A stretch of 32,000 nt of DNA from Patescibacteria group bacterium (lineage in GTDB: Bacteria > Patescibacteriota > UBA1384 > XYA2-FULL-43-10). The position numbers were made by a program, and so were the translations under genes. Below are positions 1 through 32,000 of this stretch, one piece after another (the stretch's first letter is position 1; each line of letters starts with the position of its first letter). The stretch spans positions 30,001 through 62,000 of the forward strand of contig JBAYVT010000003.1 of assembly GCA_041674405.1 (NCBI GenBank), in the 5' to 3' direction. The notes below the pieces were generated by a model, which was given only the letters and a program-made list of their open reading frames with translations, was not told where the DNA came from and did no database searches.

Positions 1-2219
1 TTATTATTGAACCCCTCGACCTTGCTCGAGGTAAAAAAGGTATTGACGAATCAAACCGGAAGCGCCTCTTTGATTCTATAGAAAAGGCTCTCGAAGTTTC
101 GGGTGGGAAACTTACCGTTTATAACTTTGAAACCGATAAATCAAAGTTTTATAGCGAGAATTTCGCTTGCGCTACTTGTGGCATTTCAATGCCAGAGTTA
201 GCGCCGCGATCATTTTCTTTTAATTCTCCTCATGGCGCTTGTTCTTATTGCCAAGGACTCGGCACTCGCCGGGAAATTGACCCGAAGTTAGTTTTGCCTA
301 ACCCAAAATTATCAATTCTGGAGGGAGCAATTCGCCCATGGATTCGTTCGACTTCGAATTCAACCTGGTATTTTAGAATTATGGAAGCTGCTGCCCGCGC
401 ACACAAGGTTGACCTTGGTAAACCTATTAAGAACCTGAGCAAAGATGATCTGAGGGTAATTTTATTTGGCACAGGTGAAGAAGAATTCAATGTCCGAGGA
501 TATATTACAAAGTATGAAGGTGTCATACCCAACTTAATGCGACGTTATAAAGAAACTGATTCCGATTATGTAAAACGAGAAATTGAAAAATACATGGTTG
601 TAAAAACTTGTCCATCATGCGGTGGAGCCAGATTGCGTCCGGAAGTATTGGGTGTAAAAATTAATGACAAAAATATTGTTGAAATTTCTCAAATGACGAT
701 TGAAAATTCGGCTGCTTTTTTTGATTCACTTGATAAAAAACTTACTGAGAGTGAAAAAAATATTGCCAAGCAAATTATTAAAGAAATTTCCCAGCGTCTG
801 AATTTCTTAATTAATGTTGGCTTACCATATTTGACCATCGATCGAAATGCTGCCACCCTAGCAGGTGGAGAAGCACAAAGAATTCGCCTGGCAACCCAAA
901 TTGGTTCTGGCCTCATGGGTGTTTTATACATATTGGACGAGCCTTCGATTGGCTTACATCAGCGCGATAACGGAAGGCTTTTGACAACACTTAAAAATCT
1001 AAGAGATCTCGGAAATACCGTTATTGTAGTCGAGCATGATGAGGAAACAATGGAAGAATCAGACTATCTCATTGATATTGGTCCTGGTGCCGGTGAGCAC
1101 GGCGGAAATGTTGTGTGCCAAGGCACACCAAGCGAGGTGAAAAAAATGAATGGATCTGTGACGGCTGATTATCTGTCTGGTAGAAAAAAAATTGACATAC
1201 CTAAAATCCGCAGAAGCGGTTCGGGAAATTTTCTGGAAATTATCGGAGCCGAGGAAAACAACCTTAAAAATATTGACGTGAAAATTCCATTAAACGCTTT
1301 TGTTTGTGTCACAGGGGTCTCGGGTTCAGGCAAATCAACATTGATCAATGATATCCTAGCCAAAGATCTTTCGCATAAATTTCATCGATCTCAAGAACTT
1401 CCTGGAAAACACAAGGAAATAGTTGGATATGAAAATTTGAACAAGATTATCGATATTGATCAGTCTCCAATTGGTAAATCTCCACGCTCCAACCCCGCAA
1501 CTTATACTGGGGCTTTTACCCCAATCAGGGAACTTTTTGCTAGCACCCAGGAAGCAAGAATGCGCGGTTACAGGCCTGGTAGATTCTCCTTTAATGTCAA
1601 AGGTGGACGCTGTGAAAAGTGCCGCGGTGATGGCGTTATTAAAATAGAAATGCACTTTTTGCCCGATGTATATATAACTTGCGAGGAATGTAAGGGCAAA
1701 AGATACAATAAAGAAGCTTTAGAAATTCATTATAAAGGTAAATCGATTGCCGATGTGCTAGATATGACAGTTGAGGCAGCAACAGAATTTTTCAAAAATA
1801 TTCCGAATATATACCAAAAATTTGTGGTCTTAAGTGAAGTTGGTTTGGGCTATGTTAAGCTCGGACAGCCAGCAACAACTCTTTCTGGCGGCGAAGCTCA
1901 GCGAATTAAGCTTGCTACCGAACTTGCTAGGCGCGGAACTGGAAAAACCCTCTACATTCTCGATGAGCCGACAACCGGCTTGCATTTTGATGATGTGGGG
2001 CGGCTTTTGAAAGTTTTGAATGCGCTTGCGGACAAAGGCAATACTGTGCTTGTGATCGAACACAATCTTGATGTAATTAAATCAGCTGACTATATCATAG
2101 ACATGGGCCCAGAAGGCGGGGACAAGGGTGGAAAAGTTATCGCCAAGGGCACTCCCGAAGAAATTGCCAAGTCAGAAATTTCTCATACCGGCACTTATCT
2201 TAAGAAAATATTGAAATAA
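1..2219 (+). CDS. uvrA: Excinuclease ABC subunit A (UvrA), 5'-truncated by window edge
   Basis: The frame is open from base 3 (…FSENFACATCGISMPELAPRSFSFNSPHGACSYCQGLG zinc-finger module). It has Walker A GVSGSGKST and two ABC signatures, LAGGEAQRIRLA and LSGGEAQRIKLA. The tail is a typical UvrA C-terminus. Confidence 0.95.
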   Translation, partial: IIEPLDLARGKKGIDESNRKRLFDSIEKALEVSGGKLTVYNFETDKSKFYSENFACATCGISMPELAPRSFSFNSPHGACSYCQGLGTRREIDPKLVLPNPKLSILEGAIRPWIRSTSNSTWYFRIMEAAARAHKVDLGKPIKNLSKDDLRVILFGTGEEEFNVRGYITKYEGVIPNLMRRYKETDSDYVKREIEKYMVVKTCPSCGGARLRPEVLGVKINDKNIVEISQMTIENSAAFFDSLDKKLTESEKNIAKQIIKEISQRLNFLINVGLPYLTIDRNAATLAGGEAQRIRLATQIGSGLMGVLYILDEPSIGLHQRDNGRLLTTLKNLRDLGNTVIVVEHDEETMEESDYLIDIGPGAGEHGGNVVCQGTPSEVKKMNGSVTADYLSGRKKIDIPKIRRSGSGNFLEIIGAEENNLKNIDVKIPLNAFVCVTGVSGSGKSTLINDILAKDLSHKFHRSQELPGKHKEIVGYENLNKIIDIDQSPIGKSPRSNPATYTGAFTPIRELFASTQEARMRGYRPGRFSFNVKGGRCEKCRGDGVIKIEMHFLPDVYITCEECKGKRYNKEALEIHYKGKSIADVLDMTVEAATEFFKNIPNIYQKFVVLSEVGLGYVKLGQPATTLSGGEAQRIKLATELARRGTGKTLYILDEPTTGLHFDDVGRLLKVLNALADKGNTVLVIEHNLDVIKSADYIIDMGPEGGDKGGKVIAKGTPEEIAKSEISHTGTYLKKILK

Positions 2220-2232
2220 TTTTTCTGAAATT

Positions 2233-2280
2233 AAAAATGTAGGAAAATCGCCACGATCGCGATAAAATTCCTACATTTTT
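2233..2280 (+). terminator. Hairpin terminator after uvrA (A-run/13-bp stem/T-run, inner CACGATCG-containing tip)
   Basis: aaaaatgtaggaa (2233-2245) pairs with ttcctacattttt (2268-2280). An inner 5-bp stem atcgc/gcgat surrounds ccacgatc. The hairpin starts 14 nt after the uvrA stop. Confidence 0.6.
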
Positions 2281-2376
2281 ATTTGAAATAGATATTGCCC
2301 ACATTTGCTAAATAAATTTTTATCTGTATAATTTATCGTATATTATCGTATAAGTTATACTTTTAGGATCAAAATA

Positions 2377-3453
2377 ATGGAAATCAAAAAACAAACTTAC
2401 ATTTTTTATGATGTGGACGGCACATTGGCACAGCCCTTTCAGTCACCTCCAGAGAAATTAAAAAAGGTGATAAAAGGTATAGACAAGGCGGGAATAAAAC
2501 AAATTCTTTGTTCCGGAAAGAACAAAGAATATTTGGCCGGAATGGCGCGCAGCCTCGGAATTGAAAGTACTTCGCATATAATTGCTGAAAATGGCGGCGT
2601 CATTTACGATTGGCGGAAGATGAAAATTCATTATAAAAATCCGGATGGAGAAAAAGTCAGAAAACATAAAGAGAAAATTTTGTCCGAAATCAAAGGCAAT
2701 AAATTTGCCGAGGAAGCAAAAGAAACTATTGTTACCATATTTATGGAAGATCTTGATAAAACTCCGGCGTTAGCAAAGAGGATTACTAAAGCGTTAAATG
2801 ATCCAGACTTAGCTATTAAACACTACAAAGACGGGGCGATTGACGTTTTCCATTCAAAGGTGAACAAGGGTAAGGCCCTGGAATATTATTTTAAAAATTT
2901 GACTGAGTCATCCGATGCACAAGTTTTCACATTTGGAGATGGTGTCAACGATCTTGAGATGCTCGAGTTTGGAACCCCTGTAACATTTGCTGATGCCCAC
3001 CCGGAAGTGATAAGGGCAGTAAAAAATCGAAATGGACTTGTCTCAGAAAAAGATGGCCCTGATGGCGCAGTCGAGGCTCTATCCAATTTATCTTCGGACG
3101 GGCTGCTCCCGGAGGCCTTCAACCACATCGGATTTGCTTATCGTCCCTGGGGCAGCTGGGAGGTTTTGTCAACCGGTGACGGATTCAAGGTAAAGAAAAT
3201 GGTTGTAAAACCTGGCCTTAAATTAAGTTTACAGAAACATAAACATCGATCTGAACACTGGTTTGTTTTTGAGGGCACTGCAACCGTTACACTAAATGGT
3301 TCTACCCTTAAAATTAACCACGGTAATGACATTTACATCCGAAAAGAAGCGATACATCGCGTTAGCAATAGGGGCAAATCTGATTTGGTAATCATAGAGG
3401 TCCAACGGGGTAAGTATTTAGGCGAAGATGACATTGTGAAAATTAAAGAATAA
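2377..3453 (+). CDS. Fusion protein: HAD-IIB (Cof-type) phosphatase N-domain plus type-II mannose-6-phosphate isomerase-like cupin C-domain
   Basis: HAD motifs are present: I (FYDVDGTL), II (LCSGKN) and III/IV (KGKA…FGDGVNDLEML). The C-terminal region RPWGSWEVL…LSLQKHKHRSEHWFVFEGTA…IHRVSN…IIEVQRGKYLGEDDIV matches the ManC/PMI type-II cupin signature. Confidence 0.75.
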   Translation: MEIKKQTYIFYDVDGTLAQPFQSPPEKLKKVIKGIDKAGIKQILCSGKNKEYLAGMARSLGIESTSHIIAENGGVIYDWRKMKIHYKNPDGEKVRKHKEKILSEIKGNKFAEEAKETIVTIFMEDLDKTPALAKRITKALNDPDLAIKHYKDGAIDVFHSKVNKGKALEYYFKNLTESSDAQVFTFGDGVNDLEMLEFGTPVTFADAHPEVIRAVKNRNGLVSEKDGPDGAVEALSNLSSDGLLPEAFNHIGFAYRPWGSWEVLSTGDGFKVKKMVVKPGLKLSLQKHKHRSEHWFVFEGTATVTLNGSTLKINHGNDIYIRKEAIHRVSNRGKSDLVIIEVQRGKYLGEDDIVKIKE

Positions 3454-3473
3454 ATGTACTAGATTTATCCACA

Positions 3474-3502
3474 TTGCATGTTCGGTATTTGTTCGGTATA
3501 GT
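3474..3502 (+). promoter_or_regulatory. Candidate promoter of dinB (TTGCAT-N17-TATAGT) overlapped by GTTC direct repeats
   Basis: TTGCAT lies at 3474-3479 and TATAGT at 3497-3502, with a 17-nt spacer. The ATG at 3509 is only 6 nt after the -10 box. GTTC occurs at 3480, 3491 and 3501. Confidence 0.45.
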
Positions 3503-3508
3503 TCTAGC

Positions 3509-4738
3509 ATGGACCTAAAGAAAAAACCCAAAGATTTTTCAACTCTTTTTCTCGATATGAACGCTTATTTTGCCTCTATTGAGCAGCAGGTCAACCCACC
3601 TCTTCGCGGCCAACCTGTCGGTATCACGCCCTATACCGGCCCAACCGGCTGCGTAATTGCGCGTTCATACGAGGCCAAGGATTGGGGAGTGGGGACGGGG
3701 GACCTGGTCCGCGATGCTAGAAAAAAATGCCCCAAAATCCAAATTATCGAGGCACGACCAGCGCTTTATCAGCTCTATCACCGGGAAATTTTGAAAGTTT
3801 TGAAGGCTCACTCTCCGTATGTCACTCCCCTTTCGATTGACGAATTCTTAATTCATCTTACGGGCAGTGATTGTTCAGAAGTAAATTCGCTCAAGATGGC
3901 GGAAAGTCTGAAGAACGGAATCACAAAAAGTGGCGACTACCTAAAGTGTTCAATCGGTATCGGTCCAAATTATTTTCTTTCAAAGGTAGCCGGAGAGTCA
4001 AAAAAACCAGACGGCCTTACTGTTATAAAGTTAAATAAACTAGATGAATTTTACAAACATTTAAGATTGCGTGATTTACCAGGAATTAATCACAGAATGG
4101 AAGCCCAGCTAGCGCATCGTGGTATATACTCATCTTCTGATTTTTTTCAAGCAAATTTAGTTTCCATGTCGCGAATGTTCGGCCACATTGGCAAAACCTG
4201 GTATTACCGATTGCGTGGATATAATATTGATGAATTTGAAGTCAAGACTAAAACCATCGGGCACTCGCATGTTTTACCACCGGATTTCAGGACTCGTAAT
4301 CAAGCAGTGGCAGTGATCGAAAAATTAGTAGCAAAATCCGGCTATCGGCTTCGCAATCAGGGCTACTTTGCTGCCGGGGTTGCTATTTCTGTTGGTTTTA
4401 TGGAAGGCGGAGGGTTTCACAAGACCAAAAAGTGCACCGCTTTTTCTGATAATCGGACATTTCTCCTGGAAGTAAAAAGTCTACTTAAAAATTGCCAAAT
4501 TTGGCGCACACCGCTTTATGTTGCCGTCTCTGCCTTCAATTTATCTCGGCAGACGGGGCGGCAAATCTCGATCTTTTCAGAAATAGAGCGTTCACGACGG
4601 ATTTCCGAAGCGATGGATGAGGTGAATGATGAGTTTGGTGCAAGCACGCTGTTTACCGGCTCGCTTTTCCCCGCAAAAGACACAGCGCCTGATCGCATTC
4701 CATTTGGGAGAGTAAGATATGAAATACTCAATTTTTGA
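3509..4738 (+). CDS. dinB: Y-family DNA polymerase IV
   Basis: The N-terminal FLDMNAYFASIEQQ…LRGQPVGI and the LSIDEFLI motif are characteristic of the DinB/ImpB family. The 409 aa length also fits. Confidence 0.85.
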   Translation: MDLKKKPKDFSTLFLDMNAYFASIEQQVNPPLRGQPVGITPYTGPTGCVIARSYEAKDWGVGTGDLVRDARKKCPKIQIIEARPALYQLYHREILKVLKAHSPYVTPLSIDEFLIHLTGSDCSEVNSLKMAESLKNGITKSGDYLKCSIGIGPNYFLSKVAGESKKPDGLTVIKLNKLDEFYKHLRLRDLPGINHRMEAQLAHRGIYSSSDFFQANLVSMSRMFGHIGKTWYYRLRGYNIDEFEVKTKTIGHSHVLPPDFRTRNQAVAVIEKLVAKSGYRLRNQGYFAAGVAISVGFMEGGGFHKTKKCTAFSDNRTFLLEVKSLLKNCQIWRTPLYVAVSAFNLSRQTGRQISIFSEIERSRRISEAMDEVNDEFGASTLFTGSLFPAKDTAPDRIPFGRVRYEILNF

Positions 4739-4786
4739 GTATTTCATAAAATTTAAATCCCAAACTAGGATTTAGGGGTTAGAATT

Positions 4787-4815
4787 TTGCTTTTTGTTAT
4801 TTTATGAACTAGAAT
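4787..4815 (+). promoter_or_regulatory. Candidate sigma70-type promoter TTGCTT-N17-TAGAAT
   Basis: Hexamers lie at 4787-4792 and 4810-4815. The downstream gene has the SD GGAGGT before its ATG at 4851. Confidence 0.4.
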
Positions 4816-4850
4816 ATGGTTGAAATATTAAATCTAAACGCGGAGGTAAC

Positions 4851-5186
4851 ATGGGGAATGTTCATTTTGGCAGGTGGGCGTTTGTCGCTGGAATGGTATT
4901 GGCAGTAGCAGCAGGATTTTTCACAATTCCGTATGTTCTTACAATTTTGGCAATCTTGGGTTTGGTTGTAGGATTTATGAATATACGCGCCAGAGAATCC
5001 GAAAGATATTTAATTGCCGTAATTGCTCTCCTTATTATGGGTACTGGAATTTTAGAAGCGCTGTCTGCACTGGGTTCGCTTTATGGCCTTGGCGAATCAA
5101 TCCTAACTAATCTGATTTCATTTATAGGCGCCTCCGGTTTGGTGGTTGCAGTAAAACAAGTTGTCACAATGGGACAAGGCGAGTAA
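4851..5186 (+). CDS. Small integral membrane protein (3-4 TM), unknown function
   Basis: SD cggaggtaac precedes the ATG. The sequence is hydrophobic throughout. A strong terminator follows. Confidence 0.6.
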   Translation: MGNVHFGRWAFVAGMVLAVAAGFFTIPYVLTILAILGLVVGFMNIRARESERYLIAVIALLIMGTGILEALSALGSLYGLGESILTNLISFIGASGLVVAVKQVVTMGQGE

Positions 5187-5200
5187 AATCACGTCAATTT

Positions 5201-5230
5201 AGAAAAAAGGATCAGCTGATCCTTTTTTCT
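5201..5230 (+). terminator. Perfect 30-nt palindromic terminator hairpin
   Basis: agaaaaaaggatcag/ctgatccttttttct forms an A-run, a GC-containing stem and a T-run. It could act in both directions. Confidence 0.7.
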
Positions 5231-5259
5231 TTTTCACAAGATCGATATAATATTTGCAC

Positions 5260-5745
5260 ATGACTATCACAATATTTATTCTACTTTTGTTGTTTCTTCT
5301 TGCCGGAATCGCCGGCACGTTTTTGGTGGTTTTACCGGGAATTCCTTTTATGTTCATTACAGTCCTTGCCTATGCAATTTTTGACCGCTTCCATCGAATA
5401 ACCGGGTGGAACATACTTTTTTTTGCCGCTTTGACCTTAGCCTCATTATTCATTGATTATCTTTCGGGGATTATGGGTGCAAAACTTTTTGGTGCTTCAA
5501 AATACGGCACGATTGGAGGAATTATCGGCGGATTAATTGGTCTTTTTGTCTTTCCACCATTTGGAATTTTCATTGGAATGTTTCTGGGAGTGATAATTTT
5601 CGAGGTAATGCTTTCAAAAAAATCAGTCACGAAATCAGTAAAATCCGGCACCGGATCGATATTGGGCTCCATCGCCGGCATTGTCATCAACCTGATAATT
5701 GCCCTGGCATTCCTCGTCAGTTTTATAGTTCTATATTGGAAATAA
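5260..5745 (+). CDS. DUF456-like membrane protein
   Basis: Four predicted TM segments with glycine-rich helices (GGIIGGLIGLFVFPPFGIFIGMFLG). I use the ATG at 5260; the ORF track starts at TTG 5254. TATAAT at 5246-5251 lies 8 nt upstream of the ATG. Confidence 0.55.
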   Translation: MTITIFILLLLFLLAGIAGTFLVVLPGIPFMFITVLAYAIFDRFHRITGWNILFFAALTLASLFIDYLSGIMGAKLFGASKYGTIGGIIGGLIGLFVFPPFGIFIGMFLGVIIFEVMLSKKSVTKSVKSGTGSILGSIAGIVINLIIALAFLVSFIVLYWK

Positions 5746-6383
5746 TGTCGAAAGATTATTTACAACTTAATAAAGAAACCTACGATCGCCTTGCAAAAGA
5801 ATTCCAGGATAAGATTGGAAGCCGTCTGTCCTCCGACAAAAGAGTCGTTGAGAGGTTTGTTTCATTTTTACCGACACCGAGCAGTAACATCAATATCTTG
5901 GATATTGGACCAGGCAATGGAAATATGAGCATGCTGCTATCTGAGCTGGGTTATAATGTAACGGCTATTGAAATTTCGCCAGAGATGACCCGAGTTGCTT
6001 CAAACAACGCACCCAAGGCAAAAATAATTACAGATGATTTCTTGAGCCACCAATTTGATAAAAGTTTTACGGGAATATTGGCAATTGCCTTTATCCATCT
6101 TTTTCCGAAACAAGACTTATTTAGGGTATTAAATAAAATAAAAGATTTACTAGAAAATGATGGAAAGGTTTATTTTTCTACAACTAAGCATCGGAATTCC
6201 GAGGAAGGGATGTTTTCAAAAAATAATTTCAAGGATAAATCAAAACGGTTTAGGCATAAATTTACAAAAGAAGAGCTCTGGGAGCAGTTAGAAAAAATAG
6301 GATTTAGAATAATTGATTATTCTGAAGATATAGGTTGTGAAGAAGAAAATAAAATTTGGATGAATTTCATCGTTTCAAAATAG
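5745..6383 (+). CDS. Class I SAM-dependent methyltransferase
   Basis: Motif I ILDIGPGNGNMS is present with a Rossmann-type layout. The ATG at 5745 overlaps the upstream stop by 1 nt (TAATG); the ORF track starts at TTG 5736. Confidence 0.75.
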   Translation: MSKDYLQLNKETYDRLAKEFQDKIGSRLSSDKRVVERFVSFLPTPSSNINILDIGPGNGNMSMLLSELGYNVTAIEISPEMTRVASNNAPKAKIITDDFLSHQFDKSFTGILAIAFIHLFPKQDLFRVLNKIKDLLENDGKVYFSTTKHRNSEEGMFSKNNFKDKSKRFRHKFTKEELWEQLEKIGFRIIDYSEDIGCEEENKIWMNFIVSK

Positions 6384-6385
6384 AT

Positions 6386-7138
6386 TTATCTTAGTGTCCA
6401 GCCACCGTCTACAATAATGGTTTGGCCAGTGATGTAGTCAGCTTTGCCTGAAGAAAGAAAAACAGCCAAATTTGCAATATCTTCCGGCTGGCCCATGCGT
6501 GCCAACGGAATGGCCGAGATAGTTTGTTGTTTTGTTGTATCGTCTGATTTTGCACCTGGGGTTTCAATCGCACCCGGAGCTACTGCATTCACATTTATCT
6601 TTTTTGGCGCAAGCTCGACCGCAATAGCGCGGATAGAGGCATTGATACCCCCTTTTGTTGCGCAATAGTGAGCAAGTCCGGAAAATCCAACGAAGCCAGC
6701 AATTGAAGAGATGTCAACAATTTTACCTCCGTTCACCATTTTCTCTGCTGCTGCCTGAGTACAAAGGAATGTTCCCTTCAGATTTACCGCCATTACCTTA
6801 TCCCAATCCTCCTCTGTAAGCTCGAAAAATGGCTTCATGGGGTATATGCCGGCATTATTAACTAAAATATCAAGCTTACCAAATTCAGAGATGGCTGCTT
6901 CAATCATTTTGTCTACGTCAGCCTTGCTCGAGACATCGGTTTTTATTGATTTTGTTACATATCCTTGCGAATTTAACTTTTGTGCGCTCTCGGCAGCGGC
7001 CTCTTCGTTCATGTCAGCAATTAAAACTTTAGCGCCAGATCTTGCTAATCGTTCAGTAATGCCCAGACCAATCCCCATTGCCCCGCCTGTTACGATGGCA
7101 ACCTTATCTGTTAGGTCGATGAATTTATCCACTTCCAT
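6386..7138 (-). CDS. Short-chain dehydrogenase/reductase (FabG-like)
   Basis: It carries TGGAMGIGLG (cofactor binding), NNAG and the catalytic YCATKGG (YxxxK). SD GGAGGA lies upstream. Confidence 0.85.
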   Translation of the reverse strand: MEVDKFIDLTDKVAIVTGGAMGIGLGITERLARSGAKVLIADMNEEAAAESAQKLNSQGYVTKSIKTDVSSKADVDKMIEAAISEFGKLDILVNNAGIYPMKPFFELTEEDWDKVMAVNLKGTFLCTQAAAEKMVNGGKIVDISSIAGFVGFSGLAHYCATKGGINASIRAIAVELAPKKINVNAVAPGAIETPGAKSDDTTKQQTISAIPLARMGQPEDIANLAVFLSSGKADYITGQTIIVDGGWTLR

Positions 7139-7255
7139 ATATCCTCCGTGTTAATATTCCAGATCATTATATATCCAAAATATATTTTTCGCCATGTACA
7201 TTCTCGGGTTTGTCGTTCAAAAACAAAGCACATAAGTTAATATTGATAGCAAAAA

Positions 7256-7297
7256 AACGTAACAATTCTTCCGCGACCGCGTAAAAAGTGTTACGTT
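7256..7297. repeat. 42-nt palindromic element, copy 1 (imperfect); probable terminator of the PaaX-like gene
   Basis: Sequence AACGTAACAATTCTTCCGCGACCGCGTAAAAAGTGTTACGTT. It starts directly after the stop codon at 7298-7300. On the minus strand it is followed by TTTTTTT. Confidence 0.7.
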
Positions 7298-7894
7298 TTA
7301 TTCTGAGATCAAATCTTCCTTAAACAAAATTCCACGATCAATGAATTCTTCAATAATATTTTGTTCTCCCTGAAAAATTTCCGAGATCATAATTACGACA
7401 TTTTCAGAAACTCCAAGCCTTTCAGATAATTCCGATATCTCCCGCGTGCATTCAAACGGATAAACATGCACGCTTTTTTGAATCTGAATAAAGCCAGCGT
7501 TTTTAATTGCTTTACGAAAAATATCTCTCTCATCCCGCATCTTCTCGGGAATATCAAATATTACAACTCTCCATTTTCGATCCCAAATCTCCGATCGTTT
7601 CACCCGAATATCAAAAGTCATTATTTTTTTGATATGGTTAATTCCCCTGGGTGTAATTTCAAGATATTTTTCTTTATCCCGGGTAAATGATTCAATATAT
7701 CCGTGCTTTTTGAGATAATAGATCTTTTGGCGTAGATTGATTTTAGAATTTTCGATTTCATCTTTTGCTGCCATAGCTGATTTTCTATAAACGGGGCTTG
7801 CTTCAAAAAAAGGCATAACCGTGGCATCGAATAATGCTAAAAGAATCTCTTTCGCGCTCAATTTTGCAATTTCTAAACTTTCTCTTTTTAACAT
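7298..7894 (-). CDS. PaaX-like transcriptional regulator (winged helix plus Cas2-fold C-domain)
   Basis: WDRKWRVVIFDIPEKMRDERDIFRKAIKNAGFIQIQKSVHVYP matches the PaaX C-domain pattern (W-x-W-x-V-x-FDIPE…R…GF…Q-SVW-x-P). I prefer the ATG at 7894 (MLKRESLE…); the ORF track extends to TTG 7972. Confidence 0.65.
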   Translation of the reverse strand: MLKRESLEIAKLSAKEILLALFDATVMPFFEASPVYRKSAMAAKDEIENSKINLRQKIYYLKKHGYIESFTRDKEKYLEITPRGINHIKKIMTFDIRVKRSEIWDRKWRVVIFDIPEKMRDERDIFRKAIKNAGFIQIQKSVHVYPFECTREISELSERLGVSENVVIMISEIFQGEQNIIEEFIDRGILFKEDLISE

Positions 7895-7895
7895 T

Positions 7896-7933
7896 TGTAA
7901 CAATTTTATCACGATCGTGATAAAATTGTTACA
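7896..7933. promoter_or_regulatory. Perfect 38-bp palindrome (42-nt element, copy 2) abutting the PaaX-like start codon; candidate operator
   Basis: TGTAACAATTTTATCACGATCGTGATAAAATTGTTACA equals its own reverse complement. It lies in the divergent region between the 7894(-) and 8031(+) genes, where no terminator is expected. Confidence 0.6.
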
Positions 7934-7963
7934 TTTTTGTTTTAGATCATTTGGATTATTATG

Positions 7964-7992
7964 TTGACACAAAAATAGCTTTGAACGATAAT
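7964..7992 (+). promoter_or_regulatory. Candidate promoter TTGACA-N17-GATAAT for the 8031 operon
   Basis: Hexamers lie at 7964-7969 and 7987-7992. SD AGGAGGG precedes the ATG at 8031. Confidence 0.5.
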
Positions 7993-8030
7993 GGTATTAG
8001 CGAATTATTCTTGATTAGGAGGGAATTTTC

Positions 8031-8531
8031 ATGCCACTCCCCACATGGGATGTTTTTATTGGGTTGGCATTTGTTATCGGCATTGCTTACGGCTTTATTT
8101 TGCGTCGTGAGAAAACGATTACCTTTTTGTGCTCAACATATATAGGCTTGGTTATTGCGTCCTCTTTTTCGCAATACGTTTTTGACCTCTTTAACGGCAA
8201 CAAAGTAGTAGCAAATCAGGTTTGGATTCATTCAAATGCCTCAACCTCGACCATTTCTATCGTTCTTCTGCTTCTCTCGTCATTTTTCATATCAGGAGCA
8301 ATAAATTCTACCGCCAAATCTGGTGGTGATTTATCACCCCTAGAAATTATTATTTACAGCGCACTAAACATGGCACTAATTGTCTCGTCAATCATTGGAT
8401 TTCTGGCCCCAGACAAAAGAGATGCAATATTGGCAGCTTCAAAGATAGGATCTTTTCTATATGGCACGAGAGGACTCTGGGTAATTATCCCTCCGATTGC
8501 CCTTGTCATCCTTAATTTTAAAAAGAAATAG
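8031..8531 (+). CDS. Integral membrane protein, unknown function
   Basis: Strong SD (taggagggaattttcATG). There are 4-5 hydrophobic segments. Confidence 0.6.
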   Translation: MPLPTWDVFIGLAFVIGIAYGFILRREKTITFLCSTYIGLVIASSFSQYVFDLFNGNKVVANQVWIHSNASTSTISIVLLLLSSFFISGAINSTAKSGGDLSPLEIIIYSALNMALIVSSIIGFLAPDKRDAILAASKIGSFLYGTRGLWVIIPPIALVILNFKKK

Positions 8532-8539
8532 GAGTGAGG

Positions 8540-8881
8540 ATGTATTTTCTTTTGCGTTGGATAATAAATACTCTGGCACTTTTAATTGCGGCATATCTAG
8601 TGCCTGGTGTTTCATTTTCTGGCTTTTGGTCAGCTTTGATTGCCGCGTTGATTTTTGGTTTGATCAATGCTGTGATACGGCCGATCATGATAATACTTAC
8701 TCTGCCCGTAAATCTGGTTACGCTTGGCTTGTTTACGCTTGTAATAAATGCCCTTATGTTCTGGCTAGCATCGGCAGTAGTCAAGGGGTTTACAGTAACA
8801 GGATTCTGGCCAGCTTTTTTCGGCGCATTGGTTTACTGGATCATTATTATATTGGTTAATCTTATCGAGAAAGCCGATTAG
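8540..8881 (+). CDS. Phage-holin-4/DUF360 (YvlD-like) family membrane protein
   Basis: LVPGVSFSGFWSALIAALIFGLINAVIRPIMIILTLPVNLVTLGLFTLVINALMFWLA matches the DUF360 pattern. The ATG at 8540 is preceded by GGAG; the ORF track starts at GTG 8534. Confidence 0.7.
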   Translation: MYFLLRWIINTLALLIAAYLVPGVSFSGFWSALIAALIFGLINAVIRPIMIILTLPVNLVTLGLFTLVINALMFWLASAVVKGFTVTGFWPAFFGALVYWIIIILVNLIEKAD

Positions 8882-8887
8882 CCAGCC

Positions 8888-8916
8888 TTGACCCTGACTC
8901 AAAAATAAGCTATAAT
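8888..8916 (+). promoter_or_regulatory. Near-consensus promoter TTGACC-N17-TATAAT for tRNA-Lys
   Basis: Hexamers lie at 8888-8893 and 8911-8916. A 9-bp leader hairpin (atgtttttg/caaaaacat, 8921-8943) precedes the tRNA. Confidence 0.6.
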
Positions 8917-8955
8917 CTGTATGTTTTTGGCGAACAAAAACATGAGTTAAATTCT

Positions 8956-9030
8956 GGATTGCTAGCTCAATGGTAGAGCAGTGGCCTTTTAAGCCATTGG
9001 TTCTGGGTTCGAGTCCCAGGCAATCCACCA
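8956..9030 (+). tRNA. tRNA-Lys (anticodon UUU), CCA encoded
   Basis: Cloverleaf: acceptor GGATTGC/GCAATCC, D-arm AGCTCAATGGTAGAGC, anticodon arm GTGGC-CTTTTAA-GCCAT, T-arm CTGGGTTCGAGTCCCAG, 3' ACCA. Confidence 0.93.
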
Positions 9031-9063
9031 AAAAAACTTTGACCTTGCGTCAGAGTTTTTTTG
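9031..9063 (+). terminator. Terminator hairpin after tRNA-Lys
   Basis: An 8-bp stem actttgac/gtcagagt (one G-U pair) is flanked by an A-run and a T-run. Confidence 0.6.
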
Positions 9064-9075
9064 TTGGAATTGGAC

Positions 9076-9104
9076 TTGAACATTTTATGATTTTATTGTA
9101 TTAT
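9076..9104 (+). promoter_or_regulatory. Near-consensus promoter TTGAAC-N17-TATTAT driving the G+C-rich unit
   Basis: Hexamers lie at 9076-9081 and 9099-9104 with an exact 17-nt spacer. The composition switches from AT-rich to G+C-rich immediately downstream. Confidence 0.55.
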
Positions 9105-9660
9105 TACGCGTGTCCCATGATCATAGCACACTTCGAAACAAGGGGCTGAGCGCATGGAGCCGGTAACAAAGTCTATTGAGAAGATCCTCGACCGGTTGCC
9201 GAGTAATCCCAATCCGGGATTCGGCATTGTCCTGATTTGGCTCTTGCTAAGACAGGACACTGGTGGTCGAGCGAAACGGTGCGACAGTGACCAGGAAGAT
9301 CTGACGATTGCGGCCAAAATGATCGTTCAGACCGGGAATGTCTTAGCATCCCTTGGGCTGATCCTGCACGCACAGCAGACCGAACCTCTGAGGGAGGTAT
9401 GCAACGACGAAGTACTCGCAGCAATACCCCCACGCGTGGCTACCAAGATTCATGAGGAAATCTTGGGTGCTGCAACTTCTACCCTGTTGGGAATGAAGAC
9501 CGATCGTCAACGGCGCTTTCACGTTAGAGACTATATCGCTCAAATTCCCTGCACAAATCCTCAAGACGCGGCCGAAAAGCCGCAAGAACCGCAACCTACA
9601 TCGAAGTAGAATACGAAGTACCGGTCGCTCCAGCTCACAAGCTGGAGCGCCGTTGTTTTT
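9105..9660 (+). other. G+C-rich transcription unit: either an orphan 151-aa CDS (9154-9609) or a large structured ncRNA
   Basis: Two 60-nt lines counted here have 32/60 G+C, against 18/60 in the adjacent lepA line. The unit is bounded by a promoter and a terminator. The plus-strand ORF has a G-rich first codon position and a possible AGGGG SD. ORFs of 74-107 aa also run on the opposite strand. Confidence 0.4.
9626..9660 (+). terminator. GC-rich hairpin plus T-run; shared convergent terminator with lepA
   Basis: The stem cgctccagc/gctggagcg (9626-9634 and 9641-9649) has loop tcacaa and is followed by ccgttgttttt. The lepA stop at 9659-9661 abuts it. Confidence 0.7.
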
Positions 9661-11440
9661 ACTCACTTCTTAGAACTTTTATAAAAACATCGGATGGAAT
9701 ATTTACCTTACCGATCATTTTCATTTTCTTTTTCCCCTTTTTCTGCTTGTCAAGAAGTTTGTTCTTACGAGTGACGTCGCCTCCATATAGCTTGGCAGTC
9801 ACATCCTTGCGCATAGCAGGAATTCTTTCAGAAGCAATGATTGTGGCCGAGATTGCCACCTGGATTTTAACTTCGAAATTCTGGCGCGGAATAAGATCTT
9901 TTAATCTTTCAACGATTCTTCGCGCTTCCTTCTGTGCTTTTTGCGAATTAATAATAAAACTCAGCGCGTCGACACGATCCTCAGCAATCAGAATATCGAT
10001 TTTAGATAGGTCCGCACTACGATAATCAATCATCTCATAATTAAGAGAGGCATACCCGCGAGAAATACTTTTTAGCTGGTCATAATAATCAATAATAAGT
10101 TCAGCAAGCGGAATTTCATACTTTATAACCACCCTATTATCATCAAAATATTCAGTATTTTTGTAAATTCCGCGCTTACTTTGCGTTAGATCCATGATTA
10201 CACCAATGAATTCTTTCGGAGTAATGATTTCGAGAGTAGCCCAAGGTTCAAAAATTTCGCGGTATTCGTGCGATGCTGGTAGATCGGCTGCCTTTTCAAC
10301 GATCCTTGCCTCCCCATTCAACATTGTTAATTTATAAATAACAGTCGGGCTAGTGATTACAAGATCAAGGTCAAATTCGCGTTCAAGGCGTTCACGAACG
10401 ATATCGAGGTGTAAAAGTCCAAGAAATCCGCAACGAAAACCATGGCCGAGCATTTCTGATCTCTCGGCCTCGTACGATAGCGAGCCGTCATTTAATTTAA
10501 GCTTTCCGATTGCCTCCTTGAGCTCGGGATATTTGTCCGAATCGGTACAGAATATCGAAGCATAAACAAACGGCTTAACTTTTTGATAGCCCGAAAGGGG
10601 AGAGACTGCTGGAATTTTTTTCTGCGTAATGGTATCGCCGACAGACGCTTCAGAAACTTCTTTAAATCCGGTTACAATATAACCAATTTCGCCCGATGAT
10701 AGGGGAGAGTGGGGGAAATATTTTGGTTTAAAATAGCCACACTCCTCTACTTTTCCCCCACTTTTAGTCTGCATCAAAAATATCTCGTCATTATTTTTTA
10801 TTTCGCCCGAAAACACCCGGACATAAGCAACTACTCCCCGATAGGGGTCATATACCGAGTCAAAAATTAAGGCTCTTGTCTTCTCTTCTCCCTCATCATT
10901 GGGTGCTGGTACGCGTTCAATTACTTCTTTCAAAATTTCTTCCACTCCTTCGCCGGTTTTTCCCGATGCATAGATAATTTCATTTTCACGACAACCAAGA
11001 ACTTTGATAATTTCATGAGCAACTTCTTCCGGACGAGCTGCCGGTAGATCAATTTTATTTACAACCGGTATAATCTCGAGATCATGGTCTATCGCCGCAT
11101 AAAGTGTCGAAAGGGTTTGGGCTTCAATGCCCTGAGTAGCATCAACAAGGAGGATCGCTCCCTCAACAGCTGCCAATGACCTTGAAACTTCGTATGAAAA
11201 ATCAACATGACCCGGGGTATCTATCAAATTCAAAATATGTTTGCTGTATTCCATGCGAACAGGTGCAAGCTTGATAGTAATGCCGCGCTCACGCTCAATA
11301 TCCATCTGATCAAGGAGCTGCTCTTTCATCTCACGTTTTTCAACCGTGCTGGTAATTTCCAGCATTCGGTCAGCCAGCGTTGACTTGCCGTGATCAATAT
11401 GCGCGATAATACAAAAATTGCGGATGTTTTTTTCTTCCAT
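9659..11440 (-). CDS. lepA: Elongation factor 4 (LepA)
   Basis: G-domain motifs AHIDHGKST, DTPGHVDF and NKIDL are present. The C-terminus is LepA-specific (…KLYGGDVTRKNKLLDKQKKGKKKM). Confidence 0.95.
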   Translation of the reverse strand: MEEKNIRNFCIIAHIDHGKSTLADRMLEITSTVEKREMKEQLLDQMDIERERGITIKLAPVRMEYSKHILNLIDTPGHVDFSYEVSRSLAAVEGAILLVDATQGIEAQTLSTLYAAIDHDLEIIPVVNKIDLPAARPEEVAHEIIKVLGCRENEIIYASGKTGEGVEEILKEVIERVPAPNDEGEEKTRALIFDSVYDPYRGVVAYVRVFSGEIKNNDEIFLMQTKSGGKVEECGYFKPKYFPHSPLSSGEIGYIVTGFKEVSEASVGDTITQKKIPAVSPLSGYQKVKPFVYASIFCTDSDKYPELKEAIGKLKLNDGSLSYEAERSEMLGHGFRCGFLGLLHLDIVRERLEREFDLDLVITSPTVIYKLTMLNGEARIVEKAADLPASHEYREIFEPWATLEIITPKEFIGVIMDLTQSKRGIYKNTEYFDDNRVVIKYEIPLAELIIDYYDQLKSISRGYASLNYEMIDYRSADLSKIDILIAEDRVDALSFIINSQKAQKEARRIVERLKDLIPRQNFEVKIQVAISATIIASERIPAMRKDVTAKLYGGDVTRKNKLLDKQKKGKKKMKMIGKVNIPSDVFIKVLRSE

Positions 11441-11528
11441 AACAGATGAATCTTAGCAGATTTTTACTCGGAAATCGAGTGTCTGGGAGATCAGCCATCT
11501 CCTTCAAGTCGAACTGCACACATTAAGA

Positions 11529-11570
11529 AACGTAACAATTCTTCCGCGGTCGTGGAAGAATTGTTACGTT
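11529..11570. repeat. 42-nt palindromic element, copy 3 (17-bp stem, 8-nt tip); terminator of nfo and/or element upstream of lepA
   Basis: Sequence AACGTAACAATTCTTCCGCGGTCGTGGAAGAATTGTTACGTT. The first 21 nt are identical to copy 1 except the last base. Confidence 0.7.
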
Positions 11571-11664
11571 TTTATATTTAACAAACAAATTAATTACAAA
11601 AGAAATTTACTCATGTAATACATTTAATAACTAGGATGCATTTACATTTATTTCAATAAATAAA

Positions 11665-12501
11665 TCAATCTAGTAGTTCGCGGAGAATTTTGAGATTATC
11701 TATATCACCCTTGCCCTTTATGCTGGGAGTTTCGAGAATTCCTGGCAGCTCTTTTAGTTTGGGGTGATTTACTATAACCTTAAATCCATTAATGCCGATG
11801 TATCCTTCGCCAATATCTGCATGACGATCACGACAAGAAGCAAATGGCACTGCTGAATCATTAAGATGCAAACAGATCAATCGGTCAAGGCCAATTTCTT
11901 TGTCAAATTCAGCAAGAGTATCATCGAGCCCGCCTTTAGTCGCAACATTGTACCCCGAACCGAATGCATGAGCTGTATCAAGCGTAACTTTGACTCTGTC
12001 GGAATCGACTTTTTTGATAATTTCCCCAAGTTCAGAAAATTTATCGCCAATAATGTCTCCCGCACCGGCAGAATTTTCCAATATTAGGAAAGGTCCCTCC
12101 GGGGAAGCAGCAAGGATATTTTTGATTGCCAGCACAATTTTGTCCATCACCTCAGAAAGCTTCCTTCCTTTGGTCGAACCAACATGAAAATTTGTGCCGA
12201 TAGCGTGAAGTGCTTTGGCCTTTTTCATATCGTCAATTAACGATTTTATAGATGCTTCGTAAAAGAATGGATTATTTGTTGCAAGGTTAATAAGATATAT
12301 ACCATGAATCATTACCGGATCGATTTTCGCTTTTTTATTTTTCTCCACAAAGCCCGCAACTTGATGCTCCGGAATAACAAGGGGATTCCAGCGCTGTGGC
12401 GCATTGGCAAAAATCTGCATGCATTCGCAGTGAGCTTCAACCCCGCGATCAATCGCATCAGAGAATGGTTCACGTGTAGAAATGTGCATTCCAAATTTCA
12501 T
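11665..12501 (-). CDS. nfo: Endonuclease IV (AP endonuclease)
   Basis: Xylose-isomerase-like TIM barrel with Nfo features (MKFGMHIS…QIFANAPQRW…HGIYLINLA…HLNDS…DRHADIGEGYIG). Confidence 0.88.
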   Translation of the reverse strand: MKFGMHISTREPFSDAIDRGVEAHCECMQIFANAPQRWNPLVIPEHQVAGFVEKNKKAKIDPVMIHGIYLINLATNNPFFYEASIKSLIDDMKKAKALHAIGTNFHVGSTKGRKLSEVMDKIVLAIKNILAASPEGPFLILENSAGAGDIIGDKFSELGEIIKKVDSDRVKVTLDTAHAFGSGYNVATKGGLDDTLAEFDKEIGLDRLICLHLNDSAVPFASCRDRHADIGEGYIGINGFKVIVNHPKLKELPGILETPSIKGKGDIDNLKILRELLD

Positions 12502-12507
12502 ATGCTC

Positions 12508-12861
12508 CTATTCGTCAAAACCAATTCTATTGAAATAATCATAGGAAATATTCTGCCCGTCCAAGAGTTCCAGAACTTTGTATTTCCCTCTTGTGAAAAT
12601 GTTTCCGTCATCTAAATAATGTGTAGCTTCCAGGATTTGCACACCAGCTAACGGGGGAGATAAAACTCCCTTACCCTTGGTTTCAACGAGAGGTACTTTA
12701 CCGTAAAGCCAATAATTCTTCTGATCTGACTTCAAAAATGGATAAATCTCTCCGATTTCCAATTTTTCCGGAATACATTCTTCCTTTTTTCTGTTTCCGT
12801 TTTTGTATTCGCTAATATTGCGAAGCGCCATATCCGGCGCGAATTCTACCGGTATACCCAT
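12508..12861 (-). CDS. Hypothetical protein (117 aa)
   Basis: It sits 6 nt upstream of nfo and 4 nt downstream of the preceding gene, so it is probably in the same operon. I recognise no motif. Confidence 0.5.
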   Translation of the reverse strand: MGIPVEFAPDMALRNISEYKNGNRKKEECIPEKLEIGEIYPFLKSDQKNYWLYGKVPLVETKGKGVLSPPLAGVQILEATHYLDDGNIFTRGKYKVLELLDGQNISYDYFNRIGFDE

Positions 12862-12865
12862 ATTA

Positions 12866-13282
12866 TTACTTAATTTTACTTAAGTCTCCGTTAATTATCA
12901 GCGGATTGATCATCGCGATTTCGAGTGTGTAAGGTTGGTTTTTGTCGATTGGATTAAGCAGAAAAATTTTCTTTTTTAGGAAATAGGCCACGCCAATTTC
13001 CATAATTACATTCGTTCCAAGATATCCGCTTATCCCTTTTTTCTCATTGTTGACAATAAGCATTGCATCACTCTCAGCGATTTTATTAAAAAAGCTTCTT
13101 ATTATGTCATATTCTTTCGAGAGGCGCAGTTCTTCTTCAAAATTGTTTTTGATCGAATTGTCTCTTACATAATGATCGATGTCATCAGTCGTTAAAACAG
13201 AATGCCCGGTTTTCTCCAAGTCATTTTTGATTCTCAAGATATCTTTGGCAAAGACCATACTGCCGGCAATAGTAATTTTCAT
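12866..13282 (-). CDS. Nucleoside 2-deoxyribosyltransferase-like (Rossmann-like) protein
   Basis: N-terminal KITIAGSM and a distal GYLGTNVIMEIGVAYFLKKKIFLL with a conserved-position Glu resemble the NDT-like family. The assignment is tentative. Confidence 0.4.
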   Translation of the reverse strand: MKITIAGSMVFAKDILRIKNDLEKTGHSVLTTDDIDHYVRDNSIKNNFEEELRLSKEYDIIRSFFNKIAESDAMLIVNNEKKGISGYLGTNVIMEIGVAYFLKKKIFLLNPIDKNQPYTLEIAMINPLIINGDLSKIK

Positions 13283-13905
13283 TTTAACTCCTTAAATTCC
13301 ACTTTCAGATTTTCTAAATTCAATATAGCATAATGGCCGGTTTCGGAGGAGGCGAGTTTGATAACTTTTGTTTGGCCCAGATAGCCGACGCCCCATTTCC
13401 AGTGCACATGGCCACAAATGTGGACAAGAGGTGCATCGGAGAATTTTCGTTCCGGCATCATTCTGGGGTCATCAAATTTTGATAAATTAATAATTCCCGG
13501 CGGCGGAACATGCGAGAGAAAAATTGATCCGGCAATGGCTTTTTTGTCTACGCTTCGCTCTCCTTCGTATTGTCCCGACCACGAAGCAGGGGAGCCGCCA
13601 ACTCCCGTAAAAGTCCGGCCAAACATTTCCACAATTTTCCCCTCAAGTGTTTTATATTTTGCAGACACTTTATAGTATGCGCGGCCAAAATCATTATTTC
13701 CCGGTACCCAGAAGAGAGGAATTTCGAGCTCGTCAATCATTTTGATAAATTTTTCGGCGTACCAAATCGGTTCGCCCATGTTCACGATATCGCCAGTAAA
13801 AAGAAGCAGATCTGCTTTCTCGCCCAAAACTGCTTGTTTGATTTTTTCGAGCCCTTTATTTGATGCATGCAAATCTGAAAAAAGAAAGGCAGTTTTTTCT
13901 TTCAT
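13279..13905 (-). CDS. Metallophosphoesterase (calcineurin-like)
   Basis: Motifs are SDLH(A), TGDIVNMG, VPGNNDF, SHVPP and CGHVH. It overlaps both neighbouring genes by 4 nt. Confidence 0.8.
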   Translation of the reverse strand: MKEKTAFLFSDLHASNKGLEKIKQAVLGEKADLLLFTGDIVNMGEPIWYAEKFIKMIDELEIPLFWVPGNNDFGRAYYKVSAKYKTLEGKIVEMFGRTFTGVGGSPASWSGQYEGERSVDKKAIAGSIFLSHVPPPGIINLSKFDDPRMMPERKFSDAPLVHICGHVHWKWGVGYLGQTKVIKLASSETGHYAILNLENLKVEFKELK

Positions 13906-14627
13906 AATGCCGTCCCAAGCAGATCTATTTCATGGGGCTTGAGCACGACTTCTTTAACTTCAATGCGCCCGATATCTGAAGTATAAGTGGAAATTTGATC
14001 GTCAAAATATTTATTTAAAGCATCTTTAATCGATTGAGGCAAAACAGCAACTCCAGAAGAAGCCTTTGAAAGTTCAATTTTTAATTTGCCATTTTCAGCT
14101 TTAGGAATCGCGACTATTGTTATAGGGAACGAAAAAAAACTATCGCTAGTTCTTCCGGAAATATAGACGCCGTCATTCTTGATTTCAAGAGACGATTTTT
14201 TAAGGGGAAAGTCAGCCGTACCCACACCCATAAAATTCGCAAGCTCAGATTCTGTTATCGGAATACTCACACTTTCGCCGCTTGTTTTGTCACTCAACTC
14301 TTTTACCACCTGGTCAGTAAGATACTGATCTGTATTTTTTCCATCCGAAACAATACCTTGCCGGGAAAGAGATCCTCGCAAATTCCATAGCCCATAAACC
14401 ATCAGAACAAATAATCCAGTGAAAATAATAAGCATAAATGCAACAAACGGCTTTTTACTTTTTCGCTTGCGGTCGAGTTCATTATAAAAATTGCTAAAAT
14501 CCTTGTTTGCAGATCCTTTGTCAGCATTTACTTCCGGACGAAAAATATGTGTATCCCGTCCTAAATTTATCCCGTCGATTTTTCGGCCATTATTATTGGA
14601 CTGGTTCCCCTTCAATTTCTTTTCCAT
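13902..14627 (-). CDS. Single-pass membrane protein with extracytoplasmic domain, unknown function
   Basis: There is one TM (FVAFMLIIFTGLFVLMVYGLW) after a basic N-terminus. It overlaps the murJ 3' end by 35 nt. Confidence 0.55.
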   Translation of the reverse strand: MEKKLKGNQSNNNGRKIDGINLGRDTHIFRPEVNADKGSANKDFSNFYNELDRKRKSKKPFVAFMLIIFTGLFVLMVYGLWNLRGSLSRQGIVSDGKNTDQYLTDQVVKELSDKTSGESVSIPITESELANFMGVGTADFPLKKSSLEIKNDGVYISGRTSDSFFSFPITIVAIPKAENGKLKIELSKASSGVAVLPQSIKDALNKYFDDQISTYTSDIGRIEVKEVVLKPHEIDLLGTAL

Positions 14628-16188
14628 TTATTTTCCGCTTTAGTGCCCATGAAATTTCTTCGAGTTTTAAAACGTAGGAAAGAGCCACAAAAATAACAAA
14701 ACCGAGAGCTAGTGTAAGCAATGTTTGTTCCAATACCCCGATAAATTTATTCATATTCACCAAATTGGCAAAATATAGCATGCCTTCTCGCGCAATAAAA
14801 CCAGTAATAGCAGAAATGATAACGATTTTTATGACTGAATTAATTACTTTATTAGATAACATCCCTCGATATTTTGCCACTAGAAGAACATACAGGAGAA
14901 TTAAATTAATATAGCTTCCGATTGTAAAAGAAAGCGCTAGCCCAGCTACTCCCATTTTTTGAGCCAGGGGATAAGCAATTGCTATGCTTACAGCTACCGT
15001 GATTATAGAGATGTACATGGGAGTTTTTGAATTTTTCATGGCATAAAAAGCTCTTGCCAAAAGAGGAATAAGCCCTTGGGCAAGAAGAGAAAGAGAGAAA
15101 TACCCAAGCGCAAGGGCGGTTGCCTTTGTGTCGCTCCAACCAAAACTACCCGATCCGAGGATAAGACGAATGATCTGAGCCCTGAGTAGAATGAAGGCAA
15201 CAGAAGTCGGGATAAGAAGATATGAAACTGTCCTGATCGTCCGATTCAAATAAAAAACAAATTTGTCGGTTTCATTTTTTGTAAATGCTGTTGTTAGTGT
15301 TGGAAATACTGCGGTTGCAAAAGATGTGCCCAGCACTACCACCGGCATCGTCTGGATATTATTTGCAAAATTAAATGCAGAAATTGAACCGATCGCCAAC
15401 GCCGAGCCAATCGCAGTATATACTAAAAGCATCAGTTGATTTACTCCCATACCAATAGTTCGCGGCAGCATTAGCCGGATAATTTTTTTAATCGACGCAT
15501 TTTTATAATCGAAAGAAAAAGTGTATTTGAAACCAAGTTTAAACAATGATGGTAGCTGAATCAGCATATGAAGAACTGCGCCAATTATAACAAAGTAAAC
15601 TACCCCGATGATTCCAATATTCCTTCCCAAAATAAACGTGCCCAAGATAATAGAGAGGTTATACACAAGTGGGGCAAATGAATAGGCAACGAAACGATTA
15701 AACGAATTAAGTACTCCGGAAAATATGTATGAAGCAGAGAAAAAAATCGGAGTTAACATCAAAATCCGAGCAAGCTCTGTAGTTTTTTGCATTTTTTCGA
15801 AAGAAAAATCCGGAACAACCAGTGGAGTAAGATATGGCATCAGGAAGAATAAAACAATAGCGGCAAAAATCATTATTACAGCTGCAATATTTAGAAGGAT
15901 ACTCGTAACTTTCCAGCCTTCTTCCATTTTATTGTTGCTGATAAAATCGCAAAAAACCGGAATAAATGCTGATGTTATAGCGCCTAAGATAAGAAAATTG
16001 AAAATAAGATCAGGTATACGAAATGCTGCAAAATAGATATCGAGTTGTGAAGTCGGAATATAACTTGCCAAAAAATGGTCGCGCAACATTCCTAGCACAT
16101 TGCTGATAGTCAGTGTAATAAGCAAAATTGCACTGGCCATGCGAACGCTATTTTCCGAGTGGAAAAAATTAGAGAATCGTTTTATCAT
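14593..16188 (-). CDS. murJ: Lipid II flippase MurJ
   Basis: 531 aa polytopic protein. It shows MurJ/MviN N-terminal features (…LGMLRDHFLASYIPTSQLDIYFAAFRIPD). Confidence 0.85.
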   Translation of the reverse strand: MIKRFSNFFHSENSVRMASAILLITLTISNVLGMLRDHFLASYIPTSQLDIYFAAFRIPDLIFNFLILGAITSAFIPVFCDFISNNKMEEGWKVTSILLNIAAVIMIFAAIVLFFLMPYLTPLVVPDFSFEKMQKTTELARILMLTPIFFSASYIFSGVLNSFNRFVAYSFAPLVYNLSIILGTFILGRNIGIIGVVYFVIIGAVLHMLIQLPSLFKLGFKYTFSFDYKNASIKKIIRLMLPRTIGMGVNQLMLLVYTAIGSALAIGSISAFNFANNIQTMPVVVLGTSFATAVFPTLTTAFTKNETDKFVFYLNRTIRTVSYLLIPTSVAFILLRAQIIRLILGSGSFGWSDTKATALALGYFSLSLLAQGLIPLLARAFYAMKNSKTPMYISIITVAVSIAIAYPLAQKMGVAGLALSFTIGSYINLILLYVLLVAKYRGMLSNKVINSVIKIVIISAITGFIAREGMLYFANLVNMNKFIGVLEQTLLTLALGFVIFVALSYVLKLEEISWALKRKINGKEIEGEPVQ

Positions 16189-16206
16189 ACCAGATCATAC
16201 TTTCTA

Positions 16207-18009
16207 CTATGTTTTCGCCTTAAAATATTTGAGAAAATCTTCTTCGTTAATTGTTTCTTTCTTTATCAGTTCGTCAGCCAATTTTTCAATGATTGATTTA
16301 TGGGTATCAATAATTTTCTTGGCTTTTTTTCTGCCTTCATCGATAAATCTGGAAACTTCTTGGTCGATTACGGCGGCAATATTTTCGCTATAATTGCGCT
16401 GCTCGGCAAGTTCTTTCCCCAAAAACGGCATTTCTTCCTTGTGGCCATAAGTCTGTGGACCTAATTTTTCAGACATTCCAAATTCAACAACCATCTTGCG
16501 CGCAAGAAGAGTTGCTCGTTTCAGGTCGTTTTGTGCTCCAGTTGTTATTTTATTTGAACCGAAAAATTCTTCTTCGGCAACGCGGCCCGCAAGAAGTGAA
16601 GCAATTTCGTCCTCAAAATAATCTTTGGCTTCGAGCCTGCGGTCTTCTGTCGGCAAATTCCAAGTATATCCTAGAGCCATGCCGCGAGAAACTATCGAGA
16701 TTTTGTGAACCGGATCGGCATTTGGCAAAATATGGCTAACAACAGCATGGCCTGACTCATGGATAGCGGTAATTTTCTTTTCATGGTCAGACATCTTCTT
16801 GCTTTTTCGCTCTGGGCCCATCATCACTTTCTCGATTGCCTCTTCCATGTTTTCTTGGGTTATGGTCTTGCGGCCAGCCCGAGCTGCTAAAATAGCTCCC
16901 TCATTTGCTAAATTTTTAAGATCAGCCCCAGAGAAACCGGCGGTTGTGGCGGCAATTCTTGAAAGATTAACATTTTTTTCGATTGGCTTATTTCGAGTAT
17001 GAATTTTTAAAATTTGTTCACGTTCGCTTCTGTCTGGAAGATCGATAGTAATGTGCCTGTCGAAGCGGCCCGGACGAAGAAGTGCTGGATCAAGTACATC
17101 TGGCCTGTTTGTAGCAGCCATGACGATGACGTTATCACCGGTATCAAAGCCGTCCATTTCAACCAAAATTTGGTTTAATGTCTGCTCACGTTCATCGTGG
17201 CTTCCACCGAGCCCAGACCCGCGCTGGCGGCCGATTGCATCCATTTCATCAATAAAGACGATTGCCGGTGCGCTCCTTTTCGCTTTAGCGAAAAGATCGC
17301 GCACTCGGGACGCACCAACACCAACAAACATCTCGACAAATTCAGATGCGGAAATTGAGAAGAAAGGAACACCTGCCTCACCAGCAACCGCCTTTGCAAG
17401 CAAGGTCTTACCGGTACCAGGAGGCCCCACAAGAAGGACTCCTCGTGGAATTTCTGCGCCCAAATCGCGAAACTTTTTTGGTGACTTCAAAAACTCGACT
17501 ACTTCGCGAAGTTCCTGCTTCGGTTCCAACAGCCCGGCGACATCATTAAATGTAGTTTTGCGCCCCAGTGAAAGACGGGCTCCAGATTTACCGAAACTCA
17601 TCGCCTTCATATTTTGCCCCTGGGCGGAACGAAGCATCCACCAAAAAAATGCGGCGATCAAAATCAAAGGCAAGAGGGTATATAGAAATATCGACGACCA
17701 GGCAACAGATGAGCTTGTGTCTACAACTTTGATATTGACCTTGTCGGATGTAATACCATATTCATTCAAGCCAACGCCATTTTCCTTGTATGCCTGCTCG
17801 GTACCTTCGCCCTTAACGTTAGCGGTAACCTGATTATCTTTCACCGTAACTTGGTCGATTTGGCCATCCTGGACCTGTTTCGCAATCTGCGAGATATCAA
17901 CCTGAGTTGGTGTTTTTGGCCGGCTGGCATAATAACTTCCGACAAGAACCGCTGCTATAAATATAATAATGATCCAATATACTGCACGGTTTCCAGATTT
18001 CTGATTCAT
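16207..18009 (-). CDS. ftsH: ATP-dependent zinc metalloprotease FtsH
   Basis: Two N-terminal TM segments, Walker A GPPGTGKT, Walker [12 protein letters not shown] and the zinc site HESGHA. SD AAGGAG lies upstream. Confidence 0.96.
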
Positions 18010-18024
18010 TAAGCTCCTTAGTCT

Positions 18025-19023
18025 TCAATTCTTAGTCTTCAATACAATGATTTTACCACGCTCAAGGCTAACCTGTAAATGATGGGGGAGAGGCAAACTT
18101 TTCCGTCCCTCTTTTTTATATAGTAGCGTTCGCACGTTTTCAATATGAGAATAGTTAATATCTTCACCGCCACCAAGGTACTCGACAGACAGGCGAAGGG
18201 TAAGTCGTGAAAGCGACGGGCTGAGAGTTGCCCATTTTTTATAATTAAGCACAATTTCACTATTACCCCTTTTTTCAATGATCTGCCTAAGTTTATCTTC
18301 TGTCACAGACTCAAGGAAATCATAATCGTCCTCGATAGCCCGCGACGTGCTTCCTAGTGCTTCAATAACATTGGGGTTGATTTTTTTAAGCTGTGGAAGG
18401 ATTCTGTGGCGAATTTTATTTCGCAGAAAATCCAAGTTAAAATTTGATTTATCTGTCCTGTACTTGATATTTTTTAATTTAAGGTATTCCAAAATATCTG
18501 TGCGTGAAAATTTGAGTAGGGGACGGATAAAATTTTCACGCTGAGAGGGGATAGATTTAAGCCCCTTTAAACCGGTACCTCTGATTAATCTCTGTACCAG
18601 GGTTTCGGCAAGGTCATTTGAATTATGTGCAAGAGCGATTTTGGCCTCTCCCCTTTCGGTTTTTAAAATTTTTTCGAAGAACTCATAGCGGGCATTCCTC
18701 GCTTCTTCTTCGCTGGCTTTTTTATTTTTTGGTTTATTGTTCCAGTCAGCTTCAATGAGTTCTACGCCATATTTTTGGCATAGTTTTTGGACAAATTTCT
18801 TGTCTCTCTCGCTCGCCGCTCCCCTCAACTTATGATTGAAATGGCATGCTTTTAAATTATTTTTTAATTTCGAGCGTAGAATTGCGAGAATATCAAAAAG
18901 GCAGACAGAATCTGGTCCGCCGGACAAGGCAACAATTACCGTGTCGCCTTCCCCTATCAACCTCTCAGCAATGATGTTTTTGTACACCTTGATAATTAAA
19001 TTTTTTTGTGAGATTTTTGGCAT
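18025..19023 (-). CDS. tilS: tRNA(Ile)-lysidine synthase
   Basis: PP-loop SGGPDS is present with the TilS layout (…LAHNSNDLAETL…). Confidence 0.88.
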   Translation of the reverse strand: MPKISQKNLIIKVYKNIIAERLIGEGDTVIVALSGGPDSVCLFDILAILRSKLKNNLKACHFNHKLRGAASERDKKFVQKLCQKYGVELIEADWNNKPKNKKASEEEARNARYEFFEKILKTERGEAKIALAHNSNDLAETLVQRLIRGTGLKGLKSIPSQRENFIRPLLKFSRTDILEYLKLKNIKYRTDKSNFNLDFLRNKIRHRILPQLKKINPNVIEALGSTSRAIEDDYDFLESVTEDKLRQIIEKRGNSEIVLNYKKWATLSPSLSRLTLRLSVEYLGGGEDINYSHIENVRTLLYKKEGRKSLPLPHHLQVSLERGKIIVLKTKN

Positions 19024-19125
19024 ATTTTAGCTCCCAACGCCTCAAAATTCTAGCACAAAATTACGTTCATATCCATAGAAAATGTCTGACTAATTGTTTT
19101 TGTATTTGGTATTTACTCTTTAATG

Positions 19126-19167
19126 AACGTATTAAAACCCTCACGATCGTGAGGGTTTTAATACGTT
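19126..19167. repeat. 42-nt palindromic element, copy 4 (perfect palindrome)
   Basis: AACGTATTAAAACCCTCACGATCGTGAGGGTTTTAATACGTT equals its own reverse complement. It lies in the divergent region between tilS(-) and the tRNA promoter(+). Confidence 0.7.
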
Positions 19168-19190
19168 GCCCCATTTTTCAAGCAATTGGA

Positions 19191-19219
19191 TTGACTTTTC
19201 GAACAAAATTTTATATACT
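19191..19219 (+). promoter_or_regulatory. Candidate promoter TTGACT-N17-TATACT for the tRNA pair
   Basis: Hexamers lie at 19191-19196 and 19214-19219. The first tRNA starts at 19235. Confidence 0.55.
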
Positions 19220-19234
19220 TTTTAAGTAATATTC

Positions 19235-19311
19235 TGCGGGGTGGAGCAGCCCGGTAGCTCGCATGGCTCATAACCATGAGGTCGTTGGTTCAAATCCAAC
19301 CCCCGCGACCA
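19235..19311 (+). tRNA. tRNA-Met (CAU), initiator-like
   Basis: GCGGGGTGGAGCAGCCCGGTAGCTC…CTCATAA…GGTCGTTGGTTCAAATCCAACCCCCGCGACCA closely parallels bacterial tRNA-fMet. The 1-72 pair is weak (U-G). There are only two G-C pairs next to the anticodon loop rather than three. Confidence 0.85.
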
Positions 19312-19319
19312 AATTTAAA

Positions 19320-19384
19320 AGTTTCTAGTTGCTAGATACTAGTGGCTAGAATTTTTTAACTAGAAACTATAAACTAATAACTAG
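19320..19384 (+). repeat. CTAG heptad array / 11-bp inverted repeat in the inter-tRNA spacer
   Basis: CTAG occurs at 19325, 19332, 19339, 19346, 19360 and 19381, all in one 7-nt register, with CTAT at 19367 and CTAA at 19374. agtttctagtt (19320-30) pairs with aactagaaact (19358-68). Confidence 0.6.
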
Positions 19385-19385
19385 C

Positions 19386-19462
19386 GGCAGGGTAGCTCAG
19401 ATGGTTAGAGCGTGGGACTCATAAGCCCGAGGTCGTGGGTTCGATCCCCACCCCTGCTACCA
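19386..19462 (+). tRNA. tRNA-Met (CAU), elongator-like
   Basis: GGCAGGGTAGCTCAGATGGTTAGAGC…ACTCATAAG…GGTCGTGGGTTCGATCCCCAC…CCCTGCTACCA. The D-arm resembles elongator Met. The A31-G39 and G1-U72 pairs are non-canonical. Confidence 0.8.
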
Positions 19463-19470
19463 GCAAATAA

Positions 19471-19500
19471 TATGGCGATTCGCAAGAATCGTTATTTTAT
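19471..19500. terminator. Hairpin between the convergent tRNA operon and the 19529 gene
   Basis: Stem ggcgattc/gaatcgtt (two G-U pairs) with loop gcaa, followed by attttatttg. Confidence 0.5.
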
Positions 19501-19528
19501 TTGTTAAGAAGATCGGATCGAACCCAAC

Positions 19529-20479
19529 CTAGTCAGATTCTTTACGACTCGAGATCAAATAAAGAAGAATATAATATATTACAAGCTCGGCAAGTTCGAG
19601 CCAAACAAAATATTGGCACCATTTGACCGGATTGTAATAATCATGCAAAATCCAATGGACTAAGTACAATACCACGCCGCCAAAAATCGGCCAAACCCAT
19701 CCGAACACGAACCCATTTGCACGATAATTAAAATAGCCATATACAATTAGAAATAAAGCGTAAACGATAAACAAAATCCACCACCAATAGCAATAGATCA
19801 GCGAGCTTGTTTCTGCTCCCAGCGCTTCCCCATCCTCCGACTCATCTTGCACAAAATTCCCATTCGGATTTGTTGATGCCTGGATGTTTTCAACTGGTGT
19901 GATTTCCGCCAACTGATTGCCAGTACTAAAATTTTGGTTGTTAAATTGGTCAAAGTTATTTGTAGATTCAGATTGGTCTGTGCTCTCGTTACCCACTACG
20001 AAGTTAAATGATGAAGTCAAAGTCCCTTGGTAATCATTTCCAACCCCAGCGGGCAAAATAGCAATGAAATCAATATTGACAGAGCTCCCTGGGGCTATAG
20101 AACCGACTATCACATTACTTTGGGGACTTTTTGCGATATCAGCAATCGTCTTATTCCAAACAGGAACCCCATATACTCTTGGTTCCAGCCTCAACATATT
20201 GGCAAGAGATCCGAGTGGACCATCAGTGGCGATTGAGAAAGAATGTGCGACGTTCCCAGTATTTTCAACAGTTACCGTCTTGACCGTTTCAAATCCTGGC
20301 GCAATGTTGGTTTCGTTAAAAAGTGGGCCAGTCCCATCATAGGTAATTTTCAACACGCCCGCATTTACTTCTGCAGCGTTCACTCTATAGGCAAAAACAA
20401 AAGTTGAGATCAGGCCAACTATTAGCGAGGCTACCAACAGACACAAGATTAAATTTTGTTTTAGGAAGCTCTTCATCAT
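19529..20479 (-). CDS. TasA/camelysin-like domain protein with C-terminal Trp-rich 4-TM anchor
   Basis: N-terminal TM, then FAYRVNAAEVNAGVLKITYD and NIAPGFETVKTVTVENTGN, paralogous to the 21736 gene. A Q/N/S-rich linker follows, then YCYWWWILFIVYALFLIVYGYF…WILHDYYNPVKW. The start ATGA overlaps the upstream stop. Confidence 0.6.
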   Translation of the reverse strand: MMKSFLKQNLILCLLVASLIVGLISTFVFAYRVNAAEVNAGVLKITYDGTGPLFNETNIAPGFETVKTVTVENTGNVAHSFSIATDGPLGSLANMLRLEPRVYGVPVWNKTIADIAKSPQSNVIVGSIAPGSSVNIDFIAILPAGVGNDYQGTLTSSFNFVVGNESTDQSESTNNFDQFNNQNFSTGNQLAEITPVENIQASTNPNGNFVQDESEDGEALGAETSSLIYCYWWWILFIVYALFLIVYGYFNYRANGFVFGWVWPIFGGVVLYLVHWILHDYYNPVKWCQYFVWLELAELVIYYILLYLISSRKESD

Positions 20480-21105
20480 GCTCCTGGCGTCGGTGTTGTT
20501 AAATCAATAAAATCTGAAGCAAGATCCGAATCAAACCCAAGAGAACTTCTCGACAACGAATGACCAGCGGTAACATCGGGACATGCTGGGTTCCATACAG
20601 CGGTATCTGTACCATAATTCATTTGATCGACAGTAGTCCCAGAAGGGTTATTTAAGATTATTCTATCTCCGGCATTGCTAAGCCAATCAGTATTCCCGCC
20701 AAGGTTGATTGTCACTATATTGTCCCCGCTTGGGTTGCCCCAAAGCTGCCAAGTATTGTTATCATGTGACAACAAAACGAAACCATGAGCCGGAATACTC
20801 ACATCCGGATTGATGGTTTTAGTATAGTAGTTGTCTGAGATAGACCAACCTTTTATGTTAATTTCGACATCATTTGGATTGTACAATTCGATCCATTCAT
20901 TTTTTCCCTCGTCACCGTGGAGAGCATCAACATCATAGTAGACTTCGTTAATTACGACTCTATCTGGCGACGGTGTTTCCCAGGTTCCGGTTTGAAAAGT
21001 ATTATCTGAAACTTCAACTTGATCTGTAAAAACTGCGTTTGTGGCAAAACTTGCCAAACACATTACTGCGGAAATAATGAACGCGCTTTTAATAATTTTT
21101 AACAT
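20476..21105 (-). CDS. Secreted lamin-tail-domain (LTD) protein with SipW-cognate-type signal
   Basis: MLKIIKSAFIISAVMCLASFATNAVFTDQVEVSDNTFQTGTW, then LTD-like VVINEVYYD…NEWIELYNPNDVEINIKGWSISD. The start lies 1 nt after the sipW-like stop. Confidence 0.65.
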   Translation of the reverse strand: MLKIIKSAFIISAVMCLASFATNAVFTDQVEVSDNTFQTGTWETPSPDRVVINEVYYDVDALHGDEGKNEWIELYNPNDVEINIKGWSISDNYYTKTINPDVSIPAHGFVLLSHDNNTWQLWGNPSGDNIVTINLGGNTDWLSNAGDRIILNNPSGTTVDQMNYGTDTAVWNPACPDVTAGHSLSRSSLGFDSDLASDFIDLTTPTPGA

Positions 21106-21106
21106 G

Positions 21107-21667
21107 TCATTCCCCTTTGTTCTTAGTCGTCTTTACGGTCGCCTTTTTCGCCTTTTTGCGATCGGCAATTTCTTTCTTAATCTTGGATATCTCATCATAT
21201 ACGATAATCGTTGCTGGAACAATTATGATTATAATTAATCCTGGAACTGTCCTGGAAAAGCCGATGGGATAACCAATATACGGAACCTTCAAAACCACTT
21301 TTCCAACTACATTATCTTGCAGGACATAGAATTCGTCCGGAACACTATTTGCATCCCCTTTGGTCCGGTATTTTACCGTACCATTGTCGGTAGATAGTTC
21401 AACAATTCTATGAGTTATCTTTTCGTTGGGCTTTTCAATACTTTTATAAGTAATAATATCATTAACGTAATAATTATTTTCAGACTTCGTTATTATCAAA
21501 CTACCCGTTTTGATTGCTGGTTCCATTGATCCAGACTGGACGGTTAAAAATCTGACACCCCCAATAGATAATTTTGCCAAAATCGCTGCGACTGCAAACA
21601 AAATTACGATTGCAAATACAATCCAAGTAATGATCTTCCAGTAATCTACCTTTTTTACATTAGTCAT
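21107..21667 (-). CDS. sipW: Signal peptidase I, SipW (archaeal/ER) type
   Basis: N-terminal TM, catalytic box VQSGSMEPAIKTGSLI, ITHRIVE (His-type, not Lys-type), GDAN and a C-terminal TM (GLIIIIIVPATIIVY) as in SipW. Confidence 0.8.
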   Translation of the reverse strand: MTNVKKVDYWKIITWIVFAIVILFAVAAILAKLSIGGVRFLTVQSGSMEPAIKTGSLIITKSENNYYVNDIITYKSIEKPNEKITHRIVELSTDNGTVKYRTKGDANSVPDEFYVLQDNVVGKVVLKVPYIGYPIGFSRTVPGLIIIIIVPATIIVYDEISKIKKEIADRKKAKKATVKTTKNKGE

Positions 21668-21698
21668 ATTAATTTTTTTCTGCTTTAAAACCCAGTTA

Positions 21699-21719
21699 GG
21701 CCGCTTTCATAAAGCGGCC
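21699..21719 (-). terminator. 9-bp GC-rich hairpin between the TasA-like gene and the sipW-like gene (attenuator or stabiliser)
   Basis: ggccgcttt/cat/aaagcggcc lies 17 nt after the TasA-like stop. The downstream T-tract is weak, so termination is probably partial. Confidence 0.5.
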
Positions 21720-21735
21720 CTTAAGGTTTTTAAAC

Positions 21736-22263
21736 CTACAGACTGCTTTGAGCATCCATAACTATATTGAATCCAGTTGCAAGACCTTGGACACTATCAC
21801 CAGTTGCAAGCGGAAGAGTGACCTTGACCCAAATTCTTTGTGACCAACCAGCAGGCATTGGATTGAAAGCAAAAGCACTTGAGTTTATCCTATTTGCGGA
21901 ACCAGTAATACCATCCAGGGAACCTGAATAAATTAAAGCACCCGATGAATCATTATTTCTCATCTCAACTGTTAGAGCATCATAAAGAGCGTTGTCCATT
22001 GTTGTATCTACGTGGACAAAATAATATGCTGGCAACGTCCCGATATTCATGACGTCCATATATTTATTTGTTGTATCACCAGGCTTCATGTTAGAAACCG
22101 AGAATGGTAGACCAGCCTCTTTGTTAATTTGTATTTTCAAAGTGCCTGTCGCAAACGAATTCCCATTAACTGACGCTTGGCTCGTAAACACTGCCGATGT
22201 TGCCCCAATTGCAAGGGCAGCAACAATTGCGATCACTGATAGACTTTTTACAATTCTTAACAT
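21736..22263 (-). CDS. TasA/camelysin-family secreted protein (putative major fibre subunit)
   Basis: The SipW-cognate-type N-terminus MLRIVKSLSVIAIVAALAIGATSAVFTSQASVNGNSFATGTLKI resembles B. subtilis TasA (…AAFNDIKSKDATFASGTLDL). SD GAAGGAG precedes the ATG at 22263; the ORF track extends to 22299. Confidence 0.75.
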   Translation of the reverse strand: MLRIVKSLSVIAIVAALAIGATSAVFTSQASVNGNSFATGTLKIQINKEAGLPFSVSNMKPGDTTNKYMDVMNIGTLPAYYFVHVDTTMDNALYDALTVEMRNNDSSGALIYSGSLDGITGSANRINSSAFAFNPMPAGWSQRIWVKVTLPLATGDSVQGLATGFNIVMDAQSSL

Positions 22264-22441
22264 AATAACTCCTTCTTTCATAATTTTGAAATTATTCATA
22301 AGGCATCGACCACCCCCAAAGTGGCCTTATGTTAAGCTAACATTAAAAACCAATGAGCACAAACATTCCAAATTGCAAAGACAATTTGTTTTTCATGAGC
22401 TAAATATATGCCCGGCAATATATACCTGTCAATAGTTGAGT

Positions 22442-22867
22442 TCAATTAAAAAAATATTTTATCCAAAGCCTATAATTAGGTGTTTTTATCGTCTTCTCGG
22501 TTCTGCCCAGATCAGCAACTTGATCCTCCGGGGTGTCTTTGGGTAACACAATCACTTTTTCCCCGGGTGCCATATAACCCAATTTTGCCCGCGCCTCCTT
22601 TTCTTTAAACGACTGGGTCTTGTAATATGCTATTTCCATTTGCAACATCTCAACATCTGATTGTAATTTCGCGACCCTTTGCCTTTCCCCTTCGACTTGT
22701 TTATTCGATTCATAATTTACCCAGATACTACGTCCTACGACGAACAAAAGGTATAAAATAAAAGCAAAAATCAGCAAATTGCTGAATGTCATCGGCAAAA
22801 TTGATTCTATCCTGTCTTTGGTTCTGGCAAAAAAACCTTTCCGTTCCATAATATTATTATACAACAA
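22442..22867 (-). CDS. Septum formation initiator family protein (FtsB/DivIC-like)
   Basis: One TM, a coiled coil (QRVAKLQSDVEMLQMEIAYYKT) and a conserved tail (SFKEKEARAKLGYMAPGEKVIV). The start is ambiguous between TTG 22867 and ATG 22849. Confidence 0.7.
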   Translation of the reverse strand: MLYNNIMERKGFFARTKDRIESILPMTFSNLLIFAFILYLLFVVGRSIWVNYESNKQVEGERQRVAKLQSDVEMLQMEIAYYKTQSFKEKEARAKLGYMAPGEKVIVLPKDTPEDQVADLGRTEKTIKTPNYRLWIKYFFN

Positions 22868-22882
22868 AGTTTATCCAAGACT

Positions 22883-22916
22883 AAAAGAAGCTCCGTGTTC
22901 ACGGAGCTTCTTTTTT
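22883..22916. terminator. Bidirectional-looking terminator after the large surface protein gene
   Basis: 10-bp stem gaagctccgt/acggagcttc with loop gttc, flanked by AAAA and TTTTTT. Confidence 0.65.
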
Positions 22917-22933
22917 GAATGCCTATGCGTAAA

Positions 22934-24745
22934 TTACCATCTTCTGGATTTTTTATTATTTTTTGGCGCTACTTTTTTGGCTGAGTCTTTCTTTACTGGA
23001 GCCGCCACAATTTTCTTTTCTTTAACTACAGCCGTTGCCGCAGTTCCTTCGCTATCGCCGCCAAACCAGTAAAAATATCCGCCCGTGGCCGCACCAGCCA
23101 ACAGAATCAAGATGAAGAGTATGATCCACGGGGTCCAGTTGATTTTATTATCTTCCGAATCATTACTGGTATCCTCAGCGGCTTTTATCTGCCCATTTTG
23201 GTCAAGATCGGATTGCTCTTCACCAGAAGGAGCCGCTGTAGCAGCTTGGGCTGTAGCAGGAGCTGTGAAAGAAACAGCCGTGGCATTACTGGTGGTTACA
23301 CTTGGCCCAACGACCGGAACTGGTGCAGTTAATTTGACAGAAACAACTTCAGAGCTTGAGGTTTCAGTCGCGCTCTTAGCAACAACCTTGACGGAATAAT
23401 CACCATAAGAAGCAACTGACACATTTTCCTTGTAAGCATTACCTTTATCATCAGCAGCAACCGAAATGGTTTTGGAAATAATTCCGTTCACATAAATTTC
23501 GTATGAAGTAACACCGCCACCGACCCCGTTGAAGGAAACATTTATACTCTTTCCATCACCCGGAGTAGCCGCAACAACAGGAGTAGGCAAATAGTCTACA
23601 TGCGCATTAATTACATTCGAAATCGCCGACTCATTCCCAGCATTGTCGAAAGCTTTTACGTAATAGATAAAATCGCCATTACCTGGCATATCTGTATATT
23701 TCGCATCCGTAATCAATGCCAAGTTAAGAGAAACATCGGTTGGGCTTGGGACTTCAGTGCTTAAAATTCTATAAACATTGTACCCGGCAATGCCATTTGC
23801 GTCGGTCGAATCACTCCATGCAAGATCAACTTCATTCTTCACTACATTGCCGGCCAAATCCGTAATCGCTGTTGGAACCACGGTGTCGACGGTGAATGAC
23901 GAAATTCCGGCCATTTTTGAATCCTTTTCGCCATCAGAAGCTATGACATACCAGTAATACTGGCCGTCGGATAATTTATGTGGATTTGTGCTCTGAAAAC
24001 TTGTAGAAGTTAAGCCGGTTTTGTGAATCTTGGCGGCACTATCACCAACTTTATACACGAATAATTCATAAGTAATGGCGTCATTATCCGAATCCGTCGA
24101 TGGTTGCCATACAAATTCTGGATTTTGGCTCTTAACATACGAGCTATCTGCCGGCGATGTCATCACGGGAGCAGTTGGGGCAGTATCTTCAGAAACAAAT
24201 GTCACCTTGAAGTTCACAAACGAGTTGTTGCCATCATCAGAATTTTTTCCTAACAGCTTGATATTAACATCACTCTTTCCATAGAAATGATAATCATCAT
24301 TTAGAGAATAATAGCCCGATAGCTTACCATTATCTGTGCTGGTCTTATCAGCCTTTTTTGTTTGGTCAATACTTGGAATAATCTCAGTTGCACCTGCGCC
24401 TTGTGATATTTCATAAGTAGCTTGGTGCGTGTGATTATTCCACACTCTCCACTCTGCTTCAATTTTATAAATTCCCGGCAGATCGACTGAATTATCCAAG
24501 GCATCATCCGCTTCTACGTATGCGCCTACCACACTACCATCAGTGTAAAGTTCTTTTCCATAAGCGTTGGTGTAAGTATGCCACTCAGCTGACGGAAAAG
24601 CAGTAACACCAGAAACACCAATAATTTTTTCCGGTGCGGCTGCCATGGCCGGTTTGGCGGTTAAAATTCCTGTATAAAGCGATGCGGGTATCATCAGCAT
24701 TGTTGCAAGCAGGCATACCACCCACTTTTTAGTTCTTAATCTCAT
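22934..24745 (-). CDS. Large secreted surface protein with FN3/Ig-like repeats and C-terminal TM anchor
   Basis: Signal peptide MRLRTKKWVVCLLATMLMIPASLYTGILTAKPAMA. FN3-like segments (EFVWQPSTDSDNDAITYELFVY; VDLAWSDSTDANGIAGYNVYRI). C-terminal TM WIILFILILLAGAATGGYFYWF followed by a Lys-rich tail. SD GAGAGAGG precedes the ATG at 24745; the ORF track extends to GTG 24793. Confidence 0.7.
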   Translation of the reverse strand: MRLRTKKWVVCLLATMLMIPASLYTGILTAKPAMAAAPEKIIGVSGVTAFPSAEWHTYTNAYGKELYTDGSVVGAYVEADDALDNSVDLPGIYKIEAEWRVWNNHTHQATYEISQGAGATEIIPSIDQTKKADKTSTDNGKLSGYYSLNDDYHFYGKSDVNIKLLGKNSDDGNNSFVNFKVTFVSEDTAPTAPVMTSPADSSYVKSQNPEFVWQPSTDSDNDAITYELFVYKVGDSAAKIHKTGLTSTSFQSTNPHKLSDGQYYWYVIASDGEKDSKMAGISSFTVDTVVPTAITDLAGNVVKNEVDLAWSDSTDANGIAGYNVYRILSTEVPSPTDVSLNLALITDAKYTDMPGNGDFIYYVKAFDNAGNESAISNVINAHVDYLPTPVVAATPGDGKSINVSFNGVGGGVTSYEIYVNGIISKTISVAADDKGNAYKENVSVASYGDYSVKVVAKSATETSSSEVVSVKLTAPVPVVGPSVTTSNATAVSFTAPATAQAATAAPSGEEQSDLDQNGQIKAAEDTSNDSEDNKINWTPWIILFILILLAGAATGGYFYWFGGDSEGTAATAVVKEKKIVAAPVKKDSAKKVAPKNNKKSRRW

Positions 24746-25129
24746 AAAACCTCTCTCATTGTTAAATTTTAATACAGACAAAAAAGCTAACACAAAACGT
24801 TAACACTTTAGCAATCTAGATTGTTAAATTCCCTCCAGAATACGAGAAACCTCGTTTGGTCTAGGTCTGCCCTCACTTTTTCGGGAATTTTTGATGATTT
24901 CAGCTATTTATTTTTCCTAAAGCAAATTTGCCTTAAGATGAGTTCACTTTCGCCATATCCTACCCATAGTCGAAGTATCACACTTTATCATACTTTTTAC
25001 TGACCATAAGCAGTGCTTTTCTGGCTGAGGAGTAGAATATCAATCATGTTATCGCTTGTCAAATTTATATTTTTTCTAGCCCCCACCTTATAAATAATAA
25101 GTTATCCACAAGAGATATCACACAGTAAC

Positions 25130-25153
25130 AAAAAAGCCCTGAAGGGCTTTTTT
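25130..25153 (-). terminator. Terminator hairpin after the CAP-domain gene
   Basis: aaaaaagccct-gaa-gggctttttt. The T-run lies on the minus strand downstream of the stop at 25188. Confidence 0.65.
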
Positions 25154-25187
25154 GTATTTTTATTCATCTCAATTTTTTTGTTATACA

Positions 25188-25766
25188 TTAGGGAATATTA
25201 AAAGATGCAATTTTAGAAACAATATTGTCAAAAATCTGAAGCACAACAGGCTTTTTGCGGCCAAACATATTTGTAACCATATAAGTATCATGCGAACCAT
25301 TATTATCTTTATAAGCCCCCTTTACCACGCCGATTCCCATGTCAGAATAATCAGGGTTTAAAATATTGTCCCTATGGGCCGGTGATTTCATCCAAGCATT
25401 TACTGTGCCTTCGGCAGTATTAAAATCCATAGCAAGGTTTTCTCCAGCATAAAGATAATTATATCCTGCGCTTATAATAAAATCCCACGGGGCAAGATCA
25501 AACGCATAGTGTTCAAAATAGTTTCGATTTACCATATCCAAAGACTTATTCTTGGCGGCCTGATCGAGGCTTTTATCAATCCTAAGAGGAATTAAACCGT
25601 TTGCAGTTCTTTCGGAATTGATCAATAGCTCAATATTCTCCGGAGTAATTTCTGAGGCAAAAGCACCAGAAATTGAAGTAAAAATAACAATAGCAGCAAC
25701 AATTAGGCCAAAATATGTTTTGAATTTTTTAAAATTATTTACCATTTTTGTATTTGTTTTATTCAT
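25188..25766 (-). CDS. CAP/SCP/PR-1 (YkwD-like) domain secreted protein
   Basis: N-terminal TM/signal, then NSERTANGL…LDQAAKNKSLDMVNRNYFEH…GENLA…AWMKSPAHRDNILNPDYSDMGIGV. Confidence 0.8.
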   Translation of the reverse strand: MNKTNTKMVNNFKKFKTYFGLIVAAIVIFTSISGAFASEITPENIELLINSERTANGLIPLRIDKSLDQAAKNKSLDMVNRNYFEHYAFDLAPWDFIISAGYNYLYAGENLAMDFNTAEGTVNAWMKSPAHRDNILNPDYSDMGIGVVKGAYKDNNGSHDTYMVTNMFGRKKPVVLQIFDNIVSKIASFNIP

Positions 25767-25906
25767 TTTTGTTTTTATTTTGTATTACAGAGTATGAAAT
25801 TATACTATTATATCAATATTCTTCATTCTTGTCAATCCTAGCCAAGCTGATCTTGTTTAACCTTGAATTTATTAGCATAATTCTGTTATTATATCTTCGT
25901 GCGATT

Positions 25907-25981
25907 GGGCCCATAGCTCAGTGGTAGAGCGCCCGGCTCATAACCGGTTGGTCGCAGGTCCGATCCCTGCTGGGCCCACCA
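25907..25981 (+). tRNA. tRNA-Ile2-like (anticodon CAU, probable lysidine substrate)
   Basis: GGGCCCATAGCTCAGTGGTAGAGCG-CCCGG-CTCATAA-CCGG…GGTCGCAGGTCCGATCCCTGCTGGGCCCACCA. The 3' half closely resembles E. coli ileX, including the C4-G69 and C5-G68 pairs. The T-loop reads TCCGATC, which is unusual at position 55. Confidence 0.75.
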
Positions 25982-26021
25982 AAATACTTTTCGACTGCGA
26001 CAATTAGAATGAAATAAAATT

Positions 26022-26567
26022 TTGAATACGAACAAAGAATTCATGACGCCAGGTAGCCCCGTTTTCGACGATGATTTATATTTGGCGATTTATTTAGTTA
26101 AAAGTCAATCAGGGATAGACAGAATCAGATCAAAAGCCGAAAACGATGGATTTAGGGAGCAAAATAATCTGCACATTACCGTATTGAGTGAAAAAGTATT
26201 TCTTCCGCTACTGCAAGAATCTTCGCCGGCAAAAAGAACCAAAATCATACAGAAAATAATTTCTCTGATTTCGCATACCGACTGGAAATTTAAACTCGAA
26301 GATATTTATTATGTCGCAGGCTTAATACCAGCCGCCAGAACTGGAACCCGTGACGAATATCGAGAATCATACATTAGAACAGTTTGCATGCCAGGATTCA
26401 ATCAATTTATAGAAAATATAAATAACATTCTTGAATCAAGAATCCCCCTTCCTTTTCCGCATATCACCCTCTTTACAAAAGGAGAGGGCAAAAACCCAAA
26501 ATATTACGGAATTCCAATAAATTCAAAAGAAGAATTTCAGGGACTAAAGTCGAGACAAATCCGCTAA
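26022..26567 (+). CDS. 2H phosphoesterase superfamily protein (LigT/CPDase-like)
   Basis: Two H-x-T-x motifs lie in the expected halves (NNLHITVLSE and FPHITLFTKG). The start is ambiguous between TTG 26022 and ATG 26043. Confidence 0.55.
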   Translation: MNTNKEFMTPGSPVFDDDLYLAIYLVKSQSGIDRIRSKAENDGFREQNNLHITVLSEKVFLPLLQESSPAKRTKIIQKIISLISHTDWKFKLEDIYYVAGLIPAARTGTRDEYRESYIRTVCMPGFNQFIENINNILESRIPLPFPHITLFTKGEGKNPKYYGIPINSKEEFQGLKSRQIR

Positions 26568-26633
26568 ATAACAATTTTTACATGTTTGATTTGTGTTTAA
26601 CCGGTGGTTTCTTGTAAAATATTAGTATAACTA

Positions 26634-28073
26634 GTGGGGGCAAAAGTGACATTCAAGACAAAAAGAATTCTCGAATGGGTAGCATTTTCTTTCTTCGCGC
26701 TACTTCTTTTATTATCCGGATCTCTTTTTTTCTATCAACAAACCTATGCTGGAAAAATTTATCACAGAGTAAAAATTGCAGATATTGAATTATCCGGAAA
26801 GACAAAACAGCAAGCGATAACTCTCTTGGAGAGCAAGAAAACTAATGTTTTGACAAAAAATGTTACGCTCACCGCAGGAGACAAAAGCGCCACAGCAAAG
26901 GTATCCGATACCGGCTTATCGATCGATACAAACAAGTCCGTAAATGAAGCATATGCGGTTGGAAGAAACAATAAATTTCTTGTTCAGATCTATCTTTCCG
27001 CTATGACGATTTTGAAGCCAAATTCAATTAATCTGGCTGTTTCGGTAGATGAAGAAAAATTCAATAGTTTTGTTTCATCACAAATTCCTGGCCTGGGTAT
27101 TGAACCCAAAAATGCGGAGCTAAAAATTGAGAATGGGGTTTTGTCTGAAATTCCAGAGCAATCAGGCCAAGTAGCAAATTCCGGTGACTTGGCACAAAAA
27201 ATAATCTCTTTAAGTGGAAATAACGATACTACAGAGAGTTTTAACATTCCCCTTGAGACAAATGTGGTCGCACCAGAAATCAAAATTGCCGATTTGAGTT
27301 CAGCCGAAGCAGCGGCACAAAAATATTTATCAAGCAACATTGTTTTAAATTATAATTCGCAATCTTATAAACCAACTAAATCGGATATCGGAAAATGGAT
27401 CGTTTTTTCCGTAAGCGAAGGCCTGTATAAAACGAATCTAGATGACAATGTGATCAAAACCTATCTCACCACCATTGCGAAAAATTTTGAAATACAAAGG
27501 GTGGACAAAAAAATTAATGCGGTGGACAATAGCGTAATTGAAGAAGGTAGAGAGGGTTTATATTTGAACAAAGACCAGGCCCTAAAGGATATAAAAAATC
27601 AAATTAATTCTCAGAACTCATTCAGCATCGCCCTTGCGACAACCACCGAGGCACCAAAAGAAGTAAGGGTTTTTCCCGCAGAAGGAATCGTGCCTGGCCG
27701 TTTTGAAGGTAAATACATTGATATAGACCTAGCCCAGCAAAAATTATGCCAAATTGAATTTAATACAATTCTTGCCTGCTATACTATCTCTTCAGGTAAA
27801 GCCTCTACGCCTACTCCGGTTGGCACAAGATACATCCAAGACAAAAATCCAAAGGCTTGGTCAGCTCCATATGGACTCTGGATGCCATGGTGGAATGGAT
27901 TGGGGGGCGGCTATGGAATTCATGAGCTGCCAGAATGGCCAAATGGTTACAAGGAAGGCGAAAGCCACCTGGGCACGCCAGTATCACATGGTTGCGTGCG
28001 ATTAGGCGTTGGCTCAGCACAGGTTGTATATGACTGGGCACCGATCGGAACTCCGGTATACATACACAAATAG
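26634..28073 (+). CDS. L,D-transpeptidase (YkuD domain) with N-terminal TM and long extracytoplasmic region
   Basis: The C-terminal catalytic domain is …GIHELPEW…GTPVSHGCVRLGVGSAQVVYDW (the SHGCxR motif). GTG start. Confidence 0.82.
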   Translation: MGAKVTFKTKRILEWVAFSFFALLLLLSGSLFFYQQTYAGKIYHRVKIADIELSGKTKQQAITLLESKKTNVLTKNVTLTAGDKSATAKVSDTGLSIDTNKSVNEAYAVGRNNKFLVQIYLSAMTILKPNSINLAVSVDEEKFNSFVSSQIPGLGIEPKNAELKIENGVLSEIPEQSGQVANSGDLAQKIISLSGNNDTTESFNIPLETNVVAPEIKIADLSSAEAAAQKYLSSNIVLNYNSQSYKPTKSDIGKWIVFSVSEGLYKTNLDDNVIKTYLTTIAKNFEIQRVDKKINAVDNSVIEEGREGLYLNKDQALKDIKNQINSQNSFSIALATTTEAPKEVRVFPAEGIVPGRFEGKYIDIDLAQQKLCQIEFNTILACYTISSGKASTPTPVGTRYIQDKNPKAWSAPYGLWMPWWNGLGGGYGIHELPEWPNGYKEGESHLGTPVSHGCVRLGVGSAQVVYDWAPIGTPVYIHK

Positions 28074-28108
28074 TCCTTAAAGTCTATCGAGTCACAATAC
28101 CTTGAGCT

Positions 28109-28867
28109 CTATTTTGTTACTATTAGGAGCTCTTTTTGTCCGCCGTCGGGATTTTTGACTGACTCAAGAACCGTTTGGTAGAGGTAATAATATCCTTCGC
28201 CCTTCCTCGTTCCAGGATCGTTGGTAATAAATCCAGCGCTATCATAGCCCTTGATCACCAGCATATGGTATTCTGGCCCGCCGTTTGTGAAATTTGGGTT
28301 GCCCAAAAGCCGCCCGTCAGTTGGGACAATTACCGGTACCCCACTAGCAATTAATCGCTTGATTGAATCAACTGAGTAATCAGATAATACTTCGCCAGAT
28401 AGTCCGTAAACATTTTGGGCTAATATAAGAGTTTTTTCAGCAGTAAGATCATAGTGCCCACCCCAATTCTTCATCTGCCAATCTACCATAGAGAGAATAT
28501 CATCGCGCATTGACTCTTTGGACAAAGTTTTTTCGTTTAGATAATATCGAACAATATCGATCGATGCCTCCTCGCAAGCATTCTGCCAAGGCTCAGACCA
28601 GTCGCCAGAAGGAGCCTGGGAAGCGAAAGACATCGAGAGAACTTTTTTTGAGGGAATTTCCAGGGGTTTATCTTCTGAGGCAGTTATTTGAGTCTCCCCT
28701 AAATTCTTCTCGAGAGAAGACTGGGAAATTTCGGCCTCCGTATTTTCAGATTTTTTGTCTTCAATATCAATTTTTGGATATAGCAAAATCAGAGCAGATA
28801 TCAAGAGAATAATGCCGAATATTATTAAACGAAGAGAAAAGGCCCCCTCTTTGTCGTTTTTTTTCAT
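28109..28867 (-). CDS. C39-like (Peptidase_C39_2 / YvpB-like) membrane-anchored protein
   Basis: N-terminal TM, then LSMSFASQAPSGDWSEPWQNACEEASI… and …YHMLVIKGYD…FITNDPG, typical of the C39-like fold. I prefer the ATG at 28867; the ORF track extends to TTG 28894. Confidence 0.55.
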   Translation of the reverse strand: MKKNDKEGAFSLRLIIFGIILLISALILLYPKIDIEDKKSENTEAEISQSSLEKNLGETQITASEDKPLEIPSKKVLSMSFASQAPSGDWSEPWQNACEEASIDIVRYYLNEKTLSKESMRDDILSMVDWQMKNWGGHYDLTAEKTLILAQNVYGLSGEVLSDYSVDSIKRLIASGVPVIVPTDGRLLGNPNFTNGGPEYHMLVIKGYDSAGFITNDPGTRKGEGYYYLYQTVLESVKNPDGGQKELLIVTK

Positions 28868-28873
28868 GTGGAG

Positions 28874-28902
28874 ATTATAGAGGAATGGCAACAAAAAATC
28901 AA
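28874..28902 (-). promoter_or_regulatory. Candidate promoter TTGATT-N17-TATAAT placed 6 nt from the ATG (leaderless-type)
   Basis: The minus strand reads ttgatt-ttttgttgccattcctc-tataat-ctccac-ATG. Confidence 0.45.
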
Positions 28903-28959
28903 TCTAAACAATATTCTCACAGAATCTGTAGGTGTACTATAATCGTTCAAAAATTGGAC

Positions 28960-31476
28960 TTATAAAATGTCTTTTGAGGACATAGTGATCGAGTCACCTT
29001 TTTGAAGTTCACCCGAAAGAAACTTTTTTGCCAATACATCTTCTAGTTTTTCCTGAATGGCGCGAGACATGGGACGGGCACCCATCTGTGGATCATACCC
29101 TATTCCTGCCAGCTTTACGATCGCATCTGGCATCACAATCAGATTGACCCCTTTGTTTTTAGCAACAATATCGGTAAGATTTTTAACCATTAGAGTTGCA
29201 ATTTTGACTATGTCTTCACGTGTTAATGGAGAAAATACTATAACGCTTGTAAACCTGTTCAAAAATTCCGGACGATAAATATTTTGCTCGATAATATAGT
29301 TCAAGAGATCGTTTTTTACTTTTTCATACTCGACTCCCGACTGAACCGATTGGCGTATTAAATTTGCACCAGCATTGGACGTGGCAATAATAATAGTGTT
29401 TGTAAATGCTACTTTGCGTCCTGACCCATCCGTCAAGTGGCCTTCATCCAAAACCTGCAAAAACAAGTTCAATATATCCGGATGCGCTTTTTCAATCTCA
29501 TCAAACAGAAGAAGGGAAAAAGGCCTTTCTCGCACGGCAGTAGTAAGCACTCCCTGTGTTTCTTCTCCAGAAATATTTGATCCGATAAACCGGTAAATGT
29601 CTTGTTTGTTTTGAAACTCTGACATATCAAATCTAATCATGCGGCTTTCGTCACCAAAATATGCTTCGGCTAAAGCTTTGGCCGTTTCCGTTTTTCCTAC
29701 ACCGGTTGATCCCAAAAACAGAAAAGATCCGATTGGTTTTTTTGTATCCGTCACACCGGCGCGGGAGCGGCGCAAAGCATTGGCAATGGCATTTATCGCC
29801 TCCCCTTGCCCGATCACCCTTTTGTGCATAATGCTTTCAAGATCTAAAAGCTTCTTCTTTTCAGACTCATCAACTTCCCCGCTCGGCACGTCATATTTTT
29901 CAGAAACATAGGCCAAAATATCATCTGGAGTAATAATCGTCTCTCCCCTTTCGGATGTTGCTTTGGCCGATGCTCCATCTAAAAGATTGATCGATTTTTC
30001 AGGATTTGGCTGATTTAAAATAAATTTATCCGCAGCATGGATGGTTTCTTTGATTGCCCCATACGAGATTAATGAATTCGTATGGTATTCGATTTGAGGA
30101 ACAATATCCTCCAATATTCTAACCATTTCATTTTTATCCGGTTCTTCAATGGTTACCCTGGTAAAACGCTCGACCAAGACGCCATTTGTAGCAAAATATT
30201 TATTGTAAGATGAAATATCGCAGGTTCCAACAAAATAAACCCCAGAACCTTCCAAATAAGGAAGGATGACTTCGGATGCATTTACCCTTCCGGCATCTCC
30301 AGAAGAAAACAGATTTTGGATATTTTCAATAAACAGAATAATATTGCCCGCTCTTGTGGCTTCATTTAATATCTCTGTCAATCTTTGCGTGATTTCCCCT
30401 CCGCTTACAGCACCCGAAAGCAGTGAATCAATATCAAGTTTCAAAACATGTTTATTGGAAAGCGAACCCATCGCTTTCCCCTCATAAACCCTCTTCACAA
30501 AACCAAGTGCTGTTGTCTTCTTCCCAACACCAGCTTCTCCAACCAGTAGAACATTGCCTCCAGTTTGTTTGGTAAGCGCTTCTTCCATTGCTTTGATCTC
30601 TTTGTCATGACCCACAATATGCAAATTTAATCCGGTTTCGGCGATAGTTCTGGTAAGATCTTGCGAATATTGTTTCAAAAGGACCGCCGCTCCAAATATC
30701 CAATCCTTACCTACCCCTCCGGTCAACTTTATATTGTCTGGATTTATAAATTTCTTTTTATAATATTTTTCACGGACTTCGGCAGTTTGCCAGTAAACTA
30801 TATTGGCCAAATCTTGAAGTTCAAGCCGATAATCTGACATGAAACGCTGTAATCCTTTGTCCTTTTCACAGAGCGCCACAAAAAGGTCGCCAACCTCAAT
30901 TTGGTGATGAGATTCTGCCTGGGCAATTTTTAGGGCGCGTATAACCAACTGCAAAGTATCAGAATCGCCCGATTCTCCTTCCAGATATTCGCCAACTAAA
31001 TCTTTCGAAGTTCCAATTCTTGCAAGAATAAAAATCATATCCGGCGAATTTAATATGGCTTTTGCGATGTCTTTGGAGGTCGCATTATCGGCATATCCCC
31101 TGAGTCCTCGGGACCATGCTTTTGCTAGTTCAAATGAAAATACCCCGAACAAATTGCATTCCCCGCCGTTAGCAATCGCCTCTACAAATTCATTTAATTC
31201 GTATTGTTTCGGATATCTCACACGAACTTTATAAAATGCTACCGCAGTTAAATACAAAATAAACACGCCAATATCCAGCAAAACCCATCCTCTGTACGGA
31301 TCAATTTCGTTAAAATCAAACCAACTCCCAATATCGGCAACTATAGCGGCAGCAGAAATTAAATAGAATATAAAAACAATAAACTTAAAAAAATAATTCG
31401 AAACAAGGGCATCAATCTTGATCGCTTTAGCAATTATTGTGCCATTTTCTTCAATTTTGCAATTTGAATCTTTCAT
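28960..31476 (-). CDS. Membrane-anchored ClpA/B/C-family double-AAA+ ATPase
   Basis: N-terminal TM helices (FFKFIVFIFYLISAAAIVADIG; VLLDIGVFILYLTAVAFY). D1 Walker A GEAGVGKKT. D2 Walker A GSTGVGKTE, Walker B LLLFDEIEKAH and sensor RPEFLNRF. The ATG at 31476 overlaps the upstream stop (TGATG). Confidence 0.8.
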   Translation of the reverse strand: MKDSNCKIEENGTIIAKAIKIDALVSNYFFKFIVFIFYLISAAAIVADIGSWFDFNEIDPYRGWVLLDIGVFILYLTAVAFYKVRVRYPKQYELNEFVEAIANGGECNLFGVFSFELAKAWSRGLRGYADNATSKDIAKAILNSPDMIFILARIGTSKDLVGEYLEGESGDSDTLQLVIRALKIAQAESHHQIEVGDLFVALCEKDKGLQRFMSDYRLELQDLANIVYWQTAEVREKYYKKKFINPDNIKLTGGVGKDWIFGAAVLLKQYSQDLTRTIAETGLNLHIVGHDKEIKAMEEALTKQTGGNVLLVGEAGVGKKTTALGFVKRVYEGKAMGSLSNKHVLKLDIDSLLSGAVSGGEITQRLTEILNEATRAGNIILFIENIQNLFSSGDAGRVNASEVILPYLEGSGVYFVGTCDISSYNKYFATNGVLVERFTRVTIEEPDKNEMVRILEDIVPQIEYHTNSLISYGAIKETIHAADKFILNQPNPEKSINLLDGASAKATSERGETIITPDDILAYVSEKYDVPSGEVDESEKKKLLDLESIMHKRVIGQGEAINAIANALRRSRAGVTDTKKPIGSFLFLGSTGVGKTETAKALAEAYFGDESRMIRFDMSEFQNKQDIYRFIGSNISGEETQGVLTTAVRERPFSLLLFDEIEKAHPDILNLFLQVLDEGHLTDGSGRKVAFTNTIIIATSNAGANLIRQSVQSGVEYEKVKNDLLNYIIEQNIYRPEFLNRFTSVIVFSPLTREDIVKIATLMVKNLTDIVAKNKGVNLIVMPDAIVKLAGIGYDPQMGARPMSRAIQEKLEDVLAKKFLSGELQKGDSITMSSKDIL

Positions 31477-31859
31477 CAAAATGCCCTGATCCCTCTAATG
31501 ATCAAATATACTGCCAAAACTGGAACCAAGGGCCAGGCGATCACCATAATAATTGACCCGGCTAAAGTAAAAATCGAGGACACTAAATACGAAAAAAGCG
31601 TCATTAATTTAATAATGAAACCAGTAAACCTTGAAGCTAAATTCAGAGTCCAGGCCTTGAATTTTTCCTGTAGAGTAAGGCCCTCATAATTTATAAGGTC
31701 CCGCTTCCACGGAGAAAACAGGGTCGTAATACACACTTTCACCGAAAAAAGATCAAAATTTATAATAAAAAACGCGCGAATGTACTTAAAAAGACGGCCG
31801 TATGCGTACCCATACCACCAAGAAAGATATAGGATCGGTAAACTGGTTGTCCCCTCCAT
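31476..31859 (-). CDS. Small membrane protein translationally coupled to the Clp-like ATPase
   Basis: 127 aa with 3-4 TM segments. Its stop overlaps the start of the ATPase gene. Confidence 0.5.
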   Translation of the reverse strand: MEGTTSLPILYLSWWYGYAYGRLFKYIRAFFIINFDLFSVKVCITTLFSPWKRDLINYEGLTLQEKFKAWTLNLASRFTGFIIKLMTLFSYLVSSIFTLAGSIIMVIAWPLVPVLAVYLIIRGIRAF

Positions 31860-31923
31860 TCGAATCCTCGTATCAAGTATTGTGCATTAAGCCTAATACT
31901 TTATTCTTAATACTTTATTCTCA

Positions 31924-32000
31924 TTATTCAATCTCTATCGCATCAACTGGGCAATGGTCTGCCGCTTCCTTTGCTTTTTCAAAATCTGAGCACCCTTTTT
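31924..32000 (-). CDS. 4Fe-4S ferredoxin, C-terminal fragment (rest outside window)
   Basis: The reverse-strand frame reads …KGCSDFEKAKEAADHCPVDAIEIE*. CPVDAI is the classic ferredoxin cluster-motif tail. Confidence 0.5.
   Translation of the reverse strand, partial: KGCSDFEKAKEAADHCPVDAIEIE

Follow-up and report, generated by a model that had tools for sequence, protein, structure and literature searches.

The gene for a small PaaX-like protein, bracketed by its own palindromes, was found to recur across ultra-small Patescibacteria, and the palindrome arms co-vary with the protein. In the stretch of DNA analysed here (the window, 32,000 nucleotides) the gene is located at 7298-7894. Judging from sequence, the palindromes are probably the cognate double-stranded DNA sites (operators) of the PaaX-like protein. 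No published description of a palindrome-bracketed PaaX-like gene was found.

Palindromic elements in the window

The host genome (929 kb, about 91% coding, 98.7% complete) is that of a Berkelbacteria-like member of the Patescibacteria. The features of the window were the following.

2236-2277, no strand: looser family member AATGTAGGAAAATCGCCACGATCGCGATAAAATTCCTACATT (nhmmer E 2e-7)
7256-7297, no strand: downstream bracket copy, imperfect, variant arm AACACTTTTTACGCG, 16-17 of 20 arm pairs (nhmmer, fold)
7298-7894, minus strand: gene for a truncated PaaX-like protein, 198 aa (Pfam, TIGRFAM, AF2, Foldseek)
7894-7935, no strand: upstream bracket copy, perfect 38-bp core at 7896-7933, 1 nt from the ATG of the PaaX-like gene
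7903-7932, minus strand: predicted promoter of the PaaX-like gene (consensus match alone, score 9/12)
11529-11570, no strand: solo copy between an AP-endonuclease-like gene and lepA, 20 of 21 pairs
19126-19167, no strand: solo copy, perfect 42-bp palindrome of the TTAAAACC sub-family, between the tilS start and a tRNA-Met promoter

The four copies at 7256, 7894, 11529 and 19126 had been described in an initial annotation and were all recovered, as was a looser relative past uvrA. As described, each of the four was upstream of a minus-strand start; the distances found were 117 nt for SDR, 1 nt for the PaaX-like gene, 88 nt for lepA and 102 nt for tilS. Three family copies ranked among the longest inverted repeats of the window in an inverted-repeat search. 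The observation made in the initial annotation was confirmed; its interpretation as a whole was partly supported.

The copy at 2236-2277 is located 16 nt past the uvrA stop and 28 nt upstream of a TTGCTA-16-TATAAT promoter; its outer boxes and centre pair and its linkers are unpaired. The downstream bracket copy abuts the stop codon of the PaaX-like gene, is followed by seven T on the minus strand and gave an RNA fold of -18.9 kcal/mol (minus strand). The predicted promoter of the PaaX-like gene lies wholly within the upstream palindrome and consists of a -35 box GTAACA (7932-7927), an 18-nt spacer and a TG-extended -10 box TGATAAAAT (hexamer 7908-7903). With transcription predicted to begin 1-2 nt ahead of the ATG, the mRNA would have practically no leader.

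The copy at 11529-11570 was identical over 44 nt to G000:C3:5332-5375, including a common centre mismatch GCGGTCGTGG. The site upstream of lepA was absent in seven genomes from the same family; one of them retains the same upstream gene before lepA with a spacer of only about 40 nt. The copy at 19126-19167 is found 23 nt upstream of the -35 box of two plus-strand tRNA-Met genes (19235 and 19386) behind a TTGACT-17-TATACT promoter, and the region is divergent only because of these two genes. Its sole sibling was G000:C2:19637, and a search of 43 other genomes of the order gave no example of the TTAAAACC arm type.

Distribution of the family

Fifteen copies were identified genome-wide with an nhmmer profile (E 1e-13 to 2e-7, with a clean gap before noise), all of them intergenic. 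The strict pattern AACGTA-N10-CNCGNNCGNG-N10-TACGTT gave nine matches in the host genome, none with the reversed control and none in 40 relatives of other genera. A dispersed family whose sequence is common by descent is supported. Six of the 15 copies were imperfect, and five of these six have one common asymmetric arm.

The copies were divided over 11 co-directional, 3 divergent and 1 convergent intergenic regions, which fits random placement over the intergenic space (64/24/13% expected). In relatives, three of eight solo copies were located between convergent genes, and positional conservation of solo copies between genera was not found. For these three reasons there is no conserved regulon, which speaks against the operator reading.

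The PaaX-like protein

The protein was found to consist of an N-terminal winged helix followed by a Cas2-fold (PaaX_M) dimerisation domain. It matched PF20803 in Pfam (E 6.7e-21), TIGR02277 PaaX (1.4e-8) and TIGR01573 cas2 (26.4 bits, above the cutoff of 24.5), and several PADLOC Cas2 models matched at 1e-6 to 1e-7. The AF2 model had a pLDDT of 89, and the best Foldseek match was E. coli PaaX 8a39 (prob 1.0), followed by Cas2 chains (prob 0.95-0.99). The phmmer alignment to 8a39 covered query residues 54-172, and homologue alignments start at residues 2-3 of the reading from the ATG at 7894. No Pfam match to the C-terminal ligand domain of PaaX (PaaX_C) was observed in the protein, which terminates about 25 residues past the Cas2-like domain (198 aa versus 316 aa for 8a39). 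The Asp at the Cas2 catalytic position, D114 (in VIFDIPE), was invariant in 48 sequences, and Q139 and S141 were also invariant. The invariant D114 could mean an enzymatic role beyond binding.

The operator of E. coli PaaX is TGATTC-N27-GAATCA (PMC9493321). The system described here resembles PaaX of the phenylacetate catabolon in E. coli and Pseudomonas in the winged helix and the Cas2-like dimerisation domain (PF20803; 8a39), in a site of about 40 bp with widely spaced inverted repeats, the spacing in the predicted sites being a few bp below N27, and in a predicted site on the regulator's own promoter. Unlike PaaX, the protein has no C-terminal phenylacetyl-CoA (inducer) domain and retains the Cas2 motifs FDIP and QKSV, whereas E. 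coli PaaX has SE at the FD position. Further differences are the conserved CGRYCG site centre, the second site past the stop codon in most loci, the extra copy-paste solo sites and the presence of up to 15 paralogues per genome with their own arms. No paa genes were observed among the 25 commonest Pfam families of 147 neighbouring proteins; the neighbours are diverse housekeeping genes, and in the window they are SDR, holin-like protein, tRNA-Lys and lepA.

With Cas2 of CRISPR-Cas adaptation the protein shares the ferredoxin-like fold, the beta-1 Asp, the Q-S-V motif and a score above the TIGR01573 cutoff, and both are associated with directly oriented, partly palindromic repeats (30-45 bp) on either side of an insert. 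In contrast to that system, neither a match to Cas1 (PF01867) nor a repeat-spacer array was found in the host genome, the copies are dispersed, what the repeats enclose is the protein's own gene, a winged helix is joined to the Cas2 fold and no sign of integration activity was seen.

Bracketed genes in other Patescibacteria

Similar palindromes were present both upstream and just past the stop codon in 18-20 of 21 homologous loci of the same order. In diverse Patescibacteria, the upstream and downstream flanks of about 62 of 77 loci shared a repeat scoring at least 13, where controls mostly scored 6-14. The cognate palindromes of bracketed loci were 30-48 bp long, with arms specific to each genome and paralogue, and in most brackets the two copies were directly oriented and asymmetric in the same way. 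A second paralogue in the host genome (C1:75188-75814) was bracketed by a different family, CGTCGAAATATGAACGATCGTTCAATATTCGACG, with five copies.

The number of paralogues per genome ranged from 0 to 15 and that of sites from 2 to about 17; paralogues within one genome were old and divergent, not recent copies. Matches of a covariance model were present in 21 of 35 order genomes with paralogues, compared to one match in total over nine without, and match number increased with paralogue number (Spearman 0.64). Thirty of the 82 listed sites were at most 300 nt from a paralogue gene, a zone making up about 0.4% of the sequence.

Several homologous loci have a TATAAT box 6-8 nt before the ATG, and the palindrome is found either directly after the TATAAT box or over the -35 region of leaderless-looking genes. 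The gene after the downstream copy was convergent in 41 of 73 loci, so the downstream copy is not the neighbour's operator. A copy past the stop codon in nearly every locus is unexplained by a classical operator and speaks against the operator reading.

Architecture and symmetry of the sites

A tripartite architecture was observed over 126 sites: a GC-rich centre, mostly CGRYCG, AT-rich linkers (GC content of 7-27% at positions ±6-11) and outer inverted boxes at ±12-17, giving a span of about 34-42 bp. Arm complementarity was 0.86-0.91 at ±2-4, 0.63-0.68 at ±6-11 and 0.80-0.92 at ±12-16. In the solo copies of the host genome the pattern was the same, with 0.33 variants per site for the boxes, 0.75 for the centre stem and 2.1 for the linkers. 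Such a site suits a dimeric protein better than it suits a hairpin.

The initial annotation had regarded the differing arms as compensatory variation and as an argument for selection on a hairpin or cruciform. Compensated changes are real within the host genome (C1:232325 versus the consensus; C2:19637 versus the window copy at 19126), but six of the 15 copies are imperfect. Over the wider family the argument for a hairpin or cruciform fails, the linkers being 63-68% complementary versus 80-92% for centre and boxes. When the two copies of a bracket were compared, 159 one-sided differences were counted versus 33 compensated ones, the latter out of 88 double changes, a share close to that expected by chance. 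Perfect symmetry, linkers included, was kept through divergence at locus L067 (six compensated, no one-sided changes) and at locus L062 (five compensated). These two loci, C1:232325 and C2:19637 are not predicted by protein contacts alone, and arm-to-arm conversion or a hairpin/cruciform state is therefore needed. The central GGTC/GACC segment and inner segments were found flipped between copies.

Solo copies and alternative explanations

Thirteen of the 15 family copies are solo copies, which do not bracket the PaaX-like gene, and these are copy-paste products. Identical ones occur at sites unrelated to each other, and those of the main family are near-identical to each other, with only one cognate gene in the genome. 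The copied unit is polar, its orientation relative to genes is random, and six of the 13 were located within ±35 kb of the PaaX-like gene (P ~2e-4).

A partnership of the REP/RAYT type is an unlikely explanation for the elements. Here the Cas2-fold protein would be an enzyme that recognises the palindrome in its hairpin or cruciform DNA form and nicks or copies it, thus making and maintaining the solo copies, and the elements would be domesticated or selfish mobile hairpins and not operators. The layout matches that of REPINs in Gammaproteobacteria, where a single-copy gene is flanked by associated palindromes that are also dispersed in intergenic DNA; the genome-specific families and a GTA(G/A) motif at the arm end are further likenesses. 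The identical 44-nt copies with a common derived mismatch, the polar unit in random orientation, the lineage-specific positions, the clustering near the gene, the flipped segments, the perfect symmetry held at some loci and the invariant Asp also speak for it. However, the protein is not a HUH/Y1 transposase, and a RAYT/Y1 HUH transposase (PF01797) gave no match in the 98.7%-complete genome, where controls were positive. Copy numbers are low, about 15 here and not hundreds. The copies are singlets and not REPIN doublets, the closest pair being 638 bp apart and bracketing the gene, and it is the centre with the outer boxes that is conserved rather than the stem as a whole. Linkers in the wider family are not kept complementary, with compensated changes at chance level, and no target-site duplication was visible at the copies. 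The Cas2-like domain of PaaX is not known to have nuclease activity. Of the REP-like family proposed in the initial annotation, the likeness in layout is what was retained.

It is very unlikely that the solo copies are scars of palindrome-gene-palindrome modules lost by recombination between direct repeats, comparable to solo LTRs, with the TTAAAACC sub-family as the relic of a lost paralogue. The mostly direct orientation of bracket copies, with their like asymmetry, would suit such losses, and so would the increase of palindromes per genome with paralogue number, the range of 0 to 15 paralogues between genomes and the TTAAAACC sub-family without a cognate gene in the host genome. Repeated insertion of whole modules would be required, yet in any one genome the paralogues are old and divergent, and the near-identical main-family solos with only one cognate gene would need many identical modules recently. 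A gene-bearing module was not found in relatives at any solo position checked.

Slightly less probable again are ordinary bidirectional intrinsic terminators, alike in sequence through local duplication and only incidentally linked to the PaaX-like gene. The inverted repeat has the length and strength of those in bidirectional terminators of AT-rich small genomes, with predicted RNA hairpins of -26 to -32 kcal/mol for perfect copies, and the family has A-rich and T-rich flanks in the host genome. Twelve of the 15 copies come after a gene end, mostly closer to the upstream stop than to the next start, and the copy past the PaaX-like gene has seven U on the right strand. The host genome is rich in long palindromic terminators, and the same CACGATCGTG tip occurs on a terminator of a relative without the PaaX-like gene. 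Unlike such terminators, the copies have a sequence common to separate sites and a predicted cognate relation with the gene of a DNA-binding protein. The T-run follows the flanking gene direction five times and opposes it six times, and divergent regions are occupied by three of the 15 copies, as random placement predicts. Elsewhere, cognate palindromes often have no U-tract on either strand (e.g. TTTGCGGAAA...TTTCCGCAAA), and the co-variation of bracket and protein over more than 60 loci cannot be incidental. The view of the initial annotation, that the family does not represent ordinary terminators and is not confined to 3' ends, is supported.

In some Cas2 and VapD proteins, the Cas2-fold domain acts as an RNase. 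Least probable of all is a protein acting on RNA, with palindromes transcribed as 5' and 3' hairpins which the Cas2-fold domain would bind or cleave to control mRNA stability or translation: RNases of the Cas2 family (e.g. SSO8090 and SSO1404) are among the fold matches, the perfect 20-bp stem would be a strong structure and in several homologous loci the palindrome comes right after the -10 box and would form the mRNA 5' end, with the downstream copy as the 3' end, but in leaderless-type loci, the window included, the upstream copy precedes or spans the start site and would be outside the mRNA, linker complementarity is poor in the wider family, the winged helix and PaaX-like spacing point to duplex DNA, and the sense-strand G.U versus A.C mismatches (38:29 and 35:31), with no G.U excess, give no support to an RNA-level signal.

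Proposed operator system

A protein-recognised element, as suggested in the initial annotation, is the best reading of the palindromes, and the candidate protein is the product of the gene bracketed by two copies. We infer the PaaX-like protein as binder, duplex DNA as target and autorepression as outcome. The protein, which appears to retain just the two N-terminal PaaX modules, would bind as a dimer, with the inverted boxes on the outside (ACGTAAC / GTTACGT in this family, at a distance of about 30 bp) read by its two winged helices. The GC-rich centre (CGCG-RY-CGCG) would be covered by the dimer core, and the AT-rich linkers would lie between the contacts.

The predicted -35 box, -10 box and start site are positioned inside the upstream palindrome (7896-7933), and binding would therefore be predicted to shut off the PaaX-like gene. 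PaaX represses its own promoter through steric hindrance (PMC9493321), and its action at its Px promoter may serve as the comparison. The downstream copy at the stop codon may also be an intrinsic terminator of the PaaX-like gene in the host genome. The 13 solo sites would be copy-paste products of a polar unit some 50 nt long and would be tolerated only between genes, with boxes and centre intact. Binding at a solo site may provide a roadblock or insulation against read-through, may add regulation or may have no effect, all of which are possible. Together, the palindrome and the PaaX-like protein appear to constitute a predicted repressor-operator system of the PaaX type.

The PaaX-like gene and its flanking palindromes

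Two palindromes in the window enclose a single gene:

7256-7297: palindrome of family A (the 15-copy palindrome family of the source genome, G000), after the stop codon
7298-7894, minus strand: PaaX-like gene, 198 aa
7894-7935: palindrome of family A, upstream of the gene

Pfam identified the PaaX central Cas2-like domain in the 198-aa protein (E 6.7e-21), NCBIfam gave a PaaX match and a Cas2 match, the latter above its cutoff, and PADLOC Cas2 models matched as well. The AlphaFold model (pLDDT 89) was most similar to E. coli PaaX (8a39), followed by many Cas2 chains, and the C-terminal ligand domain of PaaX is missing. Across 48 sequences the Cas2 motifs VIFDIPE, with the beta-1 Asp (D114), and QKSV showed little or no variation. 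In public data the family forms about 3,160 clusters when grouped at 50% identity. Homologues were found in 35 of the 44 genomes of the order, which hold 135 paralogues (0-15 per genome). A protein profile scan of IMG/VR viral contigs found no relatives, and the module was not found there. Literature on PaaX together with Cas2, on PaaX in Patescibacteria and on Cas2-like HTH regulators yielded nothing relevant. Distant homologues (loci L082-L131, Parcubacteria lineages) carry a strongly hydrophobic N-terminal segment of ~20 residues, e.g. ILLLISAGAAIPAILVAPN, at the place of an amphipathic helix in close relatives; this segment may anchor the protein in a membrane or form a buried helix.

The bracket was found far beyond this genome. 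A palindrome of 30-48 bp was present both upstream of the gene and just after its stop in 18-20 of 21 close loci, with arms that varied from locus to locus. Among 77 loci drawn from many lineages of Patescibacteria, about 62 had such a repeat in common between the two flanks of the gene; control regions for the shared-flank repeat mostly scored 6-14. The second paralogue of G000 (C1:75188-75814) has brackets of its own, from the five-copy family B. Family B, CGTCGAAATATGAACGATCGTTCAATATTCGACG, is a distinct palindrome family at locus L007 (C1:74510-75883, outside the window). After the next two small genes it occurs again, in a row of palindrome, gene, palindrome, genes and palindrome, and a family similar to it is present in the relative G002.

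A covariance model (18 pairs and a 4-nt centre) served as an independent genome-wide test. Its matches were found to track the PaaX-like paralogues, being present in 21 of the 35 genomes with paralogues and numbering 1 in total over the 9 genomes without. Paralogue number and match number were correlated across genomes that are not independent of one another (Spearman 0.64), and 30 of the 82 listed sites had a paralogue gene within 300 nt. No conserved partner gene was found among 147 neighbours, which were varied housekeeping genes, and the paralogue showed no local synteny within ±1.5 kb. In the relative G036, which lacks a PaaX-like paralogue, an ordinary-looking bidirectional terminator (C13:10149-10184, locus L146; AAAAAGCCTCACGATCGTGAGGCTTTTT) has the tip CACGATCGTG, and the tip motif alone is therefore not diagnostic of the family.

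Number, placement and descent of family A

Four palindromic elements (window 7256, 7894, 11529 and 19126) and a looser fifth (2233-2280, with the family A copy at 2236) had been described in the initial annotation; all five were confirmed on re-reading the sequence, and three of these window elements rank among its longest inverted repeats. The window corresponds to C3:30001-62000 of G000. A genome-wide search of G000 (929 kb, 98.7% complete) with the strict pattern derived from that description, a search it had proposed, returned 9 sites, while the reversed pattern gave 0 and 40 relatives of other genera gave 0. A profile built from the copies gave 15 members with a clean gap to noise, and the four copies are thus not the only ones.

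Family A copies in G000 from the profile search (start positions by contig)
C1: 107192, 208843, 232325
C2: 19637
C3: 3956, 5333, 9297, 32236, 37256, 37894, 41529, 49126
C5: 29291, 105929, 139218

All 15 copies are intergenic, and of the 13 outside the bracket 6 are found no more than 35 kb to either side of the PaaX-like gene (P about 2e-4). The copies at C3:5333 and C3:41529 (window 11529) have an identical stretch of 44 nt, which includes a derived mismatch in the centre, and an asymmetric arm, AACACTTT..., is common to five imperfect copies. When copies were oriented by the flanking T-run, this variant arm was always on the same side, from which it follows that the repeated unit is polar, ~50 nt long, with the form (g)cAAACGT...ACGTTTtt(a). 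Its orientation relative to flanking genes was random (5 sense, 6 antisense), and the distribution over co-directional, divergent and convergent spacers (11/3/1) matched their shares of intergenic DNA (64/24/13%). No such palindrome was present before lepA in seven genomes of the same family; one of these has the same gene upstream of lepA, with an intergenic gap of only about 40 nt. Identical copies, a polar unit, random placement and empty lepA spacers show that the family A copies are related by descent, not convergence, and have spread by copy-paste. Plain terminators are excluded by these features of shared descent together with the random orientation and spacer distribution, in agreement with the earlier view that the elements differ from ordinary terminators.

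A metagenome scan with the exact arm AACGTAACAATTCTTCCGCG gave 0 matches. The two-copy sub-family at window 19126 and C2:19637, with the arm type TTAAAACC, is an orphan, with no cognate gene in G000 and no match in the 43 other genomes of the order that were searched. Outside the window, at C3:3956-9338, two family A copies have identical 40-nt left flanks, forming an 89-nt direct repeat, and together with the third copy at 5333 they partition a stretch with a 372-aa and a 1170-aa gene.

Architecture of the sites

Arm complementarity by distance from the centre in 126 bracket sites
Centre, ±2-4: 86-91%, GC-rich
Linkers, ±6-11: 63-68%, GC only 7-27%
Outer boxes, ±12-16: 80-92%

The commonest centres were CGATCG (24 sites), CGACCG (14) and CGGTCG (8), and other 6-bp palindromes occurred too. 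The 12 main-family copies of G000 showed the same constraint, with 0.33 variants per site in the boxes, 0.75 in the centre stem and 2.1 in the linkers. The long-spaced geometry resembles that reported for the E. coli PaaX operator, TGATTC-N27-GAATCA, in a review (PMC9493321), which also describes steric hindrance as the means by which PaaX represses its own promoter. Outside the window, at C4:89143-89186, two 16-bp palindromes, TGTAACATATGTTRCA, stand on either side of a TTGACA box and look like an operator pair on a promoter; they have a TGTAACA half-site in common with the 7896 copy and are otherwise unrelated.

Co-variation of the arms had been taken as a sign of selection on a hairpin or cruciform. 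Compensated change was indeed seen at C1:232325 and in the pair C2:19637 and window 19126, which are perfectly symmetric despite divergence. As a general rule it did not hold: differences between the two copies of a bracket were one-sided in 159 cases and compensated in 33, and the latter, 33 of 88 double changes, are roughly the chance fraction. Sense-strand G.U:A.C mismatches (38:29 downstream, 35:31 upstream) showed no G.U excess, and at leaderless-type loci the upstream copy would lie outside the transcript from the gene's own promoter. These sequence comparisons give no sign of selection for hairpins in general, or of any at the RNA level. Locus L067 also kept perfect symmetry through divergence (6 compensated, 0 one-sided changes), and central segments are flipped between copies (GGTC/GACC), as are inner segments in L027. 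Persistent symmetry and flips may reflect arm-to-arm conversion or inversion within the palindromes; a hairpin or cruciform state could also lie behind the loci that stay symmetric.

Predicted promoter and 3' end of the gene

The palindrome at 7896-7933 carries a predicted promoter, GTAACA-18-TAAAAT with a TG extension, on both strands and ends 1 nt before the ATG of the PaaX-like gene. A bound dimer would cover the whole predicted promoter of this practically leaderless gene. Two types of homologous loci were observed, one with the palindrome directly after a TATAAT box and one with the palindrome over the -35 region and the gene's TATAAT 6-8 nt before the ATG.

The downstream copy starts from -3 to about 70 nt from the stop in homologous loci. 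It was rejected as an operator of the next gene because 41 of 73 loci have that gene in convergent orientation. On the correct strand seven U come after the G000 downstream copy (7256-7297), which can therefore terminate the PaaX-like gene; many downstream sites outside G000 have no U-tract. Dozens of unique intergenic perfect palindromes of 30-44 nt, built as A-run, GC stem and T-run, occur throughout G000 and are probably bidirectional intrinsic terminators, a general feature of the genome. Other transcription signals and tRNA genes of the window were:

19191-19462: near-consensus predicted promoter TTGACT-17-TATACT together with the two tandem tRNA-Met(CAT) genes that it would drive
19235-19311 and 19386-19462: the tandem tRNA-Met(CAT) genes
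25907-25981: third tRNA-Met

Solo copies and proposed function

Cognate solo copies, those outside a bracket, numbered about 1-7 in the five relatives checked. The eight examined there lay in convergent (3) and divergent (2) spacers, just after a stop (2) and inside a predicted ORF (1). For the genes that adjoin solo copies in four relatives, orthologues are present in G000, none of them within 1.5 kb of a copy, and no conserved regulon is visible. A replication-terminus role (Ter/RTP-like) was rejected, as neither GC skew nor gene-strand bias switches at the C3 cluster. An integron attC site or prophage boundary was also considered; the end boxes of family A do not seem to fit attC core sites.

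The best-supported explanation sees the protein as a truncated PaaX-type DNA-binding dimer that has long-spaced palindromic sites of its own and would be autoregulated through the upstream one. The second site would mark the 3' end of the gene, and further solo sites have arisen through copy-paste. Of the initial proposal of a REP-like or protein-recognised, possibly regulatory family, the protein-site part is favoured by the bracketed PaaX-like gene. The REP-like part fared less well, as no RAYT (PF01797) was found in G000; Cas1 (PF01867) was also absent there. The main rival is that the Cas2-fold domain is catalytic and that the system works like REP/RAYT. A broader and rather improbable form would be a widespread, undescribed partnership in Patescibacteria, in which a solo Cas2-fold and winged-helix protein recognises palindromic repeats of its own, ~40 bp long, and may duplicate, flip or spread them. 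The repeats would flank the gene in direct orientation, much as the gain of a new spacer leaves a CRISPR repeat on either side of it, and solo copies would be seeded elsewhere. If true, this would be a functional REP/RAYT analogue built on a different enzyme and could be an evolutionary bridge from PaaX-type regulators to the relationship between Cas2 and CRISPR repeats. A conserved Cas2 fold that keeps the Asp at the catalytic position, beside palindromic repeats and without a CRISPR system, raises an evolutionary question in itself.

Gene regulation is, to our knowledge, hardly understood in Patescibacteria (CPR), for which the PaaX-like family and its palindromes are a candidate regulator-site pair. 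Since the genes are bracketed by the putative binding site, the genome sequence gives that site directly, and the bracketed paralogues form a ready-made set of orthogonal candidate protein-site pairs. Some of the long "terminator-like" palindromes of these genomes may be protein sites and not terminators. Should the solo copies have a function, a regulon would here gain new sites by copying, an unusual way to wire them in.

Follow-up and report, generated by a model that had tools for sequence, protein, structure and literature searches.

A GC-rich segment between tRNA-Lys and lepA of a Patescibacteria genome very probably encodes a small, fast-evolving protein

In dual-function RNAs, for example SgrS/SgrT and RNAIII/hld, the ORF makes up a small part of a regulatory RNA. 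Hotspots of gene turnover, flanked by core genes that are conserved, have been described (Oliveira et al., 2017; PMC5635113). Integrative elements are a frequent source of ORFans (PMC2718499), which are typically AT-richer than the genome that carries them (PMC3514957). The locus described here invites comparison with each of these systems. It belongs to a Patescibacteria metagenome-assembled genome (ENA ERZ27247358), in which a 152-kb contig contains the 32-kb stretch that was analyzed as a whole and is referred to below as the window. On the + strand, a gene of the holin_4_2 family is followed by tRNA-Lys(UUU), by a GC-rich unit (9105-9660), and then by the convergent lepA. An earlier note on this DNA had left two readings of the unit side by side, an orphan gene and a large structured RNA. 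The evidence presented here indicates that the segment is very probably a monocistronic protein-coding gene with its own promoter and terminator, and that it is part of a tiny, fast-evolving family.

The interval between tRNA-Lys and lepA is 628 nt long, and its sole ORF, of 151 aa, matches no family. The features of the locus are as follows.

8888-8916, + strand: promoter-like site of tRNA-Lys, TTGACC-17-TATAAT (11/12 consensus matches)
8956-9030, + strand: tRNA-Lys(UUU), conserved anchor on the left side of the variable junction (74.4 bits)
9024-9068, + strand: terminator of tRNA-Lys, with A-tract, hairpin and T-tract (20-nt arms, 90% complementary)
9076-9104, + strand: promoter-like site of the unit, -35 TTGAAC, 17-nt spacer, -10 TATTAT (9/12 consensus matches)
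9110-9131, + strand: imperfect 22-bp palindrome GTGTCCCATGATCATAGCACAC in the predicted 5' UTR (inverted-repeat search)
9140-9145, + strand: Shine-Dalgarno-like AAGGGG, 8 nt 5' of the ATG (sequence reading)
9154-9609, + strand: gene of the 151-aa orphan protein (ORF and homologues; at NCBI, hypothetical protein WC080_02395)
9568-9583, + strand: hairpin within the ORF, GCGGC-N6-GCCGC (paired in 4/4 homologues)
9626-9660, + strand: intrinsic terminator with a 10-bp GC-rich stem, 4-nt loop and T-run (stem-loop 9626-9649 plus inverted repeat)
9659-11440, - strand: lepA (elongation factor 4), convergent with the unit and conserved anchor on its right (ORF call and homology)

Most of the elements named in the earlier note were thus recovered. 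The sequence TTGAAC-N17-TATTAT lies upstream of the segment at 9076-9104, the 151-aa plus-strand ORF occupies 9154-9609, and the possible Shine-Dalgarno sequence corresponds to AAGGGG. The hairpin and T-run at the end of the segment were also borne out, with a stem of 10 bp in place of the 9 bp given before. The opposite-strand ORFs of 74-107 aa are present (74, 86 and 107 aa), and the bulged stems exist, some of them 1-3 nt away from where they had been placed (9300-9331, 9334-9352 and 9568-9583, with a palindrome at 9430-9439). The close match of the tRNA-Lys promoter-like site to the consensus indicates that sigma-70-type signals are present in this genome. The terminator of tRNA-Lys separates the tRNA transcript from the unit, and a hairpin homologous to it was aligned in a relative (L085).

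The rise in G+C at about 9105 and its fall at about 9660, which had been noticed before, were confirmed at two scales. In 200-nt sub-windows, GC is 0.52-0.545 over 9100-9599 and 0.37-0.44 on either side; in 40-nt sub-windows, it goes from 0.25-0.30 (9060-9119) to 0.42-0.60 and back to 0.30 at 9660. The borders of the segment are sharp, at ~9100-9120 and at 9660. The highest-GC 450 nt of the whole 32 kb are found at 9143-9592, with 0.538 against a mean of 0.402 (z = 3.5). Because the AAA core of ftsH (17182-17631) reaches the near-equal value of 0.527, the unit is not the lone outlier in raw GC. The GC of the ftsH segment is due to codon positions 1 and 2, and its GC3 is 0.46 versus 0.56 for the 151-aa ORF. 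The remaining 31 ORFs of the window have GC3 values of 0.30-0.45, which upholds the claim that the third positions lean toward GC unlike those of the other genes, and the synonymous codon choice of the 151-aa ORF is the most atypical of the 32 ORFs (z = -4.3; runner-up -3.0). The first codon position, which had been called G-rich, has a G content of 0.32 and does not stand out in this genome. The anomaly in composition is real, and the distinctive layer of the unit is the synonymous one, GC3 and codon choice.

Direct searches with the 151-aa protein returned a singleton. Only the protein itself was found among 5.8 billion protein clusters, and nothing genuine beyond itself among 1.84 billion representatives; one extra match in the latter set, P0002, is a 3390-aa repeat protein and was rejected as spurious. 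Phages and plasmids (protein and DNA), viral contigs, and metagenome contigs (searched twice) likewise gave nothing beyond the protein itself. No family was found in Pfam, NCBIfam, PHROGs, or PADLOC at E values up to 10, and the best matches among PDB sequences had E = 1.3-1.5. These results agree with the earlier remark that the product resembles nothing recognized. Two of the antisense ORFs had no match in NCBIfam or PADLOC, and no paralogue of the unit was seen within the window.

The neighboring lepA was then used as a handle for synteny. Among GTDB representative genomes the nearest LepA proteins are 66%-77% identical, and in five of these relatives (L003, L004, L008, L009, and L013) tRNA-Lys adjoins the 3' end of lepA. 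A LepA protein search led to closer relatives (L083-L087), with LepA 87.5%-90% identical, and their contigs were fetched. Wherever a fetched contig extends beyond lepA, a convergent ORF is found at the site of the unit. The L083 contig ends at lepA and was left out of the presence comparison; the contigs of all relatives end in or near the tRNA-Lys/lepA locus. Other small hypothetical proteins compared between L083 and the window are 36%-37% identical, against 89% for LepA, so fast change is not unique to the unit. No homologue was detected in 79 other genome-collection loci, either by tblastn and blastn or by a profile HMM run on six-frame ORFs of at least 40 aa; the profile matched only L084-L086. 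A profile search of the 5.8 billion clusters gave nothing beyond the window and the L084-L087 homologues. All members found belong to one narrow clade of Patescibacteria whose LepA proteins share at least 85% identity, and in each of them the gene sits between tRNA-Lys and the lepA 3' end. The four relative contigs represent three lineages, L085 and L086 being one, and the family comprises three full-length lineages, including the window, plus the partial L084. It was these relatives, reached through the neighbor, that settled the question of coding versus RNA.

The L085/L086 homologue has 144 aa and is 26% identical to the window protein over 143 aa (pairwise E = 7e-6); that of L087 has 148 aa and is 27% identical (E = 7e-6). 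In L084 the protein is cut by the contig end after 61 aa and shows 38% identity (E = 9e-10). The L085 and L087 proteins are 46% identical to each other (E = 1e-40). Common to the homologues are PGF with a hydrophobic stretch near the N terminus, D.Q.R, and a C-terminal A.E.PQE. In every copy the frame is open, with homologous start and stop and with 0 stops and 0 frameshifts (in L084, 61 open codons up to the contig end). A frame disrupted while the stems are preserved had been named earlier as the test of the protein reading; no such disruption was found. When the +1 versus +1 frame was compared with the other 17 frame pairs by Smith-Waterman alignment, the ORF frame scored 64 (others at most 38) and 88 (others at most 37), with z = 8.1 and 14.9 versus shuffles, and the antisense frames showed no conservation among the homologues. 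A search by tblastx, which is ungapped, was of no use for these homologues.

The divergence of the homologues is structured by codon. Identity at positions 1, 2, and 3 is 0.39/0.51/0.33, 0.51/0.61/0.28, and 0.55/0.67/0.36, so that position 2 exceeds 1 and 1 exceeds 3 in all pairs, and the third-position identity of 0.28-0.36 is at the level of saturation. For L085 versus L087, dN is 0.56 and dS 2.8, giving a dN/dS of ~0.2, which is approximate since dS is saturated; in the closest pair, L085 versus L086, the ORF differs at only two sites, which is uninformative for dN/dS. Purifying selection on the gene is visible from these comparisons. An ATG-initiated ORF of at least 151 codons arises by chance in 0.8% of dinucleotide shuffles of 9105-9660, and base composition differs among codon positions (chi-square 22.2, p = 0.002). 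A low T at position 1 together with a low G and high A at position 2 is a universal coding pattern, and the 151-aa ORF displays it as the host genes do. The orphan gene of the earlier note accordingly has homologues free of stops and frameshifts, with codon-structured divergence.

A spurious or decaying ORF without function, open since GC-rich sequence has few stops, could account for the lack of homologues outside the tiny clade, for the antisense ORFs of 74-107 aa, which indicate that this GC-rich DNA is generally open, and for the low confidence of structure prediction (below). Such an ORF would not be expected to persist, with start and stop homologous, in four contigs from three further lineages, to show signs of purifying selection in the one frame while the antisense frames lack conservation, or to retain a promoter, Shine-Dalgarno sequence, and terminator. 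This explanation is extremely unlikely.

The conservation of the expression signals is consistent with the claim that the unit has its own promoter and terminator. The same promoter layout is seen in L085 (TTGCAT-17-TATGCT) and L087 (TTGCGA-17-TATATT), so that TTGnnn-17-TATnnT is kept in three lineages, together with an invariant TATTGTAT block; the transcription start of the unit would be placed from this site. The palindrome at 9110-9131 is a possible operator. It is not conserved in the relatives, and the patch of the 5' UTR around it is hypervariable, L085 and L086 differing at 8/21 nt. The Shine-Dalgarno sequence has counterparts in L085 (GGAGG) and L087 (AGGAG) with the same spacing to the start, a GG-rich site 7-8 nt before the ATG. 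A terminator is found in the same place in L084, L085, and L087; its inner stems differ, and there is one compensatory pair. Because its T-run overlaps the stop codon of lepA, the terminator is probably bidirectional. From these signals it may be proposed that an mRNA of ~550 nt is transcribed from the sigma-70-type promoter at 9076-9104, that the Shine-Dalgarno-like site ahead of the ATG at 9154 directs synthesis of the 151-aa protein, and that transcription ends at the hairpin and T-run that would also close the convergent lepA. Transcription and translation of the ORF are in this respect inferred from the sequence.

The second reading takes the segment for a large structured RNA that does not code for protein, comparable to rRNA, RNase P, or an RNA of the OLE/ROOL type in an AT-rich genome, and the ORF for fortuitous. 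No stretch of the window is richer in GC than the unit, and 9105-9660 has a fold z of -3.9 on both strands with the terminator included. All homologous units fold better than dinucleotide shuffles (z = -2.6, -3.8, -2.5, and -5.0), and a pair of small hairpins is found again at corresponding places. In two local helices all cells (100%) are paired, with a single compensatory pair in either, a result that comes from four sequences and is matched by 67/500 shuffles. Upon removal of the terminator, however, the fold z of the unit in the window falls to -2.7 (+ strand) and -1.8 (- strand), inside the range of 16 coding controls (+1.5 to -4.5). Among Rfam covariance models only tRNAs match in the window, the best score in 9030-9700 having E = 2.6, far below gathering, and no family appears on the segment even at E up to 10; on the homologous loci Rfam gave nothing relevant. 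The sharing of minimum free energy (MFE) pairs between homologues is at the null for the window and L087 (p = 0.62) and marginal for the other two pairs (p = 0.05 and 0.06), and no conserved RNA architecture was seen among the homologues. The frame, in contrast, is kept open although nucleotide similarity has been lost, and similarity is confined to that frame; codon-position divergence and dN/dS also indicate coding. The RNA reading is largely refuted and retains an exceedingly small probability. A structured sequence upstream in L085-L087 was considered as a tmRNA or RNase P and rejected, as it has no Rfam match and ARAGORN finds nothing.

The persistence of the high GC3 is not accounted for by the coding signature. 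GC3 in the four units is 0.56, 0.61, 0.64, and 0.60, and in the adjacent lepA 0.38-0.45. Since GC3 is high in all units despite saturated synonymous sites, a lack of amelioration fails to explain it. Candidate causes are conversion biased toward GC at a recombination hotspot, selection acting on the RNA, and an influx of alleles from a GC-richer pool. One explanation of this kind is a gene with two layers, a coding mRNA whose high GC and hairpins are selected for mRNA stability, regulation, or a second role at the RNA level. Besides the lasting GC3, it draws on the folding of the four units, all of which exceed synonymous-codon shuffles (z = -2.3, -4.1, -4.6, and -1.6; 12 controls averaging -0.7, the lowest at -2.9), the excess being strong in L085 (-4.1) and L087 (-4.6). 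The window allele is unremarkable: its z of -2.3 is matched by 2/12 controls, with a third close at -2.1. In the C-terminal block conservation extends to third codon positions, and the single blastn match between the window and the L085 units (25 nt at 88%) covers the hairpin at 9568-9583. This hairpin is paired in 4/4 sequences with one covarying pair (C:G / U:G / U:A), and its location in the only nucleotide-conserved block is suggestive. Covariation among four sequences is nevertheless not significant, given the frequency with which shuffles reach it, there is no conserved overall architecture, and gene conversion biased toward GC, acting at a hotspot of recombination, could increase the GC content with no selection on the RNA. 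A selected RNA layer is therefore unlikely, and what the protein-gene account leaves unexplained is the lasting GC-richness and the excess of mRNA folding.

The compositional anomaly and the position next to a tRNA had also suggested recently acquired foreign DNA, namely what is left of an element that had inserted into this genome at the tRNA-Lys 3' end. In addition to the atypical GC3 and synonymous codon usage, this proposal is favored by the frequent origin of ORFans from integrative elements and by the fact that tRNA-Lys is an integration target in relatives. Duplicated tRNA-Lys 3' ends occur in L003 (with a remnant of ~165 nt), in L004, where a GIY-YIG-like ORF lies between tRNA-Lys and the repeat of the tRNA 3' end, and in L085/L086. 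In the latter, only the last 24 nt of tRNA-Lys precede the unit, with unrelated GC-rich sequence upstream of the fragment. This 24-nt fragment is the footprint of an integrated element, and the unit lies on its chromosomal side. Viral contigs scanned for the 24-mer of the tRNA-Lys 3' end and for the end motif of the L085 element gave nothing.

At the locus in the window, the tRNA 3' end CCCAGGCAATCCACCA does not recur even when up to 3 mismatches are allowed, in agreement with the earlier search. No direct repeat flanks the unit, and the interval lacks an integrase gene or any other gene for mobility. Comparison of sister genomes, suggested earlier as a check, revealed no presence/absence polymorphism: the unit is present in L084, L085/L086, and L087, all three of the readable close lineages. 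Since these three lineages carry it at the same site with homologous AT-rich flanks, and since in L085/L086 it is outside the element, the unit is not a recent insertion. Its GC3 is moreover high in all copies despite saturation, unlike that of unameliorated recent DNA. Of the earlier description as compositionally foreign, the anomaly stands and the recent foreign event does not; the remnant of an integrated element is not upheld either. A recent acquisition is very unlikely, and an ancient one by the ancestor of the clade, or import of alleles from a GC-richer pool, is still conceivable.

The family thus has a protein-coding sequence, retained expression signals, a fixed position, and a lasting high GC3. 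The content of the junction, on the other hand, varies among the more distant relatives. In L003, L004, L008, L009, and L013 the gap between tRNA-Lys and lepA is 48-765 nt, with unrelated content in each, and the gaps of L008 and L009 hold other small ORFs, each with a promoter and terminator. Within the close clade, LepA groups L083, L084, and L087 at 92%-93% identity; that of L084 and L087 is 92.4% identical and reaches 96.5% over the last 200 residues, which are those nearest the unit. Even so, the L084 unit is similar to that of the window, and its match to the L087 unit is limited to 29 aa (E = 0.014). The L087 unit groups with L085 although LepA is only 85% identical. The disagreement between the unit tree and the LepA tree suggests allele exchange or old polymorphism; it is a single instance, partly based on a 61-aa fragment, and could be mimicked by a burst of rate in one lineage. 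L085 and L086 are 97.2% identical overall, and their mismatches are clustered beside the gene: 27 fall in a 120-nt tract of lepA and 8 in a 21-nt tract in the 5' UTR of the unit, as against 2 in the ORF. As judged from these comparisons, the tRNA-Lys/lepA junction is a variable hotspot that holds at least two divergent allele types within the clade. Alleles may be swapped by homologous recombination, with the conserved tRNA-Lys and lepA flanks serving as arms. An extension of this idea takes the junction as a replaceable cassette whose divergent alleles are exchanged under conflict-driven diversifying selection, the GC-richness and the hairpin-rich mRNA being selected and not foreign leftovers. 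This extension is doubtful. If it were true, the unit would be a coding gene with a second constraint at the level of RNA or DNA.

The nature of the protein can be described only in outline. AlphaFold2 models reached a pLDDT of 47 with a single sequence and 43 with two sequences, too low for a fold search. The product is probably all-helical and cytoplasmic according to prediction; its hydrophobic stretch of 10-12 residues would be too short for a typical transmembrane helix. No match to a family, structure, or defense system points to a function. The best-supported description is a strain-variable accessory protein at a small hotspot. Its evolution may be fast or diversifying, and a role related to conflict is speculation.

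A GC-rich island beside a tRNA in an AT-rich genome is thus not necessarily a structured RNA or fresh foreign DNA. What was found is a new small protein family of a familiar kind, which marks a tiny hotspot between two conserved genes. Should the high GC3 that outlasts saturation be due to selection or to GC-biased conversion, the family would be a compact test case in reduced genomes.

Compared with known systems, the unit shares with OLE, GOLLD, ROOL, HEARO, RNase P, and tmRNA the form of a GC-rich island with several stems, a tRNA neighbor, and a promoter and terminator as bounds. It differs from them in having no covariance-model match or conserved architecture and in its coding signature. 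Like SgrS/SgrT and RNAIII/hld, it would be a coding transcript with signs of selected secondary structure; unlike in these RNAs, the ORF takes up the whole transcript, and nothing points to a target or function at the RNA level. The integrative elements that target tRNA genes have their counterpart in the relatives, where duplicated 3' ends of tRNA-Lys flank small inserts, whereas the unit of the window has no flanking att repeat or integrase and that of L085/L086 is on the chromosomal side of an att remnant. With taxonomically restricted ORFans the unit has in common that it is short, fast evolving, confined to a narrow clade, and annotated as hypothetical, and that a neighboring tRNA gene serves as an integration site; in contrast to the ORFans of PMC3514957, the family is GC-richer, in all four copies and despite saturation. 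Relative to the gene-turnover hotspots (PMC5635113), the junction is very small, with one gene of ~0.45 kb, and within the close clade it is the allele of one family and not the gene content that varies. In the other respects it resembles them, with two conserved bounds (tRNA-Lys and lepA), variable content between them, a tRNA as neighbor, and recombination tracts nearby.

A conserved GC-rich motif of ∼100 nt, beginning GGGAAGGGGTCGGGAAACGGGAGTTTCCCG..., is shared by the tRNA-Lys/lepA locus of a more distant relative (L003) and by two contigs of close relatives (L085 and L086), and a degenerate copy is present in a third close relative, L087.

Copies of the GGGAAGGGGTCGGGAAACGGGAGTTTCCCG motif
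L003:2230-2332, conserved copy
L085:2612-2717, - strand, conserved copy
L086:1-106, conserved copy
L087:5075-5260, - strand, degenerate copy

After the motif comes a duplicate of the tRNA-Lys 3′ end. The L003 copy of the motif is flanked by an intact tRNA-Lys on one side and by the repeat GTCTCGGGCGGTGTACCA on the other. The motif looks like the conserved end, or a remnant, of an element that integrates at tRNA-Lys. It had no match in Rfam or in the viral contigs searched, and it is not present in the window. An insert behind tRNA-Lys was also observed in L004, the locus of another more distant relative.

L004:5774-6538, stretch with a small GIY-YIG-like ORF, which is bounded by tRNA-Lys and a direct repeat of the tRNA-Lys 3′ end, CGGGCGGTGTACCA

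Next after the GIY-YIG-like ORF lies a 59-aa ORF, whose N-terminus, compared by eye, resembles that of a PurN-type formyltransferase.

All five contigs of close relatives (L083-L087) terminate within or next to the tRNA-Lys/lepA junction, a pattern that would fit strain heterogeneity or a repeat there.

Contig ends at the junction
L083, at the lepA 3′ end
L084, within the unit
L085 and L086, both at the identical base, which precedes the tRNA fragment by 82 nt
L087, with ∼290 nt of sequence left upstream of the unit

The L085 and L086 contigs are 97.2% identical, and their 40 mismatches are clustered: 27 fall within a single 120-nt tract of lepA (L086:877-997), where nearly all are synonymous, and 8 more in a 21-nt patch in the 5′ UTR of the unit (L086:214-234). 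Such clustering in the aligned sequences suggests recombination tracts.

An imperfect palindrome located where transcription of the unit is predicted to start, and in its 5′ UTR, could serve as an operator; when its conservation was checked in L085 and L087, it was kept in neither.

9110-9131, imperfect 22-bp palindrome, centre TGATCA

Elsewhere in the window, the most extreme folding among the coding controls (other coding stretches, compared with shuffles) was that of 18300-18815, which folds much better than dinucleotide (z = -4.5) or synonymous-codon (z = -2.6) shuffles. Three genes of the tRNA-Met(CAU) type, which may be initiator, elongator or lysidine-modified tRNA-Ile2 genes, also lie in the window, and one pair is only 75 nt apart.

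18300-18815, - strand, coding control within ORF 18025-19023 (ATP_bind_3, TilS-like)
19235-19311, tRNA-Met(CAU)
19386-19462, tRNA-Met(CAU)
25907-25981, tRNA-Met(CAU)

The LepA of L087 (P0125, L087:2058-4355) contains an in-frame insertion of ∼170 aa within the GTPase domain, and this insertion bears a PDDEXK_3 domain (PF13366). A second LepA, P0075, has such an insertion, which is absent from P0004, the closest relative of the L087 protein. The PDDEXK_3 segment may be a mobile insertion in a core translation factor.

Follow-up and report, generated by a model that had tools for sequence, protein, structure and literature searches.

A four-gene cassette of a Patescibacteria genome that probably specifies a polar TasA-superfamily fibre anchored to the cell

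Introduction

The tapA-sipW-tasA operon of Bacillus subtilis places a dedicated SipW-type Ser/His signal peptidase next to its substrates, which carry a signal of the TIGR04088 type. The subunit TasA is a jelly-roll protein with an N-terminal donor strand (PDB 8AUR, 5OF1) formed by residues 28-38 (PMC9674648), and in the crystal of the TasA monomer the N-terminal residues 28-41 have high B-factors (PMC10151520). The accessory protein TapA copies the donor strand before an unrelated Ig-like domain and donates its N-terminus to TasA (PMC9674648, PMC10151520). In the model of the haloarchaeal Tafi fibre, TafC is the tip and initiator, TafE an adaptor, TafA the shaft, TafF the anchor and TafD a dedicated peptidase; TafF combines a pilin-like N-domain with a Sec signal and three C-terminal transmembrane (TM) helices (PMC11821415, PMC12337348). 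Loci of the AbpX and BsaA type (TIGR04090), found in Bacillota and Chloroflexota, encode a type I signal peptidase, TasA-like paralogues, predicted tips and SLH or LPXTG anchors, and AbpX loci have been described as holding minor subunits besides tips and anchors (bioRxiv 10.64898/2026.01.04.697558). The occurrence of PF12389 in Patescibacteria was noted earlier (PMC9245690). Chaperone-usher pili (Fim/Pap) are likewise polar fibres built by donor-strand exchange, with a specialised tip and terminator and a major subunit in excess.

Most Patescibacteria have not been cultured, and many live as episymbionts. To our knowledge, the attachment organelles known from these bacteria are essentially type IV pili. 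Here we describe a Patescibacteria cassette of four genes, A to D, encoding in this order a subunit, a dedicated peptidase, a lamin-tail domain (LTD) protein that shares the N-terminal strand of the subunit, and a TasA-like membrane protein, which most likely specifies a cell-anchored surface fibre.

Results and Discussion

We analysed a window of 32,000 nucleotides (contig JBAYVT010000003.1, positions 30,001 to 62,000) in which four tightly packed minus-strand genes had been predicted. All of the open reading frames were present where expected: gene A at 21736-22263 (175-aa form; the frame extends over 21736-22299, with an upstream ATG at 22299 that would give 187 aa), gene B at 21107-21667 (a 186-aa SipW-like signal peptidase I), gene C at 20476-21105 (a 209-aa protein with a SipW-cognate signal and a lamin-tail domain) and gene D at 19529-20479 (a membrane protein of 316 aa, or 315 from the second ATG). 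The coupling of the last three genes was also seen, with a 1-nt gap between the B stop and the C start and an ATGA overlap of the C stop and the D start. Homologues number in the tens to hundreds for each protein, and a synteny survey of related genomes found the order A-B-C-D conserved in 11 other loci in several contexts (L005, L007, L009, L011, L014, L016, L018, L021 and L025-L027), indicating that the cassette is not a product of chance.

A sigma-70-like promoter, TTGACA-18 nt-TATATT (22403-22432, minus strand), lies ∼140 nt upstream of gene A and is the best-scoring site in the region; with 11 of 12 consensus positions matched, it is a candidate by consensus match only. The 175-aa start of A at 22263 has AGGAG 5 nt upstream, and this is the form annotated at NCBI, as 'TasA family protein'. 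The spacer between A and B contains a two-tier RNA hairpin (21679-21742, minus strand; z = -4.66 against shuffled sequences) with an inner GC-rich stem of 10 bp (21698-21720), and thus the original description of a short first gene with its own Shine-Dalgarno sequence and a GC hairpin behind it holds. A simple consensus scan did not call this hairpin a terminator, owing to a short and displaced U-run. A hairpin was present in the same spacer in all 10 other loci tested, with differing sequences and z from -4.1 to -8.8. It may act as a leaky terminator or stabilise the mRNA, and would thereby keep the ratio of A to B, C and D high. A weak terminator-like hairpin after the D stop (19476-19491, minus strand; 6-bp stem, poor T tail) possibly marks the end of the operon, an assignment made with low confidence.

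Profile searches supported the family assignments of A, B and C. Protein A scored 36.4 bits against PF12389 (TasA/Peptidase_M73; cutoff 22.5), with a match limited to the N-terminal half, and 26.6 bits against TIGR04088, the SipW-cognate signal (cutoff 19). The A-family profile aligned over its full length to the TasA structures 5OF1 and 8AUR (E 3e-13, positions 32-174); its match to AbpX (9SJ2) was weaker (E 5e-5), and A itself matched TIGR04090 weakly, under cutoff (E 1.7e-6). The AlphaFold2 model of A (pLDDT 85.8) has a jelly-roll fold whose best Foldseek match is the TasA fibre form (8AUR_A; E 3.9e-6, prob 1.00, TMq 0.53), followed by the donor-strand pilins FimG, FimF, Saci_0406, CfaB and PapA. 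The predicted TasA/camelysin-type subunit is thus borne out. Its predicted layout comprises a signal (residues 1-24), a donor strand (residues 25-37, VFTSQASVNGNSF; 22153-22191, minus strand) corresponding to residues 28-39 of TasA, and an acceptor domain with a jelly-roll fold (residues ∼40-175). HMMER places F37 of A on F39 of TasA, and residues 24-33 have pLDDT <50 in the monomer model, in which the predicted donor segment is undocked. Judged from its sequence, protein A combines a donor strand with an acceptor domain, and by analogy with TasA it would polymerise by N-terminal donor-strand exchange.

A very unlikely alternative is that there is no fibre, and that the beta-sandwich proteins A, C and D, secreted or at the surface, have unrelated functions (as adhesins or camelysin-like proteins) and share just a dedicated signal peptidase. 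The link of A to a polymerising TasA is one of homology only, its identity to B. subtilis TasA is low (E 0.4 in a single-sequence PDB search), and many PF12389 proteins are uncharacterised. The full-length profile match and the best fold match to the fibre form of TasA argue against this alternative, as does the lack of HExxH or any other metalloprotease motif in the sequences of A and of the D ectodomain. The hairpin layout that would favour an excess of A is, in addition, one that we would regard as typical of pilus operons.

Protein B scored 109.8 bits against TIGR02228, the archaeal/ER-type signal peptidase I family (S26B; cutoff 51.85), and stayed under the cutoff of the Bacillus SipW equivalog NF046067 (123.5 bits against 190), so that it is SipW-like, not a SipW at the level of an orthologue. 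It has N- and C-terminal hydrophobic helices and the boxes SGSMEP (Ser47), THR (His86) and KGDAN (Asp105). The SGSMEP, HR and GDxN boxes align with human SEC11A/C (E 6e-9), which places the catalytic Ser47 and His86 as well as Asp105 and agrees with the predicted enzyme of the Ser/His (not Ser/Lys) type with a C-terminal TM helix.

The near-identical N-termini reported for two of the neighbours belong to A and C. Their shared motif, MLxIxKS...ATxAVFTxQ..V..NxFxTGT, occurs in only two copies in a six-frame scan of the window. Both signals are of the Sec type, starting MLRIVKS in A and MLKIIKS in C, and neither N-terminus contains a twin-arginine (RR) motif. As had been proposed, C fuses this signal to a lamin-tail domain: it scored 26.6 bits against TIGR04088 (cutoff 19) and 64.6 bits against LTD PF00932 (cutoff 34.3). 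On the minus strand, the signal (residues 1-24) is followed by a copy of the donor strand, VFTDQVEVSDNTF (residues 25-37; 20995-21033), and the LTD (residues 45-165; 20611-20973); neither a TasA acceptor domain nor an anchor is found in the protein. C appears, then, to be a donor strand without an acceptor. Homologues with the same layout number 79, several of them named 'SipW-like signal peptide' by JGI, and in an alignment of 33 family members the LTD follows the signal and strand directly.

These features bear on a second alternative, which we consider unlikely, in which the fibres made by A are free and TasA-like, comparable to those in the matrix of Bacillus biofilms, C depends on SipW but acts independently at the surface or after secretion, and D, instead of being a terminal anchor, serves in the membrane as a platform or chaperone for assembly that holds A transiently. 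The LTD of C might then bind eDNA, the host surface or the peptidase. Fitting this alternative, TapA reportedly initiates or chaperones fibre formation without becoming a stable part of the fibre (PMC10151520). Against it, the 33 members of the C family preserve the donor-strand sequence beyond the cleavage site, and the strand of C tracks that of A within genomes (8.8 of 18 positions alike within a genome against 7.5 between genomes; permutation p 0.008, n = 12), a likeness that could also come from shared recognition by the peptidase and not from a shared groove.

Comparison of the A and D families with hhalign gave a match of 99.5% (E 3.2e-22, 171 columns, D residues 1-172), and the motifs xG(T/V)L, N(M/I)xPG, VxNxG and LPxxxGNxYQG are common to both. 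D itself is under the PF12389 cutoff (14.2 bits, E 0.04, cutoff 22.5), with even weak matches in just 4 of 24 family members, and Foldseek with the D model was unspecific, with nothing at E <= 0.001 and TasA 8AUR at rank 13. An ordinary signal peptide (residues 1-35), with a cut predicted by homology between VNA and AEV, is followed on the minus strand by a TasA-like acceptor domain (residues 36-162; 19994-20374), a disordered N/Q/S/E-rich spacer (residues 163-225; 19805-19993) and three TM helices (residues 226-316; 19532-19804), the outer face of which bears the conserved pair Cys230/Cys288. AlphaFold2 placed the sandwich at 35-141, gave the spacer pLDDT <50 and, by DSSP, yielded helices at 232-253, 262-279 and 286-315; a hydropathy scan likewise found three TM helices. 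Thus the diverged TasA paralogue and the N/Q-rich linker of the original prediction stand, and its four-TM block gives way to three helices.

D was also taken to be a SipW-cognate substrate, a view that fails on its generic AxA signal, for which TIGR04088 gave no match, and on the alanine at -1 (Ala35), invariant in 24 of 24 family members. Only four residues separate this alanine from the AG(V)L motif, so that a strand of about 10 residues is missing from the D family. D therefore seems to be an acceptor only, without a donor strand. Three proteins that would respectively donate only, donate and accept, and accept only are difficult to account for without strand exchange, which again speaks against beta-sandwich proteins of unrelated function. 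There are 31 homologues of D, annotated at present as 'hypothetical', in which the Cys pair is nearly invariant.

The fourth gene always keeps the acceptor domain, and the anchor type varies: most loci have the three-helix Cys-pair block, L026 carries a sortase signal (LPATG) and L017 has repeats of the RTX-like type. Such interchangeable anchors argue that attachment is the common function of D, and so speak against free matrix fibres with D as a platform or chaperone. The TM block, with its W, H, Y and Cys motifs, is strongly conserved across distant loci, far more than a passive anchor would need, which hints at another role and favours the platform or chaperone. Favouring free fibres too is L024, the nearest relative that shares this genomic context, in which A-B-C is kept without D and followed directly by a tRNA-Met pair; the anchor is thus either dispensable or encoded elsewhere. 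L017 has TasA-like, peptidase-LTD and D-like genes in the same order with an extra TasA-like gene after D, and a second paralogue is present in L007 and L025; the window itself holds no separate adaptor pilin.

L017, L019 and L021 encode the peptidase and the LTD protein as one in-frame fusion. Together with the Ig-like C-domain of TafD (PMC11821415), these fusions suggest a membrane-proximal LTD, as free matrix fibres would have it, and would be compatible with an LTD that associates with the peptidase instead of forming a tip. The LTD part retains its cognate signal in L017 and L019, which ties C to B as a substrate, and with the cleavage motif kept, release of the LTD would still be possible.

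Weighing these observations, we regard the probable product of the cassette as a polar fibre of the TasA superfamily that is anchored to the cell and assembles, outside the membrane, by donor-strand exchange. Transcription would start from the promoter upstream of A, and the conserved hairpin after A would pass only part of the transcripts into the translationally coupled genes B, C and D, leaving the shaft subunit A in excess. A and C would leave via Sec and be cut by B at a site predicted by homology, after Ala24, baring their near-identical N-terminal strands. With a strand and no acceptor domain, C could act solely as a donor. Its strand would occupy the groove of the first A, as TapA does for TasA and TafC for Tafi, and C would thus become the distal tip, with the LTD as a likely adhesin. 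Each complemented A would pass its own strand into the next A, building the shaft. D, predicted to be cut at its AxA site four residues ahead of the sandwich, has a groove and no strand; it could only accept, and would cap the proximal end and tether the fibre to the cell through the spacer of ∼60 residues and the three-helix membrane block. The division of strands and grooves thus suggests a polar fibre in which C initiates and forms the tip, A makes the shaft and D terminates at the membrane.

Shaft, LTD tip and membrane anchor, the layout first proposed, is still the best reading of the cassette. What falls is the proposal that D replaces TapA. With its putatively cleaved signal, its copy of the subunit donor strand and its unrelated Ig-like domain, C is the analogue of TapA, and D, an acceptor-only TasA paralogue with a 3-TM anchor, is in our reading a terminator without a counterpart in B. 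subtilis. The dedicated peptidase beside its substrates, the TIGR04088-type signal and the jelly-roll subunit with its donor strand are shared with the B. subtilis operon. Unlike that operon, the subunit gene comes first here, followed by the hairpin and then the peptidase, which scores below the level of Bacillus SipW; the accessory domain is a lamin-tail and not the TapA fold, and A is much shorter than TasA (151 against 234 mature residues).

The domain layouts also match the functional architecture of Tafi: a dedicated signal peptidase, in Tafi sometimes with an Ig-like domain, a shaft pilin, a donor-only tip protein and a pilin-like 3-TM terminator whose signal is unlike that of the pilins. 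Tafi fibres, however, are archaeal and Tat-exported, whereas this system is bacterial with Sec-type signals; the tip domain is laminin-G-like there and an LTD here, and TafG/DUF5305 and the TafB regulator are absent, with no DUF5305 match in the cassette or its flanks in profile searches. Loci of the AbpX/BsaA type share the general composition, and the LPATG anchor of L026 and the weak TIGR04090 match of A are further points of likeness. The AbpX-associated peptidase, in contrast, has ten TM helices against two in B, no c-di-GMP or two-component regulators lie near the cassette, and the A profile is nearer to TasA than to AbpX. The resemblance of the A model to FimG, FimF and PapA extends the parallel to chaperone-usher pili, but the machinery is not homologous, no chaperone, usher or outer membrane is involved here, and the strand polarity of tip and terminator is reversed, FimH having a groove only and C a strand only. 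The original view that this architecture is uncharacterised thus does not hold in general, since the same logic has been proposed for Tafi, and AbpX loci with tips and anchors are on record.

Conclusions

The cassette is a bacterial counterpart of the tip-shaft-anchor design lately proposed for archaea, and is not unprecedented; new here is the division of roles among A (donor and acceptor), C (donor only) and D (acceptor only). We put forward, as a speculation that we hold to be doubtful, that this design with a dedicated ER-type peptidase is ancestral to the TasA-superfamily fibres of archaea (Tafi) and monoderm bacteria, that Patescibacteria use a type-IV-independent, LTD-tipped pilus for host or surface attachment, that the released matrix of Bacillus is a derived, anchor-less state, and that the three-helix Cys-pair block of D is an active module of assembly or termination and no passive anchor.

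With three roles cleanly placed in three small proteins, the rules of initiation and termination in chaperone-free donor-strand exchange become testable in a minimal system. The cassette connects the TasA systems of bacteria with the Tafi design of archaea, and suggests a likely function for two families with no or vague annotation, namely D, and C, which is labelled 'LTD' or 'ribosomally synthesized peptide with SipW-like signal'. For Patescibacteria, it would represent a second kind of surface fibre, encoded in a conserved and compact cassette that offers targets for cryo-ET, metaproteomics and heterologous expression.

Organisation of the cassette and its surroundings

Four adjoining minus-strand ORFs had been predicted, and these were present in the window exactly as described, with gene A (encoding a TasA-like subunit, 187 aa) at 21736-22299, gene B (a SipW-type signal peptidase, 186 aa) at 21107-21667, gene C (a lamin-tail domain, LTD, protein of 209 aa with an A-like N-terminus) at 20476-21105 and gene D (a TasA-like membrane protein, 316 aa) at 19529-20479. 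The Shine-Dalgarno sequence claimed for a shorter, 175-aa form of A was seen as AGGAG upstream of its ATG at 22263, and NCBI adopts the same form. Coupling of the last three genes was likewise evident, with a 1-nt gap between B and C and an ATGA overlap between C and D. The top promoter-like site of the region, TTGACA-18-TATATT at 22432-22403, lies upstream of A.

The contig that carries the cassette is 152 kb long and belongs to a Patescibacteria MAG. Housekeeping genes (DivIC, TilS, FtsH, MurJ, LepA, ClpB and UvrA) flank it, the GC content around it is even, and a matching genomic context was found in one Berkelbacteria MAG. On these grounds a mobile-element or prophage origin was rejected.

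Three tRNA-Met (CAT) genes are located within a 7-kb span of the window, all on the plus strand (19235-19311, 19386-19462 and 25907-25981). Two of them form a tandem just past the end of D, on the strand opposite to it, and the tandem pair is also seen in L024, the locus most closely related to ours. PaaX_M Cas2-like domain proteins are encoded at 7298-7972 (minus strand) of the window and near the cassette of another locus (L027:8723-9268).

Frequent upstream neighbours of the cassette are a large surface protein with Ig/fn3-like repeats and a CAP-domain protein, encoded on the minus strand of the window at 22934-24793 and 25188-25766, respectively, and often found just upstream in other loci as well (L005, L009, L024 and L026). 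The large protein of the window (619 aa) has a signal peptide, Ig/fn3-like repeats, and a C-terminal TM segment with a basic tail. These two proteins may be surface partners functioning with the cassette. In L026, an LTD-containing protein of 661 aa comes after the cassette; the 619-aa protein shows no clear relationship to it, as BLASTP returned a weak fn3-like patch (E 0.04) and nothing more.

Protein A is a TasA-family subunit

The assignment of A to the TasA/camelysin family was borne out by PF12389 (36.4 bits against a cutoff of 22.5), and that of its SipW-cognate signal by TIGR04088 (26.6 bits against 19). NCBI names the protein 'TasA family protein'. A search of 1.84 billion representatives yielded 1,195 relatives at E <= 1e-3. 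As a single sequence, A reached TasA in the PDB at E 0.4 only, and a family profile was needed for a clear match: built from 51 sequences, it aligned over nearly its full length to the TasA structures 5OF1 and 8AUR (E 3e-13), and more weakly to AbpX. An AF2 model of A (pLDDT 85.8) was closest in Foldseek to TasA in its fibre form (8AUR, E 3.9e-6), followed by the donor-strand pilins FimG and FimF, a Sulfolobus thread subunit, CfaB and PapA. A camelysin-type metalloprotease was ruled out, because HExxH is absent and A and the D ectodomain contain a single His each.

In TasA, the donor strand with which one subunit completes the following one is made up of residues 28-38, at the mature N-terminus (PMC9674648). 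HMMER pairs F37 of A with F39 of TasA. By homology, A is predicted to be cut at TSA|VF, and VFTSQASVNGNSF would be its donor strand; this segment is left unplaced in the AF2 monomer model.

Protein C is tied to the peptidase as a substrate

Protein B passed TIGR02228 (archaeal/ER-type SPase I), in keeping with the SipW-type call, and scores under the Bacillus SipW equivalog cutoff. Its catalytic boxes, SGSMEP (Ser47), HR (His86) and GDxN (Asp105), align with human SEC11A/C.

Both the LTD (PF00932) and the cognate signal (TIGR04088) attributed to C passed their profiles. A peptide from the N-terminal part of C reads VFTDQVEVSDNTFQTGTW; an A-like signal and strand (VFTDQVEVSDNTF-QTGTW) lead directly into the LTD, and there is no TasA acceptor domain, that is, no domain with a groove receiving a strand. 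This layout of signal, strand and LTD is kept across 33 aligned homologues, and the family profile found no match among PDB sequences. TapA of Bacillus carries a near-copy of the TasA strand (AFHDI vs AFNDI) before a complete Ig domain, and initiates assembly (PMC9674648, PMC10151520). The original prediction had D taking the place of TapA, but the analogue of TapA is C, by virtue of a strand copy preceding an unrelated domain. In segments extracted by hand, the strands of A and C were alike at 8.8 of 18 positions within a genome vs 7.5 of 18 between genomes (permutation p 0.008, n = 12), which lends modest support and fits groove binding or recognition by the peptidase equally well.

In three loci the peptidase and LTD are fused in frame (L017:4520-5755, L019:30-1568 and L021:1221-4364). 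The LTD part of the first two retains its own SipW-cognate signal and strand, for example THAAFTDTVQVSGVSFSTGDW; the third has an insert of ~750 residues between peptidase and LTD, and its cognate signal is degenerate. These fusions tie C to B as a substrate. As enzyme-substrate fusions, they would require self-cleavage.

Protein D combines a TasA-like domain with a probable three-helix anchor

The D family is unannotated. It comprises 31 homologues with 34-54% identity to D, some of them annotated as Berkelbacteria. Pfam searches with D and the whole family gave nothing at cutoff, matches to the TM block being scattered noise, and a fold search with the D model was unspecific. Comparison of the D and A family profiles substantiated the claim that D is a diverged paralogue (99.5% probability, E 3e-22, D residues 1-172). 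The AF2 model starts with a signal helix, which is followed by a beta-sandwich (35-141), a spacer that is disordered and rich in N/Q/S/E (163-225, pLDDT below 50) and, last, three TM helices (232-253, 262-279 and 286-315). Hydropathy concurs with three helices, and the four-TM block described earlier has to be corrected.

D had also been listed among the SipW-type substrates. Its signal is generic: in all 24 family members inspected the signal peptide is of the ordinary kind, Ala being invariant at position -1 and position -3 being occupied by small residues. No more than four residues lie between the predicted cut and AG(V)L, the motif at which the sandwich opens, and mature D therefore lacks the strand of ~10 residues.

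Cys230 and Cys288 of D (nt ~19790-19792 and ~19616-19618) are nearly invariant; the first sits at the outer end of TM1 and the second at that of TM3. The pair is kept in all variants of the three-helix block, those of L018-L021, L025 and L027 included; in the proteins P0034 and P0035 both equivalents are absent together. We infer from this pattern that the two residues may form a disulfide. Along with a conserved HWxLHDYYxPxKWC loop in the block, the Cys pair suggests that the module is stapled by a disulfide and does more than anchor.

The gene order is conserved and the anchor is exchanged

Conservation of the gene block was evident across several genomic contexts. The order A-B-C-D was found wherever a locus has a full D homologue (L005/L006/L012, L007/L013, L009, L011, L014 and L016), in loci reached via C homologues (L025, L026 and L027) and in remoter ones (L017, L018 and L021). 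In the fourth gene, the acceptor domain is constant and the anchor variable. In most loci the anchor is a three-helix block that has a C(F/P)WWW motif and includes the Cys pair. The short D-equivalent at L026:4520-5131 consists of a signal, a TasA-like acceptor, and LPATG with a hydrophobic segment and KKK after it, a tail that reads as a classical sortase sorting signal replacing the three-helix block. At L017:5860-6873, in a Levybacteria MAG, RTX-like GGxGxD/N repeats follow the acceptor domain, with no membrane segment. Such exchange of anchors behind an unchanging acceptor domain is as expected of an attachment subunit.

Two TasA-like genes precede the peptidase in L007 (3458-3994 and 4150-4716) and L025 (2980-3564 and 3623-4297), possibly a shaft and an adaptor by analogy with TafA and TafE of the haloarchaeal Tat-fimbriae (Tafi). 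In L024 (5636-6629), which has flanking genes identical to ours, A-B-C is followed directly by two tRNA-Met genes and there is no D; the anchor is lost there or encoded elsewhere.

Cassettes of the Patescibacteria type (TasA-like, SipW, LTD and a CFWW-block D-like protein) also occur on MAGs labelled 'uncultured Gammaproteobacteria bacterium' (L018, L019 and L020), which suggests mislabelled or chimeric bins.

The spacer between A and B is structured

The GC hairpin noted after A proved to be a two-tier structure in the A-B spacer (21679-21742, minus strand), in which a longer outer stem encloses one of 10 bp that is rich in GC (z -4.66). It fails a simple terminator rule. A spacer of 50-110 nt follows gene A in all loci, while the genes from B to D directly adjoin or overlap one another. 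Strong two-tier hairpins were found in this spacer in 10 of 10 other loci (L005, L007, L009, L014, L016, L018 and L024-L027; z -4.1 to -8.8), their stems being unrelated in sequence. A structure that recurs while its sequence is not conserved indicates selection on structure. The hairpin likely acts in partial termination or in stabilising a 5' fragment, and would provide the shaft subunit in excess over peptidase, tip and anchor.

A predicted polar fibre and its precedents

The original prediction named no characterised example of this architecture, but an archaeal precedent exists in Tafi, modelled with TafC as the tip/initiator supplying the first strand, TafE as the adaptor, TafA as the shaft, TafD as a dedicated peptidase, and TafF as the terminator/anchor, which has a pilin-like N-domain, three C-terminal TM helices and a Sec signal, where the Tafi pilins have Tat signals (PMC11821415, PMC12337348). 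By analogy, Tafi rather than Bacillus appears to be the nearest mechanistic precedent. Unlike Tafi, the cassette comes from a bacterium of the candidate phyla radiation, is Sec-dependent with a TIGR04088 signal, has an LTD as its proposed tip domain and an unannotated D family, and lacks TafG and TafB. AbpX loci encode an SPase I, minor subunits, tips, and SLH or LPXTG anchors (preprint 2026, 10.64898/2026.01.04.697558), and PF12389 proteins in Patescibacteria were recorded by an earlier survey (PMC9245690). Our literature search found no paper connecting SipW with lamin-tail domains or bacteria of the candidate phyla radiation.

The cassette encodes three classes of protein: donor only (C), donor and acceptor (A), and acceptor only with an anchor (D). 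A single polar arrangement, C-A(n)-D, is therefore predicted. From the observed presence or absence of strand and acceptor elements, we infer that C would be a TapA-like initiator at the distal end of the fibre and that D would terminate it proximally, held at the membrane by its spacer. A fibre remains the best reading of the cassette, as originally proposed, and is sharpened by the strand and groove logic and by anchor swapping; the part given up is the TapA role of D. We regard the family assignments of A, B, C and D as close to certain, and the predicted tip-shaft-anchor mechanism as moderately probable.
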